IMG/VR virus record: IMGVR_UViG_3300020202_000892
Location: 1,667 to 65,666 of that record
Source of the DNA: a virus
DNA: 64,000 bases
Direction: 5' to 3' (one strand)
Part shown: positions 1 to 64,000 of the stretch, piece after piece
How the letters are laid out: every line of letters begins with the position of its first letter
How positions within the stretch are numbered: the stretch's first letter is position 1
Position numbers and translations under genes: made by a program
Notes under the pieces: generated by a model
What the model was told of the DNA's origin: nothing
The model's input: only the letters and a program-made list of their open reading frames with translations
The model's database searches: none

Positions 1-2
1 GG

Positions 3-692
3 ATGGACCCACAGCAGTGGGACGCCATCGCCGCACCGGATCAGCTGGTGCTACCCAACGAGCCGGTCGTGGCCTTCTTCGACGGCTCGAAGAGCGACGA
101 CTCCACCGGCCTGGTCGGCTGCCGCCTGAGCGACGGGCATGTGTTCGTCATCGACTGCTGGGCGAAGCCAGCCGGCGAACGCGGCAAGAACTGGATCGTG
201 CCGCGCCAGGAGGTCGACGAGGCGGTGTCGGCGATGTTCGACGCCTACAAGGTGCTCGCCTTCTTCGCCGACCCCTCAGACACCCGCGATGACACCGGCG
301 AGCGGTTCTGGGAGCCGTTCGTGGACGACTGGCACCAGCGTTACGGCCCGCAGCTCAAGCTCTGGTCGGTGCAGTCCGGCGACCGGAAGCATTCGATCTC
401 CTGGGACATGCGCTCGCGCGAGCACCTGAACCTCTTCACCGGCGCGGCGGAGCGCTTCGTCGCCGAGGTGGCCGCGCAGCGCTTCAGCCACGACGGCGAC
501 ATGAGGTTGAGGCAGCACGTCAGGAACGCGCGCCGTCGGCCCAACGACTACGGCGTCTCACTCGGCAAGGAACACCGCGAGAGCGCCCGCAAGGTCGACC
601 TGGCGGTGTGCGCGGTCGGCGCGCGGATGCTGCGCCGGCTCTACCAGAACAAGGACACGTCCACGAAGCAGCGAAGCGGGAAGGTGTGGTAG
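3..692 (+). CDS. terL: Terminase large subunit, C-terminal nuclease domain (5' truncated by window)
   Basis: FFDGSKSDDSTGLV and KVDLAVCAVGA RNase H-like terminase nuclease motifs; directly upstream of the portal. Confidence 0.93.
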   Translation: MDPQQWDAIAAPDQLVLPNEPVVAFFDGSKSDDSTGLVGCRLSDGHVFVIDCWAKPAGERGKNWIVPRQEVDEAVSAMFDAYKVLAFFADPSDTRDDTGERFWEPFVDDWHQRYGPQLKLWSVQSGDRKHSISWDMRSREHLNLFTGAAERFVAEVAAQRFSHDGDMRLRQHVRNARRRPNDYGVSLGKEHRESARKVDLAVCAVGARMLRRLYQNKDTSTKQRSGKVW

Positions 693-695
693 ATC

Positions 696-2141
696 GTGCT
701 TTCCCCCCAGCAGGCCGTGAAGCTGGTCAAGGATGAGCTCTACCCCGGCTGGGAGTCCGATCGAGACCGGCTGCGCCGCATCGACTGGTGGTACCGCTGG
801 GAGCAGGAGGACGTCCCGATCCCGCGCATGGCCACCTCCGAGCTCAAGCGCCTTGCGCAGCTGAGTCGGGTGCCGTGGCTGAGCCTGGTGGTCACCTCGT
901 GCGCGCAGGCGATGTACGTCGACGGGTTCCGCTCGGAGCTCGACCGCGACGACACGCGGGCCACCCAGGAGCAGCAGTCCTCCCCGCCGTGGCGGACGTG
1001 GTTGGCCAACGGGATGGACCGCAGGCAGATCGCGCTGCACCGCGCCGCGCTGGCCTACGGCTGGAGCTTCGGCAAGGTGCTGCCCGGCGAGGACCCGGTC
1101 ACCGGCCGGTCGATGTCGGTCATCCGCGGCGTGAGCCCGCGCAAGATGTTCGCCCTGTGGGACGACGTCTCCGAGGACGACTGGCCGCAGTACACGATGC
1201 AGATCATCGAGACGGTGAAGAGCGGCGCCATGCTGGTGCGGGTGCTTGACGACACCGCCGAGCACGAGCTGCGCATCGACACCGGCGGCACCGACATCGA
1301 TTACCTCGGACAGCGCGGCGTGCATGACGCAGGCGTGTGCCCGGTGGTCCGCTTCGCCAACATGCTCGACCTGGAGGGTCGCAGCCCGGGTGAGGTCGAG
1401 CCACACATCCCGCTGGCCGCACGGATCAACAAGACCAGCTACGACCGGCTGCTGACCCAGCACTTCGCCTCCTGGCGCGTTCGCTACGTGACCGGCATGG
1501 CCGAGCCGGACACCGAGGAAGACCAGATCCGCACGAAGCTGAAGCTGCGCCAGGACGACCTGCTGATCGCCGAGGACCCCGACACGAAGTTCGGCACGCT
1601 GGAGGCCTCAGACCTGTCCGGGTTCATCGCCTCGCACCGCAACGACGTCGAGACCCTGGCCGCGGTCAGCCAGACCCCCACGCACGAGCTCACCGGGCAG
1701 ATGGCCAACCTCTCGGCGGAGGCCCTGGCGGCCGCGCGGGCGAGCCTGAACCAGAAGGTCACCGAGCGGCAGAAGAGCTTCGGCGCCAGCCACGCGCAGA
1801 TGTTGCGGCTCGCGGTCGCGCTCGAGGGCGACGAGCAGTACTCGACCGACCCGACCGGACGCGTCACCTGGCAGGACATGGAGATCCGTTCCATGAGCCA
1901 GGCCGCGGACGCGCTCGGCAAGATGGCCGAGATGCTGCACGTGCCGGTCACCGCGCTCTGGGCGCTCATCCCCGGCGTGGAGAAGACGGACGTCGCGGAG
2001 TGGATCAAGCTCGCCGAGGAAGGCGACCCGGTCACGAAGATGGTCGAGCGGATGGAGCGCCAGCGCCGGACCGCCGAGATCCGTGCGCGGCAGGCCGCCA
2101 CCCCGCCACCGGAGCCGGCGCGCGATGGCGTCGACGCCTGA
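696..2141 (+). CDS. Portal protein (SPP1 gp6-like, actinophage type)
   Basis: 481 aa after TerL; PVVRFAN...GEVEP...INKT and TWQDMEIRSMSQAADALGK motifs. Confidence 0.92.
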   Translation: MLSPQQAVKLVKDELYPGWESDRDRLRRIDWWYRWEQEDVPIPRMATSELKRLAQLSRVPWLSLVVTSCAQAMYVDGFRSELDRDDTRATQEQQSSPPWRTWLANGMDRRQIALHRAALAYGWSFGKVLPGEDPVTGRSMSVIRGVSPRKMFALWDDVSEDDWPQYTMQIIETVKSGAMLVRVLDDTAEHELRIDTGGTDIDYLGQRGVHDAGVCPVVRFANMLDLEGRSPGEVEPHIPLAARINKTSYDRLLTQHFASWRVRYVTGMAEPDTEEDQIRTKLKLRQDDLLIAEDPDTKFGTLEASDLSGFIASHRNDVETLAAVSQTPTHELTGQMANLSAEALAAARASLNQKVTERQKSFGASHAQMLRLAVALEGDEQYSTDPTGRVTWQDMEIRSMSQAADALGKMAEMLHVPVTALWALIPGVEKTDVAEWIKLAEEGDPVTKMVERMERQRRTAEIRARQAATPPPEPARDGVDA

Positions 2142-3105
2142 GGGCCGCCGCCTCACCGAGGCGCACCGCCAGGCCCAGATGGACGTGCGGGACGAGTTCC
2201 TCACCGAGTTCCTGGTGCTGTGGGCGCTACTGGACACCGCGCGGCTGGATGAGACCGGACCGGGCTGGATCCAGGCCGTGCTGCGTGCAGTCGTCGCCTA
2301 CCGACTGCTTTCGGCCGAAGTGGCGACGCAGTACTACTGGGACTTCAGGGCCGCGGAAGCGCCGGACTCGGCCACCCGGCCCCGGATCCCGGATCTACGC
2401 GATGTTCCACGTGAAACACCGCCCCGGCCGGCCTCCCCACGGCGGGAGCACGCGGGGAGGCCGGCGCGGGAACCTCGTGACCGACGCCGCGCCGGGCGCG
2501 ACCTCGAGCGGGCGATCGAGCGCTCCGGCATCCGCTGGGACTTCGACGAGAGCGCGCTTGCGCGACCGGCACGCCGGGACGTGCGCATCGAGATCCCCGA
2601 CATCAACTGGACGCGGGAGAACCGCGCCACCGAGGTCTCGCTGAACGTCACCGGCCCGATCGGCCAGAAGTCCAGGATCGGCCGCGGGCGCCCGCCGTCG
2701 CAGGCCCGCGACGAGAGCTTCGTGGAGGCCTCGGGCGCCGCGTCGCGTCACGTACTCACGGGCGGGCGCGGGAGCCTGCTCACGCTGCTCAAGGCCGACT
2801 CACAGGTGCAGCGCTGGATTCGGGTGACCGACGGCGACCCGTGTGCGTTCTGCGCCATGTTGGCCGGCCGCGGTCCGGTGTACCTCACCGAGGATTCGGC
2901 GGGGTTCCGGGCACACGATCACTGCGCCTGCACCGCGGAGCCGGTCTATCACCTGGACGCACCCTGGCCCGGCCGTGCACAGGAATTCCACAGGCTGTGG
3001 AGAGAGCACATCTTCAAGCGCTACTCGGGCAAGAAGGCGATCCGGGAGTGGGAGCGGATCTATCGTCAGCTCCAACGTGAGCAGCGCCAGGTCGAGATCG
3101 CCTAG
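2125..3105 (+). CDS. MuF-like minor head / capsid maturation protein
   Basis: Follows portal; RVTDGDPCAFCAMLAGRG...HDHCACTAEP motif; start placed at the ATG overlapping the portal end. Confidence 0.8.
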   Translation: MASTPEGRRLTEAHRQAQMDVRDEFLTEFLVLWALLDTARLDETGPGWIQAVLRAVVAYRLLSAEVATQYYWDFRAAEAPDSATRPRIPDLRDVPRETPPRPASPRREHAGRPAREPRDRRRAGRDLERAIERSGIRWDFDESALARPARRDVRIEIPDINWTRENRATEVSLNVTGPIGQKSRIGRGRPPSQARDESFVEASGAASRHVLTGGRGSLLTLLKADSQVQRWIRVTDGDPCAFCAMLAGRGPVYLTEDSAGFRAHDHCACTAEPVYHLDAPWPGRAQEFHRLWREHIFKRYSGKKAIREWERIYRQLQREQRQVEIA

Positions 3106-3488
3106 CACCACCGTCGGCGCCGACAGAACCAACCTTCACCATCATCGTCACGTTCGACCGTGTCCTCGACGTCGATCTGCGGCACGTCGGAGGCCGGGCT
3201 GGGCGCGGGGGTCGGCTCGGTGGCCGGCGCGACGGTCGGTCGAGGCGTCCAGCTCTCGATGACCACCGGCCGGGTCGGCGCCGGGACAGCCGTCATCGGA
3301 GGCGCGCTCGCGATCATCACGGTCACCAGCGCGAAGGCCCAGACGAAGACGTGCACGCTCCAGCGGACCGGCCGTTCCAGCGCGCGCAGAGGTCGGCCGG
3401 GAGCCGGGCCGCCGAGCCGCTCGAGCCCGGCCAGCAGTAGGCGGCCAGGTAGCGCGACGACCAGCGCCAGCAGCCGCAGCAGGTTCAC
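3102..3488 (-). CDS. Putative antisense-oriented membrane protein with Pro/Thr-rich tail
   Basis: Fills the gap between two + genes; hydrophobic segments LLRLLALVVALPG and VHVFVWAFALVTVMIA; start uncertain. Confidence 0.45.
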   Translation of the reverse strand: MNLLRLLALVVALPGRLLLAGLERLGGPAPGRPLRALERPVRWSVHVFVWAFALVTVMIASAPPMTAVPAPTRPVVIESWTPRPTVAPATEPTPAPSPASDVPQIDVEDTVERDDDGEGWFCRRRRWC

Positions 3489-3513
3489 ATGTCCAGTGTC
3501 GCAGGAGGCGGCC

Positions 3514-3714
3514 ATGGCCAAGCGCCGTAAGCCGATCCGGATCAAGAAGGCCAACCGGGGCAAGCTCCGCAAGGCCGCCGGGACGAAGAAGGGCCAGAAG
3601 ATTCCGGCGAAGAAGCTGCAGAGCCTGGCCAAGTCCAAGAACCCGACCACGCGCAAGCGCGCCCAGTTCGCCCTGAATGCTCGTAAGTGGAGCAAGGGCG
3701 GCAAGAAGAAGTGA
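3514..3714 (+). CDS. Small highly basic protein (66 aa)
   Basis: GGAGG RBS; MAKRRKPIRIKK...RKRAQFALNARKW; Lys/Arg-rich. Confidence 0.75.
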   Translation: MAKRRKPIRIKKANRGKLRKAAGTKKGQKIPAKKLQSLAKSKNPTTRKRAQFALNARKWSKGGKKK

Positions 3715-3805
3715 CTTCCGCCTGACCAGGGCGGTTGCAGCCCCTCGCCGCAACGGCGTGGGGCTGTTCGCACTGCCCCGCAACGGGGTGATCAAGGAGG
3801 CCGCA

Positions 3806-4393
3806 ATGGCTGACGAGCAGGAGAACGAAGACCTCGGAATCAGCGAGGACGAGGCGAAGCAGCTGCTCAGCCCGCCCGCCGACGAGGAGAACGGCGACCA
3901 GGAGCCGGAGAAGTCCGAAACGGACGACCGGGACTGGAGGGCCGAAGCCGAGAAGTGGAAGAAGCTCTCTCGGCAGAACGAGAAGACCGCGGCCGAGCGC
4001 GCCGCAGCACTGAAGAAGTACGAGGACGCGAAGAAGTCCGAGTCGCAGCGCCTGCAAGAGGAGCGCGACTCGCACCGGACTCGCGCCGAGAAGGCCGAGG
4101 CAGCGCTCAAGCGGCGCGAGATCGCCGAGCAGCTCGCCCCGGCCCACGCCACCGTCAAGCAGATCGCGCAGGTGGCCAAGCGCATCTCCGGCGAGGACGA
4201 CGACGCCCTCGAAGCGGACGCCAAGGAGCTGTTCGAGCTGCTCGCGCCCGCTCCGGATTCGGAGCCGAAGCCGGGCGCCAAGACGTCCACTCGGCCGCAG
4301 CCCCGGCTCAAGGGCGGCACGGCGGAGCCGGATGAAGAGCCGGAGGAGACCGACCCGCGCAAGCTCGCGGCGCTGACCCCTCGGCGTCGCTGA
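3806..4393 (+). CDS. Scaffolding protein
   Basis: AAGGAGG RBS; acidic N-terminus, coiled coil (WRAEAEKWKKLSRQNE); immediately before capsid. Confidence 0.85.
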   Translation: MADEQENEDLGISEDEAKQLLSPPADEENGDQEPEKSETDDRDWRAEAEKWKKLSRQNEKTAAERAAALKKYEDAKKSESQRLQEERDSHRTRAEKAEAALKRREIAEQLAPAHATVKQIAQVAKRISGEDDDALEADAKELFELLAPAPDSEPKPGAKTSTRPQPRLKGGTAEPDEEPEETDPRKLAALTPRRR

Positions 4394-4459
4394 CAGATCA
4401 ACCGCACGGTTCCGCCACGGGCCGACTGCGGGCTCCCCACAACCTCGTAGGAGGTCCCC

Positions 4460-5683
4460 GTGGCTAACGAATTCATCAAGGCGGAGAAGATCGCCGCCCA
4501 GGCGCTGGGCATCCTGGAGCGGGAGATCATCCTCCCGGCCCTGGTGTGGCGCAACGCCGGTGGCAGCTTCCAGGGCGCGGCCGGTGACACGATCACCATC
4601 CGCGTGCCGGCGCGCACCACCGCGCGCACCCGGACGCTGCGCGGTCAGCGGCCGCTGGCCTCCGAGGGCAACGGCATCATCACGATGGACGAGCTGTCGG
4701 AGCACTCCGTCGACGTCACGCTCGACACCGACGTCTACTCGGCCGTGCCGATCACGGACGAGAACCTCACGCTCGACATCTCCGACTTCGGTTCTCAGAT
4801 CGCTGAGCCGCAGATCCGGGCGATCGCCGAGGGTGTGGAGAACGCGGTCGTCGCCGAGATGACCGGCGCCACCTACGCCACCACCATCCAGGTGCCGGCC
4901 GCCGACCCCGACCCGTTCGACTACATCGTCGACGCCAGGGTCGCGCTCAACAAGGCGAACGTCCCGCTGACGGAGCGCTACCTCGTTGCGGGCGCCGACT
5001 TCGAGGGGCTCCTGCTCAAGTCCGACGAGCTGCACCAGGTCGACAAGGCCGGGTCCGACTCCGCGCTGCGCGACGCCACCATCGGCCGCCTGGCCGGGTT
5101 CAGCCAGGTCGTCATCTCCAACGCGCTGCCCAGCGACGTCGCGTTCGCGTTCCACCGGACCGCCTACGTGCTGAGCATGCAGGCGCCCGCTATTCCGGCT
5201 GGCGCGAGCTACGGGGCCAGTCGGTCGTTCGCCGGCCTGGCCATGCGGTGGATCAGGGATTACGACTTCCGCAACGTGCAGGACCGGAGCCTGTTCGACG
5301 TCTACATCGGGACCAACGTGGTCGCGGACGGCCCGGGTGCCGCGGAGGTGCAGACCGTCACGATCACCGGCTCCCCGACCGGTGGTCACTTCAACCTGAC
5401 CTTCAAGGACCGGACCACCGACAACCTGGCGCACAATGCCACTGCCGCCGCCGTGCAGACCGCACTGCGCGCGCTGCCCACCGTGGGGGCGAACGGTGTC
5501 ACGGTTACCGGCTCGGGCGGTGGCCCCTACACCGTGACGTTCAACATCCCGGGTCCGGGCGACGTCCCGCAGATGACCGCCACGCACGCCTTCACTGGCG
5601 GCACCAGCCCGAACGTGGCGGTTGCGACCACCACGCCGGGCACCAACGCGCTGGTGCGTGCGGTCAAGCTCGAGCTCGTCTGA
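4460..5683 (+). CDS. Major capsid protein (HK97 fold, P22 coat-like) with an inserted C-proximal beta domain
   Basis: FQGAAGDTITIRVP, FAFHRTAYVL, RDYDFRNVQDRSLFDVYIG motifs; extra EVQTVTITGSPTGG domain. Confidence 0.92.
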   Translation: MANEFIKAEKIAAQALGILEREIILPALVWRNAGGSFQGAAGDTITIRVPARTTARTRTLRGQRPLASEGNGIITMDELSEHSVDVTLDTDVYSAVPITDENLTLDISDFGSQIAEPQIRAIAEGVENAVVAEMTGATYATTIQVPAADPDPFDYIVDARVALNKANVPLTERYLVAGADFEGLLLKSDELHQVDKAGSDSALRDATIGRLAGFSQVVISNALPSDVAFAFHRTAYVLSMQAPAIPAGASYGASRSFAGLAMRWIRDYDFRNVQDRSLFDVYIGTNVVADGPGAAEVQTVTITGSPTGGHFNLTFKDRTTDNLAHNATAAAVQTALRALPTVGANGVTVTGSGGGPYTVTFNIPGPGDVPQMTATHAFTGGTSPNVAVATTTPGTNALVRAVKLELV

Positions 5684-6141
5684 TGGAGCCGCTCGCGAGC
5701 GTCGCGGATCTTGAGGCCAGGCTGGGACGGACGTTCGAAGGTGCGGAGGTCCCTCGGGCCGTCGCACTGCTCGACGACGCCTCGGCATTGGCTCGCGACG
5801 TCGCGGGCACCACCTGGATCGATCCCGGCACCGGTGCACTGCTGCCGGTGCCGGGATCGGTCAGGTGGGCGGTACTGCGGGCGGCCGAACGCGCTGTTCG
5901 CAACCCGGAGGGCTACTCCGCCGAGTCGGCGGGTGACTACTCCTTCCAGCGCACCGGCGTGCAGCCGGGCGTCTACCTCACCGAGGCCGAGGAGCGTGCG
6001 ATCCGCAAGGCCCGCGGCAAGACCGGGCTCTGGACCCAGCAGATCACGCGCGGTGAGAACTACGACGACACCATCTGGTTCATGGACTCGTTCGGCTCCG
6101 AGTGGATCCCGTACGAGGCCCGTTACGGGGACTGCCCGTGA
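5683..6141 (+). CDS. Head-to-tail adaptor
   Basis: LASVADLEARLG...RAVRNPEGYSAESAGDYS motif; TGATG overlap with capsid. Confidence 0.85.
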   Translation: MEPLASVADLEARLGRTFEGAEVPRAVALLDDASALARDVAGTTWIDPGTGALLPVPGSVRWAVLRAAERAVRNPEGYSAESAGDYSFQRTGVQPGVYLTEAEERAIRKARGKTGLWTQQITRGENYDDTIWFMDSFGSEWIPYEARYGDCP

Positions 6142-6491
6142 GCGTGCTACTGGACTACGGCCCGCACACCGTGAAGATCTGGATCGAGGAGGAGACCACC
6201 GACTCGCGCGGGAACGCTGTCCGCCAGCCTCGCCCGGACTCGCCGGTGACCGTGACCGGCTGCCTGATGCTGCCGATGGCCTCTACCCGGGGCGCGTTTC
6301 CGGCGATCGACGTCCGGCAGGGCCAGCGGGTCGATGCCGCCTGGCGGTTCATGGCTCGTGAGGCCCCGCTGGGTTGGTGGGCACGGCTCGAGTTCGAGGG
6401 CAAGGTCATGACCGTCCTCGGCGGTCCGCTGATCTACGGCGCGTCGGCGGCCACCCGGCACATCTCCTGCACCTTGGTAGAGGAGCGCTGA
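6138..6491 (+). CDS. Head-to-tail stopper
   Basis: Synteny; EETTDSRGN and HISCTL motifs; GTGA overlap. Confidence 0.75.
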   Translation: MSVLLDYGPHTVKIWIEEETTDSRGNAVRQPRPDSPVTVTGCLMLPMASTRGAFPAIDVRQGQRVDAAWRFMAREAPLGWWARLEFEGKVMTVLGGPLIYGASAATRHISCTLVEER

Positions 6492-6492
6492 C

Positions 6493-6783
6493 GTGGCCGA
6501 GATCTACCTGACCGACAGGGAGATGAACTACCTCATCTCCCACATGTCCGGGGTGCGCTCGGTGATCCGGCGAACCGCGTATGCCGGAGCGGCACGGGCC
6601 GAGGCCGTCCTCGCCGCGCACCGGTACCAGGGCCATGCCCGGATCACGGTCACGAGCGGCGACGTGGACTACTTCGTCAATCTCGACGACACCCGCGGCC
6701 AGAGTGCCGCTGCGGCCATCGAGTACGGCCGCCGCCGCGGTGGAGTGACTTCCGGCATCCACGCCCTGCGGAGCGCCTTCTGA
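6493..6783 (+). CDS. Head-tail/neck protein (DUF5403-like)
   Basis: Synteny; DYFVNLDD...AAAIEYG motif. Confidence 0.7.
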   Translation: MAEIYLTDREMNYLISHMSGVRSVIRRTAYAGAARAEAVLAAHRYQGHARITVTSGDVDYFVNLDDTRGQSAAAAIEYGRRRGGVTSGIHALRSAF

Positions 6784-7214
6784 TGCCCCGCTTCAGCGTG
6801 GACTACCTCGACGTCCTGCTCGAGCTGCTGCGCCTGGATCTGACGTTCCCCGACGTCACGGTGATGTCCCGGATCCCCGACCACATCACCGAGTACCTGC
6901 CGCTCGTCGTGATCCGCCGCGTCGGCGGGAGCTCTGACTACCCGGACTTCTTCGACGTCCCCTGGATCAACGTGCAGTGCTGGTGCGACGGACAGGGCCC
7001 CTCGGGTGACCCGTTCCGCGATGCCGGCGACCTCGCCGACGACGTGCGCCGGGTGCTCTGGGAGGCCTGGAAGAACCAGCGGGTCGTGCCAGCCCTCGGC
7101 TGGATCGGCTGGATCCGCGAGTCCTCCGCGCCGCAGGAGGTCTCCGACGTCGACCGGCCCTTCCTCGGTCGCTACGCGGCCACCTACGAGCTGCGGGTCC
7201 GACCCGCCGCTTGA
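6783..7214 (+). CDS. Tail terminator
   Basis: Synteny; LPLVVIRRVGG...INVQCW motif. Confidence 0.8.
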   Translation: MPRFSVDYLDVLLELLRLDLTFPDVTVMSRIPDHITEYLPLVVIRRVGGSSDYPDFFDVPWINVQCWCDGQGPSGDPFRDAGDLADDVRRVLWEAWKNQRVVPALGWIGWIRESSAPQEVSDVDRPFLGRYAATYELRVRPAA

Positions 7215-7272
7215 GTCCCGCACGACCTGCCACGGGTCGCCTGCGGTCGTTCCCCACACCTAGGAGGTATCC

Positions 7273-7818
7273 GTGGCACTGATCGACTCTGCCGTGCTCA
7301 TCCCGGGCACCGGGCGGCTCTACACCGCCCCGTCCGAGACTGCGATCCCGGCCAACCTCACCGCGCCCCCCGCACCCTGGGAAGACCTCGGCCACACCAG
7401 CCGGGAGGACGGTCTCACGATCACCCGTGATGGCGGGGACAGTGAGACCGTCGGAACCTGGCAGAACCCGGTGCTCCGCGAGCGGCGCGAGCCGACCACG
7501 TTCGCCATCACCGCGTTCCTGCACCAGGTCACCAACGAAGTGCTCGAGATGTTCTTCGGCCCGGGAGACGTGGACACGGCCGACCGATTCGGTGTCACGT
7601 CCTCGACGGCGACCATCGAGCGCGCGCTCTACGTCAGGATCATCGACGGCACCAACGAAGTCGGCTTGTACGTGCCGAAGGTCTCGATCTCCTCGGACGA
7701 CGACATCGAGGTCGACGTCGAGAACTTCCTGGCCTTCCCCGTGCGGATGACCGTCCTGCAGGTGACCGGCTCCAACCTGATGGAGTGGATCGGCCCCGAG
7801 CTGGGCCTCGCCCCGTGA
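7273..7818 (+). CDS. Major tail protein
   Basis: AGGAGG RBS; WEDLGHTSREDGLTITRDGGD motif. Confidence 0.88.
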   Translation: MALIDSAVLIPGTGRLYTAPSETAIPANLTAPPAPWEDLGHTSREDGLTITRDGGDSETVGTWQNPVLRERREPTTFAITAFLHQVTNEVLEMFFGPGDVDTADRFGVTSSTATIERALYVRIIDGTNEVGLYVPKVSISSDDDIEVDVENFLAFPVRMTVLQVTGSNLMEWIGPELGLAP

Positions 7819-7820
7819 TC

Positions 7821-7873
7821 GATCGGCGGGCGGCCTACCCCCGAACCGGGCCGCCCGCCGATCTTCTCTTGTT
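7821..7873 (+). terminator. Intrinsic terminator after major tail gene
   Basis: 15-bp stem GATCGGCGGGCGGCC / GGCCGCCCGCCGATC followed by TTCTCTTGTT. Confidence 0.75.
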
Positions 7874-7900
7874 CTGGTTCGGGGAGAGGTTCGGGAGAAC

Positions 7901-8377
7901 ATGACTACTCGCACCACCAAGGGGCCGGTGAAGGCGCCCAGCAAGACCGCCGAGGTCCTGTCCATCGTCGACCAGCTCGGCGAGGACGCCGAGCAGCTGG
8001 AGACGCCCACCGAGTACCCGCCCGGCACGCCGGAGTTCAAGGTGATGCTGGCCATCCGGCCCCGCACCCGCCGCGCCGAGTTCAAGCGGCTGCTCGCCGA
8101 GATCACCGAGCGCAGCGGCGTTGCCCGCGAGCAACAGAAGCAGATGGCCCAGCTCAAGGACCGGCCGGACGACGAGCGCGGTGCCGCGCTGTTCCGGCTC
8201 TCCGCCGCTCTGGACGAGGTGCTCGAGGTCGTCGAGTCCGCGTTGCGTCTGGTCGCGGTGGACGTCGAGAAGTTCGACGCCTGGGCGGCCGATGTCGCCG
8301 ACGAAGACCTGCAGATCACCTGGGCCGTCTACCAGACCCGGTCTCAGCCGGGGGAAGCGCCCAGCTCGACGAGCTGA
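7901..8377 (+). CDS. Tail assembly chaperone (short form)
   Basis: Between major tail and tape measure; ends QPGEAPSSTS just after a slippery site. Confidence 0.88.
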   Translation: MTTRTTKGPVKAPSKTAEVLSIVDQLGEDAEQLETPTEYPPGTPEFKVMLAIRPRTRRAEFKRLLAEITERSGVAREQQKQMAQLKDRPDDERGAALFRLSAALDEVLEVVESALRLVAVDVEKFDAWAADVADEDLQITWAVYQTRSQPGEAPSSTS

Positions 8378-8739
8378 TCGAGGAGCACGGGCGGGCGATC
8401 TTGTTCGATCTCCAGGAACGCGGAGTTGATCTCCGTGACCTGTGGCGGCCGAACAGCGGGGTCACGCCTCGTTACGTGCTCTGGCTCGTCGGGCAGCTTC
8501 CCCAGTCCTCCGCCTTCGCCGCCTCGCTGCGCGGCGGGTCGGAGTTCCGGCCGTGGACGGTCGAGGCGCACGTCCTGGCGTTGATCGCCAACCTGCTGCA
8601 GGCGGCGAACCGGCAGCGCGCCGGCAAGCGCAGTAGCCAACCCATCGTCAAGCCGCCGAAGTCGCAGCAACAGCAGAAGCCGCGCGTGCTGCCGGTCGCC
8701 GAGATCATGCGTCGCCAGGCGCACGGAAGCACAACTTGA
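7901..8739 (+). CDS. Tail assembly chaperone, frameshifted long form
   Basis: Fusion through the -1 slip at about 8355; C-terminal part DLQERGVDLRDLW...LVGQLPQSSAF. Confidence 0.82.
8349..8356 (+). promoter_or_regulatory. -1 programmed frameshift site CGGGGGAA
   Basis: L5-type slippery sequence; the -1 frame is open (GGSAQLDELIEEHG...) into the 8401..8739 ORF. Confidence 0.85.
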
Positions 8740-8760
8740 TCACTAGCCGGGAGGTGACGC

Positions 8761-11700
8761 GTGACCGGTCCCGGCGGTGATGAGGTTGGCAGGGTCAGCA
8801 TTCGAGTGGTGCCCGATACGTCGGGATTCCGTCAGCGACTGGAGCGCGCTCTCGAGTCTGCCGAGTCCGGCCTCGAGGTCACGATCCCGGTCGACTTCGA
8901 CGTCGACACTGCGGGCCTGCGCAGCCAGCTCGAGGCGCTGGAGCTCTCGCAGATCACCATCCCGGTCGACCTCGACCTGCAGACCGCCACCTTCCGCGCT
9001 CAGCTTGAGGCGCTGGACAACAGCCGCGTCACCATCCCGGTCGACCTCGACCTGCGCGACGAGGCGCGGATCAACGCGGTGCTCGCTCGGCTGGCCCGGC
9101 GCACCATCAACATCACCGCCCGGTTGCACGGGGTGAACCAGGCGATCGCCCGGCTCACCGCGCTGGATGCGGTCGTGCGCCGGCTCGACGGCCGCCGGAT
9201 CAACATCAACATTGATCTGGATGCCGGGGCCGCTACGGCACAGCTCGCTGCGCTCAACGCGGCGATGGCCGCCACCTCGGGCAACGCGGTGGCGATGGGT
9301 GCGGTCACCCGCAGCTCGATGGGCGGGATGACCGGCGCCATCATGACGGCCGTCGGGGCGATGTTGCTGCTGCCGCCGATCGCGGCCGCCATCGCCGTGG
9401 CCGGAGCTGGGATCACCGCGGCCTGGGGGGCGGTCTCGACCGCGATCTTGGCCCTCCCGCCCGCGCTGCTCCTGCTCATTGGCCCGATCGCCGCCGTGGC
9501 GACTGGTCTGGACGGGATCAAGGCTGCCGCGAAGACGATCAAGCCCGAGTTCGACGCGATGCAGAAGGCCGTTTCGGCGACCTTCGAGCAGCGTATGATC
9601 CCGATCTTCGAGCGGCTGACCCAGACCTTCCCGCGACTGACCAACGGGATGCGGGGGACGGCGGTCTCGCTCTCCGACATCGCGCTGCGGATGACGGAGA
9701 TGCTCACCTCGGCGGCGGGGCTCGAGCGGATCGACCTGGTCTTCGCCAACATCAACAGGACGTTGGGTGACCTGTCGCCCGGCGTCTCCGCGCTCGTCGA
9801 CTCGATCTTGATCCTGGGGTCGCAGTCGTCGATCTTCGACGTGTTGTCCGGCACGATCAACACCTTCGCCACCGCGTTTCGGCAGATGGTCATCGACGTC
9901 AGCGGCGCGGGTGGCACTCTCGATGCGGCGATGCGGGGGCTGCAGGGCACGCTGCAGGCGCTGGCGCTGGGCTTCGTCGACCTGGTGCGCAACGGCTTGG
10001 AGGTCTTCGCTGCTGCCGCGCCGGGCGTGAACGCTCTGATCACCGAGATGACCGGGTTCTTCAACCGGTTCAACTGGACCAGCCTGGGCGCGTCGGTCGG
10101 AGGCGTGTTCCAGGGACTGGCGACCGCCATTGCGGGCGTGCCGGTGGGCACCATCCGCGACATCGAAGCCGCGTTCGCCGGCCTCAGCCAGGTCTTCCAG
10201 AGCGCCGACTTCCAGGCGCAGATCCAGACCATGATCGGGGCCATCCCCGAGGCGATCACCATGATCGGCGACCTGACCAGGGTGTTCGGTCAGGTCGGCG
10301 CAGGCGTGGCCACCGCCATCGATGCCTACGGCCGAGTGCGGGACGCCCTTGGTCAGGTCGACTCTGCAGTGCGTACCGTGCTGCCCAGCTTCGATCTGTT
10401 CGGCACGATCATCCGGGCCATCCCGGGCGTGAACCTCGCTCCGTTGCTCAGCGATGTGGCCGCCAAGTACAACGAGCTCACCGGCACGGTCACGACGGGC
10501 TCCGAGCAGGCCGGGGCCGCCGCAGCCGCGGGTATGCAGGGCGTCGGTGACGACGCTTTCAACGCCGCCCAGAGCGCCATGGCCCCGGTCCCCGGCGCCG
10601 TCGAACAGGGGCTCGCCCCGGTGGGGCCCGCTGTCACGCAAGGGCTTACCCCGGCTGCTCAGGCGCTGGCCACTGCGCTGAGCCAGATGCCGCCGGTGAT
10701 CCAGGAGGGCTTCGCCGGTCTGGCTCCGGCCGCCGCAGCCGGGATGGCGGTGCTGTCCTCGGCGATCATCGACGGTGGCGCGGACATGCAGGCCGGGTTG
10801 TCCTCGACCTTCGGGATCTTGGCCACCACTGCCACCGACGGGATGACCGGCCTGAACGCGGCCGTGACCGCAGGGTTCGCCCTGATGTCGGCCGCGGTCA
10901 CCACGGGGATGGCCGGTACCACGCTCGCGATCGCCACCGGGACGGCCCAGTGGACGGTCGCGATCATGACCGGGATGACCGCCATCACCTCGGTGATCAC
11001 CGCGCAGAGTGCACAGTGGACAGTCGCGATGACCACCGCGATGACCGCGCTGGCCACGACGATCAGCACCGGCTTCCAGATGCTCGCGGTGCAGGCCACC
11101 GTCGGCATGCAGGCGGTCACCCTGGCGATCTCGGCCGAGACGGCGAACTGGGTCGTGGCCCTCATGACCGCCAACACCGCGATGTTGGCCACCGTGACCG
11201 CTGGCTTCGCGCTGCTCGGTGCGGCCGCCACCACGGGGATGGCCGCCGTGACCCTGGCCATCGCCGTCGGCACGGCGCAGTGGGCCGTCGCGGTGATGAC
11301 CGGGATGACCGCGCTGCAGCTGGTGGTGACCGCCGGATTCCTTCAGCTGGCCGTGGCGGCGACCGCGGGCATGCTGCAGGTGCAGCTCGCGATCACCGCG
11401 GGCGTGCTCGGTTGGCAGTTGGCGATCCAGCAGGGCTTCCTGCTGATGATCACGACCATGCAGCTCGGGTTCCTGCAGATGTCGGCGATCGCGACCCAGG
11501 GCATGCTGCTCTTCTCGCAGGCGATCTTGAACGGGTTCGCGCTCGTCGTACCCGCGGTGCAGCAGGGCATGCTCTTGATCGTCCTCGCGGTGCAGCAAGG
11601 CTTCCTCCAGATCGTCGCAGCGGTGACCGCCGGCATGGCCCAGGTGACGGCCGCGCTGCAGCTGAACTGGGTCGTCGCCGTGGCTGCGACCACCACCGCG

Positions 11701-12393
11701 ATGGCTCAGATGGTCGCCGTGGTGACTGCAGGCATGGCCCAGATGGTCGCGGCCAGCACTCAGGGCTGGGCCCAGATGACCGCCTCTGCAGTACAGGGCA
11801 CCCAGCAGATGGTCGCTGCGGTGACCAACGGCGCGAACCAAATGGTGGCCGCGCTGCAGTCTGCGATCTCGCGCTGCGTCGCGATCTTGAACGCCGCGGT
11901 GGGCCAGTTCCGTCAGGCCGGCGTGAACATGGGTGCTGCACTCGCTGCCGGCCTGGAGAGCCAGGTGGGCCGCGTACAGGCGGCCGCCAACCGGCTCGCC
12001 CAGGCTGCTGCAGCTGCAACTCGAGCGGCGGCAGGGATCCGCTCGCCCTCTCGGGTGTTCATCCAGCTCGGTGAGTACCTCGGCGAGGGGCTCGCAGTCG
12101 GTATGCGCAACTCCGAGACCGAGGTGGAGCGGGCCGCGCGCTCGATGCTCGACACCGTGGTCTCCGGCGTGTCAGGGATCGAGGACGTGTTCACCGGTGA
12201 CTCCTGGGCCGCCGACCTGAGCGCGCGAGCGAACGCCGAACTGGCGCAGTACGACGTCGATCCGGCCACCGCCGGTGCTGCGCAACGCGCTGTCGAGATC
12301 GTGCAGAACTTCAACGTGCCGAGCGCGGAGCGGGCCAGTGACAAGGCCGCGCACCAGATGCGCCGGCTGGAGCGGCTGGGGCTGTTCGCATGA
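8761..12393 (+). CDS. Tape measure protein (1210 aa)
   Basis: EVGRVSIRVVPDTSGF N-terminus; Ala/Gly/Thr-rich with 11/22-residue periodicity; IRSPSRVF C-terminal motif. Confidence 0.96.
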   Translation: MTGPGGDEVGRVSIRVVPDTSGFRQRLERALESAESGLEVTIPVDFDVDTAGLRSQLEALELSQITIPVDLDLQTATFRAQLEALDNSRVTIPVDLDLRDEARINAVLARLARRTINITARLHGVNQAIARLTALDAVVRRLDGRRININIDLDAGAATAQLAALNAAMAATSGNAVAMGAVTRSSMGGMTGAIMTAVGAMLLLPPIAAAIAVAGAGITAAWGAVSTAILALPPALLLLIGPIAAVATGLDGIKAAAKTIKPEFDAMQKAVSATFEQRMIPIFERLTQTFPRLTNGMRGTAVSLSDIALRMTEMLTSAAGLERIDLVFANINRTLGDLSPGVSALVDSILILGSQSSIFDVLSGTINTFATAFRQMVIDVSGAGGTLDAAMRGLQGTLQALALGFVDLVRNGLEVFAAAAPGVNALITEMTGFFNRFNWTSLGASVGGVFQGLATAIAGVPVGTIRDIEAAFAGLSQVFQSADFQAQIQTMIGAIPEAITMIGDLTRVFGQVGAGVATAIDAYGRVRDALGQVDSAVRTVLPSFDLFGTIIRAIPGVNLAPLLSDVAAKYNELTGTVTTGSEQAGAAAAAGMQGVGDDAFNAAQSAMAPVPGAVEQGLAPVGPAVTQGLTPAAQALATALSQMPPVIQEGFAGLAPAAAAGMAVLSSAIIDGGADMQAGLSSTFGILATTATDGMTGLNAAVTAGFALMSAAVTTGMAGTTLAIATGTAQWTVAIMTGMTAITSVITAQSAQWTVAMTTAMTALATTISTGFQMLAVQATVGMQAVTLAISAETANWVVALMTANTAMLATVTAGFALLGAAATTGMAAVTLAIAVGTAQWAVAVMTGMTALQLVVTAGFLQLAVAATAGMLQVQLAITAGVLGWQLAIQQGFLLMITTMQLGFLQMSAIATQGMLLFSQAILNGFALVVPAVQQGMLLIVLAVQQGFLQIVAAVTAGMAQVTAALQLNWVVAVAATTTAMAQMVAVVTAGMAQMVAASTQGWAQMTASAVQGTQQMVAAVTNGANQMVAALQSAISRCVAILNAAVGQFRQAGVNMGAALAAGLESQVGRVQAAANRLAQAAAAATRAAAGIRSPSRVFIQLGEYLGEGLAVGMRNSETEVERAARSMLDTVVSGVSGIEDVFTGDSWAADLSARANAELAQYDVDPATAGAAQRAVEIVQNFNVPSAERASDKAAHQMRRLERLGLFA

Positions 12394-13220
12394 CCGAGGC
12401 GCTCACGATCAACGGGGTGTCACTGGACACCTACGCGCTCATGCTCGGTGACATCTCTGGCCTGATGATGGTGCCGCAGCGACGCGGCGACAACGTCACG
12501 GTGCCCAACAGACACGGCCGGATCCGCACGCTGGGCAAGAAGTTCGAGGCCAACGAGCTGACGTTGCCGTTGCGGATCTGGGGCTCGAACCCGGACGGCT
12601 CGATCCCCAGCGGCAGCAACGAGCAGCTCGAGTTCTTCAAGCGCCGCGACGAGCTACTTCAGCTGCTCTATTCCGACCCGATGCTGATCAAGTACACCCG
12701 GCCGAACGGGCACACCGTGCAGACGCGCGGCGAGGTGCTCGACGTCCTGGACTTCACCAGGCGCTACACCGAGCCGACCGCGCAGGTGAACGTCGCGATC
12801 GAGATCTACGACGCGTTCTGGGAGGACGAGGACACCGTCAGCCAGAACGTCGGCGGGGTGACCGGCACCATCACCCCGCTGACCGCTTTCGTCGGCGGCA
12901 CCGCCCCGACCTCGGACCTCATCATCACGGTGTTCGGGCCCTGCAACAACCCGATGTTCGCGCTCGGGAACACCTGGGTGAAGTACAGCGGGGTGATCGC
13001 CGCCGGGCGCCAGCTCACCATCGACACCGGCGAGTGGCAGGTCGGCCCCGGCTCCGGCACAGCGTGGGTCCCTGAAATCCGCCTTGTCGAGCAGGGCCAG
13101 CCGGGCGCGTGGTTCGAGATCGACCCGGCCATCGTCCCGTTCCAGGTCACCTTCACCCACACCACGGGCGGGAGCGCCTCGGCCTCGATCGCCGGCAGAA
13201 GGAAGTACCTCAGCCCTTAG
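12390..13220 (+). CDS. Minor tail protein (distal tail, Dit-like)
   Basis: Immediately after TMP; RRGDNVTVPNRHG motif. Confidence 0.8.
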   Translation: MTEALTINGVSLDTYALMLGDISGLMMVPQRRGDNVTVPNRHGRIRTLGKKFEANELTLPLRIWGSNPDGSIPSGSNEQLEFFKRRDELLQLLYSDPMLIKYTRPNGHTVQTRGEVLDVLDFTRRYTEPTAQVNVAIEIYDAFWEDEDTVSQNVGGVTGTITPLTAFVGGTAPTSDLIITVFGPCNNPMFALGNTWVKYSGVIAAGRQLTIDTGEWQVGPGSGTAWVPEIRLVEQGQPGAWFEIDPAIVPFQVTFTHTTGGSASASIAGRRKYLSP

Positions 13221-13411
13221 TGAGGCGCGGCGTCGAGCGTGACGCGTCCGTCAGGCCGTAGCGCTCCACAGCGCAGCGGTGGCGGCGTACACGGGCACGC
13301 CTGCCATGGCCGATTGCAGCAGCTACAGCGTTGCTCCCCGAACTCGTCCTCGACGGATGTTCGCCCGCACGCTGGGCAGAAGCGCCACGTCCCCACCTCG
13401 TACGGGTCCAT
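13217..13411 (-). CDS. Small Cys-rich (zinc-finger-like) protein, antisense within the tail module
   Basis: MDPYEVGTWRFCPACG...CSCCNRPWQACPC; GGGGAG upstream; fills the intergenic gap. Confidence 0.6.
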   Translation of the reverse strand: MDPYEVGTWRFCPACGRTSVEDEFGEQRCSCCNRPWQACPCTPPPLRCGALRPDGRVTLDAAPH

Positions 13412-13450
13412 ACCCCGAGTCTCCCCGATCTCCGCTCCCCAGGAGGAACT

Positions 13451-14014
13451 GTGCACGGAACCGATGTCGCGCGTGGCGGTGAGCCGGGGCGCCCGATCGT
13501 CCACCGCATCGTCGGGCCGAAGGACGCCGCCCTGGAGCGCGCGCAGGCCGACGGGCTGCAGGTGCTCACTGGCCGCTACAGCGTCGAGAAGTACGACGCG
13601 GCCTCCGGCGACCTGTACGAGGTCATCACGCTGCCGCCGAACCTGTTCCTCACCGCGGGCATCACCAAGCTGTGGAACCTCGTCGCCGGGGTCAGCTCGA
13701 CCCACCTGGACGCGACGAACACCCGCCTCGCGGTTGGCGACTCATCCACCGCAGCAGCGGCCGGGCAGACCGACCTGCTGGGCACGAACACCTTTCGCAA
13801 GCTCGTGTCCGGTGCGCCGGTGATCAGCACCAACCAGATCACCTTCAGCTCGTCGTTCGCCACCGGTGAGGCCAACTTCGCCTGGTTGGAGGTCGGGGTC
13901 GGGGACGCAGCGTCGGGCCAACTCATCTCGCGGACCGCGATCAACTCGCCTGGCTTGGGCACCAAGGTCAACACCGCGGTGTGGGTGCTCAACTGGACGC
14001 TCAGCATTTCGTAG
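13451..14014 (+). CDS. Minor tail / virion structural protein
   Basis: AGGAGG RBS; NLFLTAGITKLW...ATGEANFAWLEVGV...TKVNTAVWVL. Confidence 0.75.
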   Translation: MHGTDVARGGEPGRPIVHRIVGPKDAALERAQADGLQVLTGRYSVEKYDAASGDLYEVITLPPNLFLTAGITKLWNLVAGVSSTHLDATNTRLAVGDSSTAAAAGQTDLLGTNTFRKLVSGAPVISTNQITFSSSFATGEANFAWLEVGVGDAASGQLISRTAINSPGLGTKVNTAVWVLNWTLSIS

Positions 14015-14056
14015 TTGATCTTCGTCATAACTCTGTATAACGAGGGGCGGTAGTCA

Positions 14057-17000
14057 GTGGCGACGTTCGGCAAGACCACGGACGGCGCCAGTATCTCCGG
14101 ATCCAGTGCGAACCGGGTCTGGGTCTCGGCGGGGACGCCTGCTGAGACAGGCACCGTGCAGACCGGCCACGTTCGGCTGCTGGTGCAGGCCGGCCTCCCC
14201 GCGGCCTTCAACACGCGATTTGTGATCTACGCGGATAGCGCTGGCTCGCCGGGCGCGCTACTGGCCCAGTCGGACGTCCTCTCCATCCCGACGAGCGCGA
14301 CCACTGAGTCCGAGCGGGTCTACACCTTCTCCGGTGGCCAGCAGATCACGGTCAACTCGGGCACGCAGTACTGGATCGGCCTCGCGTGGGACGACCCGGA
14401 CCCTGGCGGCACGCTGCAGATCCAGATCTCCCGGGACAACACGGCCACCAGCCGCTACGAGCAGACCGCCACGGCCGGTCCGACGCCGCCCAACCCCTAC
14501 GGCTCCCCGACCGCGAACAACACCGGGCCGATCGATGCCTACGTGACGTTCTCGACCGGCCCCACGGTCGTTGGCGGCAGCGACTCGGCCACCGGCAGCA
14601 GCGGCACCGCCAGCACCACGGCCACGCTCACCCCGAGCGCCGACACCGCCACCGGCGCGGAATCCGGCGCGCTCACGCTGCCCGGCAGCGACTCCGGCAC
14701 CGGTGCGGAGACCGGCTTCGTCGCCGAAGAGAAGCTCGGTGGCGACACCGGCGCGGGCGCCGAGACTTATGACAGCTCCGCTACCGTCACCTCGGGCGAG
14801 GCGGCCGGGGGACAAGAGCTGGGCAACACCTCGGCCGCCCTCGACCCGCCGACGACCGAGACCGGTGCGGGTGCCGAAGAGGGTCACATCGCGATCCCGG
14901 GCGCAGACTCGGCCGCTGGCACCGACGCGCACGCCCCGCCGACCCTGGTCACGGTCACCACCGGCGACGGTGGCACCGGCGCTGAGGGCGGCTACGTCGA
15001 GACGTTGTTCGGCGACCTGATCATCAGCCTGAAGGCGATCGACCCGGACACCGGCGAGCTGGTCGAGCTGCCGGATTACGAGGCGCTGGACTTCAGCCGC
15101 GAACGCAACTCCAAGGGCGCGATCCGGTTCCAGTACCCGATCGATGGCAAGAGCTTCGACCTGCTCCGCTCGACGATCACGGCGGATCGGGACCTGGAGT
15201 TCGAGCTGTGGACCAACGGCACGCAGGTGGGCGCGATGCGCGGCCTGCTGCAGGAGGCCTCCGGGGATGACGTCGTCGCCGACGACGATGGCGAGGACGG
15301 CAGCTGGCAGTTCGCGGGCTCGTTCCTGGAGGTCTACGCCGACGAGGCGGTGGTGTTCCCGCAGGACCGCGGGACGCTGATCACCGACCCGGACACCGGC
15401 AAGCAGACCTGGTCGAACGCCAAGCGCGAGCTGATCGTCTACGCCGACACCCCCGGCGAGTTGATGCTGCTCCTGCTCGACCAGGCCCAGGACCGCGGTG
15501 CGCTGGTCGACGTCGTCGCCGACTTCACCACCACGCACGACAGCAACGGCGTGGCCTGGGAAGGCGTGCTCACCGCCAAGTTCAGCCCGGGCTCGACCTA
15601 CGCCCAGATCCTGGACCGGCTGGTCAAGCTGCACCTGGTCGAGTGGGCCCTCGTCTGGGACTCCACGCTGCAGCAGAAGACGTTCAAGCTCTGGAACCCC
15701 GAGGGGCGCGGCGCCGACCTGACCGTCGGTCCGCGGCCGGTCGTGCTGCGCCGGGGCCGCAACCTCCTGGACGCGCCACGGAAGTGGTCGGTGCGCGACT
15801 CGGTCACCACGCTGCTCGCCGGAGGGGCGGAAGGCCTCTACGACGACGAGACCGACCCCACCGCGCTGGCCCGCCGCGACCGGCGCATCGAGTCCTACGT
15901 CTCGCTGAACAACATCACCGACGAGGAAGCCTTGCTGGGCTTCGCGCAGGCCGAACTGGCGACCGTGACGCCGGGCCTGCAGTCGGTCGAGCACGGCATC
16001 GGCATGCTCCCGGGCGAGCCGCGGCCGATCGTGGCCTTCGACATCGGCGACTGGGTCTACAGCCAGTCCGGGGTCGAGCCGGAGCGGCTGCGTGTGGTGC
16101 AGTGGACGCTGAGCGTCGACATCAACCGGTCGTTGTCCGGCACGGTCTCGCTCAACACCACCGTCCAGGACGAGATCGAGCGGTTGCGTGAGCAGCTGGA
16201 CGCGATCTCCTCCGGCGAGGTGGCAACGGGCGCCAGCGAGCCGGGAGCCGACACCGAAGACCTCACCCCGCCCGCCGCACCCGAGGGCGTGGTCGCCTCC
16301 TCGATCGCCTACCAGGATCCCGTGCAGGGTCTGGGCCAGACGCTGGCGTTCGTGACCGTCGGCTGGCAGCCGGTCACGGTCAATGCGGACGGCTCGGACT
16401 CGCCGCTGGTGCAGTGCGCCGTCTTCGTCAAGGACAAGCTCGAGGACGAGATCGCGAACCCGCCCGGCCCGGACGACCCGACGCTCGACCCGGCGACCTG
16501 GCTGTGGGAGGACTGCCCGCGGATCGTGCAGGACTTCGCCGCCCCGCTGCGCGCGCTCTGGGTCGCGGCCGGCTCACCCGCGGACCGGATCGCCTGGCTG
16601 ACCGCCTACATCGCCGAGGAGTCGCAGACCCCCACCGCGGCCGACGACGTCGCCGGCTACCGGGTGCGTTACGCCTACCTGGGCCTGTCGCAGGTCGGCG
16701 GCCTGCCCTCCAGTGATCCCTTTCCCGACGACGAGCGCTTCTACTACGAGGCCACGCCGCCGGAGGGCACCAGCTCCAACTCCTACAGCTTCGGCGGGGT
16801 CGAGGGCGGCAGTCGACTGCGGATCGAGGTCTGCGCGTTCGACCGGACCGGCAACCAGGGCCCGTGGACGACCATCGCGCACGACTCGAGCAACGACGCC
16901 ACCCCGCCGCCGGTGCCGAGCACGCCGACGATCAAGACCTGGTTCCGCACGCTCGACGTGACCTGGGACGGCCTCGGGTCCGAGGGCGAGGTCATGCCCT

Positions 17001-18778
17001 TCGACTTCTTCGCCGTGCGGGTGTGGATCGGCCAGGGCGCCGACATGACGCTGCCCACCACCGAGCCGCAGTACGCGACCCCGTTCGACCCACTGGAGAC
17101 CGGCCCGCAGTTCGTCGGCACGCTGAGCGCGTCGGGCACCTGGAACGTGCCGGATCTGCCCTACGGCGTCGGGTACTACGCCGTCTTGCAGTCGATCGAC
17201 TACGCCGGCAACCCGAGTACGCGCTCCGCCGTGGCCGGGCCGGTGACCGCAGAGCAGTTGTTCAGCGACGACCTGCGCGACTTCATCATCAATCACCCGG
17301 ACATGATCGATTCGTCGGTCATCCGAACGGCGCACATCGCCAACGCGCAGATCATCAACGCCCTGATCGCCGACGCCACGATCCAGGCGGCGAAGATCGG
17401 CACGGTCAGCGCCGGGTCGATCGTGACCGGCACGATGACCGCCACCATCACGGTGTCGGGCTCGCTGTGGACCTCGCTCGACAGCAACGCCACCCGGCTC
17501 GGCTTCTCGGCTGCCGGGCTGCAGCTGTTCAAGACCAACAGCCCGAGCGCGGGATCTACGCTGGTCGGCGAGTGGAAGACCAGCGACGGTTCGATGCTGG
17601 TCACCGGCACCTATCGCTCCGCGGTGTCGGGCGAGCGGGTCCACATCGACCCGGACGGCAGCTTCCGGCTCTACCCGACGTCGGGCACGAACTACAGCCA
17701 GATCTCCAACGTGGCCGGCGAGGCGATCTGGCGCGGCCCGCTGGACGGCAGCCAGCGCTCCGGCCGGGTGAACGTGAACACGCTCGGGGTCGGTCTGAAC
17801 TTCTCGGCTGAGGCGAACCTGCTGGAGAACATCAGGGCGGAGTTCCTGGTGCTCGACCGGCAGACCAGAATGACGGCGCCGTTCCAGAACTTCCAGGTGG
17901 ACAACCGGTTCACCTCGCCGGTCGGCGGCAACCGGCGCATCCAGTTCTCCTGGCTCGACTCCGACGGCGACTTCGTATCCAACTCCGGCCTGAGCTACGG
18001 CATCTCCAGCTCGGGCTCCTGGGGCGGCTTCTACGGCAACGACACCGGATGGGCCCTGAAGGCGATCGGGCCCGAGGGCAGCGGCGATGACGGCCGGTTC
18101 GTGGTCACCACGGGCTCGCTGGCCAACTACGGTGTCGGCCTCGCCACGTTCTGGGAGGTCCCCTCCTCCGCTGATGTGAAGGAGGACATCGAGGACGCCC
18201 GCGCGGTGCTCGATCCGATGGAGACGGTCAGGAACGCCCGCGCGCGCAAGTACCGCTACCAGTGGCGACCGCAGAACGACACCCCGAACATCGGGATCAT
18301 CGCCGAAGAGCTGCCCGAGGTACTGCAACGCAAGGTCATCGAGGACGACGGCACCGAGACCACCACGGTCGACATCGGGTCGCTCGCTGGCGTGGTGTGG
18401 GGAACGCTCAACCAGATCCTCGATCAGGAGATCGTGTCGACCAGTGCGATCGCAGTGCTCGACGCCAGCGGCTTCTTCCCGCCGAACATCTTCCCGGCCG
18501 ACGCCACCGTCGAGGTGCCGGTTACCTGGGAGTCGACGCCGCCCGCCGCCCCTACCGGTGGTTTCGTGCAGGTGCACTCGTCGTTCGTCTGGGCCAGCCG
18601 CGTCACCGCGTGGATCAAGACCGGCTCGACGACGGAGACCGGCTGCACGGTGGTGTTCAAGAACATCAGCGGCAGCGCATTCCCCACCAGCCCGTCGAAC
18701 GACAACACCCGAGTGAGCGCGACCGCGATCGGTCTCGGCCTCTACACCCCGCCCTACGTCCCGCCGGAGGAACCGTGA
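14057..18778 (+). CDS. Large multidomain minor tail protein (hub, FN3-like region, spike, S74 intramolecular chaperone)
   Basis: 1573 aa; siphovirus minor-tail core; PPAAPEG/PPPVPSTP FN3-like starts; SSADVKEDI...KYRY...IGIIAEEL S74 motif. Confidence 0.82.
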   Translation: MATFGKTTDGASISGSSANRVWVSAGTPAETGTVQTGHVRLLVQAGLPAAFNTRFVIYADSAGSPGALLAQSDVLSIPTSATTESERVYTFSGGQQITVNSGTQYWIGLAWDDPDPGGTLQIQISRDNTATSRYEQTATAGPTPPNPYGSPTANNTGPIDAYVTFSTGPTVVGGSDSATGSSGTASTTATLTPSADTATGAESGALTLPGSDSGTGAETGFVAEEKLGGDTGAGAETYDSSATVTSGEAAGGQELGNTSAALDPPTTETGAGAEEGHIAIPGADSAAGTDAHAPPTLVTVTTGDGGTGAEGGYVETLFGDLIISLKAIDPDTGELVELPDYEALDFSRERNSKGAIRFQYPIDGKSFDLLRSTITADRDLEFELWTNGTQVGAMRGLLQEASGDDVVADDDGEDGSWQFAGSFLEVYADEAVVFPQDRGTLITDPDTGKQTWSNAKRELIVYADTPGELMLLLLDQAQDRGALVDVVADFTTTHDSNGVAWEGVLTAKFSPGSTYAQILDRLVKLHLVEWALVWDSTLQQKTFKLWNPEGRGADLTVGPRPVVLRRGRNLLDAPRKWSVRDSVTTLLAGGAEGLYDDETDPTALARRDRRIESYVSLNNITDEEALLGFAQAELATVTPGLQSVEHGIGMLPGEPRPIVAFDIGDWVYSQSGVEPERLRVVQWTLSVDINRSLSGTVSLNTTVQDEIERLREQLDAISSGEVATGASEPGADTEDLTPPAAPEGVVASSIAYQDPVQGLGQTLAFVTVGWQPVTVNADGSDSPLVQCAVFVKDKLEDEIANPPGPDDPTLDPATWLWEDCPRIVQDFAAPLRALWVAAGSPADRIAWLTAYIAEESQTPTAADDVAGYRVRYAYLGLSQVGGLPSSDPFPDDERFYYEATPPEGTSSNSYSFGGVEGGSRLRIEVCAFDRTGNQGPWTTIAHDSSNDATPPPVPSTPTIKTWFRTLDVTWDGLGSEGEVMPFDFFAVRVWIGQGADMTLPTTEPQYATPFDPLETGPQFVGTLSASGTWNVPDLPYGVGYYAVLQSIDYAGNPSTRSAVAGPVTAEQLFSDDLRDFIINHPDMIDSSVIRTAHIANAQIINALIADATIQAAKIGTVSAGSIVTGTMTATITVSGSLWTSLDSNATRLGFSAAGLQLFKTNSPSAGSTLVGEWKTSDGSMLVTGTYRSAVSGERVHIDPDGSFRLYPTSGTNYSQISNVAGEAIWRGPLDGSQRSGRVNVNTLGVGLNFSAEANLLENIRAEFLVLDRQTRMTAPFQNFQVDNRFTSPVGGNRRIQFSWLDSDGDFVSNSGLSYGISSSGSWGGFYGNDTGWALKAIGPEGSGDDGRFVVTTGSLANYGVGLATFWEVPSSADVKEDIEDARAVLDPMETVRNARARKYRYQWRPQNDTPNIGIIAEELPEVLQRKVIEDDGTETTTVDIGSLAGVVWGTLNQILDQEIVSTSAIAVLDASGFFPPNIFPADATVEVPVTWESTPPAAPTGGFVQVHSSFVWASRVTAWIKTGSTTETGCTVVFKNISGSAFPTSPSNDNTRVSATAIGLGLYTPPYVPPEEP

Positions 18779-19023
18779 CCGAACAGAGCGACACCGAGCC
18801 GAAGATCGATCTGGGCGAGATCCTCGCGGAGATGGACGAACTCGGTCGCGCGAAGTTCGACGCCGCGCTGGAGCGGGTGAAGTCGCGCAAGCTCGCCGAG
18901 GTGAACCAGGCGTTGCAGGCCCGGATCCGCGAGCTGGAGGGCCAGGCACAGCTCAACGGCGTTGCCACGCGCATGGCCGCTGAACTCGCCAAGCACGATC
19001 GCCCGGCAGTCGACCGTGGCTGA
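18775..19023 (+). CDS. Hypothetical coiled-coil protein
   Basis: GTGA overlap with the tail gene; helical sequence. Confidence 0.65.
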   Translation: MTEQSDTEPKIDLGEILAEMDELGRAKFDAALERVKSRKLAEVNQALQARIRELEGQAQLNGVATRMAAELAKHDRPAVDRG

Positions 19024-19366
19024 TGACCCGTTCGTCTCCGACGAGGAGATGCCCTACCGGCACAACCCCATCCGCAACCTGCCGTGGCTGGACACCAAGA
19101 CCGAGCTCGAGGTGTTCCAGCACCGGGCCGGGCAGTCGATCCGGCTCGCCGAGTGGTGCGAGGGGGAGGTCGCCTTCACCGACCAGCTCGTGGTGCGGGT
19201 GCCGGGCACGCCGCCCTCGATCGCGCGGCTGGGCGACTTCGTGGTGACCGACGGCGAGCGGTACTGGGTGGAGCCGGCTGACGGCTTCTTCCTGCGCTAC
19301 TGGCCGACGGGCCGCGACCCGGGCTGGTCGCACCGCTGCTACATGAACTGGGAGGAGCAGTCGTGA
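19016..19366 (+). CDS. Hypothetical protein (GDFVV-type beta domain)
   Basis: Coupled overlaps; ARLGDFVVTDGERYWVEPADGFFLRY. Confidence 0.6.
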   Translation: MADDPFVSDEEMPYRHNPIRNLPWLDTKTELEVFQHRAGQSIRLAEWCEGEVAFTDQLVVRVPGTPPSIARLGDFVVTDGERYWVEPADGFFLRYWPTGRDPGWSHRCYMNWEEQS

Positions 19367-19725
19367 CGACCCCGCTGGGCACCGACACCGTGCACTACAC
19401 CTGGCGGATCGAGGCGGGCGAGCGCGAGCGGCTCCAGATCCCGATCTTCGGTGCGGACGGCACCACGCCGCAGGACGTCACCGACTACACGGTCGACGCG
19501 AAGATCAGGACGGAGCAGGGCGGCGAGGTGCTCTACACCTTTCCGGCCGAGCACATCGAGATCACCGACAACGTCATCGAACTGCGGATCCCTGGCCCGA
19601 CCTCTGCCGCCTGGACCTGGACGGTCGGCTGGTGGCGAGTCGTGATCACCGCCCCGGAGCCCGACCCCACTGATCCGGACTCCAGCCGGGTCGTGCAAGG
19701 CGCCTTCATCGTCGACCCCGACTGA
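19363..19725 (+). CDS. Virion/baseplate accessory protein
   Basis: DAKIRTEQGGEVLYTF and SRVVQGAFIVDP, resembling BppU N-terminal-like proteins. Confidence 0.6.
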   Translation: MTTPLGTDTVHYTWRIEAGERERLQIPIFGADGTTPQDVTDYTVDAKIRTEQGGEVLYTFPAEHIEITDNVIELRIPGPTSAAWTWTVGWWRVVITAPEPDPTDPDSSRVVQGAFIVDPD

Positions 19726-19752
19726 TCCCCCGACTGATTCCCGGAGCTCCCC

Positions 19753-20163
19753 ATGGCACTGTCTCTCGCCACCACGGCGCGCAACGCGATGTGCGACGCG
19801 CTGGTCGACCTGATCGACGCCGGTGCGGCCGCAGGCACCATCCAGATCCGCACCGGCACCCGCCCGGCCAACCCCAACACCGCGGCGACCGGCACCCTGC
19901 TGGCCACCGTGACGCTGATCGACCCGGCCTTCGGCTCGGCGGCCTCCGGCGTGGCCACGCTGAGCGACCCTGTCGCGGTCACCGCGGTGGCGACCGGCAC
20001 GGCGACGTGGTTCCGTGCACTGGACTCCAACAGCAATGCCGTGATGGACGGCGATGTGACGGCGACCGGCGGTGGCGGCGACCTGACGCTGGCCACCACG
20101 TCGATCACCTCGGGGCTCTCGGTGGACATCACCGGCGGCACGGTCACGGTGCCCGTTTCCTGA
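19753..20163 (+). CDS. Virion structural protein (minor tail)
   Basis: ARNAMCDALVDLID...TGTATWFRA...DLTLATTSITSG motif typical of actinophage tail regions. Confidence 0.7.
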   Translation: MALSLATTARNAMCDALVDLIDAGAAAGTIQIRTGTRPANPNTAATGTLLATVTLIDPAFGSAASGVATLSDPVAVTAVATGTATWFRALDSNSNAVMDGDVTATGGGGDLTLATTSITSGLSVDITGGTVTVPVS

Positions 20164-20208
20164 GGCCACCAGGCAACCAACCGCGGGCCGACGAGCGAGG
20201 GGTGAGGC

Positions 20209-22497
20209 GTGAGCTTCCCGACCCGGAGCCAGTTCACGACCTCCAGCCAGCCCTCGCTCACCTCGCCGACCAACACCTACACGTTCGGCGTGGCGTGCGT
20301 GGCCGGGAACTTGATCGCCATCTGCCTGGCGGGCGACAAGAACACCGGCACGATCAGCGTCACCGACAACATAGGCACCAACGGCGGGTTGAACCCGTGG
20401 ATCATCGAGGTGTCGGTTCCGGGCACCTCGGTTTCCACCTACGTCGCCTGGAAGGTCGCCGTCGGCGGCGAGACGGTCGTCACCGTCACCACCTCGGCCA
20501 ACTCGACCACCGGTAACACCGGCTACGGCGAGGAGCAGGTCGACGACGGGGCGGGCGCCTGGACGGTGGTCGCGAAGGCGGTCCCGGCCTACAGCGACAC
20601 CTCCGTCACGTCCACGAGTTCCGGCACGACCGACACCGCCGACTACGACGGGCGGGCGCTGGCCGTGGGCGCCATCGACTCGATGTCCAACCTCACCTCC
20701 GACACCGGGCCGACCTTCACCAACTTCACCCGGATCAACGTCCCTACCCGCCCGTCCGGCTCCGGCGGCGGGAACGCTGGATGCTACGTCGGCGAGGCGA
20801 ACCTGGCGGCCGGAGCCACCACGTCCACCACGTTCGCCACCAACGGCGGCAGTGACCAGCTGTTCGCTGCCATCGCCGCGTTCGGGCGCGTGGAGGCATC
20901 GTCCACCACCGGCTCGCTCTCAGCCACCGCGCCGAAGCCGACGAGCGCAATCAGCGGTACGGTCAGGGCGACCGGCGCGATGGATACCGCCTCACCACGG
21001 CCCACCACGTCGGTTGCAGGGACGGTGACGGCGACTGCGGCCATCGCGGGTACCACCCCCCGGCCCGCGGCCGCAGTCACCGGCACCGTTGGCCACGTCG
21101 CCACGCTCTCGGCCACCGCACCGATGCCGACCGGCTCGATCGTCGGCGACGTCCGCGCGACCGGGGCGCTCGCCGGGGTGTCGCCGAAGCCGACCGCAGC
21201 GCTGACCGGCACCGCCGAGGCGCCGCCGTTGCCCAGCGAGGTGCTCGACCTGTCCTACTGGCATCTCACCACGCCGGAGGACAGCGGCGAGGGGGACGCC
21301 GAGCAGATCGATCAACCCGAGTTGGCCACCTACTCCTCGGCGAACTTCTACGTCGACGAGCAGGGCCGGGTCGTCTGCCGCGCGCCGGTGAACGGATTCA
21401 CCACCTCCGGCGCCAGCGGCGCGACCCGCATGGAGCTGCGGCAGCGGCGCAAGGGCACCTACGCACTGGCCGCCATCGACCCGCACGCGGCCGGGCGCTG
21501 GCAGATGACCGGCACCTCCTATGTGGACGCCACCTCCATCACCGGCGGGTCGGCGCCGCGCAAGGAGGGGATCTTCGCCCAGATCCACGGAGCCGGCGAC
21601 TCGCCGATCCCGCTGATCCTGGCAGCGGAGTACCACGTCGCCACCCCGCGCGTGCGGATCTACAAGAACGGCCCCGGGTTCGACAACCCGGTCACGGGCA
21701 TCGACCCGGACACGCCGATCAGTTATCGGATCCGCATCGAGAACGACCGGCTGAAGCTCTGGGTGATCGCCGGACTGCACACCGACCTGCCGCCGATCAC
21801 CAGCACCGCCCCCTACGACTGGCCGATCTCGGACTTCACCGATGACAGCGGCTGGTACTACAAGGATGGTGCCTACAACAAGACGCTGGTCACGAGCGGG
21901 TCGAGCGGCGAGTTCATCTCGAAGATCGCTCACCTGGAGATCCTCGAGCCGGCCGACGCCGACCCGTCCGTTGCCTCTGGCCCACTCGTTGCGATCACCC
22001 CGAAGCCGACCGCGGTGTTCGCAGCGACGATCACCGACGCCGCCCAGTTCTCGGGCACGACACCGTCGCCGAGTGCGAGCTTGAGCGGCACAGTGGTCGC
22101 GGCAGGCACGCTGTCGGCCACCACCCCGCGAGTCACCGGCGCCATCGACGCCACCGGCGAAGCGCGCGGACCGCTGGCTGCGGTCACACCGTCGCCGAGC
22201 ATCGCGCTGAGCGGCACGGTGACCGCGGGAGGAACGCTTTCCGGAGCTCTGCCGCTCCCGGTCGCAGCGCTCGCCGGGGACGTCGCCACGTTGACCGGGG
22301 TGCTCGCTGCCGTCACGCCACTGCCTCGCGCCGCGCTTCACGGCCAGGCAGGGGGCGACGGCTCCATCGAAGCGGGAACACCGACGCACGTTTCCGCTGT
22401 GCGGGTCGGCTCGTTGACGCGTGAGAGGGGGCCGCAGGCGGGCGTGCCACGAAAGGTGGTGACGGCCGGTGCGGGATCGCCAAGAGCAACCGACTGA
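20209..22497 (+). CDS. Tail fibre/spike-like protein with internal polysaccharide lyase family 7 (alginate lyase-like) domain
   Basis: LDLSYWHLTTP, RMELRQ, AQIHG and YYKDGAYNK match the PL7 motifs; flanked by GxLxAxxPxPxxxxxG repeats. Confidence 0.8.
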   Translation: MSFPTRSQFTTSSQPSLTSPTNTYTFGVACVAGNLIAICLAGDKNTGTISVTDNIGTNGGLNPWIIEVSVPGTSVSTYVAWKVAVGGETVVTVTTSANSTTGNTGYGEEQVDDGAGAWTVVAKAVPAYSDTSVTSTSSGTTDTADYDGRALAVGAIDSMSNLTSDTGPTFTNFTRINVPTRPSGSGGGNAGCYVGEANLAAGATTSTTFATNGGSDQLFAAIAAFGRVEASSTTGSLSATAPKPTSAISGTVRATGAMDTASPRPTTSVAGTVTATAAIAGTTPRPAAAVTGTVGHVATLSATAPMPTGSIVGDVRATGALAGVSPKPTAALTGTAEAPPLPSEVLDLSYWHLTTPEDSGEGDAEQIDQPELATYSSANFYVDEQGRVVCRAPVNGFTTSGASGATRMELRQRRKGTYALAAIDPHAAGRWQMTGTSYVDATSITGGSAPRKEGIFAQIHGAGDSPIPLILAAEYHVATPRVRIYKNGPGFDNPVTGIDPDTPISYRIRIENDRLKLWVIAGLHTDLPPITSTAPYDWPISDFTDDSGWYYKDGAYNKTLVTSGSSGEFISKIAHLEILEPADADPSVASGPLVAITPKPTAVFAATITDAAQFSGTTPSPSASLSGTVVAAGTLSATTPRVTGAIDATGEARGPLAAVTPSPSIALSGTVTAGGTLSGALPLPVAALAGDVATLTGVLAAVTPLPRAALHGQAGGDGSIEAGTPTHVSAVRVGSLTRERGPQAGVPRKVVTAGAGSPRATD

Positions 22498-22558
22498 CCC
22501 CCGACCTGGAGGACTGATCCCTGCGTGCACGTGACCGGCCGAGCGTGGGGGGTCGTCC

Positions 22559-22849
22559 ATGTCCGTCGAGCTGATCTCGGCGATCTTCACCGGGTTGACC
22601 GGCCTGCTGGCCGCCGTCGCCGCCGTGCTCGCCAATCGCGCGCGCCGGGTGAGCGAGGACGGCCGGTACTACCGCCGCCAGGCCCGCGACCTGCAGCGCA
22701 AGCTCCTGGCTGCGCTTGGGCACATCAACCTGCTCGAGGAGCACCTGATCCACGCACGCCGCCCTGTTCCCGCACGTCCCGAGATCCTGGAGTCGGACGA
22801 CGACGATGACGGGACACCACAGCCTGCGGGTGCCCATGCCGCCACATGA
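22559..22849 (+). CDS. Membrane protein (single N-terminal TM plus coiled coil)
   Basis: ISAIFTGLTGLLAAVAAVL hydrophobic helix. Confidence 0.7.
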   Translation: MSVELISAIFTGLTGLLAAVAAVLANRARRVSEDGRYYRRQARDLQRKLLAALGHINLLEEHLIHARRPVPARPEILESDDDDDGTPQPAGAHAAT

Positions 22850-22868
22850 GTCGATCTTGAGTGACGGT

Positions 22869-23654
22869 ATGCACCGTCGCGACGACAAGCCGGCCGCGCG
22901 CTGGCCGGTCGCTGCTGTCGCCCTGCTCGGCATCGTCGCAGTGGTCATCGGCATCTTCGCCACCAGCGGCGCCGGCCAGGTCGAAGACCAGCGGGACACT
23001 GCGGTCGAGCAGGTGCGTGACCTCGGGCGCGACGTGGCGGCGGCGTGCGCGCGCGGGGAGGTCATCCAGTCCCCCGACGGCCGGAATCTGTGCGCGCGGG
23101 CCGCCGAGGCGCAGTCCGACCCGATCCCTGGCGCCGTGCAGGGTGAACCCGGTCGGCCGCCGACGCTCGAGGAGATCGAGGCCGCGGTGGCCGCCTACCT
23201 GGCGCGCAACCCGCCGCCGGCCGGGCGCCCTCCCACCACGGAAGAGGTAGCTGCTGCCGTCGCGGAGTACCTCACAGCCAACCCGCCAGAGCCCGGCCGA
23301 CCGCCGACCGCCGAGGAGATCTCCAACGCGGTCACGGCCTACTTCGCCGCCAACCCGGTGCGCGACGGCGAGGACGGGCAGGACGGCAGGGACGGTGTGG
23401 ACGGCAAGGATGGCGAACCGGGCCGTCCACCGACCCAGGAGGAGATCGACGCGGCCGTCGCGGCCTACCTCGCCGAGAACCCGCCGCCGCCCGGCCCGAC
23501 GTGCCCGCCCGGTTCCACGCTGCGGCCGGTGTTGTTCGCCAGCGGGGAGCGCGGCCTCGGCTGCGTGACCGAAGAGACCCCGCCGACGACGGAGGCCCCA
23601 CCGCCGACGACCGACGCAGAGGAACCCGACGGGGGACTGCTCGATGGTGGATGA
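22869..23654 (+). CDS. Membrane-anchored repeat protein
   Basis: N-terminal TM; four GRPPTxEExxxAVxxYxxxNP repeats; short GXY run. Confidence 0.7.
   Translation: MHRRDDKPAARWPVAAVALLGIVAVVIGIFATSGAGQVEDQRDTAVEQVRDLGRDVAAACARGEVIQSPDGRNLCARAAEAQSDPIPGAVQGEPGRPPTLEEIEAAVAAYLARNPPPAGRPPTTEEVAAAVAEYLTANPPEPGRPPTAEEISNAVTAYFAANPVRDGEDGQDGRDGVDGKDGEPGRPPTQEEIDAAVAAYLAENPPPPGPTCPPGSTLRPVLFASGERGLGCVTEETPPTTEAPPPTTDAEEPDGGLLDGG
23146..23500 (+). repeat. Imperfect tandem coding repeats (GRPPTxEEI...NPP) with an intervening GxD run
   Basis: Visible in translation and in DNA (ccgccgac...gaggagatc...gcctacct...aacccgcc). Confidence 0.8.
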
Positions 23655-24003
23655 CCGCTCGCCGATGCTGCAGATGGACGGGATCCGCATCGCCACGCTG
23701 GCCGTGCTGTCCCTGGTCACCATCACCGTGGTCGCCCTGGGCGTGTTCCTGGTGACCTACGTGCAGGACCAGCGACTGATCAACGAGTGCTATCAGCGCC
23801 AGATCGTCGCGCTCACCGACTGGGCCGACAACGCGGTGCAGGCCGGCAAGGCCGACCGACAGGCGCAGCGAGAGCTGTTGCTGGCCCGCGCCAACACGCC
23901 CGAAGACCGCCAGGCCGTGCTCGATCGCTACCTGGCGCAGCTCGACGAGGCCGATCGCACCCGGCGCTCGGCCCCGGTCCCCGAACAACGATGTGCTCGC
24001 TGA
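23644..24003 (+). CDS. Membrane protein
   Basis: IATLAVLSLVTITVVALGVFLV TM followed by a helical region with two Cys. Confidence 0.7.
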   Translation: MVDDRSPMLQMDGIRIATLAVLSLVTITVVALGVFLVTYVQDQRLINECYQRQIVALTDWADNAVQAGKADRQAQRELLLARANTPEDRQAVLDRYLAQLDEADRTRRSAPVPEQRCAR

Positions 24004-24041
24004 GGCGTCTCTCCCAGAGGGGGACGTCGTTAAGGAGAGGC

Positions 24042-24674
24042 ATGAAGAAGATCGCTCTGACCGTCGGCGCTGTGCTGGCGCTGTCCCTCGGGACGGCACC
24101 GCTCGCGTTCGCGGACGAACGCGACTGCACCCGCGCACAGCGTGAGGTGGCCCGTGTCGAGCTCCGACTGGCCGGGTTGGTCACCGAGGAGCGCAACGCC
24201 GAGCGCGCTGCTCTCGAGGCCGCACAGGCCGCGCTGAACACCGCGCAGGACGCCCTGCGCAACGCCGCCCCGGGCGTCGACCTGGGCCCGCTGCGGGCCC
24301 AGGTCGACACCGCTCGGGAGGCACGCGACGCCGCACGCGAGGTGCTGAACACCGACTCGCGCCGGCTGGTGGACGTGCGCGCCGATCTCACGGCCGCCAT
24401 CGCGGTCCGGGACAAGGCGTGCGGCGACACCCCGCCGACGACCGCGCCCACCACGACGCCTGCGCCGACCACCACCCCCGCGCCGGCCGATGACGTCGAC
24501 TGCGCCGAGGTCTCGGACGCGCGCGCTCAGCAGATCCTGGACGCCGACAAGAGCGACCCGCACAACCTCGACGACGACAACGACGGGGTCGCCTGCGAGG
24601 AGGACGTCACGGTCGTGCGCGATCGGGTGGTCGTTCCCCAGGGCGGTGTGCAGACCGACGGCGGGGTGGAGTGA
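24042..24674 (+). CDS. Secreted protein with Excalibur-like Ca-binding domain and C-terminal PxGGVxT sorting-like motif
   Basis: AAGGAGAGG RBS; signal peptide MKKIALTVGAVLALSLGTAPLAFA; DVDC...DPHNLDDDNDGVACE; ends VPQGGVQTDGGVE. Confidence 0.8.
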   Translation: MKKIALTVGAVLALSLGTAPLAFADERDCTRAQREVARVELRLAGLVTEERNAERAALEAAQAALNTAQDALRNAAPGVDLGPLRAQVDTAREARDAAREVLNTDSRRLVDVRADLTAAIAVRDKACGDTPPTTAPTTTPAPTTTPAPADDVDCAEVSDARAQQILDADKSDPHNLDDDNDGVACEEDVTVVRDRVVVPQGGVQTDGGVE

Positions 24675-25324
24675 CCTCTCGCAAACTGCTCGTTCTCGTG
24701 CTCGGTGCCGTGCTCGCACTCAGCGGGTGCGGCACCGAGTTCGTGGAGGGCCAGACCACCCAGCCACGGCCCACGCACGAGCCGGACGCTGAGCTCGACC
24801 CCGTCACGGTGGTCAACCCGACCGCGGTCGGCATCCCGAAGCTCGGCGCGTGGTCCACGCTGATCCCGCTCGGCCTCACCGAGCATGACTGTCCGGCCGA
24901 CACGCCGTGCCTGCAGCCGCCCCCGGCCGACCAGCCGATGCAGGCGGGGTGGTACGCCGGTGCGGATCCGCGCATCCCTGAGGGCGACGGCGACGAGTAC
25001 CAGCCGGGTGAGCCCGGTCCCGCGGTCATCGCCGGGCACGTCAACGGCTCCGGGGGCCAGGACGGGATCTTCGCCAAGCTGCACGAGCTCGCGCCTGGTG
25101 ACCAGATCGTGGTTGAGCGCAACGACGAGTCCACCCCGCAACCCCCGTTGACGTTCGTGGTCGACGCGGTGGCCAGCTTCCCGAAGAACCAGTTCCCCAC
25201 CGAGGACGTGTACGGGTCCACCGACACCCCGGAGCTGCGCCTGATCACCTGCGGCGGCGAGTTCGACCGCGGGGCCGGGCACTACCGGGACAACGTCGTG
25301 GTCTGGGCGTCGCTGGTCTCGTGA
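24671..25324 (+). CDS. Class F sortase (lipoprotein signal)
   Basis: LALSGC lipobox; PGEPGPAVIAGHV and LRLITCGGEFD...HYRDNVVV catalytic His/Cys motifs. Confidence 0.9.
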   Translation: MTSRKLLVLVLGAVLALSGCGTEFVEGQTTQPRPTHEPDAELDPVTVVNPTAVGIPKLGAWSTLIPLGLTEHDCPADTPCLQPPPADQPMQAGWYAGADPRIPEGDGDEYQPGEPGPAVIAGHVNGSGGQDGIFAKLHELAPGDQIVVERNDESTPQPPLTFVVDAVASFPKNQFPTEDVYGSTDTPELRLITCGGEFDRGAGHYRDNVVVWASLVS

Positions 25325-25482
25325 ACTGGCGCTGGGGTTGGCGGTGCGTGAGCTGTCACCACCGCAAGGACGCGCACTGGCTGCACAAGGGCCCCTGCCT
25401 GGTCTGCTACTGCCCGCGCTACTGCCCGCCGTGGTGGGTGTTGGTGAAGAACGCGATCCGGAGGTGGTGGCGTGCTGCCTGA
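25321..25482 (+). CDS. Small Cys/His/Trp-rich protein (53 aa, not in ORF track)
   Basis: GTGA overlap with sortase stop; CVSCHH...H...CLVCYC. Confidence 0.6.
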   Translation: MNWRWGWRCVSCHHRKDAHWLHKGPCLVCYCPRYCPPWWVLVKNAIRRWWRAA

Positions 25483-25714
25483 GGCCGAGGTCTACCGGCG
25501 GTGGCTGGTCTTCGCCGCGCTGCTGCCCTACGCGGTGCACCACGACCATCGGGCCGAGCGTGAGGCCTACGAGCGCCGGATGTCACAGGAGCGCGCGGCA
25601 CGCCTGCTGAACCGCATCCCGGTCCAGCGCGCACCCATCGAACCCCGGCGGGCCCTGAGCGGCCTGCCGTCCCGTCCGAACACCGCTCGGGGGATGAGGA
25701 GCAGGCGCCCATGA
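25472..25714 (+). CDS. Hypothetical protein
   Basis: Coupled overlaps on both sides. Confidence 0.5.
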   Translation: MLPEAEVYRRWLVFAALLPYAVHHDHRAEREAYERRMSQERAARLLNRIPVQRAPIEPRRALSGLPSRPNTARGMRSRRP

Positions 25715-26109
25715 CCTGGATCGACGACTACCTGCCGGTCAGCCGCGGGGAGCTGAATCGCCGCCTGAAGAGCCTCTGGGACTACGCCCTGTCCCAGACG
25801 GAGCACATCACGAAGATCGGAGAGACCGCCATGGCACGTGTAGACGAGGTGGTGGCCCGCCTCGGCGCGGCTACCGACGAGATCGCGCGCGACCTGGACG
25901 CGCTGCGTCAGGAAGTCGCCGGACTCGACGAGTCGGTCGCGGCGAAGTTCGAGCCGCTGGTGAACCGACTCGAGCAGATGGGGCAGGACCCGCAGAACCC
26001 GGTGCCGGACGCGCCGGTCGACGGCGACGCGGGTGCCGGCACCGACGGCGAGGGCCCCGAGGTCGTCAACCCGACCCCGGACGCGCAGGACAACCCCGAC
26101 AACCGCTGA
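25711..26109 (+). CDS. Hypothetical protein (possible internal start MARVDEVV)
   Basis: ATGA overlap; coiled coil and acidic tail. Confidence 0.6.
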   Translation: MTWIDDYLPVSRGELNRRLKSLWDYALSQTEHITKIGETAMARVDEVVARLGAATDEIARDLDALRQEVAGLDESVAAKFEPLVNRLEQMGQDPQNPVPDAPVDGDAGAGTDGEGPEVVNPTPDAQDNPDNR

Positions 26110-26178
26110 CACATCCGATCTGGGGCGTCCCGCCGTTGCTCCCCAGCGGCGGGGCGTCCCTCCTTCACGAGGGGAGCC

Positions 26179-26448
26179 GTGGAGTTGGGCGACTGGTACC
26201 AGGACCGCGACGGCAACTGGCAGTACGACGAGGGCGCACCCACGCCCAGCACCGAGGCGACCCAGATCCGGCCCCGCACCCGGGCCGTGCTGGACGCGAT
26301 CCACGGCGACGCGCCGACCCCGCCGGACGTGCCGCGAGCCGGCGACATCGGAGACTGGATCGACCCCAACGCACCGGACCCCACGCCGCCCGAGGTGACC
26401 GATCCGCAGGATCCGAGCTACGTGCACCCCTGGTTCGGTGACCGGTGA
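26179..26448 (+). CDS. Hypothetical acidic Pro-rich protein
   Basis: GGGGAG RBS; overlaps endolysin start. Confidence 0.55.
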   Translation: MELGDWYQDRDGNWQYDEGAPTPSTEATQIRPRTRAVLDAIHGDAPTPPDVPRAGDIGDWIDPNAPDPTPPEVTDPQDPSYVHPWFGDR

Positions 26449-27233
26449 GCCTGCTGCGGAAGTACGAGCCGGCGACCCGGGCCACTGGCGGCCCCGCGCC
26501 GGGCGCGAAGGCGCTGATGGCCTGGTTCCTGGGTAACTTCGCTCACCAGGGCGGCACCAACCTCGGCATCTACAACAACCGCACGGTGCGCGGCGGCTCG
26601 ACCAAGAGCCTGCACGCGGAGGGGCGCGCCTGCGACTTCGGCATCCGCCCACACGGCGCGGAGTACGGCACGCTGCTGGCCGAGCGACTGCGCTCCGTCT
26701 CGGGTGAGCTGGGCATCCAGCTGATCATCTGGAACCGGCGCATCTGGTCGGGTGCCTACCCCGACGCGGGCTGGCGCCGCTACACCGGGACGAACCCGCA
26801 TCTGGATCACCTGCATGTCGAGCTGACCCGAGAGGCAGCTGCGAGCCTGACCCCACAGCACATCCAGGCCGTGCTGTCGCCGCCGCGTCACCCCCGCGGC
26901 CCTGCACCCGTTGTGCAGGCGAAGGCTCCCCCGCCCCCCGTCTCGAAGGACACCTGCATGATCATCAAGGCGCAGCCCGACAAGTCCAAGCCGGAGTACG
27001 TCGCCGCCCTGCTGACCGGCTTCAACTTCGTCGGCCTCGGCCGCACCGAGACGCCAAGCGATCAGCAGGCCAAGGACATGGGCCTGCCCGTGCTCTGGGT
27101 CGAGTACGCCACGTACCAGGAATTCGACCGGCGCAGCCACGTGATGCTCGGCGACGGGGCGCCTCGGGTCAATCGGCTCGGCGACCAGTCGGCCGCCGCG
27201 ACGAGCCCCCCAAACTCCCCCAGCCCGTCATAG
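26445..27233 (+). CDS. Endolysin, M15-like Zn peptidase domain
   Basis: IYNNRTVRGGS.KSLHAEGRACDF and HLDHLHVE (SxH...D / HxH) motifs; next to holin. Confidence 0.82.
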   Translation: MSLLRKYEPATRATGGPAPGAKALMAWFLGNFAHQGGTNLGIYNNRTVRGGSTKSLHAEGRACDFGIRPHGAEYGTLLAERLRSVSGELGIQLIIWNRRIWSGAYPDAGWRRYTGTNPHLDHLHVELTREAAASLTPQHIQAVLSPPRHPRGPAPVVQAKAPPPPVSKDTCMIIKAQPDKSKPEYVAALLTGFNFVGLGRTETPSDQQAKDMGLPVLWVEYATYQEFDRRSHVMLGDGAPRVNRLGDQSAAATSPPNSPSPS

Positions 27234-27262
27234 CGGCGGGCGCGCTCCCTGAGGAGGACTCC

Positions 27263-27553
27263 ATGACCGAGTCGAGCTACGACCCCCCGGTCGACCCCAA
27301 CCCGGGCGTACCCGACCACGCCGCGCCCGCGGTGAAGACGGAGGGACTCTCGCCCAAGGCGCTGGCCTCCTCGGCCGTCGGGCTGGGCGTCGGCATCCTG
27401 ATCGCCGTGCTGAACGCGGTGCAGGACAACGACCTGCTCGGCACGCTGCCCCCGGCGCTGCAGGTGATCCTGCTCGCCGCCATTCCCCCGGTGCTGACGT
27501 TCCTGGCCGCCTACGGCGCGTCCCCCGGCAACGTCACCGTGAAGAGGAGCTGA
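27263..27553 (+). CDS. Holin
   Basis: GAGGAGG RBS; two TM helices; SPK-start and basic C-terminus; follows endolysin. Confidence 0.8.
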   Translation: MTESSYDPPVDPNPGVPDHAAPAVKTEGLSPKALASSAVGLGVGILIAVLNAVQDNDLLGTLPPALQVILLAAIPPVLTFLAAYGASPGNVTVKRS

Positions 27554-27555
27554 CC

Positions 27556-27720
27556 ATGTTCGCTGTCGCCTCGGCGATTGCCGCGCTGCTGTGCTTCCTG
27601 CTGGCGTTCATCCTTGGCCTCGCAGGTACGGAGATCGGTGTCGACCTGGTCACGCTCGGGTTCGTGTTCGTGGCCACGTGGATGCTGGTGACCAGCCTGC
27701 CCGCCCGAGCTGTCAGGTGA
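27556..27720 (+). CDS. Small two-TM membrane protein (54 aa)
   Basis: GAGGAG RBS; fully hydrophobic MFAVASAIAALLCFLLAFILG... Confidence 0.65.
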   Translation: MFAVASAIAALLCFLLAFILGLAGTEIGVDLVTLGFVFVATWMLVTSLPARAVR

Positions 27721-27780
27721 TCTTCACTTTGCCCCGCACCGTCAGGTAGGCTCGACCCCAATCGAGTGTCCTCTCGGTTC

Positions 27781-27820
27781 GAACAGGCCCCCTCCGCTCC
27801 GGCGTTGAGGGGGCCTGTTC
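27781..27820. terminator. Hairpin terminator between convergent late and early operons
   Basis: GAACAGGCCCCCTC / GAGGGGGCCTGTTC inverted repeat. Confidence 0.75.
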
Positions 27821-27993
27821 GTCATGTCCGGAAGTTGACCGCGCGCCCGGACCGATGTCAGCTGCCGGTGCGCCGCGCTACCCCGAGCTCGCCTGGCCGG
27901 GCTCACTCGGATCGGTCGACGCCCCCTCGGACCCCGGCGGCGCCGCTCGCTGACTGCAGCACTCCGACGCGGCCCTCAGAACGCACGTGCCGG

Positions 27994-28221
27994 TCAGCGT
28001 AGCCGGAAGCGCCGCACGCCGTCCTCACGCACGGTGCCGTCCCACTCGTAGATCAGCGGGGCGGGTAGTTCGAGCGACGCGTGGGGGTGCTTGTAGAGCT
28101 CCATGGATTCGAGCAGCGTTGGCCCCACCGGCAGGCGGAGGATTTTCGGCATCGTCCCGTCGGGGACGGCGAGCAGGGTGCCGTCCTTGATGCCACCGAT
28201 CAGCTCGATAGTGATGCTCAC
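27994..28221 (-). CDS. Hypothetical protein
   Basis: IELIGGIKDG motif; coupled overlap. Confidence 0.6.
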   Translation of the reverse strand: MSITIELIGGIKDGTLLAVPDGTMPKILRLPVGPTLLESMELYKHPHASLELPAPLIYEWDGTVREDGVRRFRLR

Positions 28222-28454
28222 CGGATCGACCTGGCCACGTAGCGGGCGCTCATCGCCGCGGTGTAGAGCGTGCAGCCGACCGAGCCGTGACAGATCGTCG
28301 CCTGGCAGTGACCGGACAGGTCGGGCGTGTGCTCGCGGATCATCCGGTCGATGTTCTCCAGCGGGCTGAAACGCTGCAGGGTTCTCACGATCATGAGCAT
28401 GTCCGCGGCGTCCACTGGAGACCTCTCCGTCGAGTTATCTGACGATCGTCGCAC
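28218..28454 (-). CDS. Hypothetical protein
   Basis: ORF track; start uncertain; H...C...C...C motif. Confidence 0.45.
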   Translation of the reverse strand: MRRSSDNSTERSPVDAADMLMIVRTLQRFSPLENIDRMIREHTPDLSGHCQATICHGSVGCTLYTAAMSARYVARSIR

Positions 28455-28484
28455 AGGTGGCAGCGCGTTACACCCGTGTCGCGC

Positions 28485-30050
28485 TCAGCTCTTGCCCAGT
28501 GCCCAGCGCAGCGCGCCGGTGGTCGCGTCGACGAGGTCGTCGTTGATCCGCGGACTCGGGAACATGACCATTTCGCGCTCCAGCTCCACGAACTCCTTGG
28601 CATGGAAGACGCGGTCGGTCTCGTACCACTGTAGTGCCTGCTCGACCCGGGCCTGCTTCGAGCTCGATGCCCAGTCGGTGATCAGATCCAGCCCGCGCGG
28701 CAGCCGAGCGTGTGACGGGTTGAGCATCTCCTTCCACAGGTCGCCGCCGTTGTTCACCTCGACGATGACCGTGCGCAGCGTCGGCTTGCGCGCGTGCAGG
28801 CGGTGGATCCGCTGGCGCAGCTGCTCGGCCGAGATCCGGAAGGCCTGCGCATACTCGATCACTGCGCGCTGCCGAGCCGGGTCGCGGCCGACGATGACCA
28901 TCGCCGTGCGGTCCGACGTCGCCTTCTTCGTGACCGCGCCGTCGATGAACAGGCAGTGCTCCCAGATCCCGCCGAAGCTCTCCGACGTCCGTCGCTTGAA
29001 CATGTCCTCCCTCCAGAAGCTGCCGGCGTCCTCGCCGAACGGTGAGGGGTCGAGCAGGTAGTTGAGCTGGAACTCGCGTGGCGTCTCATCCTTGGCGTTG
29101 CGGCGCAGGTTCTCGCCGAGGTGGGTCTCGGTCAGCGGCCAGCGCTCCGGCCACAGCGAGCGCTCCTCGCCGGTGTCCGGGTCGATCCGGATCCCGGGGA
29201 ACAGCCGCACCGTGATCTCGTTGTTCGCTACCCAGTCGATGTGGCGCCGTCCGCGGCCATGCTCGGCGACCCGGTGCATCACCGAGTCGTAGGAGGTAGT
29301 GGTGCCGGCTAGGAGGAACGCGGCGTGCGGGGCACCCATCGGGAGCACCGCCGCCTTGATCGCCGTCTCGATCTTGGACTTCTCCTTCTCCGGCAGCACC
29401 TCTTCGAGCGGCTCGATGTCGTCGCACACGAGCATGTCTGGGCGCGCGGAGCCGGACTTCTTGCCCAGCGTGTTCGAGCCCAGGCCCGCGGCGGCGATCG
29501 TCGCCCCGCCCCGGACCACCAACCGGTTGGTGTCGGAGGAGCCCGCGCGGCGGGCCGGTCGCAGGTGCGCGTAGTCCTGCAACAGCAGGTCGTTCTCGGC
29601 CAGCTCCCGGCGCAGGTTGGCCAACTGGTCGCGTGCCATGTTGTCGTTGTAGCTGAAGGCCATGAAGTACTCGCGGTGCCCGTGCGCCAGCGCCCACAGC
29701 GGCAGAATGAGGAAGCACCACGAGCTCTTCCCGACGCCGCGCGGCCCGACCCACGCCTCTCGCCAGCGCACCGGCTCGATCCAGTGCTTGCCGGCGCGCG
29801 ACAGCGCCAGGTGCATCTCGTTGAAGGTGGCCAGCGGTGGCGTGGTGCCCTGCAGCTTCAGGTGGTCCGAGAGGTAGACGATCGCGAAGTTCAGTGGCGA
29901 CTTGCGTGTGGACCGCTTGCGGTAGTCCGCCGAGGTGTCGACCAAGCGCGACCAGAGCGGCGAGACTTCCTTGCGGAACCATGGATTCCACGGACCCCGC
30001 GGTGCGCGCACCGTCGGCCGTGGTGGCGGGGGGACCAGCGCGAGGGTCAC
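28485..30050 (-). CDS. Second terminase large subunit-like protein (ATPase plus RNase H nuclease)
   Basis: Walker A GPRGVGKS, RPDMLVCDDIE Walker B, nuclease FIDGA..SDRTA, VEVNNGG, SKQAR, NDDLVDA; start set at the GTGA overlap. Confidence 0.88.
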   Translation of the reverse strand: MTLALVPPPPRPTVRAPRGPWNPWFRKEVSPLWSRLVDTSADYRKRSTRKSPLNFAIVYLSDHLKLQGTTPPLATFNEMHLALSRAGKHWIEPVRWREAWVGPRGVGKSSWCFLILPLWALAHGHREYFMAFSYNDNMARDQLANLRRELAENDLLLQDYAHLRPARRAGSSDTNRLVVRGGATIAAAGLGSNTLGKKSGSARPDMLVCDDIEPLEEVLPEKEKSKIETAIKAAVLPMGAPHAAFLLAGTTTSYDSVMHRVAEHGRGRRHIDWVANNEITVRLFPGIRIDPDTGEERSLWPERWPLTETHLGENLRRNAKDETPREFQLNYLLDPSPFGEDAGSFWREDMFKRRTSESFGGIWEHCLFIDGAVTKKATSDRTAMVIVGRDPARQRAVIEYAQAFRISAEQLRQRIHRLHARKPTLRTVIVEVNNGGDLWKEMLNPSHARLPRGLDLITDWASSSKQARVEQALQWYETDRVFHAKEFVELEREMVMFPSPRINDDLVDATTGALRWALGKS

Positions 30051-30226
30051 GTCTCCCGCCTCCACTCACTCTCGGATCGTTCGTATAGCCGGTACAGCGA
30101 CGGGTTCTCGTATGGGCAGGTGAGCAGCCTGCGTCGCGCCTCCTGCTCGTTGGAGGTCTCGCACCACACTCGGCCATCAGCCCCGGAGACCCGCCACCAT
30201 CGGCCGGGCACCCACTCCGCGGTCAT
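30047..30226 (-). CDS. Hypothetical protein
   Basis: ATGA overlap; WWRVSGADGRVWCETSNEQEA. Confidence 0.6.
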   Translation of the reverse strand: MTAEWVPGRWWRVSGADGRVWCETSNEQEARRRLLTCPYENPSLYRLYERSESEWRRET

Positions 30227-30579
30227 GCCGGCACGTCCCAGGTGTGCTGGCAGAACACGCACTCGCGCCGGTAGTGCTCGGCGGCCCCGGCCGCGCTCCG
30301 CCAGGTGAAGACCTCGTCCACGCTGCCGTCCGGGTGCTCGATCACCTTGACCGGCGTCGGGGGCTTCGCCGGGACGAGATCGAGCGAGTGGTGGCCCATG
30401 CCCCGGCACGACGGGCAGATCACCATCGGGTCAGCAGGCTCGATCCCGAGTGGCTGGGTGAACGGTGCGGGCTTCAGCTCGTCGGCGACGGCTCGCCGCT
30501 CTGCTCGCCACTCCCAGATCGCGCCCACGGCGAACAGGGTCAGGATGATGGCCAGCGTGACGATCTCGGCCGCGCTCAT
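30223..30579 (-). CDS. Membrane-anchored zinc-ribbon protein
   Basis: N-terminal TM; CPSC ... RECVFCQHTW. Confidence 0.65.
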   Translation of the reverse strand: MSAAEIVTLAIILTLFAVGAIWEWRAERRAVADELKPAPFTQPLGIEPADPMVICPSCRGMGHHSLDLVPAKPPTPVKVIEHPDGSVDEVFTWRSAAGAAEHYRRECVFCQHTWDVPA

Positions 30580-30887
30580 GATCGCACCCCGTCCGCCCAC
30601 CACTGCACGTCCTGTCGCTGCAGCGTCGGGAATCTCGACGGCTCGGCCTCCAGCTGCACCACGACCTCGTCCTCGCCGGTGATGCGCTCAGGCCCGATCT
30701 CGACGAGGCCCCAGTAGTGGATCTGTCGGTCCGCGCGGAAGACCGCGATCCAGCCCGGCACGAGCACGTGATTCGGGTCGATGCCGTGATGCCGTAGCCA
30801 GGCGCACCACTTCTCACGCTGGCCCAGGGAGGACCCGAACCAGGTGCGCCAGTCGATGACGAACAGCTCGTTCCAGTCACCCCTCAC
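30576..30887 (-). CDS. Hypothetical protein
   Basis: Coupled overlaps; CAWLRHHGIDP motif. Confidence 0.6.
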   Translation of the reverse strand: MRGDWNELFVIDWRTWFGSSLGQREKWCAWLRHHGIDPNHVLVPGWIAVFRADRQIHYWGLVEIGPERITGEDEVVVQLEAEPSRFPTLQRQDVQWWADGVRS

Positions 30888-31096
30888 GGAGACCGCCTCC
30901 CGCGGATGTAGCGCCAGTACGCAGCCCGGCGGCTCCTGGCCTCGGCCCGCACGCATTCGACGACCCGCTCGAGCCACGTCGGCGCGTCACCGCGGATCGG
31001 GACGTCGCGGCGGGCCAGCAGTTCGCCGACGCAGACTGCCAGGTACAGCGCGACCACGCCGAGCACGCAGGTTGCCGCGACCAGGAGCCAGATCAC
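30884..31096 (-). CDS. Small membrane protein
   Basis: N-terminal TM; overlaps neighbours. Confidence 0.6.
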   Translation of the reverse strand: MIWLLVAATCVLGVVALYLAVCVGELLARRDVPIRGDAPTWLERVVECVRAEARSRRAAYWRYIRGRRSP

Positions 31097-32007
31097 GACG
31101 CCTTCGCCGCCTCGCGCTCCTTGCGCGTCTTGGAGTACGGCGTCACCACCGGGTTGTCCTCCGAGACCGGCTCGCCGTCCTGCTCGCGGGCGATCTTGAG
31201 CCTGGGGATCTGGTCGGAGGACTGCAGACCGCCCTTCGGCAGCTGCACGCGGTACACCGGGATGTGCTGCACCCAGTCGTTCCAGGTGCGTACCAGTAGG
31301 TAGAAGTACTCGTTGCGGTTCACCCGCAGGTCTTCGCGCCGACGGCGGATCACCCAGTTGCGCAGCGCGGCGATCGCGTCGCCCTCCTGCAGGCCGTAGC
31401 CCAGCCGCAGCTTCTCGAAGAACTCGTTGATCACGAAGGCGTCCGAGTCGCGCGATGCGATCACGTGCACCGCACCCACCACAGCCGGCGAGATGGGCAC
31501 CAGCTTCATCATGGAGTCGCCCACCGTGGTGCCGCGATCAATCAGCGCGGTGTTCTCCGGTCGCTGGTAGTAGGCCAACAGCTCCGAGTGCGACAGCCGG
31601 AACTTGGTGTCCAGCATGTTGCGCAGGTCGTAGCGCACGAGCATGTTCGTCACCGCGGCGGCCCTCGGCGGGTTGGGCACCTCGTACATCGTGAACACGT
31701 CGGACGCCGTGCGCTTCTTGCCGACATCCATGTACGGCTGCGACTCATCAGCCAGGTTCGTGACCAGCACAAACTTCTGCGTGGTCTTGCTCAGCACTAC
31801 TGCCTGCAGCCGATTCTGACCGTCCAACAGCCGACCAGTCACGCCCACTCGGATCGGATCGCCGACGAAGCGCCACTTCCCGGCCTCCATCTGCCGGCGG
31901 TAGAGCTCGACCAACGAGAAGTCCATCTTGCGGTTGCGCTCGTTGTGCTCCAACAGCTCCAGAGCGCGCTCCGGGCCGATCTTAACGACCTCAATCTTCG
32001 GGTCCAT
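31093..32007 (-). CDS. ParB-like / DGQHR-domain protein
   Basis: GDPIRV...LLDGQNRLQAVV ParB/Srx-type core; GAGAGGAC RBS. Confidence 0.75.
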   Translation of the reverse strand: MDPKIEVVKIGPERALELLEHNERNRKMDFSLVELYRRQMEAGKWRFVGDPIRVGVTGRLLDGQNRLQAVVLSKTTQKFVLVTNLADESQPYMDVGKKRTASDVFTMYEVPNPPRAAAVTNMLVRYDLRNMLDTKFRLSHSELLAYYQRPENTALIDRGTTVGDSMMKLVPISPAVVGAVHVIASRDSDAFVINEFFEKLRLGYGLQEGDAIAALRNWVIRRRREDLRVNRNEYFYLLVRTWNDWVQHIPVYRVQLPKGGLQSSDQIPRLKIAREQDGEPVSEDNPVVTPYSKTRKEREAAKAS

Positions 32008-32022
32008 GATCTTGTCCTCTCG

Positions 32023-32370
32023 TCAGGTCTTCTGCACTCGTAGTGGGGGTGGCTTGGGGAAGCGGTAGGGCCAGTGCGGACCGGGCACGTAACCGGTACC
32101 GCCACAGGGGATGCACGGCCGTGGCTCCCAGCTGTCCTCCGCCCCGTCATAGCGGTCGGACGGGTCGAGCTTGCCCGTGCCCTCGCACACCGGGCAAACA
32201 TCCGGCGGCGCGAACGGGCATTCGTAGCTATAGGTGTCCTCACCAAGCCATTGGCCGCCAACCAGCCGCACCGACTCGTGGCGCAGCTGGCGCTCCCAGT
32301 AGCCGCACTTGCCGCGCACGATCGTGAGCAGCGAAGTGCGGTAGAGGAAGTCGTCCAACAGCCCGCTCAT
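32023..32370 (-). CDS. Protein with DnaJ-type CxxCxGxG motifs
   Basis: CPVCEGTG and CIPCGGTG. Confidence 0.65.
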   Translation of the reverse strand: MSGLLDDFLYRTSLLTIVRGKCGYWERQLRHESVRLVGGQWLGEDTYSYECPFAPPDVCPVCEGTGKLDPSDRYDGAEDSWEPRPCIPCGGTGYVPGPHWPYRFPKPPPLRVQKT

Positions 32371-32455
32371 GGCGACCTGCACAGCGAGATGCGCTCGGCG
32401 AAGCGTGCGAACACCCGGTCGGGTACGACGTAGAGCCGTGAGGGGCCGAGGTGGA

Positions 32456-32833
32456 TCATGGCCCGGCGATCTCCTTCTCGATGCGCGCCACGACGTCGGC
32501 CAGCTCTAGCGCGTAGCGGTCGCTCACGCTGTCGTCTGCCTTCACGAACTGGCGCGCCGCGGTCAGCAGCTCGTTTCGCTGGCGCTCCATGTCGGCCTTC
32601 GCCTTGGCCTCGTACCGCTGCAGCCGCTCCAGCAACGCCTTCCGCTGCTCGCGTGCCTTCTCGGTGACCTCCGTGGTCACCGTCTCCAGGCTCCGGATCA
32701 GGCCGGCCATGTAGGTGAGATGCACGGCGGCCCGCTCCTTGAGTCCGGCCTCGTGACCACGCTGCACGTCGCACAGCTCCTCGGCCAGCTTCATGGCCTG
32801 GTCGGCGGCCTCTTCCAGCCAGCCGGTCACCAT
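32456..32833 (-). CDS. Hypothetical coiled-coil protein
   Basis: ORF track; helical heptads. Confidence 0.6.
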   Translation of the reverse strand: MVTGWLEEAADQAMKLAEELCDVQRGHEAGLKERAAVHLTYMAGLIRSLETVTTEVTEKAREQRKALLERLQRYEAKAKADMERQRNELLTAARQFVKADDSVSDRYALELADVVARIEKEIAGP

Positions 32834-33231
32834 GCCCCCGGGTACGCACCAACGCCGCCCAGCGCCATCCGCGCCTTCGAGATGTTGAGCAGCATCGTGG
32901 TGCCGCTCTCCAGACTGACGAATCCCTCGTCGATGCCCTCCTGCACCCGGTCGCGCAACTGGGTCAGGTGCTCCAGCTCCTCGGCGCGCAGCTTCTCGCG
33001 CTCGGTCATCTGGCGCTGCAGATGCTCGGACGAGGGCTGCGGGTGGAACTGCAGGGGCGGGCCGGTCACCCGCAGCTCGCCAGCCCGAGAGGGGACCCCC
33101 ATCGGCTCCTTCAGCCGCGGCTTGTCCTCCACCGGGTCCTCGTCGGCGAGCGTGCGCGACGGGGGTGGTTCGAGCAGCTCCGCCTTCGCCTCCCGGTACT
33201 CCTCGTCGTCCCTAGTCCATGAGTCCGTCAT
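32827..33231 (-). CDS. Hypothetical protein
   Basis: ORF track; GGAGAG RBS. Confidence 0.55.
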   Translation of the reverse strand: MTDSWTRDDEEYREAKAELLEPPPSRTLADEDPVEDKPRLKEPMGVPSRAGELRVTGPPLQFHPQPSSEHLQRQMTEREKLRAEELEHLTQLRDRVQEGIDEGFVSLESGTTMLLNISKARMALGGVGAYPGAW

Positions 33232-33730
33232 TACTCTCCATCTCCTCCATCTCCTGCTCGTGCTGGGTGACCCGGCGCAGCTCCTCCAGGATCGCCATAT
33301 CCGGGTGCGCGGTCTCGGCGACCGAGAACTCCGTCTTGTTGGTCGGCGCCACCGCGGCGTTGGTCAGCCGGGAGATCTCCTTCGACAGCGACAGCAGCAG
33401 CTTCATGCCGACGTCGAACGGGATCTCCGCGCGCTCCACCGCGGCCCGGGTGGACTCCTGATAGTGCTCGAGCTTGCCGAGCTGGGTGAGGCGCACGTGC
33501 TCGGCGGCGTAGATGTCGAGCACCTTCTCCTGGCGCCGGACGTCGTTGACCCACTTCACGATCGTGACGTGCGAGACGTAGATCTTGCGCTCGGCCTGCC
33601 ACTTCTTCGAGATCGACCGCGAACCCATATCCTGGGTGTCCATCAGCTGCCAGGCCTCGACTGCCAGCTCCGCTCGCTCCTCGGCCGTGAGCGAGCCGCG
33701 CTTGAGGCGCTCTCCGTCGCTCACAGTCAC
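33212..33730 (-). CDS. Terminase small subunit-like HTH protein
   Basis: ERAELAVEAWQL...SRSIS...VSHVTIVKWV HTH, then RLTQLGKLE...LLSLSKEISRL, a TerS-like layout. Confidence 0.5.
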   Translation of the reverse strand: MTVSDGERLKRGSLTAEERAELAVEAWQLMDTQDMGSRSISKKWQAERKIYVSHVTIVKWVNDVRRQEKVLDIYAAEHVRLTQLGKLEHYQESTRAAVERAEIPFDVGMKLLLSLSKEISRLTNAAVAPTNKTEFSVAETAHPDMAILEELRRVTQHEQEMEEMESNDGLMD

Positions 33731-33790
33731 CGAAAACCTCGATCATCATCGCTGTAAGTTAACGGGTCTGAGCCCGTGTGCGGTCCGTGA

Positions 33791-33931
33791 TCAGCGCAGG
33801 TAGACCGCGTAGAACAGGGTCAGCCCGGTGGTCAGGTGGCCCAGGGACGTCCTGCGGTGGTGGCGGCCGCGGTAGCCCCACCTGCGCCACCCGGTGCGGA
33901 GCTCGATGCGGGTGCCGTCGAGAAGGGTCAT
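33791..33931 (-). CDS. Small hypothetical protein
   Basis: GGGAGGG RBS; fills gap. Confidence 0.45.
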   Translation of the reverse strand: MTLLDGTRIELRTGWRRWGYRGRHHRRTSLGHLTTGLTLFYAVYLR

Positions 33932-34254
33932 CAGTCCCTCCCCGGCGTGGCCAGCGGCGCGTTGGCCGCCTGCAGCCGCTCCAGCAACGCCTTGGCGTCG
34001 GCCTCGCGCTTCGCCTTGCGCTCCGGCGTCAGCTCGGTCACCCGGACGTCGATGTCAACCTCGAACTCGCGACCGTCGCGCACCACGGTGAACGGCCAGT
34101 CGCCCTCGTCGTCCTCGTCGTCGCCAGCCCAGGTGTAGCCGTACAGGCCAGACGAGCCGTAGCCGATGCGACCGACGACCTCGGTGTCGATCGCGTTGAC
34201 GAAGTCGCTCTCGACGTCGTGCTCGGTGAAGGCGGGCTTCTCGGCGGGGCTCAT
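33931..34254 (-). CDS. Hypothetical protein
   Basis: ATGA overlap; acidic. Confidence 0.6.
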   Translation of the reverse strand: MSPAEKPAFTEHDVESDFVNAIDTEVVGRIGYGSSGLYGYTWAGDDEDDEGDWPFTVVRDGREFEVDIDVRVTELTPERKAKREADAKALLERLQAANAPLATPGRD

Positions 34255-34460
34255 TCCGCGTACGCCTTCGCCAGGTCGCCCAGCGCCTCGCGCAGGTCCT
34301 CGGGAAGCAGCAGCTCGACCATGTACGGCTCGTCCTGGCACAGCTTCACCCAGGCCTGCGCGACACGCGCACCGGCGTCGAGCTTGGCCGCGCCATCGCG
34401 CAGGTGGGCAGCGGGGCGGGGCGGGTTGCGGCGCTGGGGGGCGGCCTTCGGTTCGGTCAT
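34251..34460 (-). CDS. Hypothetical protein
   Basis: GAGAGG RBS; coupled overlaps. Confidence 0.6.
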   Translation of the reverse strand: MTEPKAAPQRRNPPRPAAHLRDGAAKLDAGARVAQAWVKLCQDEPYMVELLLPEDLREALGDLAKAYAE

Positions 34461-34798
34461 CGGTTCCTCTCTCGGGGAGCGGGCGGCACCGTCGGGTCGC
34501 CACCGTCATCGTCTTCCAGATCCCAGCCACCCTCGCCATCGGCGCGGATCTGCTGATTCATGCGCTTGGTCTCGAGGTCGTGCTGGTGTTCTTGCTCGGT
34601 CAGGTAGGCGATCACGGTCGGGACGCCGAACACGACGCACCCGACCAGCGGCGCCACCCACGGGCCGCCCAGCCCCAGGATCGAGATCGCGCCGATGGAG
34701 CTGACCATGAAGCCGAGGTAGAAGAACCAGCGGATGAACTGCTGGCCGATCGACCTCGCGCGGCACATCGGGCAGATCCTGGAGCTGAGCTTGGCCAT
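34457..34798 (-). CDS. Two-TM membrane protein with CPMC motif
   Basis: ICPMCR followed by two hydrophobic helices. Confidence 0.65.
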   Translation of the reverse strand: MAKLSSRICPMCRARSIGQQFIRWFFYLGFMVSSIGAISILGLGGPWVAPLVGCVVFGVPTVIAYLTEQEHQHDLETKRMNQQIRADGEGGWDLEDDDGGDPTVPPAPRERNR

Positions 34799-34804
34799 GG
34801 ACGA

Positions 34805-35089
34805 TCAGCCCTCCACAGTCGGCATGCGGTGGTGGTCCGGCTCGACGTCAAGCCGGACGCGGCCGTTCTCCGGCACCGCGGCGACGCGCTCGATGAGCAC
34901 CTCGCTCGGGTCGACGCTGTGCAGCTCCAGCAGCTCGCGGGCGTGCCGGCGCAGCTGCCGGATGGCGGAGGCCGCCTTCGCGTCGCTGCGATCGAGCGAG
35001 TTGGCCGCGTCCCAGCAGGCAGCGGCCACCGTCTCCGCGGTGCCGTCGCTCTTGGCGACAGCCAGATCGGTGGCCCTGGTGATGGCCAT
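34805..35089 (-). CDS. Hypothetical protein
   Basis: Preceded by the CGAGAGGACAC motif. Confidence 0.6.
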   Translation of the reverse strand: MAITRATDLAVAKSDGTAETVAAACWDAANSLDRSDAKAASAIRQLRRHARELLELHSVDPSEVLIERVAAVPENGRVRLDVEPDHHRMPTVEG

Positions 35090-35117
35090 GATCAGTGTCC
35101 TCTCGTGTGTTGTGGAA

Positions 35118-35459
35118 TCAGCCGCGTTCGGGCGGCTCGTCTCGATCCTGGCGTTCCTGCTCGTCACGCTGGATGTCCTCGTGCAGCCGGCGCAGACCCT
35201 CATGTCCGTGCCCGCGGTCGCGCCAGCCCTCTTCCTCGTCGAGCTCTCGGGCCAGCGCCTCGACCTCCGTCTCGCTCATCCTCGGCGCCATCAGTACGCG
35301 GGTGGCCAGCGCCAGCAGCGCGCCGAGCAGGCCGATCGCACCGCCGACCAGCCCCCACAACGGAGACCGGCCGCTGAGCACGTACAGCACGCCCAGGATG
35401 GCGGAGGGGACGAGTGTGGCGACGACGAAGGGCGCCAGCGTGCGGAGAGCTCGACTCAC
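35118..35459 (-). CDS. Two-TM membrane protein
   Basis: Two hydrophobic helices; GAGGAGGG RBS. Confidence 0.65.
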   Translation of the reverse strand: MSRALRTLAPFVVATLVPSAILGVLYVLSGRSPLWGLVGGAIGLLGALLALATRVLMAPRMSETEVEALARELDEEEGWRDRGHGHEGLRRLHEDIQRDEQERQDRDEPPERG

Positions 35460-35731
35460 GTGCCCTCCTCTCGGCGACGGTCCCGGACCGCCGGACGGTG
35501 CGTGCGCAGCCGGACCCGCTTCGAGCCGTAGCGGTGGAACGCGTTGTAGAGCTGGGAGCGCGCTCGGATGCCCGACACCTTCTGCAGGTCGGCCGGGTCG
35601 GCACGCTCAGCGTCGTAGAGCTCGGTCATGAACTTGTCGCGCTCCTCGACGGCCTTCGCGTACTTCTCGACCTCCGCACACCGGCGCTCCAGCTCCGCGC
35701 GGTCCTCGTCCGACATCGTCACGTGAGTCAT
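35456..35731 (-). CDS. Small HTH-like DNA-binding protein
   Basis: DPADLQKVSGIRARSQLYN helix-turn-helix-like segment. Confidence 0.5.
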   Translation of the reverse strand: MTHVTMSDEDRAELERRCAEVEKYAKAVEERDKFMTELYDAERADPADLQKVSGIRARSQLYNAFHRYGSKRVRLRTHRPAVRDRRREEGT

Positions 35732-35772
35732 CGTAGCCTGTCCCATACACTGAACACTAGTGGGTGGGTGGA

Positions 35773-36033
35773 TCATCCTGCGCGCCTGGTCAGGGACCTC
35801 GCGAGAGAGCGGCCGCCGAGGTACCCCAGACGCCACCCCTCGTTCACCGCGTGCGCCCGGTCGCGGGCGTCCAGCTTGAACCGGATCTCACGGACGTGGC
35901 GCTTCACGGTCTCCTCGGCGATGTGCAGCAAGCGGCCGATCTCGGCGTTGGTGCGACCCTGCGCGACCAGGTCGAGCACGTCGCACTGGCGCGCGGTGAG
36001 CTGGTCGGGGCGCCGAGCGGTGTAGCGAGCCAT
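35773..36033 (-). CDS. LuxR-family HTH protein
   Basis: LTARQCDVLDLVAQGRTNAEIGRLLHIAEETVKRHV...KLDARDRAHAV. Confidence 0.92.
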   Translation of the reverse strand: MARYTARRPDQLTARQCDVLDLVAQGRTNAEIGRLLHIAEETVKRHVREIRFKLDARDRAHAVNEGWRLGYLGGRSLARSLTRRAG

Positions 36034-36609
36034 CTACGCTTCCTCACCCAGCAGCGCCCGCCCGATGGCCTCGACCTCGTCCGCGGGCAGTTGTGTCGCG
36101 GCGCCGCAGACCGCTTCGAGGTGACGTGCAAGCGCCTCGCGTCCACGCGACCAGGCCACGTCTGCGGCACGACCAAGCCGGGCCGGCCAGTCGATCGGGG
36201 CGGGCTCGTCGTACACGGAGTCCTCCGGGGAGTTCCAATCCTCGGCCCACAGTCGGGACACGTAGGCACGCTCATCGCTCACCCGCCCTCCGTCCTCGTC
36301 CGCGTGCGCGCGGGCCAGCGCGTCGAGCAGCCGCGCGCCCTCCGGCGGTGGCGCGGAGAAGTTCCGCGTCCGCCACCACCGCACCACGGCCTCGGCCGCC
36401 TCGTCCCGGGCGCGGAGCCGCTCGTTCTCGGCGGTCAGCTTCACCACGTCGTCCGTGAGCTGCTGGTCGGACGCCCACAGCGCCCGCAGCTCCCCGACCA
36501 CGGCCGCGGCCATCTCGTTGGACAGTGAGCAGATCCGGGCCGGGTCCTGCAGCGCGTCCGCGAGCCTGGCCTCGGCCCGGGCGAGAGCCGAGGTCATGTC
36601 CGGGGTCAT
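36034..36609 (-). CDS. Hypothetical protein
   Basis: ATGA overlap with upstream gene. Confidence 0.55.
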   Translation of the reverse strand: MTPDMTSALARAEARLADALQDPARICSLSNEMAAAVVGELRALWASDQQLTDDVVKLTAENERLRARDEAAEAVVRWWRTRNFSAPPPEGARLLDALARAHADEDGGRVSDERAYVSRLWAEDWNSPEDSVYDEPAPIDWPARLGRAADVAWSRGREALARHLEAVCGAATQLPADEVEAIGRALLGEEA

Positions 36610-36899
36610 CGGTCGAGCGCCTTCCGTGCGATCGCGAACGTCCGGCACGGGTCCGGGTAGCCGTCCGCGTCGCACTGTGCGCAGTACGGCGGACCGGCCG
36701 GGTCGTCGTCCACGATCTGGTGCATGTCGCGGATCTCCGTGAGCGCTGCCCGCAGCTGTCGCACCTCGGCCGCGAGCAAACGGTGTACCTCGTCCGACCG
36801 CTCCGGCGTCAGCGCCTCGTCCACGTTCACGACTCCTCCTCGATCGGCCGGACCACCTCGGCCCGGACGTGCAGCAGCAGCGCGCCGATGTCGATGCAC
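36606..36899 (-). CDS. Hypothetical protein (H...CAQC...PC.T motif); start probably about 36830
   Basis: MHQIV...CAQCDADGYPDPCRTF. Confidence 0.55.
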   Translation of the reverse strand: MHRHRRAAAARPGRGGPADRGGVVNVDEALTPERSDEVHRLLAAEVRQLRAALTEIRDMHQIVDDDPAGPPYCAQCDADGYPDPCRTFAIARKALDR

Positions 36900-37075
36900 G
36901 GGATGTCGTCGTCCATGCGCGTCTTCGGATCGGCGGGCAGGTAACCGCCATGCGAGGCGTCGTAGGTCCAGACCTCCCCGGCGCGCGGGCCGTCGACCAC
37001 CACGACGTCGGCGAGCTCCTCGGCCAGCGTCTCGGCCACGGGCTCGCCGGGCGGGGGCTCGGTGGGGTCGATCAC
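36827..37075 (-). CDS. Hypothetical protein
   Basis: GTGA overlap; GGAGG RBS. Confidence 0.55.
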   Translation of the reverse strand: MIDPTEPPPGEPVAETLAEELADVVVVDGPRAGEVWTYDASHGGYLPADPKTRMDDDIPCIDIGALLLHVRAEVVRPIEEES

Positions 37076-37287
37076 GAACCAGCCTCCTGGATCACCACGA
37101 GCTCGGCGGGGTCCTCCCAGTACCGCTGCCCGTCGTCCCACGCGATCATGACGTCGCTGTAAGGGTCGATGGGTCCGCCGTGCGCCTCGTTGCGCTCCTC
37201 GTCGGTCGGCTCGACCACCTCGCCGTGGATGTCGTCCAGGGCGACGTTCTCCTCCGCGTAGGTCACCTTGTCACCGATCTTCATCAC
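37072..37287 (-). CDS. Hypothetical SH3-like beta protein
   Basis: KIGDKV...HGEVVE...VMIAWDDG...ELVVI. Confidence 0.6.
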   Translation of the reverse strand: MMKIGDKVTYAEENVALDDIHGEVVEPTDEERNEAHGGPIDPYSDVMIAWDDGQRYWEDPAELVVIQEAGS

Positions 37288-37655
37288 GCCGCTCCCGTCA
37301 GGGCCAGGGTGTTCACCAGGGCGTTCGCCTGGTCGACAGCAGCCAGGATCTTCTCCGGGTCGCTCTCGCCACGCACCCGGGCCACCTCGATCTTCTGGAT
37401 CTGCTCGAAGTGGCGGCCGGATCGGCGCACCTTGCGCACCGACACCACCACGTGCTCACCGGGGCTGTAGACCCCGTAGCCGTAGTCGCGGCCGTCGGAG
37501 CCGATGTGTACCTCCCACACGGGGGTGACCTTCGCCAGAGCGCGCTTGCGACGACCATCGCCACCCATCTCTCTCGCGTGGAGGCCGAGGCCGAACCCGG
37601 CCATCGCGCACATCGCCAACGCGCAGATCATCAACACGAAGGGGATCTCGATCAT
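37284..37655 (-). CDS. Membrane-anchored hypothetical protein
   Basis: N-terminal TM. Confidence 0.6.
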   Translation of the reverse strand: MIEIPFVLMICALAMCAMAGFGLGLHAREMGGDGRRKRALAKVTPVWEVHIGSDGRDYGYGVYSPGEHVVVSVRKVRRSGRHFEQIQKIEVARVRGESDPEKILAAVDQANALVNTLALTGAA

Positions 37656-37924
37656 GACAACCGACTCATTTCGCTGAGTAACTTGCTGACGGATCCGAAC
37701 AGCTCCTGCAGCGTGGCAAGCACGGCGTCGCGCTCGGCTAGCAGCTTCGCGGCGTCGGCCTCGACGTCGGCCACCAGGGCGCGGAGCTCGCGGATCGTGC
37801 GCTCCTGCGACTCCACCTCGTCGGCGAGCTCGTTGATCCAGTCGGCGGCGATGTGGTCGCCGATCTCGTTAGCCTCGGTCGCCGCCGCATACGCGCGCGC
37901 CTTGACCAGGTCGACGACCGTCAT
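37652..37924 (-). CDS. Coiled-coil hypothetical protein
   Basis: GAGAGGACAC RBS motif. Confidence 0.6.
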   Translation of the reverse strand: MTVVDLVKARAYAAATEANEIGDHIAADWINELADEVESQERTIRELRALVADVEADAAKLLAERDAVLATLQELFGSVSKLLSEMSRLS

Positions 37925-37935
37925 GACGTGTCCTC

Positions 37936-38133
37936 TCAGTGCCACGGGCTGGGGCACGTGCCGTTGCGGACGGTCAGGCCGCAGGTCTTGCCGTTGCCGA
38001 GCACAACCGCGCAATCCCTCGGAGCGGCCTCGGGATTGGCGGCCAGCTCGGCGTTGATCCGCCGCTGGCAGGAGCACTGGCCGCGGTGGCCACAGATGTT
38101 CTTGCCGTTGCGCTTGGGCTGTCGGTAGGCCAT
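37936..38133 (-). CDS. Small Cys/His-rich protein
   Basis: CGHRGQCSC...C...CG...CP..WH; downstream of a consensus promoter. Confidence 0.6.
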   Translation of the reverse strand: MAYRQPKRNGKNICGHRGQCSCQRRINAELAANPEAAPRDCAVVLGNGKTCGLTVRNGTCPSPWH

Positions 38134-38162
38134 CTGGTGTCCTCTCGTCTCGCTGTCAGTGT

Positions 38163-38193
38163 CCAGAGTAATGAACACAGGACACTGCGTCAA
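38163..38193 (-). promoter_or_regulatory. Sigma70/HrdB-type promoter with AGTGTCC-N15-GGACACT inverted repeat
   Basis: Minus strand reads TTGACG-17 nt-TACTCT. Confidence 0.75.
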
Positions 38194-38424
38194 CTGGGCG
38201 GGGGCTTCGGGTTGGTCGGGGGCCGGGTCGTCTTGGCCGGCATCTCCTGCTCGTCGTCGGGCATGGTCACCTCCCCCGGTCCGCCCGCTCGCGCTCCTCG
38301 TCCTCGCTCAGCGCGCCGGAGTCCGGGTCCGTCTCGACCCGTCCGCGCGAGCCCGGGATACGAGCTCGCTCGGCCCGGGTGCGCTCCACTGCGGCGTGCA
38401 CCTTGGCCATCAGCTCCTCGTCGG

Positions 38425-38601
38425 TCACCGGCGCCGCCTCCCCCTCGAGCGCCAGTTCACCGGGCCCGGCAGGTCGACGCTGTGCCGGCGCGTGCGCGGG
38501 TTCCAGGACCAGCGCCCGACCTTCAGGCCCCAGCTCACGCCGTTCTGCGTGGCGGTCACCCGCAGCGGGCCGAGCCGGAGGTTCTTGCGGAAGTGGAACA
38601 T
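38425..38601 (-). CDS. DUF4236-like small basic protein
   Basis: MFHFRKNLRLGPLRVTATQNGVSWGLKVG...VDLPG. Confidence 0.7.
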   Translation of the reverse strand: MFHFRKNLRLGPLRVTATQNGVSWGLKVGRWSWNPRTRRHSVDLPGPVNWRSRGRRRR

Positions 38602-38604
38602 GGC

Positions 38605-38790
38605 TCAGTCCCCCGCCAGGCCTTCGAGGATCTCCTTCGCGCGCGGGTCGGTGCTGTTGAGCAGCTGACCCGACGTCCTCAGGAACAGCTCGTGGTCCTC
38701 GCTCCCCCGGCGCAGCGCCAGCTCGGCCTGCGCGCCGAGGTTGCCCCCGATCTCGCGAGCGGCCTTGTACGCCCTGTCCTTCTTGCTCAT
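38605..38790 (-). CDS. Hypothetical protein
   Basis: GAGGGG RBS. Confidence 0.55.
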   Translation of the reverse strand: MSKKDRAYKAAREIGGNLGAQAELALRRGSEDHELFLRTSGQLLNSTDPRAKEILEGLAGD

Positions 38791-38939
38791 CCCCTCGTCC
38801 TCTCCTTGTCGCGCTCGTTGGCCAGTGCCTCGCAGAAGTCGGCCACCCGGGGCGCCTTGCCCCAGACCCACAGCTGCGTCGGCACGCCGCCCGGGACGTT
38901 GTCCCAGACCCAGGCCACGAGCTTCTCCAGTCGCGTCAT
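38787..38939 (-). CDS. Hypothetical protein
   Basis: GAGAGGG RBS; overlap. Confidence 0.5.
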   Translation of the reverse strand: MTRLEKLVAWVWDNVPGGVPTQLWVWGKAPRVADFCEALANERDKERTRG

Positions 38940-39057
38940 CCCTCTCCGTCCTCTCGATCCGCTTCCTCGACCGCGGTGATCTGCTGGCGCATCCGGACCC
39001 ACTCGATCGGGTCCTCGGCCCGAAGCCGCTCCAGCTCCGCGGCCAGCTCCTGGCGGG

Positions 39058-39279
39058 TCACGTGGTCCCCTCGCGCTCGATCTCCATGCCGACCTCGATG
39101 GCCACCCGCAGCAGCGCCTCCAGCTCCGACGGGGTGACCTTCACCTGCGCGCTCTGCGGAGTGCCGTCGACGTTGACGAACCGGTGCGCTGGCATCCGCT
39201 CGCCGAACGCGTAGGCCAGCTCGCCCGCGGTGTCGGCCACCAGCTCGTTGATCTGCTCCTGCGTCGCGCTCACCGCCAT
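39058..39279 (-). CDS. Hypothetical protein
   Basis: GAGGAGG RBS. Confidence 0.6.
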   Translation of the reverse strand: MAVSATQEQINELVADTAGELAYAFGERMPAHRFVNVDGTPQSAQVKVTPSELEALLRVAIEVGMEIEREGTT

Positions 39280-39641
39280 GCCTCCTCGTCTGCACCGACG
39301 CGCTCGAACACCCGCCGGGCCAGCGCCTGCACATCGATCCCCACCGCGCCGTAATCGGCCAGGTAGGCCAGTAAGGCATGTGAGATCTGGTCGGCCGGTT
39401 CGGTCTCGATCTCGCGGCGCAGCCGGTTGGCCGGAGCCAGCGTGACCTCGCCCCAGCGCGCGGACGCAGCCGTGAAAGCGTCGACCAGGTCCGCGTACGG
39501 GCCGGTCTCGCCGGACTCGTCGCGGACGTACCAGCGGCTGCCCTCCTCGCAGATCACGTGCGTGTTGGCCTCGTTCGTCCAGAGCGCGCCGTAGAAGCCG
39601 GTCGGGTCCTCGGGAGTCTCGATCTTCTGCAGCTCGATCAT
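39270..39641 (-). CDS. Hypothetical protein
   Basis: First gene after the duplicated promoter cassette. Confidence 0.6.
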   Translation of the reverse strand: MIELQKIETPEDPTGFYGALWTNEANTHVICEEGSRWYVRDESGETGPYADLVDAFTAASARWGEVTLAPANRLRREIETEPADQISHALLAYLADYGAVGIDVQALARRVFERVGADEEAWR

Positions 39642-39673
39642 GGCTCGATGTCCTCTCGTCTCGCTGTCAGTGT

Positions 39674-39704
39674 CCAGTGTACTGCAGATAGGACACTAGC
39701 GCAA
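39674..39704 (-). promoter_or_regulatory. Promoter, near-duplicate of the 38163 cassette
   Basis: Minus strand reads TTGCGC-17 nt-TACACT; same AGTGTCC-N15-GGACACT and leader. Confidence 0.75.
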
Positions 39705-39746
39705 GGACGGCGTTCAGCGGCGCGTCGGATTCCAGGAACGGAACGC

Positions 39747-40028
39747 TCACTGGATCTCCACGAAACGGACCTTGCCGAGGTGGATCAGCACACTCGGTGT
39801 GCCGTCCTCGCGGGCGATCGTGAACATCTGGCCCTCCGGCGAGTTCCACGCCTCTCCGATGCCGCGACGAATCTGACCGATCATGGCCTCTGGGAAGGTC
39901 ACGCCGACGTCGCCGCCGCCGTCGAAGTGGAAGACGACGCGGCGCATTCCTGGCTTCGGAGGCTCCTGGATCGGCGCGGGCCCGCGGCGGATGCTCATCG
40001 GGCGGGGGCGCTCGCGGTCGGGGCTCAT
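39747..40028 (-). CDS. Hypothetical protein
   Basis: ORF track; ATGA overlap. Confidence 0.55.
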   Translation of the reverse strand: MSPDRERPRPMSIRRGPAPIQEPPKPGMRRVVFHFDGGGDVGVTFPEAMIGQIRRGIGEAWNSPEGQMFTIAREDGTPSVLIHLGKVRFVEIQ

Positions 40029-40303
40029 GACGCTGCCCTTCGGGTCGGGGTGGTGCCGACGACGGCGGGGAGGACCCCGAGCGCCTTGGCCAACTTCTCG
40101 CGCGTGGCCTTGCTCAGCGGTACGTCCTGGATCATGCCGAGCACGGTCCCGACCGCGTCATCGAGCGAGACCATCGGCTCGATGATGTCGATGTCGCGGA
40201 ACTGCTCGGCGACCGTGCCGTCGGGCTCGACGACGAACACCGGGCCACGGTCGCCGAACTGCGCGTAGAGCTCCACGTCGGTCGCTCGGACCTCCCAGCT
40301 CAT
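40025..40303 (-). CDS. Hypothetical protein
   Basis: GAGGAGAG RBS. Confidence 0.55.
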   Translation of the reverse strand: MSWEVRATDVELYAQFGDRGPVFVVEPDGTVAEQFRDIDIIEPMVSLDDAVGTVLGMIQDVPLSKATREKLAKALGVLPAVVGTTPTRRAAS

Positions 40304-40569
40304 GACCACTTCTCTCCTCGGTCGGACGGGCTCTCGATGGGATCGGGGAAAGGCTGGCGGATGTCGCGACCGGGGAAGCAGGCCTCGCAGAGCTCGAGCC
40401 GGCGCGCATCCCCCGCCTTGCCGAACGTGCTCATGAACCCGGCGAGGTAGCCCTCCGCCCCGCAGGCCGCGGTCCAGTCGGTGAAGGCCACACCGTGCTG
40501 GTTGGCCCACTTCGAGAACGAGGTCACGCGGTGGCAGGGGTAGCCCGCGATCGGGGTCAGGGCGCTCAC
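40300..40569 (-). CDS. Small Cys/His protein
   Basis: CHRV...ACG...CEACFP; GTGA overlap. Confidence 0.55.
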   Translation of the reverse strand: MSALTPIAGYPCHRVTSFSKWANQHGVAFTDWTAACGAEGYLAGFMSTFGKAGDARRLELCEACFPGRDIRQPFPDPIESPSDRGEKWS

Positions 40570-40832
40570 CGGGCACCGGCCTGGCGGCGGAACTGCCGCG
40601 CGCGGTCCATGTCGCGACCGGCGGCCATGTTCGCGGCGTACACGAAGATCTCCGGCACCAGGTCGCCCGCCGACTTCGCGGCATCGGAGAACATCCGGGC
40701 GCGCATCTCGTGCAGGTCGGCGAGCCTGGTGCAGCGCAGCCGCTCGGCCTTCGCCGGGCTCGACGGCATGACGATGGCCTCCGCAATCGCGATCGTCACC
40801 TGGTCCACGGTCTCCAGCTTCGTCGTCTCCAT
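40566..40832 (-). CDS. Hypothetical protein
   Basis: Downstream of a consensus promoter; GGAGGG RBS. Confidence 0.6.
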   Translation of the reverse strand: METTKLETVDQVTIAIAEAIVMPSSPAKAERLRCTRLADLHEMRARMFSDAAKSAGDLVPEIFVYAANMAAGRDMDRARQFRRQAGAR

Positions 40833-40861
40833 CGCCTCGTCCCTCCGTCGCTGTCCTCTGT

Positions 40862-40890
40862 ACAGTACACCCTACAGTGCCGGGTCGCAA
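40862..40890 (-). promoter_or_regulatory. Sigma70-type promoter
   Basis: Minus strand reads TTGCGA-17 nt-TACTGT. Confidence 0.65.
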
Positions 40891-41178
40891 GAGGGGCCGC
40901 ACCCGCTCCCCAGCGGCGCGGCCCCTCGCCGTGGCGGCCTACTTCTTCGGGCCCTGATGCTTCGCGTCGCGCTGACGTCCCGCGTCAGCCCTCGTCGGGA
41001 CCGGTGGGTGCTTGTCCGCCAGCTTCTGGTTGTACGTCCGGGTGTCCTTGGCCATGGTCACCTCCCTCACGTGTCGCATCGATCCATCGCAGCTCGCGGG
41101 CCCAGCCGGTGTCGATCAGGATCTGCTCGGCCTCCCAGTCGAGATCGAGCAGCTCCCACCAACTGGGCCGGCGAGCAT

Positions 41179-41352
41179 TCACCAGGGCACCGCAGAGACC
41201 ATCACGACGGCACCCGCGCCGATGAGCAGGAACTGCAGGCAACCGGCGTGCTCGTTCTCCGACTTGGCCAGCGTGGCCAGCAGCGCGCCGATGATGACCA
41301 TCAGCGCGCCGACGCAGAACGCGACCAGCCGGAAGATGTCGACGGTGATCAT
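41179..41352 (-). CDS. Small two-TM membrane protein
   Basis: MITVDIFRLVAFCVGALMVIIGALLA...; ATGA overlap. Confidence 0.55.
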   Translation of the reverse strand: MITVDIFRLVAFCVGALMVIIGALLATLAKSENEHAGCLQFLLIGAGAVVMVSAVPW

Positions 41353-41477
41353 TCAGCCTCGAGCTCCTTGAGCACAGCCTTCGTGCCGACGTAGTCCTCG
41401 CCGGAGTGGAAGCCGTGCCACACCTTGTCCAGGGGCCAGTCAAAGTCGAGCGGCACCCTCTTGATCTCGCGTCCCAT
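41349..41477 (-). CDS. Small hypothetical protein
   Basis: MGREIKRVPLDFDWPLDKVWHG; CGAGAGGACAC upstream. Confidence 0.55.
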   Translation of the reverse strand: MGREIKRVPLDFDWPLDKVWHGFHSGEDYVGTKAVLKELEAE

Positions 41478-41711
41478 GATCTTGTTCAGTGTCCTCTCGG
41501 GGTGGGGCTCAGCTCTTGCGCTTCAGCTCGCGGTCCTGGTGGCGGGCGGCCATCTTCGCCTCCTCGGCCGCCTTCTTGCGTGCCTCTTCGATCATCTTCT
41601 CGGCCAGCGCGAGCTGCTCGTCGCCGATCTCGTCGTTCGCCACGGTGTCCTTTCGTTGGTGCTCCCGCCGAGCCGCGTGTGGGGAGACAGCGGCCCGGCG
41701 GGAAGCCTGGG

Positions 41712-42077
41712 TCAGACCTGGTCGTGCTCGGTGACCGCGCCGTCGGTGGCGGCCTCGATGACCTCCCACAACTGGGCGGGGGTCATGACGCCGGTCGAGT
41801 AGAAGACCTTCGCGGCCTCGTAGATGTCGAACCCGAGGAGCTCGGCTGCGACCGCGTGGACTTCACGACCGTCGACGAGGTCGGAGGCGTACGCCACCCC
41901 GTCGTACCCGTTGTTCCAGTGCAACTGCAGCCCCTCGTCCACGACGGTGTGGCCGGCGAGGCAGAACGTGGTCCTGCAGCCGGGCAGCTGCTGTGCGTAG
42001 GTGCCCATATAGAGGGTCTCGGGCTCGGCCTCGATCTGCTTCATGACCCGGCGGATCCGGGCGATGTCGTAGGGCAT
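41712..42077 (-). CDS. Hypothetical protein (C.T..CLAGH motif)
   Basis: CGAGAGGACAC leader; first gene after a leftward promoter. Confidence 0.7.
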   Translation of the reverse strand: MPYDIARIRRVMKQIEAEPETLYMGTYAQQLPGCRTTFCLAGHTVVDEGLQLHWNNGYDGVAYASDLVDGREVHAVAAELLGFDIYEAAKVFYSTGVMTPAQLWEVIEAATDGAVTEHDQV

Positions 42078-42114
42078 CTTCGGTGTCCTCTCGTCGGTGC
42101 TCATAACCTCGTTG

Positions 42115-42149
42115 TGGACAAAGGTACCGATTGCGCGTACATTCGTCAA
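42115..42149. promoter_or_regulatory. Overlapping divergent promoters
   Basis: Leftward TTGACG-17-TACCTT (42149-42121); rightward TGGACA-17-TACATT (42115-42143) just before a leaderless GTG. Confidence 0.65.
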
Positions 42150-42151
42150 CT

Positions 42152-42370
42152 GTGAAGGCAAGAGACATCGGAGCGAACATCCGGAGGGAGCTGTTCCGGC
42201 AGGAGCAGACCGCCGTGTGGCTCGCGGAGCGACTGCAGTATCCCGGTGGCGCGCGAGCACTACGACGGCGGCTCCGGGGCGAGGTCGAGTTCACCGGCAC
42301 CGAGCTGGTGGACGTGGCCCGCGTGCTGGGTGTCTCCGTCGACCACCTGACCCGAGAGGACGAGAAGTGA
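42152..42370 (+). CDS. Cro/XRE-family HTH protein
   Basis: IGANIRREL...TAVWLAERL...ALRRRLRGEVEFTGTELVDVARVLGVSV. Confidence 0.8.
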   Translation: MKARDIGANIRRELFRQEQTAVWLAERLQYPGGARALRRRLRGEVEFTGTELVDVARVLGVSVDHLTREDEK

Positions 42371-42669
42371 GCAAGCTCTACCGCAAGAAGCCGGTCGTGA
42401 TCCAGGCCGTGCAGTTCCTGCCGAACGACGAGGTCGCGCTGAACGGGCTGCTGGCCTGGCTGGGCGAGCTGGGCGCGCACTACGCGCTCACCGACCCGAT
42501 GGACACCTGGGAGCTGGAGATCCGCACCCTCGAGGACGGTCACGACGGGCGGGCCAAGCACGTGGCCAGCGCCGGTGACTGGATCATCCGCGGCGTGACC
42601 GGCGAGGTCTACGCCTGCAAGCCGGACATCTTCGAGGCCACGTACGAGAAGGTCGAGGACACGCAGTGA
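42367..42669 (+). CDS. Conserved phage protein (KKPVVIQAVQ...GDWII...CKPDIF family)
   Basis: Family signature recognisable; function unknown. Confidence 0.75.
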   Translation: MSKLYRKKPVVIQAVQFLPNDEVALNGLLAWLGELGAHYALTDPMDTWELEIRTLEDGHDGRAKHVASAGDWIIRGVTGEVYACKPDIFEATYEKVEDTQ

Positions 42670-42935
42670 TCAAGGACAAGACCGTGGCGGAGCCGGAGAC
42701 CTTCGATCTCGTGCTGCCGGATGAGCCACCGGTGGGATCGGTGGTCATCGACCACTACGGCCGCGCGTGGCAGCGGCTGGCCGGGTCGCTCTTCGGCGCG
42801 CACTGGCACGTGACCGGGAAGCTGACCTCGTTCATCCCGGACCTGGCCGACGCGCCGCTGCTGCGCTGGGGCCACCTGCTCCTGCAGCGTGGCCCGGTGA
42901 CGCTGGTCTTCACCCCCGAGAAGGGCGGGGCCTGA
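42666..42935 (+). CDS. Hypothetical protein
   Basis: EPPVGSVVID..GRAWQR motif; overlaps. Confidence 0.6.
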   Translation: MIKDKTVAEPETFDLVLPDEPPVGSVVIDHYGRAWQRLAGSLFGAHWHVTGKLTSFIPDLADAPLLRWGHLLLQRGPVTLVFTPEKGGA

Positions 42936-43201
42936 TGCCGATGTACGAGCACCAGGGCGTGAAGGTGACGCTGGTCGTCGAGGTCGACGGTCACCGGCTC
43001 GCTTTCGAGCAGACCGGCAAGGCCACCGGCGCGCGCTACCACGGCGCCGACCCGCAGCACGGTTACGACGTCACCGACACGCTGGAGTACTGCATCCGGG
43101 ATGCCGTCACCCAGGCTGCTGACCGCGTGGTTGGGCGAGCGCGAACGTTCCTGGCTCGCGCCTACCCGATCTGTACCGACAACCGAGAGGACACGAAGTG
43201 A
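42935..43201 (+). CDS. Hypothetical protein
   Basis: TGATG overlap. Confidence 0.55.
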   Translation: MPMYEHQGVKVTLVVEVDGHRLAFEQTGKATGARYHGADPQHGYDVTDTLEYCIRDAVTQAADRVVGRARTFLARAYPICTDNREDTK

Positions 43202-44058
43202 AGAGGATCGCCGAGTTCTGGGGCGTGGCGCTGGTCGTCGCCCTGATGTTCATCGCCGGCTGCGCGAACATGCAGACCGAGGCCGACGAGCAGGGCCTGC
43301 GCTACAGCGGTGGGTGGCTGTTCGCCGAGGCCCCCGCGTTCATGGAATGCCAGGCCCCGTCACGTCAGAGCTATGGCGCCGACGCGGGCGACAACACCTA
43401 CGTCTACCCGGCCGGCCAGCGCACCCTGAAGTTCTCGGCCGACCCCGGCAGCGACGCCCCTCCGATCACCGTCTCGGCCCCCTCGCCGGGTGGAGGTCAA
43501 CCCATCGTGCTCACCGTGTCCGGGGTTGTGACCTTCACTCCGAACTTCGGCGACTGCGCGACGTTCCAGCAGTTCCACGAGCAGATCGGCCGCAAGTTCA
43601 GCGCGTGGACCCCGGAGGGCTGGACGAACTTGATCAGGACCTACATCAAGGACCCGACCGACCGCGCGGCCGACAACGAGGCGCTGCGGTTCGACTGGGT
43701 GACCCTGGCCAGCAACGCCGACGCGAAGGCCCAGTGGGAGCGCGCGGTGGCCGACACGCTGCCCTCGATGATCCGCCAGCTCGCGGGGGGCGACTACTTC
43801 ATGATCAACGGCGTGCTGCTGCAGCGACCGGAGCTCCCCGCCGACGTCACCGCGGCGATCCAGCGCACCGAGGCCGCGCGCCAGGAGGCCCAGACCGCTG
43901 AGCAGGTGCGTCGGGCTGCCGAGACATTCCCCGGCGGGGTGGCGGCCTACCAGGCGTTCCAGCAGCAGCAGGCGATCAACGACGCGATCCGCAGCGGCAA
44001 TGTCAAGGTGCTCCCCGTCCCGCAGGGCTCGCCGATCATCGTGAACCCGGGGGGCTGA
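43198..44058 (+). CDS. SPFH/band-7 domain membrane (lipo)protein
   Basis: TM with IAGC lipobox-like site; VSGVVTF, LQRPELPADVTAAIQRTEAARQ coiled coil. Confidence 0.72.
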   Translation: MKRIAEFWGVALVVALMFIAGCANMQTEADEQGLRYSGGWLFAEAPAFMECQAPSRQSYGADAGDNTYVYPAGQRTLKFSADPGSDAPPITVSAPSPGGGQPIVLTVSGVVTFTPNFGDCATFQQFHEQIGRKFSAWTPEGWTNLIRTYIKDPTDRAADNEALRFDWVTLASNADAKAQWERAVADTLPSMIRQLAGGDYFMINGVLLQRPELPADVTAAIQRTEAARQEAQTAEQVRRAAETFPGGVAAYQAFQQQQAINDAIRSGNVKVLPVPQGSPIIVNPGG

Positions 44059-44060
44059 TC

Positions 44061-44345
44061 ATGAGCAGCATGACGCTGGTGCTCCTCGCGCTGGCCCTCG
44101 CGATCGGGAGCATGATCATCAACACGGTGCAAGCCTACGTCGAGCGTCGGGCCATGAAGGTGTTCACCGAGGCACTGGAGCTGATGGTCCCGGTGATGGA
44201 GGACGTCCGCCGGATCGAACCTCACCTCGACGAGTCGGTGGAGCTGGCCATGATCCGGACGGCCGAGCTGCTGCCCACCGCGCGCCGGATGGCCAACGGC
44301 TACGTCACGCCGTTCGGCCTCTTCCCGCGCCGAAAGGGGAGCTGA
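44061..44345 (+). CDS. Membrane-anchored hypothetical protein
   Basis: N-terminal TM. Confidence 0.6.
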   Translation: MSSMTLVLLALALAIGSMIINTVQAYVERRAMKVFTEALELMVPVMEDVRRIEPHLDESVELAMIRTAELLPTARRMANGYVTPFGLFPRRKGS

Positions 44346-44346
44346 G

Positions 44347-44646
44347 ATGCACGGAGTCACCCCTGAGCCGCCACCCGGCTCCGAGCACTACCGCGAGGGC
44401 TGGCGAGACGGGTACGAGCAGAAGGGCCTGGACATGGCCGCGCTCGCCGAGGCGATGAACGTCCCGGCGGCGGGCTGGTCGGGCGCCTGGGCCGAGCTGA
44501 CCGGCTACGTGGACGGCGCGCGCCTCGAAGGCGGGACCATCGACCCCGCCGCGCTGGCCGAGTACCTCGTCGAGCTGAAGCGCAAGGCGCTGGCCCCGGT
44601 CCGCGAGTGGATGCAGTCGGTCGTCGACGAGAGGCGGGAGAGCTGA
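44347..44646 (+). CDS. Hypothetical protein
   Basis: YREGWRDGYEQ motif. Confidence 0.6.
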   Translation: MHGVTPEPPPGSEHYREGWRDGYEQKGLDMAALAEAMNVPAAGWSGAWAELTGYVDGARLEGGTIDPAALAEYLVELKRKALAPVREWMQSVVDERRES

Positions 44647-44647
44647 G

Positions 44648-44971
44648 ATGCGCGTACTGGCGATGGTCCTCATCGTGCTCGCGGTCATCGTCGTCCTCGT
44701 CGGTCTCGCCGCCTTGATCTGGGGCGGGCTGCGATCCTGGCGCACCCGGCGAGCACAGCGCACCGACCGAAGGGTGGCTTGGACGCCCTACTGCACGCCA
44801 GTCGGCACCCGCCTGGAGATCGGCGTGGAGCGGCGCACCGAGGACGATCGGGAGCTGGGCAAGGTCCACATGCACACCGTGCCGGCCTGGATCGAGCTGG
44901 AGGTGCTCGTCGCGATGAATGACGCCGAGCAGCGTGCGCGGCAGTACAACGAGGCGAAGGTGGGGATGTGA
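44648..44971 (+). CDS. Membrane-anchored hypothetical protein
   Basis: N-terminal TM. Confidence 0.6.
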   Translation: MRVLAMVLIVLAVIVVLVGLAALIWGGLRSWRTRRAQRTDRRVAWTPYCTPVGTRLEIGVERRTEDDRELGKVHMHTVPAWIELEVLVAMNDAEQRARQYNEAKVGM

Positions 44972-45477
44972 TGGACGCGGACGAGATTTACGCCGAGGAC
45001 GTGAACTGGCGGGCGACCGCAGGGGAGCTGCAGCGCGAGGTGACCCGGCTCGCGAACGAGCTGCGTCTACTGAAGGTGCGGTCGGAGTACACCGAACGGA
45101 ACCACCAGCAGCTGTGCAAGGCGCTGGAGCCGCTGTGCCCGTGCGACTACAACCCGGAGACCACTGACGGGCCGCAGCAGGACTGCCCACTGCACGGTGA
45201 CGGCATCACGTTCGTCGGTCAGCACCGAGCGCTACAGAGCGAGAACATCGAGCTACGTCGTGAGCTCGAAGCGCGTCGGGCCACCGTCACCACCGGCGGG
45301 CCGGGCGTGCCGTTCACCGAGACATGGGAGAACGGCCCGAACTCGCGCCCGCCGACCGCCCCGCCGGAGCCCGTGGTCGTGCAGCTGCCAACCCCCGACA
45401 AGGGGGCGACGAAATGCAACTGCGGCGGGGTCCTGAGCCACGCCGAGAACTGTCCGGAGTGGGTGCTGCCGCACTAG
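44968..45477 (+). CDS. Coiled-coil protein with Cys/His motifs
   Basis: CPC...DCPLHGD and CNCG..HAENC. Confidence 0.6.
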   Translation: MMDADEIYAEDVNWRATAGELQREVTRLANELRLLKVRSEYTERNHQQLCKALEPLCPCDYNPETTDGPQQDCPLHGDGITFVGQHRALQSENIELRRELEARRATVTTGGPGVPFTETWENGPNSRPPTAPPEPVVVQLPTPDKGATKCNCGGVLSHAENCPEWVLPH

Positions 45478-45487
45478 CTCGGCGCGT

Positions 45488-45525
45488 GACGAAGGCCCCG
45501 GGTCGCGAGATCCGGGGCCTTCGTC
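45488..45525. terminator. Bidirectional terminator between convergent operons
   Basis: GACGAAGGCCCCGG / CCGGGGCCTTCGTC. Confidence 0.8.
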
Positions 45526-45562
45526 GTTGGTGCCCTACGGAGGGCTCCTGTCGCCAGCGGGG

Positions 45563-46048
45563 TCAGGCTATCGTCCGCACCCGGATCCGGGCGCCGGGGG
45601 TCTCGTCGAGCTCGGCCTCGCGCTTGCTGCCGACCCATCGCACCACCTGTGCGTCGTCGGCCCACACGATCGTGGTGAGCGAGTCCCACACCGCGCGCTC
45701 GAGCTTGTCCCCGTCGGGCTTGCGGGTGTGCGGGTCGGTGCGGCCCTTGGGCGCGGACTTGCGCCGAGGCATCACGAAGTCGATCTCCACGTGCACGGGC
45801 GCGGTGGTCGGACCCCGGTCCCACACCTGGCCGATCTCGTCCCGCACGTAGGCCTGCCACGCGCGCTGGTTCTTGCTGTTGGTCGGGATCGCCACCGCTC
45901 GGCCGGTCTTGTTGTGTCTGACCGCGATCAGGCTGCCCTTGGTGGTCGGGGTGCCCGGAACGAACACGTCCAGGTCCCAGGCCGGCTGTGTCGGCTCGGC
46001 GGGGGTCCACTCCGTGGGGCCGCACCCCAGATCCAGCGGCGTGGTCAT
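45563..46048 (-). CDS. rusA: RusA-like Holliday junction resolvase
   Basis: VPGTPTTKGS, KPDGDKLERAVWDSL, WADDAQVV. Confidence 0.88.
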   Translation of the reverse strand: MTTPLDLGCGPTEWTPAEPTQPAWDLDVFVPGTPTTKGSLIAVRHNKTGRAVAIPTNSKNQRAWQAYVRDEIGQVWDRGPTTAPVHVEIDFVMPRRKSAPKGRTDPHTRKPDGDKLERAVWDSLTTIVWADDAQVVRWVGSKREAELDETPGARIRVRTIA

Positions 46049-46227
46049 GACGCCTTCCGTTCCGCGCGCTCGGCGCGTAGTCGTTGCCAGTGGTCGGTGA
46101 GCCGGGCTCGTTCGACCGCGTCGCGGTGACGGCGCTGTACCTCGCGCCAGCGCTGGCGGGCCACCACCTGATCAGCCGGGCAGGTGCAGCCGTAGCCGAC
46201 CGGCCAGCTGCAACGCTCGCAGATCAC
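46045..46227 (-). CDS. Small zinc-finger-like protein
   Basis: CERC..PVGYGCTC. Confidence 0.55.
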   Translation of the reverse strand: MICERCSWPVGYGCTCPADQVVARQRWREVQRRHRDAVERARLTDHWQRLRAERAERKAS

Positions 46228-46571
46228 GGCTCGATCATCTCCAGCCGCACCGACTCGGTGGTCTTGGTGAAGCGCTCGGCCAGCTCGGGCTCCTTGGCCT
46301 TGAGCGCCGTGGTGTCGATCCGGCGCGTGGTGACCGTGCGGACCCGCACCAGGAGCTGGCCGTCGACCGCGCCGAACTCGGCGTTGCGCTCGGCGACGTA
46401 CCCGACGATCTCGTCGCGGGTCTCCTTGAGCCGCTCGGCGATGTCGCGCTCCATCTCCTTGAGCTTGCGGTAGCGCGCGACCCGGTCGGCGATCGGGTAG
46501 ACGTCGACCGTCGCGGCGGTCTCCTCGGCGTTCTCGACGTTCTCCGGGGCATCCAGCTTGCCCAGCGTCAT
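46224..46571 (-). CDS. Recombination-associated coiled-coil protein
   Basis: RRIDTTALKAKEPELAERFTKTT motif, like YqaJ C-terminal regions. Confidence 0.6.
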   Translation of the reverse strand: MTLGKLDAPENVENAEETAATVDVYPIADRVARYRKLKEMERDIAERLKETRDEIVGYVAERNAEFGAVDGQLLVRVRTVTTRRIDTTALKAKEPELAERFTKTTESVRLEMIEP

Positions 46572-47329
46572 GACGGTTCCTTCCCGGGGCACAGGCCGTC
46601 GGCCTCGGCGCCCTTGAACTCGCAGAAGTAGCAGGCGCCGCCCGGGGTGGCCGGGACGCGCAGCGGGTGCACGCCCAGCTGCACGAACTCCTGCACCTGG
46701 CGCATGCGCTTGAGCGCGCGCAGCGCGGCGTCCAGGTCGAACGGCTCGGACCAGATATGCAGGTCGCTCAGGCGCTTGGACCGGCCGAAGAAGCCGATCC
46801 CGACCTTGTTGACCTTGTAACCGAGACGCAGATACCCGAGGCCGTAGCAGTGCGCCTGGGTGCGGTAGGTCTCGCTCGGGCCCTCGGTCGTGTACTTGCG
46901 GTACTGCGTCTCGCCGAGGATCTTCCAGTCCAACACCGTGCCGGTCGGCTCGTGGAAGCAGTCGCACGACCCACTCAGCCCGAAGCCGACGTCGACCCGG
47001 CGCTCCAGGTGCCACGGCGGCGCGGTGCCGGCCTGACGAGCGAGGTTGTTGGCGTGGGTGAAGGCGTCCGCCAGCCAGGCGTGCGTGGCCGTGCCGATGA
47101 TCGAGGGCCACGGGTCGTGCAGGTCGCGAGAGCGCTCGACGGCCGGGGACATCTTGTAGGCCAGCTGGCGCGCGCACGGGGTGCCGACCTCGGAGGGGCC
47201 CACGGCGCGCTGCAGGTTGCGGGGGGCGTTGGTCGCGAAGTTGCGGATCGTGTGGATGATCTCGGCGCGCAACCCGGTCTGATCCGGGTGCTGCACCTGC
47301 TTGGGGGGCGGCAGGCTACCGAGCGCCAT
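46568..47329 (-). CDS. Cas4-like PD-(D/E)xK exonuclease
   Basis: SEVGTPCARQ, GTATH, GSCD, VLDWK, QAHCY, CYFC...C. Confidence 0.85.
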   Translation of the reverse strand: MALGSLPPPKQVQHPDQTGLRAEIIHTIRNFATNAPRNLQRAVGPSEVGTPCARQLAYKMSPAVERSRDLHDPWPSIIGTATHAWLADAFTHANNLARQAGTAPPWHLERRVDVGFGLSGSCDCFHEPTGTVLDWKILGETQYRKYTTEGPSETYRTQAHCYGLGYLRLGYKVNKVGIGFFGRSKRLSDLHIWSEPFDLDAALRALKRMRQVQEFVQLGVHPLRVPATPGGACYFCEFKGAEADGLCPGKEPS

Positions 47330-47561
47330 CGAGGTCCCCGATCTGAGTGGAGAGGGCGCCCAGCGCGTCGTAGAGCTCGTTCGACTGCAGCCGCACCGTG
47401 TGGCGCGGGGCCGGCGGCATCTCCACCCACGCCGACCGCACGTCGTCGGCCAGCCCGTACAGCCGACGCACCTCGGCGGCGAGCGCGGCCGTCACCGGGT
47501 CGCCTTCCATGGTGTTCGCGATCTGCAGCGCCCACCTCACGCTGATTCCGGCGGCCATCAC
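47316..47561 (-). CDS. Hypothetical protein
   Basis: ORF track; overlaps. Confidence 0.5.
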   Translation of the reverse strand: MMAAGISVRWALQIANTMEGDPVTAALAAEVRRLYGLADDVRSAWVEMPPAPRHTVRLQSNELYDALGALSTQIGDLDGAR

Positions 47562-47743
47562 GCGCTCCGGATCGGCGCGACCAGCTCGTCGAGCGCGCCC
47601 GCCTTCACCGCGGTGACGAACTCACGCAGCTCCGCGCCGGTGACGGCCACGTTGACGTGCCGGTTGATCGTGCTGTGGATCCGGAACCAGTCGGCGCCGA
47701 TGGGCACGATCTCGACGAACGTGGGTTCGCTGTGGATCTTCAT
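47558..47743 (-). CDS. DUF397-like small protein
   Basis: FVEI...FRIHST...ELREFVTAVKAGALD. Confidence 0.55.
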   Translation of the reverse strand: MKIHSEPTFVEIVPIGADWFRIHSTINRHVNVAVTGAELREFVTAVKAGALDELVAPIRSA

Positions 47744-47805
47744 GTGTCCTCCCGGACGGAGGAGGCCCGGTAGCCGAGAGGGGACGCGGCTACCGGGCCT
47801 CTGGC

Positions 47806-48501
47806 TCACTTCAGGGCGGCGATCGCAGCCTCGAGGTCGGCATCGGACATCGCGGGCTGCGCGGGAGCGGCGTTCCCACCCGTATCCGAACCGCCCTGGG
47901 CGGCCAGTGCCGCCGCGAGCTGGGCCTGCAGCGCCTCAATCGCGGCGTTGCCGTTGGTGACCGGGTTGGTGACCTTCTGCGCGAGCGGCTGAGCCTGCAC
48001 CGCCCGCGCACCACCCTGCAGCGCGGCCAGCGCGGCGGCCATCGGGTCGACGGTCGGCGCACCGGCGGTGGCGACCTGCTCGGCCTCGTGCTTCGCGCGC
48101 TCCTGGTCGACGCGGGTGGGGTACTTCGCATCCCAGGCGCCGGCCAACTGCAGCGCCGGGCCCTCCAGCGGGACGAGCACGTAGTAGGAGTTGCCCGCGG
48201 CCGAGCTTGTCGCCTGGATCATCACCGGGAGCCGAGTCGGCTCGGTCCCGTCGGTGGGCACGTGCTCCTTGATCGCGTCGACCATCGCCCCGCCACCCCA
48301 GATCACCGAGATGTGCACGGTGTCGGCCAGCAGGTCGACCACGTCGACGATCACGACGTCCTTGGGGTTGGGGAAGCGCTGGGTCGTGAAGTTGGCGCGG
48401 AACTCGCGCGGGACCACGATCAGCGGCTTGCCCGCGTTGACTCGCGGGTCGAACGAAGAGGCCTTGCCCTTCGCCTTGAGCGTGTAGGTGCCGAGTGCCA
48501 T
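47806..48501 (-). CDS. Probable ssDNA-binding/recombination protein
   Basis: Beta-rich N-terminus and flexible tail; located between exonuclease and helicase. Confidence 0.5.
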   Translation of the reverse strand: MALGTYTLKAKGKASSFDPRVNAGKPLIVVPREFRANFTTQRFPNPKDVVIVDVVDLLADTVHISVIWGGGAMVDAIKEHVPTDGTEPTRLPVMIQATSSAAGNSYYVLVPLEGPALQLAGAWDAKYPTRVDQERAKHEAEQVATAGAPTVDPMAAALAALQGGARAVQAQPLAQKVTNPVTNGNAAIEALQAQLAAALAAQGGSDTGGNAAPAQPAMSDADLEAAIAALK

Positions 48502-48595
48502 CTGGCCCTCTCCCGTCTCTTGTGGATCTCTCTCGCGTCTCTGTCACTCTGACCACAGTCTCTACGACTGCGACGTATGTATCTTACCACGGTTG

Positions 48596-50866
48596 TCACG
48601 CAGACGGTACCGTCACCTGCTGCATCACCCACGCTCCGAGGCCGTCCACATTGGTCTGGTACTGCCCGACGGTGATCACATCGGCGACGTAGCCCGCAGT
48701 GGCGTCATCCGGGATCTCGTGGTGTGGATCGACCCGGCGAGCGACCGCGCGAGCCGGTGCCCCGGGGGCGGACTCCTTGCGTCGCCACGAGGCGTTCGGG
48801 TCGATCAGGTTGACCGCGCCGGATTCATCGGCGGCGCGCTGAACGATCAGCCGATACGCGTCGTCCTCGCTGCGCAGCACGCCGGAGATCGTGTCCACCA
48901 CGCCGGTCTTGGCCACCTGGATCACCGGCTGCCACGCAGTACCGCCGTCCGGGGCTGGCACCGCGACGGCGACCAGCAACGCGGCCACCTCGGCCTTCGA
49001 GGCCCGGAACAGGCTCGCCCCGTTGCCGGAATCGGCCCCGGAGTGCACCGGCAGCCACAGGTGCCCGGCGCCGGAGCGGAAGCACCAGCCGTGCCGCGCG
49101 GGGTGGCTCGGGCGGCGCGAGCGCGGCCCGCCGCGGACCTTGAGCCCCTGCACCTCACCAGGGGCCGGCGGCGTGTAGTGCTCGCCCTCCTCGCCGAACA
49201 GCTCCCCGCGCACCGTGCCGACGTAGCCGGTCACCATCGCGCGCGCGACCTCACCCTCGGGCTCCTCGCGTAGCGCGGTCAGGGCGTCGCGCATCCCGTC
49301 CTTGAGCACCTCGAGCCGGCCAAGGACCAGCCGCGCCGCGGCGACCTCCTCGGCCAGATGCGACTCGGTGGCCGAGAGCTCGTCGAGCGGCTGCTCCTGG
49401 GTGGCCTGCAGACCTCGGTCGACGGCCGTGGTGGTGTGGTCGAAGACCTGCGGGAGCAGCGGCTCGGCGCGCTGCACGAACTCGTCCAGGCCAGGCAGCT
49501 TCTTGACCAGTGCCTCGGCCGTGAGGCGCATCTGCTCGACGGCGCGCTCGGCGCGCTCCTGGGTGGTGCGGGCGTGGGCGACGTGCGCCGTGATCCGGTC
49601 CAGACGGCCTTGGCGGGCGCGCGCGGTGCGGTCGAGCAGCTCGACGAGGTTCTCGTCCCGGCTCGCGGTGAGCACCTCGTGGTCGGTCAGCGCCTCGATC
49701 CCGACCAGCGTGTGCCCGTCGGAGGCGCCCGCGACGTCGAGCACGATCGCGTGGTCCTTGCCCGGGGCCGGGCGCAGCGCGCGACCGATCGCCTGCCGGA
49801 AGAAGATGCGGCTCTTGGTGGGCCGGGCCAGCACCACCGTGTCGATCTCCGGGATGTCGAAGCCCTCGCCGATGATGCCCACGTTGGACAGCCAGCGGAT
49901 CTCGTCGTTGCGGAAGGCTTTGATCACCTTGTCCCGCTCCGGGGTGGCCATCGTGCCGTCCACGTGCCCGCAACGCTCACCCATCGCGGTGACCCGCTCG
50001 GCCAGGTAGCGCGAGCTGGCCACGGTCGGTGCGAAGATCGCGCCCTTGCGCCCGGCGAGCTCGGTGGCGATCGCCTCGGCCACGATGTCGAACGCGCCGG
50101 AACGCTCCATCGCCGCGGCCAGGTCGGCCTCCCGGAAGTCGACCGCGCCCGAGCGCATCGAGGTGGGCACCTCCGACAGGTCCAGCCCGTCCACGATCAG
50201 GTGCCGCAATTGCGGCGGGACGAGGTAGCCCGCACCGGGCGCGCACTCCTTCTCGCCACCGGCGCCGTCGTCTGCGTGCGTGATCAACCACGAGATGTCG
50301 ATTGAAGCGACGATCGCCTCGAAGATGTCGGAGAAGTCGCGGTGGTCCTCGCGGAACGGGGTCGCGGTCACCCCCAGCGTGCGAATGCCGGAGAACGCGC
50401 CCAGCGCGGTGAGCACGCGCTTGAACATGTCCGCGGCGAAGTGGTGCGCCTCGTCGCAGATGATCAGGCTGGGGTCCGGGAAGACGGCCATCGTCGAGCG
50501 CGAGGCCAGGGTCTGCACGGTGGACACCAGCACGTCGGCCCGGCGCCAGGTGGCCAGCGCCTTGGCGCGGCGCGTAGATCGTTCCGGACCCGGGGAGCCG
50601 ATCACCGTCGCCACGCGGAGATCGGGGTTCGCCCGGGAGAAGTGCCCGGCGGCCTGGGTGACCAGCTCGCGGCGGTGCGCCAGCAGCACGACCGGCCCGG
50701 CGTCGCGGTGGTGGGACAGGTGCCGGCGCGCGACGTCGCCGAAGATCACGCTCTTCCCGGCCCCGGTGGCCGCGGAGATCGCGGGGCGCATCATCCCGGC
50801 GTCCCACGCGGAGAAGATCGCCTCGACGGTGCGCAGCTGGTAGGGCCGCAGGGTAGGTGCGGTCAT
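48596..50866 (-). CDS. SF2 DEAD/DEAH-box helicase with long C-terminal extension
   Basis: LRPYQ, ATGAGKS, DEAHH, VTATPFR, GEGFDIP, QAIGRALR. Confidence 0.92.
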   Translation of the reverse strand: MTAPTLRPYQLRTVEAIFSAWDAGMMRPAISAATGAGKSVIFGDVARRHLSHHRDAGPVVLLAHRRELVTQAAGHFSRANPDLRVATVIGSPGPERSTRRAKALATWRRADVLVSTVQTLASRSTMAVFPDPSLIICDEAHHFAADMFKRVLTALGAFSGIRTLGVTATPFREDHRDFSDIFEAIVASIDISWLITHADDGAGGEKECAPGAGYLVPPQLRHLIVDGLDLSEVPTSMRSGAVDFREADLAAAMERSGAFDIVAEAIATELAGRKGAIFAPTVASSRYLAERVTAMGERCGHVDGTMATPERDKVIKAFRNDEIRWLSNVGIIGEGFDIPEIDTVVLARPTKSRIFFRQAIGRALRPAPGKDHAIVLDVAGASDGHTLVGIEALTDHEVLTASRDENLVELLDRTARARQGRLDRITAHVAHARTTQERAERAVEQMRLTAEALVKKLPGLDEFVQRAEPLLPQVFDHTTTAVDRGLQATQEQPLDELSATESHLAEEVAAARLVLGRLEVLKDGMRDALTALREEPEGEVARAMVTGYVGTVRGELFGEEGEHYTPPAPGEVQGLKVRGGPRSRRPSHPARHGWCFRSGAGHLWLPVHSGADSGNGASLFRASKAEVAALLVAVAVPAPDGGTAWQPVIQVAKTGVVDTISGVLRSEDDAYRLIVQRAADESGAVNLIDPNASWRRKESAPGAPARAVARRVDPHHEIPDDATAGYVADVITVGQYQTNVDGLGAWVMQQVTVPSA

Positions 50867-51006
50867 CGGTCGACCGGCTGCCACTCGTGACCGTCCCAGC
50901 GCCAGATCCGACCCCTCCAGCGCCGGAGAGCTCCGTCGGATCGGATCACCGCGAAGTCGTGCGGTGGGATGTCGTGGGGCGGGCGTTCGTCATCGGGGGC
51001 CGTCAT
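50863..51006 (-). CDS. Small hypothetical protein (47 aa)
   Basis: AGGAGG RBS; ATGA overlap with helicase start. Confidence 0.55.
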   Translation of the reverse strand: MTAPDDERPPHDIPPHDFAVIRSDGALRRWRGRIWRWDGHEWQPVDR

Positions 51007-51069
51007 CGGCCGTCTCCTCCTGCAGAGGGTGGTCTCGTCTCACTGGTGCCAGTCGTGGCATTCGTCCAC

Positions 51070-51099
51070 ATGGTAGCATCTGACCGCAACGAGGCGCAA
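51070..51099 (-). promoter_or_regulatory. Leftward promoter for the helicase operon
   Basis: Minus strand reads TTGCGC-18 nt-TACCAT. Confidence 0.55.
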
Positions 51100-51122
51100 A
51101 GAGCGGACAAACTGGAGGTAGG

Positions 51123-51323
51123 ATGCCCGTCATGGAGGCAGTCATGGAGCGGTGGATGGGCCGGAACGAGGCGGCGGCGTACCTCAAGGTCAGCGTTCGG
51201 ACGTTCGACCGGCTGGTGCGCGAGGGCAAGGTCCACAAGTTCTCGGCGACGGGCCGGCGGCAGGCACTGTTCGACCGCCAGCAGCTCGACGCCTACGTGC
51301 AGAGCCAGAGGCAGAAGCCATGA
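51123..51323 (+). CDS. Excisionase-like (HTH_17) DNA-binding protein
   Basis: WMGRNEAAAYLKVSVRTFDRLVREG...FDRQQLDAYV. Confidence 0.85.
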   Translation: MPVMEAVMERWMGRNEAAAYLKVSVRTFDRLVREGKVHKFSATGRRQALFDRQQLDAYVQSQRQKP

Positions 51324-51628
51324 CCGAGCTGTCGCCCACCCAGGTCGCGCTGCGCGAGCTCACGATGCTCACGAAGTGCTATTGCGACGGAGAGCATCCG
51401 CGGCTGGGGCACAACTGCAGCTTCCGGCCCGACGTCCTGACGCTGGTGACCAACATCGGCAACGTGCTCAAGCTCTGCGATGAGCGCAGCGGGCTGTGGG
51501 ACGACGGTCGCATCCCGGCCGAGGACGTCCGGCGCACGCTGCTGGGGCTGTCCACAGGAGACGGCGGCGCAACCGATGACCCGCCGTGGAGTAACGAGGA
51601 GGGGGAGGGGCCTTCCATGCCGGGATAG
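51320..51628 (+). CDS. Hypothetical protein
   Basis: ATGA overlap; CYC...HNC motif. Confidence 0.6.
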   Translation: MTELSPTQVALRELTMLTKCYCDGEHPRLGHNCSFRPDVLTLVTNIGNVLKLCDERSGLWDDGRIPAEDVRRTLLGLSTGDGGATDDPPWSNEEGEGPSMPG

Positions 51629-51776
51629 GCTCACCGACACCTCACGCCGCGACGCTCCCCAACGTCCCGCGGCGGGGGTGCTGCCGACCTCCAGACGTGA
51701 GACGGCCGGATCCGGGTGCTGGCAACACCTGGTCGGATCCGGCCGTCGACGCCTCAGCAGAAAGCGCAGGTACAGC

Positions 51777-54700
51777 ATGTCATACCCCGACCCGTCGCAC
51801 GACGAGGTCCCGCAACACGTCACTCCGTTCAGCCCTCTGGCTTCGGAGAAGTTCCGCCGCTCCGGTCTGGACGAGGACTTCGTTCGGTCCATGGGAGTGC
51901 GCCCGGTCCTGACCCCCGACGACCTCCCCGAGGGGATCCGGGGGGAGAACTACGCGCCCGTGCCGGGGGTGCTGTTCCCGTGGTCGGACGGCCCCGACTC
52001 GGAGAAGGTCTGGCAGTACCGACCCGACAAGCCGGTGGAGGAGGGGCTCAAGTACGTCTTCCCCAAGGGCCGCCACCAGCCGTTCGGACTGGTTCGCCCG
52101 GCCAGCCGGTACCCGCAGCGCATCGCGATCGTCGAGGGCACGTTGCAGAGCCTGGTCATGGCGCGCTACGCGCCGGATGACGTGGCGGTCTACGCCATCC
52201 CCGGCTGCTGGGGTTGGTCACACGAGGAGAAGCCGGCATCGGGCCTGGGCGTGGTCGACGGGTCGGACGTGTACGTCTTCCTGGACGCGGATGCCGGCAC
52301 GAAGATCGACGTCTACACCGCGGGGGCCGAGCTGGAGAAGGCGTTGCGCGCACGCGGCGCGGCGGATGTCTGGTTCGCCCGGCTGCCGGTGCGCGGGTCC
52401 AACGGGGTCGACGACTTCCTCGGCTCGGTGGAACCGGAGGGGCGGGCGAAGGCGGTCGGCGCGCTGCTGGAAGGTGCGAAGCACAAGCCGGCCGACGCGA
52501 AGCCGAAGGGCAAGACGCGTCGGGGGAACGACCTGTTCCCGACCAACGACACCATCCTCGCCACCACCTGGGCCGACCAGAACCGCGACGTGTTCCGGTG
52601 GCTGGCCGACGACGAGGGGTGGATGCGGTTCCGGTTGGGTCGGTGGGAGGAGACCGGGCCGAGCGTGGTCGGCTCCTCGGTGGGCGTGTTCCTGGCCGGA
52701 GTCGCCGAGGCCTACCAGGCCGAGGGTGATGACGACGAGGTCAAGACGTTGCTCTCGCAGAGCAAGCTCGCCGCGGTGCGCGCACGGGCCAGCGCCTACG
52801 ACGCGATCCACGTGCAGCGCGCCCAGCTCGACCGGCACCCGCGGCTGTGGAACGCAGGTAACGGGGTGATCGACCTCGAGTCCGGCGGGTTCTTCGAGCA
52901 CGACCCGAACCTGATGATGACCACCGGTTCGGATGTGCCCTACCTGCCGGACGCGGCGTGCCCACGGTTCGACGAGTTCTTCGCCGACATCCTCCCCGAC
53001 GAGGAGGTGCGCGCGTTCCTGCTGCGGCTGTTCGGCGTGGCGATGTTCGGCGAGGTGCGCGGGGACGCGCAGATCTTCCCGGTGCTCATCGGCGAGGGAC
53101 GCAACGGCAAGGGCGCGCTCGTGCGGATCATGGAGAAGCTGTTCGGTCGGCACGCGGTGAAGGTGTCAGCCTCGGCGCTGCTGGAGCGCAAGTTCGAGGC
53201 GCACTCCCAGGAGGTGATCAAGCTCCGCGGGAAGCGCCTGGCGACGGCCGAGGAGACCTCGCAGAACGCCCGCTGGGACACCGCGCGGATCAAGAGCTGG
53301 ACCGGCGGGGACACGCTGGTCGGCCGGTTCATGATGCAGAACGACGAGGAGTTCGTCCCGTCGCACACCCTGCTGATGTCGACCAACCACCGGCCGAACG
53401 TGTCGATGGACGAGTCGGCGTTCTGGATGCGCTACCGGGAGGTCCCCTTCACCGTCTCCGTCGAGGGGCGCGAGGACCCCACGCTCGAGCCGCACATCAT
53501 CGGCCAGGAGCTGCCCGGGGTGCTCAACCGCCTGTTGGCTGGCGTCCGGGACTACCTGGATCGCGGGCTCGCGGCACCGGCCGCGGTGGTGGTGGCCACC
53601 GAGGAGGCCCGCGCCGAGACCAACCGCCTGGCGATCTTCGCCGAGGAGATGCTGGTCGTCACGAACGACGAGAACGACCGCGTCCTGCACGCCGACATGC
53701 GCGACCGCGCCGAGAAGTGGTGGTCACAGCACGTGAGGAACGAGCCGTTCCCGTCGGACCGCGGACGGGGCAAGTTCGTCCCGCTGCTGCGCTCCGCGCT
53801 CGGTCTCGTCGAGGGCGTCGTGGGCAACCCGCGGCCCATCGGGAAGGGCAGCGGGCAGCGCACCACGTGGGTCGGGGTGCGGTGGCTCGGGGACGGCGGA
53901 GGGGGCTCCAGGGGGTCTGCCCCATTGCTTCCGCTCAATAGGGCAGACCTGGCCCCGGCGGCCCCTGCACCGGCCGAAGGTCACGAGAAGGTCACGGAGG
54001 CGCCGGAGGGGGGTCTGCCCCATTCCGACGGGGGGTCTGCCCTAAAGTCTGCCCCATCAAATGATCTTGACGATGACAACATCGCAGGTCAAGAGGTGGT
54101 TTCTGAACGGTCTGCCCCATCTGCCCCAAGAAAGGTCCTTGTCTCGCATATAGGAAGAGATGAAGAGGGGTACTTGAACGGTTCAGAAGGTGATGTGTGT
54201 GTCGTAGGGGCGAGTACAGATAGGGCAATAGGGCAGACGGCCCCCCATGGGGCAGCCCCGGCGGCGCTCGGCGACCCCGTCGTCTTCGACCTGGAGACCG
54301 CCGACGCCGAGCACCTGTACGACCACCCGGACCCCCGCGGGTTCGTCAGGATCGCCGGTCGGACCACCCCTGACGGAGTGGTCGTCGACGCCGGTCCGGA
54401 CGCCGTCATCGAGGCGGTGCTCTCGTCACGCCGCGTGATCGGGCACAACGTCGTGCACTTCGACCTGCCCGCGCTGGCTCGAGTCGACGGGAGGGTCGAC
54501 GTGCTCACGATGACGCGCGATCGCCGCGTGCTCGACACCATGATCACCGAGTCGGTGCTGCACCCGATCCTGAACGACAAGTCGGCGGGCGCGGTCGCGA
54601 AGGCCGCGAAGTGGTTCAAGCTCGACGCGGTGTGCGAGCGTCGTGGCATCGGCGGGAAGGTCGACGAGATCGCTCGGCTGGCGAAGCTGCACGGCGGGTT

Positions 54701-56066
54701 CGATCAGATCCCGGTCGACGACCCGGACTACCGGACCTACGTCGCGGGGGACGTCGGAGCCGCCCGGATGCTCGCCGCCCTGCAGGCCTCCGAGATTGCC
54801 GCGCTTCCGCAGGCGCAGCAGGACTACCTCTGGCGCGAGCACCGTGTGCACGCGATCGCGGCGACCATGGGAGCGCAGGGCTTCCTCGTGGATCAGGAGC
54901 TGCTGCAGCGTCGGTTCTGGACCGGCTACAACCGCAAGAACGACCTGAGCCGCGCGCTGATCGCCCGCTACGGCATCCCGACCGTGAAGGCCGACGGCAA
55001 GCGCGCGGAGTCCCCAGCGGCCACCAAGGGCGGCAAGGAGGCCATCCTGGCCGCGTTCGCCTCGCTCGGGGTGGACGTCGACACGATGGAGCGCACGCCC
55101 AAGGGCGCGATCGCGTTCGGCAAGGTGCCGATGGAGAATCTCGCCGAGGCCTACGCCGAGCACGCATGCGCCGAGGAGATCACCGCGCTGGCCGAGCTGG
55201 TGGCCGACGTGAACGGGGTGCGCACCGTCTACGGCACGGCTCTGGAGGCGCTGCGGGCCGACGGCCGGGTGCACCCGGAGGTGGCGACCCTGCAGGCGTC
55301 CGGCCGGTGGTCGGTGCGCAAGCCGGGGCTGACCGTGTTCGGGAAGCGCAACGGGCGCCATGTTGAGCGTGCGGTCTTCCGGGCCGCGGAGGGCAACGCG
55401 CTGTTCGCGATCGACCTGTCCCAGATCGACGCGCGGGCGATCGCGGTGCACTCCCAAGATCACGACTACCTGGACCTGTTCCTGCCCGGCCGCGACGCGC
55501 ACGAGATCGTGGCCCGGATGGTGTGGGGTGACGCGGTCTACGACTCCGACCGCAAGCGCTACCGGCAGGAGATCAAGGCGATCACCCACGGGCTCCCGTA
55601 CGGCATGGGGGTGCCGAAGCTGGCCGCGCACGCGAAGGTGTCCGAGGAGCTCGCACGCCGGGTGGTCGACACGATGAACGAGCGCTTCCCCCGGCTGCAG
55701 GCTTGGAAGGACGAGGTCCGCGAGGAGGTGCGCGCCGGCAAGCCGCTGGACAACGGGTTCGGCCGGGTCATGCTCGCCGACCCGGATCGGGCTTACACCC
55801 AGGCGCCCGCGCTGATGGGCCAGGGCACCGCTCGAGACCTGATGATGGAGGCGTTGCTGCGGCTGCCCGACTTCGCCGTGCGGATGCTGCGCGCCCAGGT
55901 GCACGACGAGGCCGTGTTCGAGGTCCCGCTCGTGCTGGCCGACCAGATCGTCCCGAGGATCGAGCAGGCGTTCAACTTCGAGTGGGCGCCCCCCGGCGCC
56001 TCGCGTCCGGTGCAGATCGTGGCGGAGGCGGGCAAGCTGGGGGTCTCGTGGGCCGAGTGCTACTAG
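51777..56066 (+). CDS. Primase (Toprim)-SF3/D5 helicase-family A DNA polymerase fusion
   Basis: Toprim IVEG...LDAD; Walker A GEGRNGKG; exonuclease VFDLET, GHNVVHFD; Pol motifs DLSQIDAR, RQEIKAITHGLPYG, QVHDE in one ORF. Confidence 0.92.
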   Translation: MSYPDPSHDEVPQHVTPFSPLASEKFRRSGLDEDFVRSMGVRPVLTPDDLPEGIRGENYAPVPGVLFPWSDGPDSEKVWQYRPDKPVEEGLKYVFPKGRHQPFGLVRPASRYPQRIAIVEGTLQSLVMARYAPDDVAVYAIPGCWGWSHEEKPASGLGVVDGSDVYVFLDADAGTKIDVYTAGAELEKALRARGAADVWFARLPVRGSNGVDDFLGSVEPEGRAKAVGALLEGAKHKPADAKPKGKTRRGNDLFPTNDTILATTWADQNRDVFRWLADDEGWMRFRLGRWEETGPSVVGSSVGVFLAGVAEAYQAEGDDDEVKTLLSQSKLAAVRARASAYDAIHVQRAQLDRHPRLWNAGNGVIDLESGGFFEHDPNLMMTTGSDVPYLPDAACPRFDEFFADILPDEEVRAFLLRLFGVAMFGEVRGDAQIFPVLIGEGRNGKGALVRIMEKLFGRHAVKVSASALLERKFEAHSQEVIKLRGKRLATAEETSQNARWDTARIKSWTGGDTLVGRFMMQNDEEFVPSHTLLMSTNHRPNVSMDESAFWMRYREVPFTVSVEGREDPTLEPHIIGQELPGVLNRLLAGVRDYLDRGLAAPAAVVVATEEARAETNRLAIFAEEMLVVTNDENDRVLHADMRDRAEKWWSQHVRNEPFPSDRGRGKFVPLLRSALGLVEGVVGNPRPIGKGSGQRTTWVGVRWLGDGGGGSRGSAPLLPLNRADLAPAAPAPAEGHEKVTEAPEGGLPHSDGGSALKSAPSNDLDDDNIAGQEVVSERSAPSAPRKVLVSHIGRDEEGYLNGSEGDVCVVGASTDRAIGQTAPHGAAPAALGDPVVFDLETADAEHLYDHPDPRGFVRIAGRTTPDGVVVDAGPDAVIEAVLSSRRVIGHNVVHFDLPALARVDGRVDVLTMTRDRRVLDTMITESVLHPILNDKSAGAVAKAAKWFKLDAVCERRGIGGKVDEIARLAKLHGGFDQIPVDDPDYRTYVAGDVGAARMLAALQASEIAALPQAQQDYLWREHRVHAIAATMGAQGFLVDQELLQRRFWTGYNRKNDLSRALIARYGIPTVKADGKRAESPAATKGGKEAILAAFASLGVDVDTMERTPKGAIAFGKVPMENLAEAYAEHACAEEITALAELVADVNGVRTVYGTALEALRADGRVHPEVATLQASGRWSVRKPGLTVFGKRNGRHVERAVFRAAEGNALFAIDLSQIDARAIAVHSQDHDYLDLFLPGRDAHEIVARMVWGDAVYDSDRKRYRQEIKAITHGLPYGMGVPKLAAHAKVSEELARRVVDTMNERFPRLQAWKDEVREEVRAGKPLDNGFGRVMLADPDRAYTQAPALMGQGTARDLMMEALLRLPDFAVRMLRAQVHDEAVFEVPLVLADQIVPRIEQAFNFEWAPPGASRPVQIVAEAGKLGVSWAECY
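53914..54255. repeat. Iteron-like repeat cluster (TCTGCCCYA core), putative replication origin
   Basis: About 9 direct and inverted copies in a visibly AT-richer segment of the helicase-polymerase linker. Confidence 0.65.
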
Positions 56067-56081
56067 TGTTACCCTGATCAT

Positions 56082-56303
56082 GTGGCACACGTGGTCGACG
56101 AGGGGCTCGGCAACTCCCGGCGGGTTCCGTGGGAGGACTACACCGACGGGCGGGTCTGGGAGCTGGTCGCGGGCGAGGACTACGACCAGGACGACGAGCA
56201 CGCGCGCCGTGCCGCGAAGGCCTGGGCGTATCGCCGTGGAGCGGAGTTCCGTACCTCGGTACCCTCGCCCGGCCGGCTGCGCGTGCAGTTCGTTCCCCGC
56301 TGA
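56082..56303 (+). CDS. Hypothetical protein
   Basis: PWEDYTDGRVWELVAGEDY motif. Confidence 0.65.
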   Translation: MAHVVDEGLGNSRRVPWEDYTDGRVWELVAGEDYDQDDEHARRAAKAWAYRRGAEFRTSVPSPGRLRVQFVPR

Positions 56304-56312
56304 AGTCGGGGG

Positions 56313-56342
56313 TTGCGGGGGGACGGCGTAGCGCGCTACAGT
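56313..56342 (+). promoter_or_regulatory. Promoter for the ncRNA-Ro60 operon
   Basis: TTGCGG-18 nt-TACAGT. Confidence 0.6.
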
Positions 56343-56518
56343 AGTTGCAATGCCGCAAGGCAGAATCGCCCGGGAGCTGGCCTCGCCCGGGACAGACGGA
56401 GCAGATGGCTGACGGTCGGGAACAGAGGGCCTCGTGGTGGGGGCCCGCGGGAACGACCGGGAGGAGCGGGTGCCAGGTCACGGCTCACCACCGTGGACGG
56501 TGCCCTCCTCCTCCGAAC

Positions 56519-56589
56519 GCCCCGCTGGTGTAGCGGTAGCACGCCTGCCCCTCAAGCAGGTGGCACGGGTTCAACTCCCGTGCGGGGTA
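56519..56589 (+). tRNA. tRNA-Glu (CTC)
   Basis: Acceptor GCCCCGC/GCGGGGT, D GTGT..GCAC, anticodon arm CCTGC-CCCTCAA-GCAGG, T arm ACGGG-TTCAACT-CCCGT; CCA not encoded. Confidence 0.88.
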
Positions 56590-56742
56590 CGAGGATGGGC
56601 CGGAGGAGCTCGGTTAACTGTTAATCCATGTGTCGCTGGTTCGAGTCCAGTCGGTGCTCCGTAGCCATTCGGACGCGCTGTAGCTCAGTTGGTAGAGCAA
56701 TGGCCCGCAAGGGTATCCGGATCCGCAACACGCCCGACCCCT
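56590..56742 (+). ncRNA. Y-RNA-like unit 1 with circularly permuted tRNA module (Asn-GTT-like loop)
   Basis: Closing stem GGATGGGC/GCCCGACC; T arm, loop-closed acceptor stem, then D arm GCTCAGTTGGTAGAGC. Confidence 0.7.
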
Positions 56743-56859
56743 ATAACTGGATATCGAAGGACGGGCCGATCGCCATCGGTTATCCGCTGCCAGGGCTTCG
56801 GCCCATTGTTCTGGGGTTCTAGCGGGCCCCGCCCGGTGGTGCAGCGCCACGCCCGTCCT
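56743..56859 (+). ncRNA. Y-RNA-like unit 2
   Basis: Stem AGGACGGGC/GCCCGTCCT; shared ATAAC..ATATCGAAG leader and TCGGTT; GGGC-TTCG-GCCC hairpin. Confidence 0.6.
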
Positions 56860-56860
56860 C

Positions 56861-56965
56861 CAACTACATAACGAACGGGCCGGATGTCATCGGTTCTCGG
56901 CTGGAAGGCCCGAAAGGGCTTGCCGTTTCGATCACGGCGCCCGGTGTCAGCAACACGCCCGTTCG
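56861..56965 (+). ncRNA. Y-RNA-like unit 3 (contains a T arm)
   Basis: Stem CGAACGGGC/GCCCGTTCG; T arm GCCGT-TTCGATC-ACGGC; GCCC-GAAA-GGGC hairpin. Confidence 0.62.
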
Positions 56966-56967
56966 CC

Positions 56968-57120
56968 ATAACTCGATATCGAAGGACGGGCCGGAGGGTA
57001 GTTCGGTTACCCCTTGAGGAGGGCGTAGTTCGGGTTCGAATCCCGGTCCCCGACCCAACGTGTCGGGGATGGTGTAACGGCAGCACGCGCAAACCCCGGA
57101 CCCCACAACACGCCCGTCCT
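56968..57120 (+). ncRNA. Y-RNA-like unit 4 with circularly permuted tRNA module
   Basis: Stem AGGACGGGC/GCCCGTCCT; T loop TTCGAAT; acceptor TCCCCGAC-CCAACGT-GTCGGGGA; D arm TGGTGTAACGGCAGCAC. Confidence 0.72.
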
Positions 57121-57124
57121 GTTC

Positions 57125-57200
57125 GCCTCGCTGGTCCAACGGATCACGACGCATCCCTACGGAGGATGAGATCCGGGTTCAACTCCTGGGCGGGGCACCA
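57125..57200 (+). tRNA. tRNA-Arg (ACG)
   Basis: Acceptor GCCTCGC/GCGGGGC, anticodon arm CATCC-CTACGGA-GGATG, T arm CCGGG-TTCAACT-CCTGG, encoded ACCA. Confidence 0.9.
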
Positions 57201-57269
57201 GGCCCCTGGGGGTGCGCCGGTGATGCCGAGCGTTACGCACTCGCCCGGCAGGTAGCCGCCCCAGGGGCC
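57201..57269 (+). ncRNA. Unassigned structured RNA element
   Basis: 11-bp stem GGCCCCTGGGG/CCCCAGGGGCC enclosing GTGCG/CGCAC. Confidence 0.4.
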
Positions 57270-57274
57270 TGCTG

Positions 57275-57401
57275 ATAACTCGATAATGAAGAGTGGGCCG
57301 GAGACGGTCGGTTATCCTCACTCGAAATGAGGGTCGCCCGGTTCGATTCCGGGGTCGCCTGGTTGGCAGTCCTTTTCCGGCAGTCACAACACGCCCATTC
57401 T
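57275..57401 (+). ncRNA. Y-RNA-like unit 5 (anticodon arm CGA plus T arm, no D arm)
   Basis: Stem AGAGTGGGC/GCCCATTCT; CCTCA-CTCGAAA-TGAGG; CCCGG-TTCGATT-CCGGG. Confidence 0.68.
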
Positions 57402-57405
57402 GCTT

Positions 57406-57484
57406 ACAACCGAATATCGAAGACGGGCCGGATGCGATCGGTTCTCCTCTAACAGATCCCCGGTCGCAACTAACACGCCCGTCT
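57406..57484 (+). ncRNA. Y-RNA-like unit 6 (minimal)
   Basis: Stem AGACGGGC/GCCCGTCT; ATATCGAAG, CCGGA..TCGGTT and AACAC motifs retained. Confidence 0.58.
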
Positions 57485-57510
57485 CCTACAACGAGAGGAC
57501 GCTTTTCACC

Positions 57511-59139
57511 ATGTCGAACGACCCGCTCACGCTCGTCTCCACGCGGCGCACGCCGCAGAGCGAGCCGGACCCCGCGGTCGCCGACCGGCAGAAGCGCAAC
57601 GCCGCCGGTGGGTACGCGTTCAAGGCCTCCGACGAGGTCAGCATCCACCGCTTCCTGACGCTCGGCACGACCGGTGGCACGTACTACACCGGCGAGGCGG
57701 ACCTCACCAAGGCCAACGCGGAGGTGGTCCTCGCGGCCGCCCGTGAGCGTGGCGAGTGGCTGGTCGAGCGCGTGGTCGAGGTGTCGGTCGCCGGTCGGGC
57801 CCCGAAGCAGAACCCCGGGATCTTCGCGCTCGCCGCGGTCGCCGGGGTGGGCGACGAGCCCGCCCGCAAGGCCGCGCTGGCCGCGCTCGGGCGGGTCTGC
57901 CGTACCGGCACGACGCTCTTCCTGTTCGCCCGCTACGTGGAGCAGTTCCGCGGGTGGGGGCGCGGGTTGCGGCGTGCGGTCGGCGCCTGGTACCTCGACC
58001 GCCCGGTCGACGACGTGGCCTACCAGGCCGTGAAGTACCGCCAGCGCGAGGGCTGGAGCCACCGCGATCTGCTGCGGCTGGCGCACCCGGAGCCGGATGC
58101 GGACGACGAGGCTCGGCGCGCGCTCTTCCGGTGGATCGTGGACGGCGAGCTGCGCGACGAAGCGCCGGTACTCGTGCACGCGTTCCACGAGGCGCAGACC
58201 GCCGACCGCGAGTCACTGGTCTCGCTCGTGGCCGACCACGCACTGAGCTGGGAGATGCTGCCGGACGCGTCCCGTACCCCCGAGGTGTGGCGCGCGCTGC
58301 TCATCAAGGGGATGCCGCTGGGTGCGTTGCTCCGGCAGCTTCCGACGCTGACCCGCCTCGGCGTGCTCGACGACACGGACATGCAGCTGACCGTTCGCCA
58401 GCAGCTCAGCGACCCGAAGAAGCTGCACAAGGCCCGGGTGCACCCGGTCAACGTGCTGGTGGCACAGAAGACCTACGCGTCCGGGCGCAGCATGCGGGGC
58501 GACTCGACCTGGACCCCGAAGCGCAAGATCATCGACGCCCTCGACGCCGCGTTCTACGCCGCGTACGGCGCGGTGGAGCCCGCGAACAAGCGGACGCTGA
58601 TCGCTCTGGATGTGTCCGGGTCGATGGGGTCGCCAGTGTCCGGGATGCCGCTGAGCGTCCGGGAGGCGGCTGCGGCGATCTCGTTGGTCACCCTGGCCAC
58701 CGAGCCCGCGTGCGACATCGTCGGGTTCACTGGTGGGGGGCTCTGGCGGCGAGCCAGTGCGTCGGTCGGTGAGGCGATCAGTGAGCTGACGATCTCGCCC
58801 CGGCAGCGGCTGGACGACGTGGTCCGCTACACGTCCAACCTGCCGTTCGGCTCGACCGACTGCGCGCTTCCGATGATCTGGGCCGAGCGGAACGGCCGGG
58901 ACTACGACACCATCATCGTGATCACGGATAACGAGACGTGGGCGGGCAACACCCATCCCCACCAGGCGTTGGAGGCCTACCGGCGCAAGGTCGGGCACGA
59001 CGTCCGGCAGATCGTGATCGGGATGACCGCCAACGACGTGTCGATCGCCGACCCGAACGACCCGCTCACGCTGGACGTTGCCGGCTTCGACTCGGCCGTG
59101 CCGAACCTCGTTGCCGACTTCTCCCGCGGGACGGTCTGA
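57511..59139 (+). CDS. rsr: Ro60/Rsr (TROVE plus vWA) RNA-binding protein
   Basis: NAAGGYAF...RFLTLGTTGGTYY N-terminus; MIDAS ALDVSGSM; TDCALPM; IVITDNETW; LDVAGFDS. Confidence 0.95.
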   Translation: MSNDPLTLVSTRRTPQSEPDPAVADRQKRNAAGGYAFKASDEVSIHRFLTLGTTGGTYYTGEADLTKANAEVVLAAARERGEWLVERVVEVSVAGRAPKQNPGIFALAAVAGVGDEPARKAALAALGRVCRTGTTLFLFARYVEQFRGWGRGLRRAVGAWYLDRPVDDVAYQAVKYRQREGWSHRDLLRLAHPEPDADDEARRALFRWIVDGELRDEAPVLVHAFHEAQTADRESLVSLVADHALSWEMLPDASRTPEVWRALLIKGMPLGALLRQLPTLTRLGVLDDTDMQLTVRQQLSDPKKLHKARVHPVNVLVAQKTYASGRSMRGDSTWTPKRKIIDALDAAFYAAYGAVEPANKRTLIALDVSGSMGSPVSGMPLSVREAAAAISLVTLATEPACDIVGFTGGGLWRRASASVGEAISELTISPRQRLDDVVRYTSNLPFGSTDCALPMIWAERNGRDYDTIIVITDNETWAGNTHPHQALEAYRRKVGHDVRQIVIGMTANDVSIADPNDPLTLDVAGFDSAVPNLVADFSRGTV

Positions 59140-59148
59140 GCGAGGTCC

Positions 59149-59382
59149 ATGATGGACGCGCGAGCGATGCGCGCCCGGGAGGAGCACCGGCTGGCCGGCG
59201 AGTCCGAGCGACTTGCCGGCCAGCACCGTGCGCAGCGAGACCACCTGATCCGCGAGCTGCGCGCCGAGGGGTGGAGCTACACCCGGATCTCGCACGCCGT
59301 GGGTTGCGGGTGGGAGCTCGTCCGCGCGGTGTGCAAGAACCGGGTCGGTCCCGGCACCCGCAGTCGACATCGGGAGGGCTGA
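59149..59382 (+). CDS. Small HTH protein
   Basis: RDHLIRELRAEGWSYTRISHAVGCGWELVRAV. Confidence 0.75.
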   Translation: MMDARAMRAREEHRLAGESERLAGQHRAQRDHLIRELRAEGWSYTRISHAVGCGWELVRAVCKNRVGPGTRSRHREG

Positions 59383-59568
59383 GCCTGGGCACTGCGCGTC
59401 AACCCTGGGTCCAATCTGGGGAAGGGCGGTCATGATCCCGCCTGACTGGGGGAGCCGTACCTGCGCGCAGTGCCCTTCCCCCGGCTTCCGTGCTGTTCAG
59501 GCAGGTCACGGATATCATCTCGGCACGCGCCGGACGCTCCCCACGTTCCCCGGTGCGTGGAGGTGTGC

Positions 59569-60324
59569 TTGCCCGTGTCCACCGCGCTCGCAGAACCGCC
59601 CCGCACCACCCCTTCCGAGCATCGTTGCCTGCTCTGCCCGCCGCTGCGCCCGCGCCGTCCCGACGCCGGCTATCGCACCTGCAGCGGATGCCTCGACCGC
59701 GTCCGCGAGCGGCTCACCGAGGTGGGCGCCCGTTACGCCGTGCTCGACCCGCGCCCGGGGGCCCAGGGCGACGACGGAGGACCACGGCCACCCGGCTTCG
59801 GCTCCCGGTCCCCGGCTTCCGACCACGTGATCGCGGTGATGGACTGGCGCTCGAACCGGACCGCCCGCGTCTGGCGCGGTGTCGACGGCCGGATCCACCA
59901 GGAGTCCGATCGGCCGGCGCTGTCGGTGCTCGCAGAGCTGTTCACCCTCGCCCGACACGTCGCCGACGCGCGCGGCATGGATGGCCCGGCGCGCCTGACC
60001 GTCGCCGACATCGCCCGGTGGCTCGACGGTCAGCTGGACTGGGTGACCCGACAGAGCGGTGTGACCGCGTTCGATCGTGTGCTGCGCGAGCTCGTCTCCC
60101 AGCTGCGCCCACTGACCGGCGAGCCGCGCCCCAAGCGCGTCGGTCTGTGCCCGAACACCATCGACGAGGGTGAGACCACCCGGGAGTGCCGCACGCCGCT
60201 CTACGCGCCGCTCAAGGGCGACGAGATCCGGTGCTGGGCATGCGGTCGGCGGTGGCCGCGGGAGGAGTGGCTAAACCTCGGCCGCACGCTTCCGCCTCCG
60301 CCCCGGCGGCAGGTGGCCTCGTGA
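59569..60324 (+). CDS. Zinc-ribbon-containing protein (possible transcription regulator); start approximate
   Basis: CLLC...CSGC at N-terminus, CP...C..PL...IRCWACG at C-terminus; GGAGG RBS. Confidence 0.65.
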   Translation: MPVSTALAEPPRTTPSEHRCLLCPPLRPRRPDAGYRTCSGCLDRVRERLTEVGARYAVLDPRPGAQGDDGGPRPPGFGSRSPASDHVIAVMDWRSNRTARVWRGVDGRIHQESDRPALSVLAELFTLARHVADARGMDGPARLTVADIARWLDGQLDWVTRQSGVTAFDRVLRELVSQLRPLTGEPRPKRVGLCPNTIDEGETTRECRTPLYAPLKGDEIRCWACGRRWPREEWLNLGRTLPPPPRRQVAS

Positions 60325-60427
60325 GCAGCGGCCTGGCGGTACCGCGCCCGGATGGCGGGTGGACGGTCTACCTGTTCGAGAACGGGTTGCTCGTCCGCGT
60401 GCTGGACGTGGACCCCTGAGCGCGCCC

Positions 60428-60610
60428 GTGGACGAGCGGACGCCGGTGTGGGTCACCTCCGACATGGCCGCGTACTGGCTACGGACGACCTACCACGTGG
60501 AGATCACAGCGGCGGCCGTCCGGAAGTGGGCCGAGCGCGGGTACCTGCGCAGGCGATACGACCTGTGGGAGGTCGTGGAGGTCGCCCGCGAGCGCGGCGT
60601 GATCCAGTAG
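60428..60610 (+). CDS. Small MerR-like HTH protein
   Basis: SDMAAYWL...TAAAVRKWAERGYL...YDLWEV. Confidence 0.65.
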   Translation: MDERTPVWVTSDMAAYWLRTTYHVEITAAAVRKWAERGYLRRRYDLWEVVEVARERGVIQ

Positions 60611-60679
60611 GCTCGTGACGTAGAACGGCCCGGCGGTGCTGCGAACACCCCGGGCCCGGCCAGCTGAGTAGGAGCTGAC

Positions 60680-61135
60680 ATGTCCGACGATACGTGCTGC
60701 GCGCGCCTTCCGGAGGGTGAGACCTGCGGGAGAGCCCCGTTCGACGCGAGTCTGCCGTTCCCGCTGTGCACGAACCACCTGTTCGCCATCCAGCGGTGGG
60801 ACTTCCGGGAGGCCGCCGAGCGCTTCCGCGAGCAGCACCCGCAGCCGGTGGTCGTTCGCCCTGATCGCTCGATCGTCTACTACGTCCGAGTGGGTGACCG
60901 GGTCAAGATCGGTACGACGGTCAAGACGGTTCGCCAGCGATTCCAGGGGCAGCTTCCGCCGGACGCACAGGTGCTCGCTACCGAGCCGGGTTCGTACGAG
61001 GTGGAGCGGCGCCGGCATCGGCAGTTCCGGCACCTGCAGGACGCGAACGAGTGGTTCCACGGTGGACCGGAGCTCTGGGAGCACATCGCACAGCTGCGCG
61101 AGGAGCACGGCACGCCCGATGACCTGGTGGAATAG
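60680..61135 (+). CDS. GIY-YIG superfamily (T5orf172/MUG113-like) protein
   Basis: IVYYVRVGDRVKIGTT...ERRRHRQF...NEWF. Confidence 0.85.
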   Translation: MSDDTCCARLPEGETCGRAPFDASLPFPLCTNHLFAIQRWDFREAAERFREQHPQPVVVRPDRSIVYYVRVGDRVKIGTTVKTVRQRFQGQLPPDAQVLATEPGSYEVERRRHRQFRHLQDANEWFHGGPELWEHIAQLREEHGTPDDLVE

Positions 61136-61233
61136 CCCGCAACTTGACCATGTCTTCCGGGGCTGTCACACTCCCATCGCAGTCGGCAGAGGTGTCTCTA
61201 CCGGCCGCGATACGCATGATCGTCACCACACAA

Positions 61234-61266
61234 CGAACCCCGCCACCGTGCGAGTGGCGGGGTTCG
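61234..61266. terminator. Bidirectional terminator
   Basis: CGAACCCCGCCAC / GTGGCGGGGTTCG between convergent genes. Confidence 0.75.
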
Positions 61267-61273
61267 CCTGCGT

Positions 61274-61519
61274 TCAGGCCGCGTAGGCCGGCGCCCGGCG
61301 CTCTTCCGGCAGCGTGCCGCCGAGGACCGCCCAGGCGTCACCGCGCTCGAGCGCGTCCGCCAGGCACAGCTCGCGGACCGGGCACTGAGCGCAGACCGCC
61401 TTGGCCTGTGCGGCCTGGCGCTCGTTGCCCTCGCCCTCCCAGACGTCGCCGACCGGGTAGAACAGCTCCGGGTCGACATCGCGGCAGGAGGCGCGCGCAC
61501 GCCAGTCGATCATGGTCAT
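61274..61519 (-). CDS. whiB: WhiB-family transcription factor
   Basis: WRARASC..VDPELFYP, AKAVCAQCPVRELC, GGT.PEERR; four Cys. Confidence 0.95.
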   Translation of the reverse strand: MTMIDWRARASCRDVDPELFYPVGDVWEGEGNERQAAQAKAVCAQCPVRELCLADALERGDAWAVLGGTLPEERRAPAYAA

Positions 61520-61646
61520 AGTGCTCGCCCCCCTTCCGTGAGACGTCGTCGGAGGCCGCGGTGCGACTCCCGGAGTGGTGGAGCGCGGCCGTGGTGATCG
61601 CGCTCGTGGCCGCTGTCCCGATCTTCGTGATCATCTGGTTCTGGTC

Positions 61647-61970
61647 CTAGGCTTCCGGTGCCGTCCGGCCGCCCTTGATCTTGTAGTACGCCGACTTGTT
61701 CACGCCGACGCATCCGCGCATCTGCTCGTGACCCAGCCCGAGCTCGACCCCGCGGTCGATCGTCTTCCGGATCTTCCGGATGACCTGGTCGTAGTTGTGC
61801 CGCCCGGCCGAGGTCATGTAGCCCTTGCGGGCGACGATCTCGGCGCGTTCGGCGCCCAGCTCGGCGAGCTGCTCCAGCACGGTGGCCTGCCGGACGTTGG
61901 GTTGCTCGACCCGCTTCCCGTACTGCTTCGGCCAGCTCTTGCGGGTGCTGGTCGGTGTCCGTGTTTCCAT
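61647..61970 (-). CDS. Probable leaderless transcriptional regulator (C-terminal HTH-like)
   Basis: LGHEQMRGCVGVNKSAYYKIK; ATG 7 nt after the -10 TACACT; palindrome in its own promoter. Confidence 0.6.
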   Translation of the reverse strand: METRTPTSTRKSWPKQYGKRVEQPNVRQATVLEQLAELGAERAEIVARKGYMTSAGRHNYDQVIRKIRKTIDRGVELGLGHEQMRGCVGVNKSAYYKIKGGRTAPEA

Positions 61971-62007
61971 ACCTGCAAGTGTAGTACACCTGCAGGTGTG
62001 TCGTCTA
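61971..62007 (-). promoter_or_regulatory. Promoter/operator with CACCTGCAGGTG palindrome
   Basis: TAGACG-18-TACACT; palindrome at 61987-61998 plus a degenerate copy at 61971-61980. Confidence 0.6.
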
Positions 62008-62026
62008 GGGCTTCCGGGAGGTCGCT

Positions 62027-62179
62027 GTGGTGGTGCTGGGTCTGATCCTGCTCGTCCTCGGCCTGCTGCTGGGGATCTCGCTGCTGTACTACCTCGGCGC
62101 GATCCTGCTCGTGATCGGCGTGATCTTCTTCGCCCTGGGCGCTTCCGGGCGCCCGGTGGGCGGCAGGCAGTGGTACTGA
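62027..62179 (+). CDS. Small two-TM membrane protein (DUF6131-like)
   Basis: VVVLGLILLVLGLLLGIS...GRPVGGRQWY; GGGAGG RBS. Confidence 0.7.
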   Translation: MVVLGLILLVLGLLLGISLLYYLGAILLVIGVIFFALGASGRPVGGRQWY

Positions 62180-62186
62180 GCTTCCG

Positions 62187-62375
62187 GTGATCCGCTGGCT
62201 CCGGCGCTTCCACCTGCTGATGATGTTCGTCTGGCTGGTGCTCGCCGTGCCGGGGATCATCTGGTGGAAAGAATCGATCTTGTTCGTAATCATCCTGTCG
62301 CTGTACGCCAACTTCGCCGGTGAGTTCTCCGCGTACCAGGCCAGCCGCGCCGAGGAGAAGCAGGACGAGGAGTAG
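62187..62375 (+). CDS. Small membrane protein
   Basis: WKESILFVIILSLYANFAGEFSAYQA. Confidence 0.7.
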   Translation: MIRWLRRFHLLMMFVWLVLAVPGIIWWKESILFVIILSLYANFAGEFSAYQASRAEEKQDEE

Positions 62376-62379
62376 GCCC

Positions 62380-62658
62380 GTGGGACGTCTGGACCGCAGC
62401 CCGCGTAAGAACTGGGTCGAGGAGCAGGGCGGCCTTCCGAAGTACATCGAACGGATCGCCGTACACCTGGTCGCCAAGGGCATGAGCCACTCGCACGCGA
62501 TTGCCACCGCGATCAACGCAGCCAAGAAGATGTGCCGGACCGGTGACCTGAACTGGCCCGGTCTGCAGAACGTCAACCCCGGCTCACGGGCGGAGGCCTG
62601 CGCGGCTGTAGCCCGGTGGGAGGCGATGAAGGCCGCCGCCGGCAAGGGCAACGGCTGA
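62380..62658 (+). CDS. Conserved actinophage hypothetical protein
   Basis: NWVEEQGGLPKYIERIA.HL...AIATAIN..KKMC. Confidence 0.7.
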   Translation: MGRLDRSPRKNWVEEQGGLPKYIERIAVHLVAKGMSHSHAIATAINAAKKMCRTGDLNWPGLQNVNPGSRAEACAAVARWEAMKAAAGKGNG

Positions 62659-62667
62659 CACGACGAA

Positions 62668-62694
62668 GCCCCCTACCGGCTTCCGGTAGGGGGC
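62668..62694. terminator. Bidirectional hairpin terminator
   Basis: GCCCCCTACCGG-CTT-CCGGTAGGGGGC. Confidence 0.75.
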
Positions 62695-62711
62695 CGTCGA
62701 CTTCCGGCGGG

Positions 62712-62894
62712 TCAGCGTCGGCTGGGGAACGCCGAGCAGGCGTCGATCTCGTCGTCCGACACGATCGGCTGCGGCTCGCCACCCTCGAACACGTAGGCAC
62801 CAGCCTCCCGGTAGAACCGCTCGGTGAGCTCCGGAGTGTCGGTCCAGCGATCGACCCGCTGCTTGCTCGGCAGGATGATGATCAGGTGGGTCAT
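62712..62894 (-). CDS. Hypothetical early protein
   Basis: CGAGAGGAC leader. Confidence 0.6.
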   Translation of the reverse strand: MTHLIIILPSKQRVDRWTDTPELTERFYREAGAYVFEGGEPQPIVSDDEIDACSAFPSRR

Positions 62895-62920
62895 GGTCGC
62901 GTCCTCTCGTTCGCTGGTGA

Positions 62921-63154
62921 TCAGTTGTCGTCGGGCAGTTCGTCGAACCCGATCCCGAGCTGAGCTGCGAGCTCACGGGCGAGTTCGTCGTCCCGCTCGG
63001 TGAGCGCTTCCTGTAGCTCGTCGATCATGACATCGTCTTCCGTCATGGCCGTGGGGCTGCCGTACCACCCGCGGATCGCGTTGCCGACCCGGGCGACCGG
63101 CACGATCTCTACGTGGCCCTCACGATCCAGGTCGTTGAGTTCGATCATCCTCAT
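62921..63154 (-). CDS. Acidic hypothetical early protein
   Basis: Downstream of an operator-containing promoter. Confidence 0.65.
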   Translation of the reverse strand: MRMIELNDLDREGHVEIVPVARVGNAIRGWYGSPTAMTEDDVMIDELQEALTERDDELARELAAQLGIGFDELPDDN

Positions 63155-63186
63155 GGTCTTTCACCCTCTCGTTCACTGGTGTACTC

Positions 63187-63215
63187 AGGTTAGCGTACCT
63201 GCAGGTGGAGCGCAA
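63187..63215 (-). promoter_or_regulatory. Promoter with ACCTGCAGGT operator in the spacer
   Basis: TTGCGC-17-TAACCT. Confidence 0.75.
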
Positions 63216-63251
63216 CCCCCCGGCTTCCCCGAGGGTCGCGCCCCCCGATGA

Positions 63252-63419
63252 TCAAAGCGTGCGGTCGGCGCACTCTGTGCCGCAGAACAGGTGTGGGTCG
63301 CCGACGACCTCGATCGCCGCGGGCCGGCTGCAGCCCGGTCCATCGCAGGTCTCCGGCTCGGGGTCGGTGTAGGCGCGGTACTGGTAGGCGGGGGCGTCGA
63401 CGTCCATCCCGACGTCCAT
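63252..63419 (-). CDS. Small Cys-containing protein
   Basis: CDGPGC...FCGTEC; CGAGAGGACAC leader. Confidence 0.55.
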   Translation of the reverse strand: MDVGMDVDAPAYQYRAYTDPEPETCDGPGCSRPAAIEVVGDPHLFCGTECADRTL

Positions 63420-63457
63420 CTCGGTGTCCTCTCGTCCGTCCTTGCTGATGGGGCGGA

Positions 63458-63634
63458 TCAGGCCTTCCGGAGGTCCCGGGGGCTCACCACGATGTGGCCG
63501 CCCCGGTCCAGCCGGACGGTCACGAACCCCTGCTGGGTCAGCTCCACCGCCGTCCCGTACTCGGTGGCGTGCGCCCCGCCAGTGATGAACACGCGGGCCG
63601 TGGCTCCAGGGGTGTCGGTGGCGACGATCTCCAT
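63458..63634 (-). CDS. Small SH3-like protein
   Basis: ARVFITGG...YGTAVE...VTVRLDRG..VSPRDL; CGAGAGGACAC leader. Confidence 0.6.
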   Translation of the reverse strand: MEIVATDTPGATARVFITGGAHATEYGTAVELTQQGFVTVRLDRGGHIVVSPRDLRKA

Positions 63635-63664
63635 TGTGGTGTCCTCTCGCTGGGTGATGTACCT

Positions 63665-63693
63665 AGGTTAGCGCACCTGCAGGTGGAGCACAA
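63665..63693 (-). promoter_or_regulatory. Promoter with CACCTGCAGGTG operator
   Basis: TTGTGC-17-TAACCT. Confidence 0.75.
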
Positions 63694-63718
63694 GCCCCAA
63701 CCTACAGGTGCCGGGCGA

Positions 63719-63949
63719 TCAGACCCAGGGGTTGCGGACGATCTTGACCTTGCTGTCTGGTCGCACGGTGACCCAGCTCAGTCCGCCACCGGGTGACCAG
63801 ACGGCCACCTTGACGTAGGCGCTGCGTCCGTCCTCGCCCTTGCGAGTGAGCGGGTTGGGGTAGGTCTCGTACTCCCGCCCGTTGAGCCGGAACGTGACGC
63901 CGCTACCCAGGTTGCGAACCAGGTCTCGCGCGTCGGTGGTCTCGTTCAT
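63719..63949 (-). CDS. Hypothetical early protein
   Basis: CGAGAGGACAC leader; promoter upstream. Confidence 0.65.
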   Translation of the reverse strand: MNETTDARDLVRNLGSGVTFRLNGREYETYPNPLTRKGEDGRSAYVKVAVWSPGGGLSWVTVRPDSKVKIVRNPWV

Positions 63950-63979
63950 CGTGGTGTCCTCTCGCTCGGGGATGCACCT

Positions 63980-64000
63980 AGGTTAGCGCACCTGCAGGTG
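63980..64000 (-). promoter_or_regulatory. Partial promoter with CACCTGCAGGTG operator (cut by window end)
   Basis: Same spacer and -10 TAACCT as the 63665 copy. Confidence 0.7.

What the first reader, a model, noticed from the sequence alone, without database searches (positions are those of the whole stretch)
56590..59139. Array of six paralogous Y-RNA-like modules feeding a phage Ro60 (TROVE) gene
Seen: six units lie directly upstream of rsr. Each is closed by its own terminal stem, and the stems co-vary between copies (AGGACGGGC/GCCCGTCCT, CGAACGGGC/GCCCGTTCG, AGAGTGGGC/GCCCATTCT, AGACGGGC/GCCCGTCT, GGATGGGC/GCCCGACC). Most share an ATAAC..ATATCGAAG leader, a CCGGA-N5-7-TCGGTT motif, a 3' CCGG and a (C)AACAC loop. 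The interiors differ: permuted tRNA, T arm only, anticodon plus T arm, or minimal. Known: Ro60/Rsr binds Y RNAs, and bacterial YrlA RNAs have a Ro-binding stem plus a tRNA-like domain and lie next to rsr. Inference: this is a modular phage RNP system in which one Ro60 carries six different RNA cargos, possibly recruiting different host enzymes or acting as decoys. I know of Ro/Y pairs with one or two Y RNAs; a six-member diversified array looks unusual.
Basis: partly seen in the sequence, partly recalled or inferred. Interest (0 to 1): 0.92.

Follow-up and report, generated by a model that had tools for sequence, protein, structure and literature searches.

The report
Six Y RNAs upstream of phage Ro60
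A soil phage carries six different small RNAs with the handle that Ro60 proteins are known to bind, placed with two tRNA genes in front of its own Ro60 gene. This is the large end of a gene layout that is common but unannotated in actinobacteria and their phages.

Summary
A covariance model built only from other loci finds exactly six matches in the whole 69.9-kb phage record. All six lie on the rsr strand at 56592-57485 (E 6e-21 to 6e-7; the next hit has E 0.63).

Each unit has the Y-RNA layout: a closing stem, a bulged C, an internal loop, an upper stem and a variable interior. Covariation in 53 homologous units supports this structure. U1 and U4 carry a YrlA-type permuted tRNA-like domain. 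U5 has a T arm only, U2 and U3 have other hairpins, and U6 is minimal.

tRNA-Glu abuts U1 and tRNA-Arg abuts U4, which points to one processed transcript. The downstream gene is a full-length Ro60 (E 2e-106 to Deinococcus Rsr).

Arrays are the rule rather than the exception. Seventy-five cellular actinobacterial rsr loci carry 0-4 units, and 64 viral loci carry 0-6 by the same model (up to 7 with both models). Six is therefore the upper tail, not a new kind of system.

Two further parts emerged. A palindrome overlaps the -10 of the operon promoter (56326-56341), and a small HTH gene follows rsr (59149-59382). The two are gained and lost together across loci.

Ro60 binding, expression and function remain untested. 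This scan has already noted multi-RNA Ro-like loci in other phages.

The parts
56313..56342 (+). Putative promoter and operator. A -35-like TTGCGG lies at 56313-56318, followed by an 18-nt spacer and a -10 TACAGT at 56337-56342. The palindrome GCGTAGCGCGCTACAG at 56326-56341 overlaps the -10.
   Evidence: Read. It is the only match to [C/G]TGTA-N6-TACA[C/G] (at most 1 substitution) in the 64-kb window. The same palindrome sits over the -10 just upstream of the first Y unit in 30 of 74 cellular loci and 14 of 53 viral loci. Promoter function is inferred; the generic sigma-70 scan found nothing here.
56519..56589 (+). tRNA-Glu(CUC) with no encoded CCA. U1 starts 2 nt after its discriminator base.
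   Evidence: ARAGORN; Rfam tRNA 61.3 bits.
56592..56740 (+). U1: a YrlA-type Y RNA. It has the handle, a T arm, an acceptor-like stem carrying an extra hairpin, a D arm and a GNRA hairpin.
   Evidence: R2 60.8 bits, E 3.7e-13. Rfam YrlA 35.7 bits, below the threshold of 69, E 9e-6. Closing stem 7/9 bp.
56758..56859 (+). U2: a Y RNA handle with two GC-rich hairpins inside and no clear tRNA-like arm.
   Evidence: R1 37.3 bits; R2 35.8 bits, E 5.9e-7. Closing stem 9/9 bp, upper stem 9 bp.
56872..56965 (+). U3: a Y RNA handle with a GNRA hairpin and a T-arm-like hairpin (loop UUCGAUC).
   Evidence: R1 41.3 bits; R2 42.3 bits. Closing stem 9/9 bp. The T-arm likeness is read from the sequence only.
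56983..57120 (+). U4: a full YrlA-type Y RNA. It has the handle, a hairpin, a T arm, a 7-bp acceptor-like stem whose loop begins C-CCA, and a D arm. It ends 4 nt before tRNA-Arg.
   Evidence: R2 92.4 bits, E 5.5e-21, aligned over the full model. Closing stem 9/9 bp.
57125..57200 (+). tRNA-Arg(ACG) with an encoded CCA.
   Evidence: ARAGORN; Rfam tRNA 47.8 bits.
57199..57271 (+). Long GC-rich hairpin with a 13-bp perfect outer stem, directly after tRNA-Arg. It splits the array into blocks of 4 and 2 units. It is a candidate terminator, attenuator or processing structure.
   Evidence: MFE -49.6 kcal/mol, z -3.46, 0 of 200 shuffles fold as well. No U tract follows. Its role is inferred.
57290..57401 (+). 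U5: a Y RNA handle with a 5-bp hairpin bearing a 7-nt loop, a T arm and a degenerate remainder.
   Evidence: R2 62.6 bits; R1 46.4 bits. Rfam nematode stem-bulge RNA RF01656 27.1 bits, E 0.0055, below threshold.
57420..57485 (+). U6: a minimal Y RNA consisting of the handle and an 18-nt apical loop. It ends 25 nt before the rsr start codon and 7 nt before the GAGAGGA ribosome-binding site.
   Evidence: R1 62.8 bits; R2 43.7 bits. Closing stem 8/8 bp, upper stem 9 bp.
57511..59139 (+). rsr: Ro60 orthologue of 542 aa with a TROVE ring and a vWA domain.
   Evidence: Pfam vWA_Ro60 2.9e-57 and TROVE 1e-43. PDB sequence matches: 2nvo Deinococcus Rsr 2e-106, 9nen (RNA-binding protein RO60) 8e-97, 1yvp (60-kDa SS-A/Ro ribonucleoprotein) 8e-92.
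59149..59382 (+). Small HTH protein of 77 aa, starting 9 nt after the rsr stop codon. It is the candidate repressor for the palindromic operator.
   Evidence: 52% identical to the gene after rsr in Mycobacterium phage Farewell, which is annotated as an HTH DNA-binding protein. The AlphaFold model has pLDDT 88 and shows a long helix followed by two short helices. The best fold matches are HTH DNA-binding domains, but none is significant. It co-occurs with the palindrome in 48 loci, both are absent in 74, and 8 are discordant. The independent-pairs sign test gives p about 0.006.

Best explanation
This is a phage Ro60/Y-RNA operon. Its order is: promoter with a palindromic operator, tRNA-Glu, four Y RNAs, tRNA-Arg, a hairpin, two Y RNAs, rsr, and a small HTH gene. 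The six RNAs are paralogous Y RNAs. They share the Ro60-binding type of handle: a closing stem, a bulged C within GGGCCGGA, a CAACAC internal loop, and an upper stem ending UCGG/CCGG. Their interiors differ. The array is probably transcribed as one or two precursors. Host RNase P and the 3'-end tRNA processing enzymes would cut the precursor at the abutting tRNAs. Each mature Y RNA would then bind the phage Ro60 ring through its handle. The variable module would act as a gate or tether, as known Y RNAs do. U1 and U4 mimic tRNA, like YrlA. The HTH protein probably represses the operon at the palindrome. The genes, structures, conservation and co-occurrences are shown here by computation. Transcription, processing, Ro60 binding, the repressor role and any effect on the host are inferred.
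For: A full-length Ro60 gene is present. Model R2, built without any window sequence, finds exactly six units in the window and in the whole record. The proposed two-helix handle pairs in 91.4% of cells across 30 minimal units, against 36-44% when the 3' partners are slid, with 105 double-change cells. The full YrlA-type structure pairs in 94.3% of cells, and 27 of 33 pairs show compensatory changes. In viral rsr loci, all 105 R1 hits and all 161 R2 hits lie on the rsr strand; 180 of 187 merged units lie upstream of rsr. The handle resembles known Ro-binding helices: it gives sub-threshold hits to Rfam YrlA and to nematode stem-bulge RNA (a Y-RNA homologue, by my own knowledge), and relatives carry the exact GCCGAAG form of the published GNCGAAN0-1G motif (PMC4201824). 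tRNAs abut units here and in Gordonia phage Sixama. Published work shows Rsr-bound YrlA and YrlB in M. smegmatis, and two Y-like RNAs bound by a Thermus phage Ro60 that also forms complexes with host PNPase (PMC4201824, PMC12135203). Operator and HTH gene change together across loci.
Against: No expression or binding data exist; the only public runs holding this DNA are soil metagenome DNA. No unit reaches the Rfam YrlA gathering score. The window's motif is GCCGGAG/GCCGGAU/GCCGAUC, one position off the published GNCGAA. The generic promoter scan found no sigma-70 site. The 177 nt between the putative -10 and tRNA-Glu are not unusually structured and remain unexplained. The phage encodes no RtcB and no CCA-adding enzyme. 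Any effector must therefore come from the host and is unknown.
Confidence: 0.8

Rival explanations
1. The units act mainly in cis. They would be Ro60-binding sites in the long rsr leader, through which Ro60 autoregulates its own translation or mRNA stability, rather than six free-standing RNAs.
For: U6 ends 25 nt before the rsr start codon and 7 nt before the ribosome-binding site. In 43 viral loci with at least two units, the median gap from the last unit to rsr is 47 nt. The unit nearest rsr is short in 58% of these loci, against 33% of the other units.
Against: tRNA genes lie between units and must be cut out, which releases the units. In Sixama most units lie downstream of rsr, between tRNAs. 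YrlA and YrlB are stable Rsr-bound RNAs in M. smegmatis (PMC4201824). A strong hairpin separates four of the units from rsr. The two roles are not mutually exclusive.
Confidence: 0.1
2. The units are tRNA-like decoys or substrates that work without Ro60. They might soak up host tRNA-directed nucleases or modification enzymes, and their linkage to rsr would be incidental.
For: U1 and U4 carry T, D and acceptor-like arms. ARAGORN even calls tRNAs inside related units. Many arrays sit at the end of phage tRNA clusters.
Against: The most conserved part is the non-tRNA handle, and it is present in all units, including U2, U3 and U6, which lack a tRNA-like body. Nearly all hits lie next to rsr on the same strand.
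Confidence: 0.07
3. The units are decaying tRNA pseudogenes or a local repeat family with no function.
For: The units are tandem and lie close to tRNA genes. U2 and U4 have identical closing stems and leaders, which suggests duplication.
Against: Both handle helices and the T, acceptor and D helices show compensatory changes across dozens of loci from phages and several actinobacterial orders. Unit position and strand relative to rsr are conserved.
Confidence: 0.02

Closest known systems
Bacterial YrlA/YrlB Y RNAs with Rsr (S. Typhimurium, M. smegmatis; Chen et al. 2014, PMC4201824; Rfam RF02553)
   Same: They are encoded just upstream of rsr on the same strand. They have a handle plus a tRNA-like domain in which the T arm, an acceptor-like stem-loop and the D arm appear in permuted order, as in U1 and U4. 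A second, smaller Y RNA lies beside the first. The paper reports YrlA-like sequences in 22 phages, including mycobacteriophages.
   Different: This locus has six units rather than one or two. Four of the six lack the full tRNA-like domain. No unit reaches the Rfam threshold (best 35.7 bits against 69). Both strands of the handle are conserved, whereas the paper says only the 5' strand is recognisable in the Salmonella and M. smegmatis RNAs. True tRNA genes are interleaved with the units.
Metazoan Y RNAs and nematode stem-bulge RNAs (Rfam RF00019, RF01656)
   Same: The overall layout is shared: a closing stem with a bulged C, an internal loop, an upper stem and a variable loop. The 5' handle resembles GGUCCGAAG...GUUAUC (that sequence is quoted from my own knowledge of human Y1). 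U5 gives a sub-threshold hit to RF01656. Animals have up to four paralogues (PMC4201824).
   Different: These are bacterial-type genes transcribed in an operon with tRNAs, with no pol III features. The interiors are tRNA-like rather than pyrimidine-rich loops. RF00019 gave no hit at E up to 10.
Thermus phage phiLo Ro60 with Yrl1 and Yrl2 (PMC12135203)
   Same: It is a phage-encoded Ro60 with Y-like RNAs directly upstream. In that system, binding and complex formation with host PNPase were shown in vitro.
   Different: It has two RNAs rather than six. The proteins are only distantly related (E 8e-7 over part of the sequence). No tRNA interleaving, operator or HTH gene is described there.
D. radiodurans rsr locus with Yrn1, Yrn2 and further small RNAs (PMC4201824)
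   Same: Several small RNAs are encoded upstream of rsr and are induced together with it. The Y RNA tethers Rsr to PNPase.
   Different: It is a different lineage of handle and tRNA-like module, it is cellular rather than phage-borne, and it has at most four RNAs.

Membership tests
Y RNA (Ro60-partner ncRNA) | The 5' and 3' ends pair into a long closing stem that bears a bulged helix, followed by an internal loop and a second stem. | tested here: met
   All six units: closing stem 7-9 bp, bulged C, G-C pair after the bulge, upper stem 6-9 pairs. In homologues the structure pairs in 91-94% of cells with many compensatory changes.
Y RNA (Ro60-partner ncRNA) | Conserved Ro-binding sequence in the 5' strand (GNCGAAN0-1G in Chen et al. 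2014). | tested here: inconclusive
   The window has GCCGGAG (U1, U4, U5), GCCGGAU (U3, U6) and GCCGAUC (U2), each one position off the motif. GCCG is invariant in 30 of 30 and 23 of 23 homologues, and some relatives carry the exact GCCGAAG.
Y RNA (Ro60-partner ncRNA) | Encoded beside a Ro60 gene on the same strand. | tested here: met
   All six units lie 25-920 nt upstream of rsr on the + strand. The same holds for 180 of 187 units in viral loci.
Y RNA (Ro60-partner ncRNA) | Physically bound by Ro60 and present as a discrete stable RNA. | not testable with these tools
   No RNA run holds this sequence.
YrlA (Rfam RF02553) | Score at or above the Rfam gathering threshold (69 bits). | tested here: not met
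   There is no hit at the gathering threshold. U1 scores 35.7 bits with E 9e-6; the other units give no hit.
YrlA (Rfam RF02553) | A tRNA-like domain with the T arm, an acceptor-like stem-loop and the D arm in that order inside the handle. | tested here: met
   Met for U1 and U4 only (alignment, RNAalifold, R2 alignments). U5 has the T arm alone. U2, U3 and U6 lack the domain.
YrlA (Rfam RF02553) | Recognition by tRNA enzymes (DusA, TruB, RNase P, CCA-adding enzyme). | not testable with these tools
   U4 has a 7-bp acceptor-like stem followed by C-CCA in its loop, which is compatible with such recognition but does not test it.
Ro60/Rsr protein | A TROVE HEAT-repeat ring plus a C-terminal vWA domain at full length. 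| tested here: met
   Pfam TROVE and vWA_Ro60. The protein aligns end to end with 2nvo, 9nen and 1yvp.

The most novel reading that the evidence does not exclude
Phages have expanded the Y-RNA repertoire beyond what cells carry: up to 6-7 units against at most 4 in the 75 cellular loci sampled. The result would be an adaptor set. One Ro60 ring could be loaded with different tRNA-like or non-tRNA-like modules, each coupling it to a different host RNA enzyme or decoying a different tRNA-directed defence. The whole set would be switched by a dedicated HTH repressor acting on an operator shared with cellular rsr loci.
Probability: 0.2. Interest if true: 0.8.

Novelty: new variant of a known kind. 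Interest (0 to 1): 0.55.

Why it matters
What bacterial Ro60 and its Y RNAs do is still largely open. This locus and the survey around it add four points.

- Multi-member Y-RNA arrays are the normal state in actinobacteria and their phages, yet the six GenBank phage records inspected here list no ncRNA at these sites, and only the tRNA-like subclass has an Rfam family.
- Phages carry the largest arrays and interleave them with tRNA genes, which ties Ro60 to tRNA processing or supply.
- The handle keeps both strands of the animal-type Ro-binding helix, which makes these RNAs good material for structural comparison.
- A candidate regulator and its operator are identified, which gives a handle on when the system is switched on.

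Cultured phages with arrays grow on laboratory hosts: Sixama (at least 5 units), Catera (3) and Farewell (2). The questions are therefore directly testable.

Tried and rejected
- Rfam at gathering thresholds finds only the two tRNAs. With relaxed thresholds only U1 (YrlA) and U5 (nematode stem-bulge RNA) give sub-threshold hits, and Y_RNA RF00019 gives none.
- DNA search of the array against 50,697 phage records finds only tRNA-Glu similarity.
- RNAalifold on the minimal units chose a hairpin made of invariant bases (GGCCGG/CCGGUU) that has no covariation. I replaced it with the Y-type structure and tested that.
- Model R1, built from minimal units, misses U1 and U4 even with filters off, because their interiors are too long for it. 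R2 was built to cover them.
- My first regex-plus-stem scanner produced many false hits in GC-rich DNA. It was kept only as a supplement: in the merge it contributes nothing, and those counts rest on R1 and R2 hits alone.
- The ATAAC..ATATCGAAG leader is not a general family feature. A loose version occurs before 30% of 380 units against 9% of random windows, and no position is strongly conserved. I treat it as lineage-specific and of unknown role.
- The 56330-56520 leader is not unusually structured (z -0.43).
- The phage record holds no RtcB and no CCA-adding enzyme. Neighbouring ORFs gave no informative PHROG hits.
- The generic sigma-70 scan found no promoter.
- No RNA sequencing run holds the locus.
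- The fold search for the HTH protein gave only non-significant matches, though all were to HTH domains.
- Literature searches found no description of arrays with more than four members, or of the operator and HTH pair. The 2014 supplementary tables and the 2020 Annual Review were not available, so prior listing of multiple units per phage cannot be excluded.
Full report
**What is there.** The window comes from a 69.9-kb IMG/VR virus record with estimated completeness 92%. The only public runs holding this DNA are soil metagenomes. The ORF at 57511-59139 encodes a 542-aa protein with the Pfam TROVE and vWA_Ro60 domains. It aligns end to end with Deinococcus Rsr (2nvo, E 2e-106) and with two further solved Ro60 chains, 9nen and 1yvp (E 8e-97 and 8e-92). 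It is a genuine Ro60.

The six repeated units lie around them.

**The six units are real.** GGGCCGGA-N4-8-TCGGTT occurs five times against 0.01 expected; U2 has GGGCCGAT instead. Every unit shows the same features when read directly:
- a closing stem of 7-9 pairs, whose outer five or six pairs differ between copies by compensatory changes;
- a bulged C followed by a G-C pair;
- an internal loop whose 3' side is (C)AACAC;
- an upper stem of 6-9 pairs ending in UCGG/CCGG;
- then UUAYC and a variable interior of 18 to 103 nt.

The strongest test is independent of the window. I built covariance model R2 from 23 units of other loci, with no window sequence in the seed. It finds exactly six matches in the 64-kb window, all on the + strand: U4 92.4 bits, U5 62.6, U1 60.8, U6 43.7, U3 42.3 and U2 35.8 (E 5.5e-21 to 5.9e-7). 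The next hit has E 0.63. The whole 69.9-kb record gives the same six.

**The structure is conserved.** I collected 80 viral contigs that encode a relative of this Ro60. Thirty short units from them align cleanly; GCCG, GGUU and several other handle positions are invariant. The Y-type two-helix structure pairs in 91.4% of cells, against 36-44% when the 3' partners are slid by 1-3 columns. It has 105 double-change cells against 14-35 in the slid controls, and no shuffle of 500 reaches the observed values on four of the five measures (2 of 500 on the fifth).

For the long units, RNAalifold recovers a T arm, a 7-bp acceptor-like stem and a D arm, in that order, inside the handle. My full structure pairs in 94.3% of cells, and 27 of 33 pairs show compensatory changes. 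This is the YrlA architecture of Chen et al. 2014 (PMC4201824).

Within the window:
- U4 matches the architecture over its full length.
- U1 matches with an extra hairpin in the acceptor loop and a GNRA hairpin after the D arm.
- U5 keeps the hairpin and T arm but not the rest.
- U2, U3 and U6 match only in the handle.

**Relation to known families.** Rfam finds nothing but the tRNAs at curated thresholds. With relaxed thresholds, U1 hits YrlA at 35.7 bits (threshold 69, E 9e-6). U5 hits the nematode sRNA family RF01656 at 27.1 bits (E 0.0055); these are stem-bulge RNAs, Y-RNA homologues by my own knowledge.

The published 5'-strand motif is GNCGAAN0-1G. The window has GCCGGAG, GCCGGAU or GCCGAUC, and some relatives have GCCGAAG exactly. 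The units work like Y RNAs and belong to that broad kind. Two of them have the YrlA architecture, but none passes the Rfam YrlA threshold, and the minimal and intermediate forms have no family at all.

**How common arrays are.**
- In the viral rsr loci, R1 gave 105 hits and R2 gave 161, every one on the rsr strand. Of 187 merged units, 180 lie upstream of rsr.
- Units per viral locus with at least 1.5 kb upstream, both models merged: 0 in 11 loci, 1 in 9, 2 in 9, 3 in 12, 4 in 13, 5 in 5, 6 in 2 and 7 in 2.
- With R2 alone, the viral distribution is 0:18, 1:6, 2:10, 3:15, 4:10, 5:3, 6:2.
- In 75 cellular actinobacterial rsr loci (Actinomycetospora, Nocardia, Nocardioides, Cellulomonas, Propionibacteriaceae, Mycobacterium and others), R2 gives 0:2, 1:8, 2:33, 3:13, 4:19 and none above four.
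- Cultured phages also carry unannotated units: Catera 3, Farewell 2, Cashline 2 and Sixama at least 5. Their GenBank records list no ncRNA there.

Six is thus above every cellular locus sampled and at the top of the viral range, but it is the tail of a common layout, not a singular one. The literature I could read reports one to four Y RNAs per species and two for a Thermus phage (PMC4201824, PMC12135203). I found no description of larger arrays, but the 2014 supplementary tables were not available. This scan has already noted multi-RNA Ro-like loci in other phage groups.

**Operon anatomy and likely processing.** U1 starts 2 nt after the discriminator base of tRNA-Glu, which has no encoded CCA. 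U4 ends 4 nt before tRNA-Arg, which does encode CCA. In Sixama, four units fill the gaps between consecutive tRNA genes almost exactly. Many viral arrays sit at the end of large tRNA clusters. This implies co-transcription, with release by RNase P and the tRNA 3'-end enzymes; that step is an inference.

A 73-nt GC-rich hairpin follows tRNA-Arg (z -3.46) and may terminate or attenuate transcription before U5-U6-rsr. U6 ends 25 nt before the rsr start codon. A cis effect of Ro60 binding on rsr translation is therefore possible; I keep it as a rival that is not exclusive of the main reading.

**A regulator and its operator (new here).** About 180 nt upstream of tRNA-Glu lies TTGCGG, an 18-nt spacer, then TACAGT. 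A palindrome, GCGTAGCGCGCTACAG (56326-56341), overlaps the -10. It is the only match to [C/G]TGTA-N6-TACA[C/G] in the window. The same palindrome over a -10-like hexamer lies just before the first Y unit in 30 of 74 cellular loci, against a background of 0.008 per 100 nt, and in 14 of 53 viral loci.

Directly after rsr lies a 77-aa ORF at 59149-59382. It is 52% identical to the gene after rsr in phage Farewell, which is annotated as an HTH protein. Its model (pLDDT 88) is one long helix followed by two short ones. The best fold matches are HTH DNA-binding domains, though none is significant.

Across loci, the palindrome and this gene are both present in 48, both absent in 74 and discordant in 8. 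On a Ro60 tree the two traits change 18 and 15 times. In phylogenetically independent pairs they change together about 10.6 times and in opposite directions once (sign test p about 0.006). I infer an autoregulated cassette in which this protein binds the palindrome. Binding is not shown.

**What it most likely does.** By analogy with Deinococcus, Salmonella, M. smegmatis and phage phiLo, the RNAs would bind the outer face of the Ro60 ring through the handle and would gate or tether it. The phage has no RtcB and no CCA-adding enzyme, so any partners must come from the host. Whether the six interiors address different partners, or act as decoys, is open. I put about 0.2 on the adaptor-set reading.

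**Verdict.** This is an unusually large member of a known kind, the Ro60/Y-RNA module. It also yields family-level observations that I did not find described: arrays as the norm, phage-specific expansion, tRNA interleaving, and the operator-HTH pair.

Noticed in passing
window 57040-57075 (inside U4): U4's acceptor-like stem (UCCCCGA/UCGGGGA, 7 bp) is closed by a loop that begins C-CCA. Cutting at the RNase P position would leave a tRNA-like 3' end that already carries CCA. M. smegmatis YrlA is cleaved by RNase P and receives CCA (PMC4201824). Most relatives instead cap this stem with a tetraloop.
   Followed up: partly
L006 3353-3430, L013 2642-2715, L032 3498-3572, L030 3819-3896, L039 3890-3963, L080 2362-2437: ARAGORN calls tRNAs that lie inside YrlA-type Y units. 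It reads the handle 5' strand, the first hairpin and the T arm as a tRNA. Automatic phage annotation may therefore list false tRNAs at rsr loci.
   Followed up: no
L087 (Gordonia phage Sixama) 4425-5173: Y units fill the gaps between consecutive tRNA genes downstream of rsr, border to border. This is a clear cultured example of a mixed tRNA and Y-RNA operon.
   Followed up: partly
L119, L126, L128, L133, L153 (Promicromonospora and one uncultured Actinomycetota MAG): A second pair of Y units lies on the opposite strand 2-3 kb upstream of rsr. These are the only minus-strand hits among 207 in cellular loci.
   Followed up: no
viral loci L004-L083: The palindrome [C/G]TGTA-N6-TACA[C/G] occurs 50 times in the viral loci, but only 14 of these lie just upstream of a Y array. 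Some phages may carry further operators of the same kind elsewhere.
   Followed up: no
window 51480-56066: A single 1528-aa ORF combines D5_N primase-helicase, DUF5906 and family A DNA polymerase domains. It ends about 250 nt before the putative Y/rsr promoter.
   Followed up: no
window 56343-56518: About 175 nt between the putative -10 and tRNA-Glu hold no Y unit and have no unusual fold. Relatives start their first unit 12-45 nt after the -10, so this leader is unexplained.
   Followed up: partly
L084 1849-1986 (phage Farewell gene 35): A 45-aa hypothetical protein is annotated in the short gap between the last Y unit (1759-1829) and rsr. It may be a spurious call in a non-coding leader.
   Followed up: no

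What the first reader, a model, noticed from the sequence alone, without database searches (positions are those of the whole stretch)
56590..57120. Circularly permuted tRNA modules, one with CCA inside the joining loop
Seen, unit 1: CTGTTAA loop, CCAT, T arm (56635-56651), acceptor 3' strand CGGTGC, loop, acceptor 5' strand GCGCTG, D arm (56683-56698), then ATGG pairing back with CCAT. Seen, unit 4: T arm (57030-57046), TCCCCGAC, loop CCAACGT, GTCGGGGA, D arm, then CGC pairing with an upstream GCG. The 3' half therefore precedes the 5' half, and unit 4 encodes discriminator plus CCA exactly where a mature 3' end would fall. Known: YrlA effector domains are permuted tRNA mimics, and true permuted tRNA genes exist in some algae and archaea. 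Inference: these are either uncleaved mimics or precursors that could be cut in the acceptor loop and possibly ligated.
Basis: partly seen in the sequence, partly recalled or inferred. Interest (0 to 1): 0.78.

Follow-up and report, generated by a model that had tools for sequence, protein, structure and literature searches.

The report
Phage Y RNAs with permuted tRNA domains
Upstream of a soil phage's Ro60 (rsr) gene lie six small Y-RNA genes, two of which carry a back-to-front tRNA look-alike. This is the published YrlA design, but one copy also encodes the tRNA end sequence CCA where the enzyme RNase P is predicted to cut it.

Summary
Units 1 and 4 each have T arm, closed acceptor hairpin and D arm in that order. 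A covariance model built only from other loci finds exactly these two in the 64 kb (E 3e-14 and 3e-8).

They are YrlA-type Y RNAs. Six Y-RNA modules and two real tRNAs lie directly upstream of a phage rsr (Ro60) gene. The permuted-tRNA topology is published, as are RNase P cleavage in the acceptor loop and CCA addition for M. smegmatis YrlA (Chen 2014; Wang 2018).

Two points may be new:
- Unit 4's genome-encoded discriminator plus CCA after a 7-bp stem recurs in register. It is found in Mycobacterium phages Myrna, Phabba and ScoobyDoobyDoo, Microbacterium phage Magritte, Rhodococcus phage Trina, several uncultured phages and two actinobacterial MAGs. It persists despite compensatory stem changes, which points to a cleavable subclass.
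- Unit 1, once de-permuted, is called tRNA-Asn(GUU), anticodon loop included.

Cleavage is inferred, not shown. Ligation has no support.

This scan has noted YrlA-type permuted tRNA mimics before on other DNA (119 notes, at least 111 genomes). Verdict: a known kind with a minor new variant; moderate interest.

The parts
56519..56590 (+). genuine tRNA-Glu(CUC); no encoded CCA
   Evidence: ARAGORN; Rfam tRNA 61.3 bits
56597..56736 (+). Unit 1: YrlA-type Y RNA. Basal stem GGGC/GCCC with a GCCGGAG Ro-binding-type motif. Permuted tRNA-Asn-like domain at 56617-56703.
   Evidence: Rfam YrlA 35.7 bits; model R1 51.1 bits, E 2.8e-14; the de-permuted sequence is called tRNA-Asn(gtt) by ARAGORN at default settings; best BLAST hits are tRNA-Asn junctions
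56618..56624 (+). Unit 1: CTGTTAA, identical to a tRNA-Asn anticodon loop (C32 U33 GUU A37 A38)
56635..56651 (+). Unit 1 T arm (5 bp, loop TTCGAGT)
56652..56680 (+). Unit 1 closed acceptor hairpin: 6 bp (two G-U) continued by a TCCG/CGGA extension; no CCA
56683..56698 (+). Unit 1 D arm (GCTC/GAGC; A14, G15, G18 G19, A21)
56760..56858 (+). Unit 2: Y-RNA module without a tRNA-like domain (Ro-type stem, UUCG hairpin)
   Evidence: repeat families D1-D4; reading
56875..56962 (+). Unit 3: Y-RNA module without a tRNA-like domain (Ro-type stem, GAAA hairpin)
56985..57118 (+). Unit 4: YrlA-type Y RNA with a permuted tRNA-like domain and encoded C73-CCA
   Evidence: model R1 31.8 bits, E 2.6e-8; homologues in cultured actinophages
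57030..57046 (+). Unit 4 T arm (loop TTCGAAT)
57047..57053 (+). Unit 4 acceptor 3' strand (7 nt), pairs with 57063-57069
57054..57057 (+). Unit 4 discriminator C73 plus encoded CCA (positions 73-76)
   Evidence: same register in relatives
57058..57062 (+). Unit 4 linker ACGTG. Predicted RNase P site is at its 3' end, before T57063, or before G57062 if the G-1:C73 pair forms.
   Evidence: inference from Chen 2014 and from established RNase P rules
57063..57069 (+). Unit 4 acceptor 5' strand
57072..57086 (+). Unit 4 D arm (GTGT/GCAC; A14, A15, G18 G19, A21). Positions 8-26 match the neighbouring tRNA-Glu at 16 of 18.
   Evidence: direct comparison with 56526-56543
57125..57200 (+). genuine tRNA-Arg(ACG) with encoded CCA
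57294..57397 (+). Unit 5: Y RNA with an anticodon-arm-like hairpin (57316-57332, loop CTCGAAA) and a T arm (57337-57353), but no D arm and no long acceptor hairpin
   Evidence: R1 local T-arm hit; ARAGORN calls 57291-57361 a tRNA only at relaxed threshold
57422..57483 (+). Unit 6: minimal Y RNA stem-loop
   Evidence: fold z-score -4.5; repeats
57511..59139 (+). rsr: Ro60 orthologue (TROVE + vWA_Ro60), 542 aa
   Evidence: Pfam E 1e-43 and 2.9e-57; 354 phage records hold a homologue

Best explanation
The stretch is the Y-RNA array of a soil actinophage's Ro60 (Rsr) system: six Y-RNA genes and two real tRNA genes, probably co-transcribed ahead of rsr. In each unit the 5' and 3' ends pair into a stem that carries the Ro60-binding-type motif. 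Units 1 and 4 are YrlA-type. Between the stem strands they carry a tRNA domain in circularly permuted order (variable loop, T arm, acceptor 3' strand, closing loop, acceptor 5' strand, D arm). This domain should fold into the tRNA L-shape. Unit 1 is most likely an uncleaved mimic, because its stem is 6 bp and is prolonged into a longer hairpin. It descends from a tRNA-Asn(GUU). Unit 4 has the geometry of an RNase P substrate: a 7-bp acceptor stem stacked directly on a 5-bp T stem, then C73-CCA. By analogy with M. smegmatis YrlA, host RNase P would cut in the loop just 5' of the acceptor 5' strand. Exonucleases would then trim the few extra bases back to the encoded CCA. The result would be a two-piece RNA, held together by the acceptor stem and the Ro-binding stem, with a genuine tRNA-like CCA 3' end and still bound to Rsr. 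Shown here: the sequence anatomy, family membership, the rsr context, and recurrence and conservation of the in-register CCA. Inferred: folding, Rsr binding, RNase P cleavage and trimming. My confidence that these are YrlA-type Y RNAs is about 0.9. My confidence that unit 4 is actually cleaved in vivo is about 0.55.
For: rsr is identified by Pfam, and the record is a 69.9-kb IMG/VR virus. Independent model R1 finds only units 1 and 4 in the window. It gives 97 hits in 83 phage rsr loci, all on the rsr strand. My structural descriptor gives 145 of 150 hits on the rsr strand, clustered just upstream of rsr. The 15:48 Levitt pair covaries: G-C 68, A-U 37, other 15 (Fisher 2e-22 on the G/A by C/U table). 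U8, A14 and A21 are more than 90% conserved. Unit 1 has G15-C48 and unit 4 has A15-U48. Chen 2014 shows RNase P cleavage, retention of both halves on Rsr and CCA completion for the 7-bp-stem M. smegmatis YrlA. CCA at positions 74-76 occurs in 5 of 52 eligible modules against about 1 expected. Within the unit-4-type family it is kept in Myrna, Phabba and ScoobyDoobyDoo while the stem changes compensatorily and the trailing loop varies. It is also present in Magritte (two of three modules), Trina and L068. Two soil metatranscriptomes each hold a 170-nt contig that covers unit 1 alone.
Against: There is no direct RNA-end data for unit 4, and the RNA contigs cover only unit 1. The closest relative by Rsr (L021, 65% identity) has a unit-4 homologue with an 8-bp stem and a TAT loop, without CCA. 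Half of the unit-4-type family and 15 further hairpin modules of that D-arm type also lack CCA, so the feature is dispensable. C73 can pair with G57062 to give a closed 8-bp hairpin with a 7-nt loop, which may disfavour or shift cleavage. Rfam's own YrlA threshold is not reached. CCA could be a relic of origin from tandem tRNA genes.
Confidence: 0.6

Rival explanations
1. Both units are uncleaved, closed-loop tRNA mimics, as S. Typhimurium YrlA is. Under this view the CCA in unit 4 is an evolutionary relic. A tandem duplication of a CCA-encoding tRNA gene, trimmed at both outer ends, automatically gives T arm, acceptor 3' strand, CCA, short spacer, acceptor 5' strand, D arm.
For: Most YrlA acceptor hairpins are closed by stable tetraloops (75 of 120 have 4-nt loops), and Wang 2018 considers most to be poor RNase P substrates. 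Unit 1 matches tandem or adjacent tRNA-Asn junctions in phage genomes, and ordinary tRNA genes map onto it as two swapped pieces. The CCA is missing in the nearest relative L021. Seven of nine CCA modules can close an eighth pair between N73 and N-1.
Against: A relic should decay. Instead CCA is invariant in three Myrna-group phages whose stems and trailing loops have diverged, and it recurs in register in phages of four host genera and in two MAGs. The M. smegmatis precedent shows that a 7-bp stem with a 4-nt loop is cut in vivo.
Confidence: 0.3
2. They are true permuted tRNA genes, as in Cyanidioschyzon merolae. The transcript would be circularised at the outer ends and opened at the acceptor loop to give a working tRNA, for example tRNA-Asn from unit 1.
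For: De-permuted unit 1 is called tRNA-Asn(gtt) by ARAGORN at default settings, with a 5-bp anticodon stem reconstituted across the junction. Wang 2018 raises the possibility in general terms.
Against: Unit 1 has only a 6-bp acceptor stem with two G-U pairs, a C-U mismatch at 1:72, no G73 and no CCA. Unit 4 has no anticodon arm at the junction, and ARAGORN needs a 46-nt 'intron' and finds an implausible loop. The phage has no RtcB ligase, and no bacterial splicing endonuclease is known. Every unit instead carries the Ro-binding stem and sits beside rsr.
Confidence: 0.04
3. The pattern is a chance resemblance, or decayed tandem tRNA pseudogenes with no function.
For: Dimeric tRNAs can score as YrlA false positives (Chen 2014 methods). 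MFE z-scores of the units are near zero.
Against: The acceptor strands are mutually complementary (6 and 8 bp). E-values from an independent model are 3e-14 and 3e-8. The same architecture is conserved upstream of rsr in more than 100 loci, with covarying tertiary pairs. A near-identical unit 1 is assembled in RNA libraries.
Confidence: 0.02

Closest known systems
Mycobacterium smegmatis YrlA (Chen et al. 2014, RNA 20:1715, PMC4201824)
   Same: A Y RNA encoded just upstream of an actinobacterial-type rsr. It has a permuted tRNA-like domain and a 7-bp acceptor stem closed by a short loop. It is cut by RNase P in the loop, both halves stay on Rsr, and the 5' half ends in CCA.
   Different: In M. 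smegmatis, CA is added after transcription. Related mycobacterial loci here encode only A73-C74 (loops ACAT and ACTA in L095 and L099). Unit 4 encodes the whole C73-CCA plus a 4-5-nt linker, has a Glu/Gln-type D arm, and is phage-borne in an array of six Y RNAs.
Salmonella Typhimurium YrlA (Rfam RF02553; structure in Wang et al. 2018, bioRxiv 10.1101/312249)
   Same: Order T arm, closed acceptor-like hairpin, D arm. tRNA tertiary contacts, including the Levitt pair. A 6-bp acceptor stem, not cleaved. This is the best match for unit 1.
   Different: Unit 1 scores only 35.7 bits against the Rfam model (gathering score 69). It lacks the middle stem of the Salmonella RNA, and it retains a complete tRNA-Asn anticodon-loop heptamer.
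Y-RNA-like RNAs of phage Ro60 systems (mycobacteriophages in Chen 2014; Thermus phage phiLo Yrl1/Yrl2, PMC12135203)
   Same: Several Y RNAs encoded directly upstream of a phage Ro60 gene.
   Different: The phiLo paper does not mention tRNA mimicry or CCA. Six units plus two tRNAs is a larger array than those described.
Two-piece tmRNA from circularly permuted ssrA genes (my own knowledge, not checked here)
   Same: A permuted gene in which the CCA-ending acceptor 3' strand precedes the acceptor 5' strand. Processing in the intervening segment gives a two-piece, base-paired, tRNA-like molecule. This is the closest analogue for how unit 4 would work.
   Different: tmRNA is aminoacylated and acts on ribosomes. 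No such activity is known for any Y RNA.
Permuted tRNA genes of Cyanidioschyzon merolae (Soma et al. 2007, cited)
   Same: The 3' half is upstream of the 5' half, and the acceptor region is initially a closed loop.
   Different: Those precursors are circularised by the splicing machinery and become working tRNAs. Here the outer ends form a Ro60-binding stem and no ligation machinery is evident.

Membership tests
YrlA-type Y RNA (Chen 2014 criteria; Rfam RF02553) | Encoded within about 4 kb of a Ro60/TROVE gene, on the same strand | tested here: met
   Units 1 and 4 end 775 and 393 nt upstream of rsr (57511-59139, + strand); Pfam TROVE + vWA_Ro60
YrlA-type Y RNA (Chen 2014 criteria; Rfam RF02553) | GNCGAAN0-1G Ro60-binding-type motif near the 5' end | tested here: met
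   All six units carry GCCGGAG or GCCGATC inside GGGCCGGA, one substitution from the motif. The homologue in ScoobyDoobyDoo has an exact GCCGAACG.
YrlA-type Y RNA (Chen 2014 criteria; Rfam RF02553) | T arm, closed acceptor-like stem-loop and D arm, in that order | tested here: met
   Reading; descriptor; independent model R1, E 2.8e-14 and 2.6e-8
YrlA-type Y RNA (Chen 2014 criteria; Rfam RF02553) | tRNA tertiary-contact nucleotides (U8, A14, G18 G19, T54-A58, covarying 15:48) | tested here: met
   Present in both units. Family-wide 15:48 covariation, Fisher 2e-22. Already reported by Chen 2014.
YrlA-type Y RNA (Chen 2014 criteria; Rfam RF02553) | Score at or above the Rfam gathering threshold (69 bits) | tested here: not met
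   Unit 1 scores 35.7 bits (E 2.4e-5 over 3.5 kb; 1.1e-7). Unit 4 is not reported at E up to 10. It is a divergent actinophage branch of the family, not a clean Rfam member.
YrlA-type Y RNA (Chen 2014 criteria; Rfam RF02553) | Binding to Rsr; psi55 and D modifications by TruB and DusA | not testable with these tools
   Needs immunoprecipitation and modification mapping
RNase P-processed YrlA (M. smegmatis type) | 7-bp acceptor stem stacked directly on a 5-bp T stem | tested here: met
   Unit 4: 57047-57053 pairs with 57063-57069, with no nucleotide between the T stem and the acceptor strand. Unit 1 fails this test (6 bp).
RNase P-processed YrlA (M. smegmatis type) | Cleavage at the acceptor 5' strand in vivo and in vitro, with a CCA-ended 5' half | not testable with these tools
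   The RNA-library contigs that matched cover unit 1 only
True permuted tRNA gene (C. merolae type) | De-permuted sequence is a complete tRNA with an anticodon arm | tested here: inconclusive
   Unit 1: yes, tRNA-Asn(gtt) by ARAGORN at default settings. Unit 4: no credible anticodon arm.
True permuted tRNA gene (C. merolae type) | Machinery and signals for circularisation (splicing endonuclease motif, RNA ligase) | tested here: not met
   No RtcB in the 69.9-kb phage record. The outer ends form a Ro-binding stem instead.

The most novel reading that the evidence does not exclude
A subclass of actinophage Y RNAs (the unit-4 type, with encoded N73-CCA) is matured by RNase P into two-piece RNAs with a real acceptor end. 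That end is then used rather than merely protective. It could be aminoacylated: unit 4 and Magritte module 3 carry the tRNA-His-like G-1:C73 eighth pair. Or the RNA could be offered as a decoy or sensor to host tRNA-targeting enzymes. The anticodon-loop-like heptamers with variable triplets found in many YrlA modules would fit the decoy idea.
Probability: 0.1. Interest if true: 0.8.

Novelty: new variant of a known kind. Interest (0 to 1): 0.38.

Why it matters
What Ro60 and Y RNAs do in phages is still open. One paper proposes hijacking of host PNPase (PMC12135203). One preprint finds that a phage Ro60-like protein counters a defence system (10.1101/2024.10.10.617714). A conserved subclass of phage Y RNAs that encode their own CCA at a predicted RNase P site would mean that some Y RNAs are built to expose a true tRNA 3' end. 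The subclass occurs in cultured, harmless phage-host pairs such as Myrna and ScoobyDoobyDoo on M. smegmatis, so cleavage, CCA dependence and possible charging can be tested directly. The tRNA-Asn ancestry of unit 1 also gives a concrete example of how such mimics could arise from tandem tRNA genes. The basic phenomenon, a permuted tRNA mimic with RNase P cleavage, is already published, so this is a refinement and not a discovery of a new kind.

Tried and rejected
- MFE folding of single units gave z-scores near 0 for units 1-5. It is not informative in 60-70% GC sequence, so I relied on comparative models instead.
- An exact-pattern search for near-identical unit-4 copies in IMG/VR found none. 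blastn of the array against cultured phages found only tRNA-Glu matches. No close relative of this phage is available.
- The pattern scan T loop ... TGGTGTA in IMG/VR returned mostly ordinary tandem-tRNA junctions. The 15 true hairpin modules among them lack CCA.
- RNA runs X13 and X14 hold only a unit-1-like contig and nothing on unit 4. These are contigs, so they give no ends, strand or level. DNA carry-over in these libraries cannot be excluded.
- No promoter-like site and no + strand terminator-like site was found between 55900 and 59400. This is compatible with co-transcription but is weak evidence.
- ARAGORN at relaxed thresholds calls unit 5 'tRNA-Ser(cga)' and part of unit 4 'tRNA-Gly(acc)' in standard order. 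I rejected both as genuine tRNAs because of poor acceptor pairing and the absence of a D arm.
- The supplementary tables of Chen 2014 (phage list, alignments) are not held. Two reviews are not held either. I therefore could not check whether the encoded CCA was already noticed there.
- No phage-encoded RtcB or CCA-adding enzyme was found.

Full report
WHAT IS THERE. The window is bases 1667-65666 of a 69.9-kb IMG/VR virus record from soil, with CheckV completeness 92%. ORF 57511-59139 (+) is a Ro60 orthologue, with TROVE at E 1e-43 and vWA_Ro60 at E 2.9e-57. Homologues occur in 354 cultured phage records, mostly phages of Mycobacterium, Streptomyces, Gordonia and Microbacterium, with a best identity of 58%. 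The 1 kb upstream of rsr holds the following:
- tRNA-Glu(CUC) at 56519-56590.
- Six repeated modules: U1 56597-56736, U2 56760-56858, U3 56875-56962, U4 56985-57118, U5 57294-57397 and U6 57422-57483.
- tRNA-Arg(ACG) at 57125-57200.
Each module begins with GGGCCGGA...TCGGTT and ends with AACACGCCC. The ends pair as GGGC/GCCC. The 5' motif is one substitution from the GNCGAAN0-1G Ro60-binding motif of Chen et al. 2014. These are therefore Y-RNA genes.

THE OBSERVATION.
- U1 reads: heptamer CTGTTAA, CCAT, 4-5-nt variable loop, T arm 56635-56651, acceptor 3' strand CGGTGC, 17-nt loop that extends the hairpin, acceptor 5' strand GCGCTG, TA, D arm 56683-56698, A, ATGG.
- U4 reads: GCG, TAGT, T arm 57030-57046, TCCCCGA, C, CCA, ACGT, G, TCGGGGA, TG, D arm 57072-57086, G, CGC.
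To test this against chance without circularity, I collected permuted modules from 160 other rsr loci: 80 IMG/VR and 80 Actinomycetota genomes. A structural descriptor gave 150 hits, 145 of them on the rsr strand and nearly all in the 700 nt before rsr. I aligned 32 of these, none from the window, and built covariance model R1. Run over both strands of the whole window with filters off, R1 finds U1 (51.1 bits, E 2.8e-14) and U4 (31.8 bits, E 2.6e-8). Nothing else scores better than E 0.03. In 83 phage loci all 97 hits lie on the rsr strand. Rfam's YrlA model hits U1 at 35.7 bits, below its gathering score of 69, and misses U4.

FOLD. Among 120 modules the Levitt pair covaries (G15-C48 68, A15-U48 37, other 15; Fisher 2e-22). 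U8, A14 and A21 are 91-96% conserved, and the descriptor did not constrain any of these positions. U1 has G15-C48 and U4 has A15-U48. Both have G18 G19 and a T54-A58 T loop. The sequences are related, so the p-value overstates independence. Chen 2014 had already reported this covariation.

WHAT IS ALREADY KNOWN. Chen et al. 2014 found YrlA-related RNAs near rsr in 254 bacteria and 22 phages. They showed that M. smegmatis YrlA, whose acceptor stem has 7 bp, is cut by RNase P RNA in vitro. In vivo it exists as an 82-nt and a 65-nt half, both bound to Rsr, and the 5' half carries a CCA tail completed by addition of CA. Wang et al. 2018 solved the Salmonella tRNA-like domain. This scan has also flagged YrlA-type permuted mimics 119 times in at least 111 genomes.

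WHAT MAY BE NEW (1): ENCODED CCA. Among 52 independent modules in which positions 74-76 lie in the loop of a 7-8-bp stem, CCA occupies 74-76 in five: L028, L039, L068, L093 and L096, all with A73. About one was expected from loop composition (p 0.019 per module). Five of the ten loops that contain CCA anywhere have it in this register.
BLAST with U4 then led to unannotated homologues in cultured phages:
- Mycobacterium phage ScoobyDoobyDoo: 7-bp stem, then ACCA, then ACAT.
- Microbacterium phage Magritte module 1: ACCA, then AGTAC.
- Rhodococcus phage Trina: GCCA, then ACTT.
Phabba and Myrna (87% and 84% identical to ScoobyDoobyDoo) keep ACCA. Meanwhile their stem changes compensatorily (GGCC/GGCC to GGGC/GCCC) and the trailing bases change.
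Magritte module 3 has a 7-bp stem, then C, CCA and G before the 5' strand, which is the same C73/G-1 arrangement as U4.
The feature is not universal. L021, the nearest relative by Rsr (65%), has a U4 homologue closed by TAT. Five of ten aligned U4-type modules and 15 further hairpin modules lack it. Related mycobacterial chromosomal YrlAs encode only A73-C74 (L095, L099), which fits the 'CA added' result of Chen 2014.
I read this as a recurrent, selectively maintained subclass in which the CCA end is genome-encoded. It would be exposed by RNase P plus 3' trimming. The phage has no CCA-adding enzyme or RtcB of its own.

WHAT MAY BE NEW (2): ANCESTRY OF U1.
- Ordinary tRNA genes in soil DNA runs map onto U1 as two swapped pieces: D arm 56681-56699, four bases, then 56617-56651.
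- The best BLAST matches are junctions of tRNA-Asn with the next tRNA, or tandem tRNA-Asn genes.
- Joining 56674-56703 to 56617-56658 gives a sequence that ARAGORN calls tRNA-Asn(gtt) at default settings.
So U1 is a permuted tRNA-Asn including its anticodon loop, broken between positions 30 and 31. This fits an origin by tandem duplication. Its 6-bp stem with two G-U pairs, its 1:72 mismatch and its lack of G73 and CCA argue against a working tRNA.

MECHANISM. The best-supported mechanism is as follows.
- The array is transcribed with the tRNAs and rsr. No promoter-like site and no + strand terminator-like site lie between them (weak evidence).
- Each unit folds on itself and binds Rsr through its basal stem.
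- U1 stays closed.
- U4 is nicked by RNase P before T57063, or before G57062 if the G-1:C73 pair directs cleavage one base upstream as in tRNA-His (established RNase P behaviour; inference here).
- The 5' half is then trimmed to CCA, and the halves stay paired.
Only the anatomy and its conservation are shown here. Expression evidence is limited to a 170-nt contig, 97.5% identical to 56592-56751 (U1 alone), in two soil metatranscriptomes from different studies. One of its differences, T56655C, turns a U-G pair into C-G.

VERDICT. This is a real feature and it was correctly read. It belongs to a known kind (YrlA-type Y RNAs of a phage Ro60 system), with a modest new variant (genome-encoded, in-register CCA) that is testable in cultured mycobacteriophages.

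Noticed in passing
window 56618-56624 (U1), 57321-57327 (U5); loci L001-L161, 17 to 11 nt before each T arm: Many YrlA modules carry an anticodon-arm-like hairpin, the 'V' stem-loop of Chen 2014, just before a 5-nt AGGUC-type variable loop. Its 7-nt loop has C32 (57%), U33 (71%), R37 (83%) and A38 (79%) around a hypervariable triplet. 44 of 120 modules meet all three criteria at this offset, against 0-11 at shifted offsets, and 20 different triplets occur. U5 has a perfect 5-bp stem with loop CTCGAAA. This bears on first-stage note e1-5326837.
   Followed up: partly
L164:936-1012 (Microbacterium phage Magritte, OR553905.1): The record's annotated tRNA-Arg(tct) overlaps a YrlA-type module (R1 hit 972-1044, 67 bits). 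Its 'anticodon arm' is the V hairpin. Its acceptor 3' strand can pair either with an upstream strand (standard order) or with the downstream strand (permuted). Some phage 'tRNA' annotations may therefore be Y RNAs.
   Followed up: partly
window 56592-56751: Two soil metatranscriptome runs from different studies each hold a 170-nt contig about 97.5% identical to unit 1 alone, with nothing on the flanks. This weakly hints that a close relative's unit 1 is an abundant stable RNA.
   Followed up: partly
window 57201-57272: A strong 72-nt hairpin (-45.9 kcal/mol, z -3.2) lies directly after the encoded CCA of tRNA-Arg and before unit 5. There is no U tract. It could be a processing element or a further small RNA.
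   Followed up: no
window 56743-56759, 56968-56984, 57275-57291, 57410-57421: A conserved spacer, ATAACTCGATATCGAAG, precedes units 2, 4, 5 and 6. It contains a second CGAA-type motif. It could be a processing signal, part of the Ro-binding region or a promoter element.
   Followed up: no
window 57070-57087 versus 56526-56543: Positions 8-26 of unit 4 (D arm) match the neighbouring genuine tRNA-Glu(CUC) at 16 of 18, which hints at the isotype from which its 5' half derives.
   Followed up: no
window 51480-56066: A single 1528-aa ORF combines D5_N/DUF5906 primase-helicase domains with a family A DNA polymerase. Another first-stage note already covers it.
   Followed up: no
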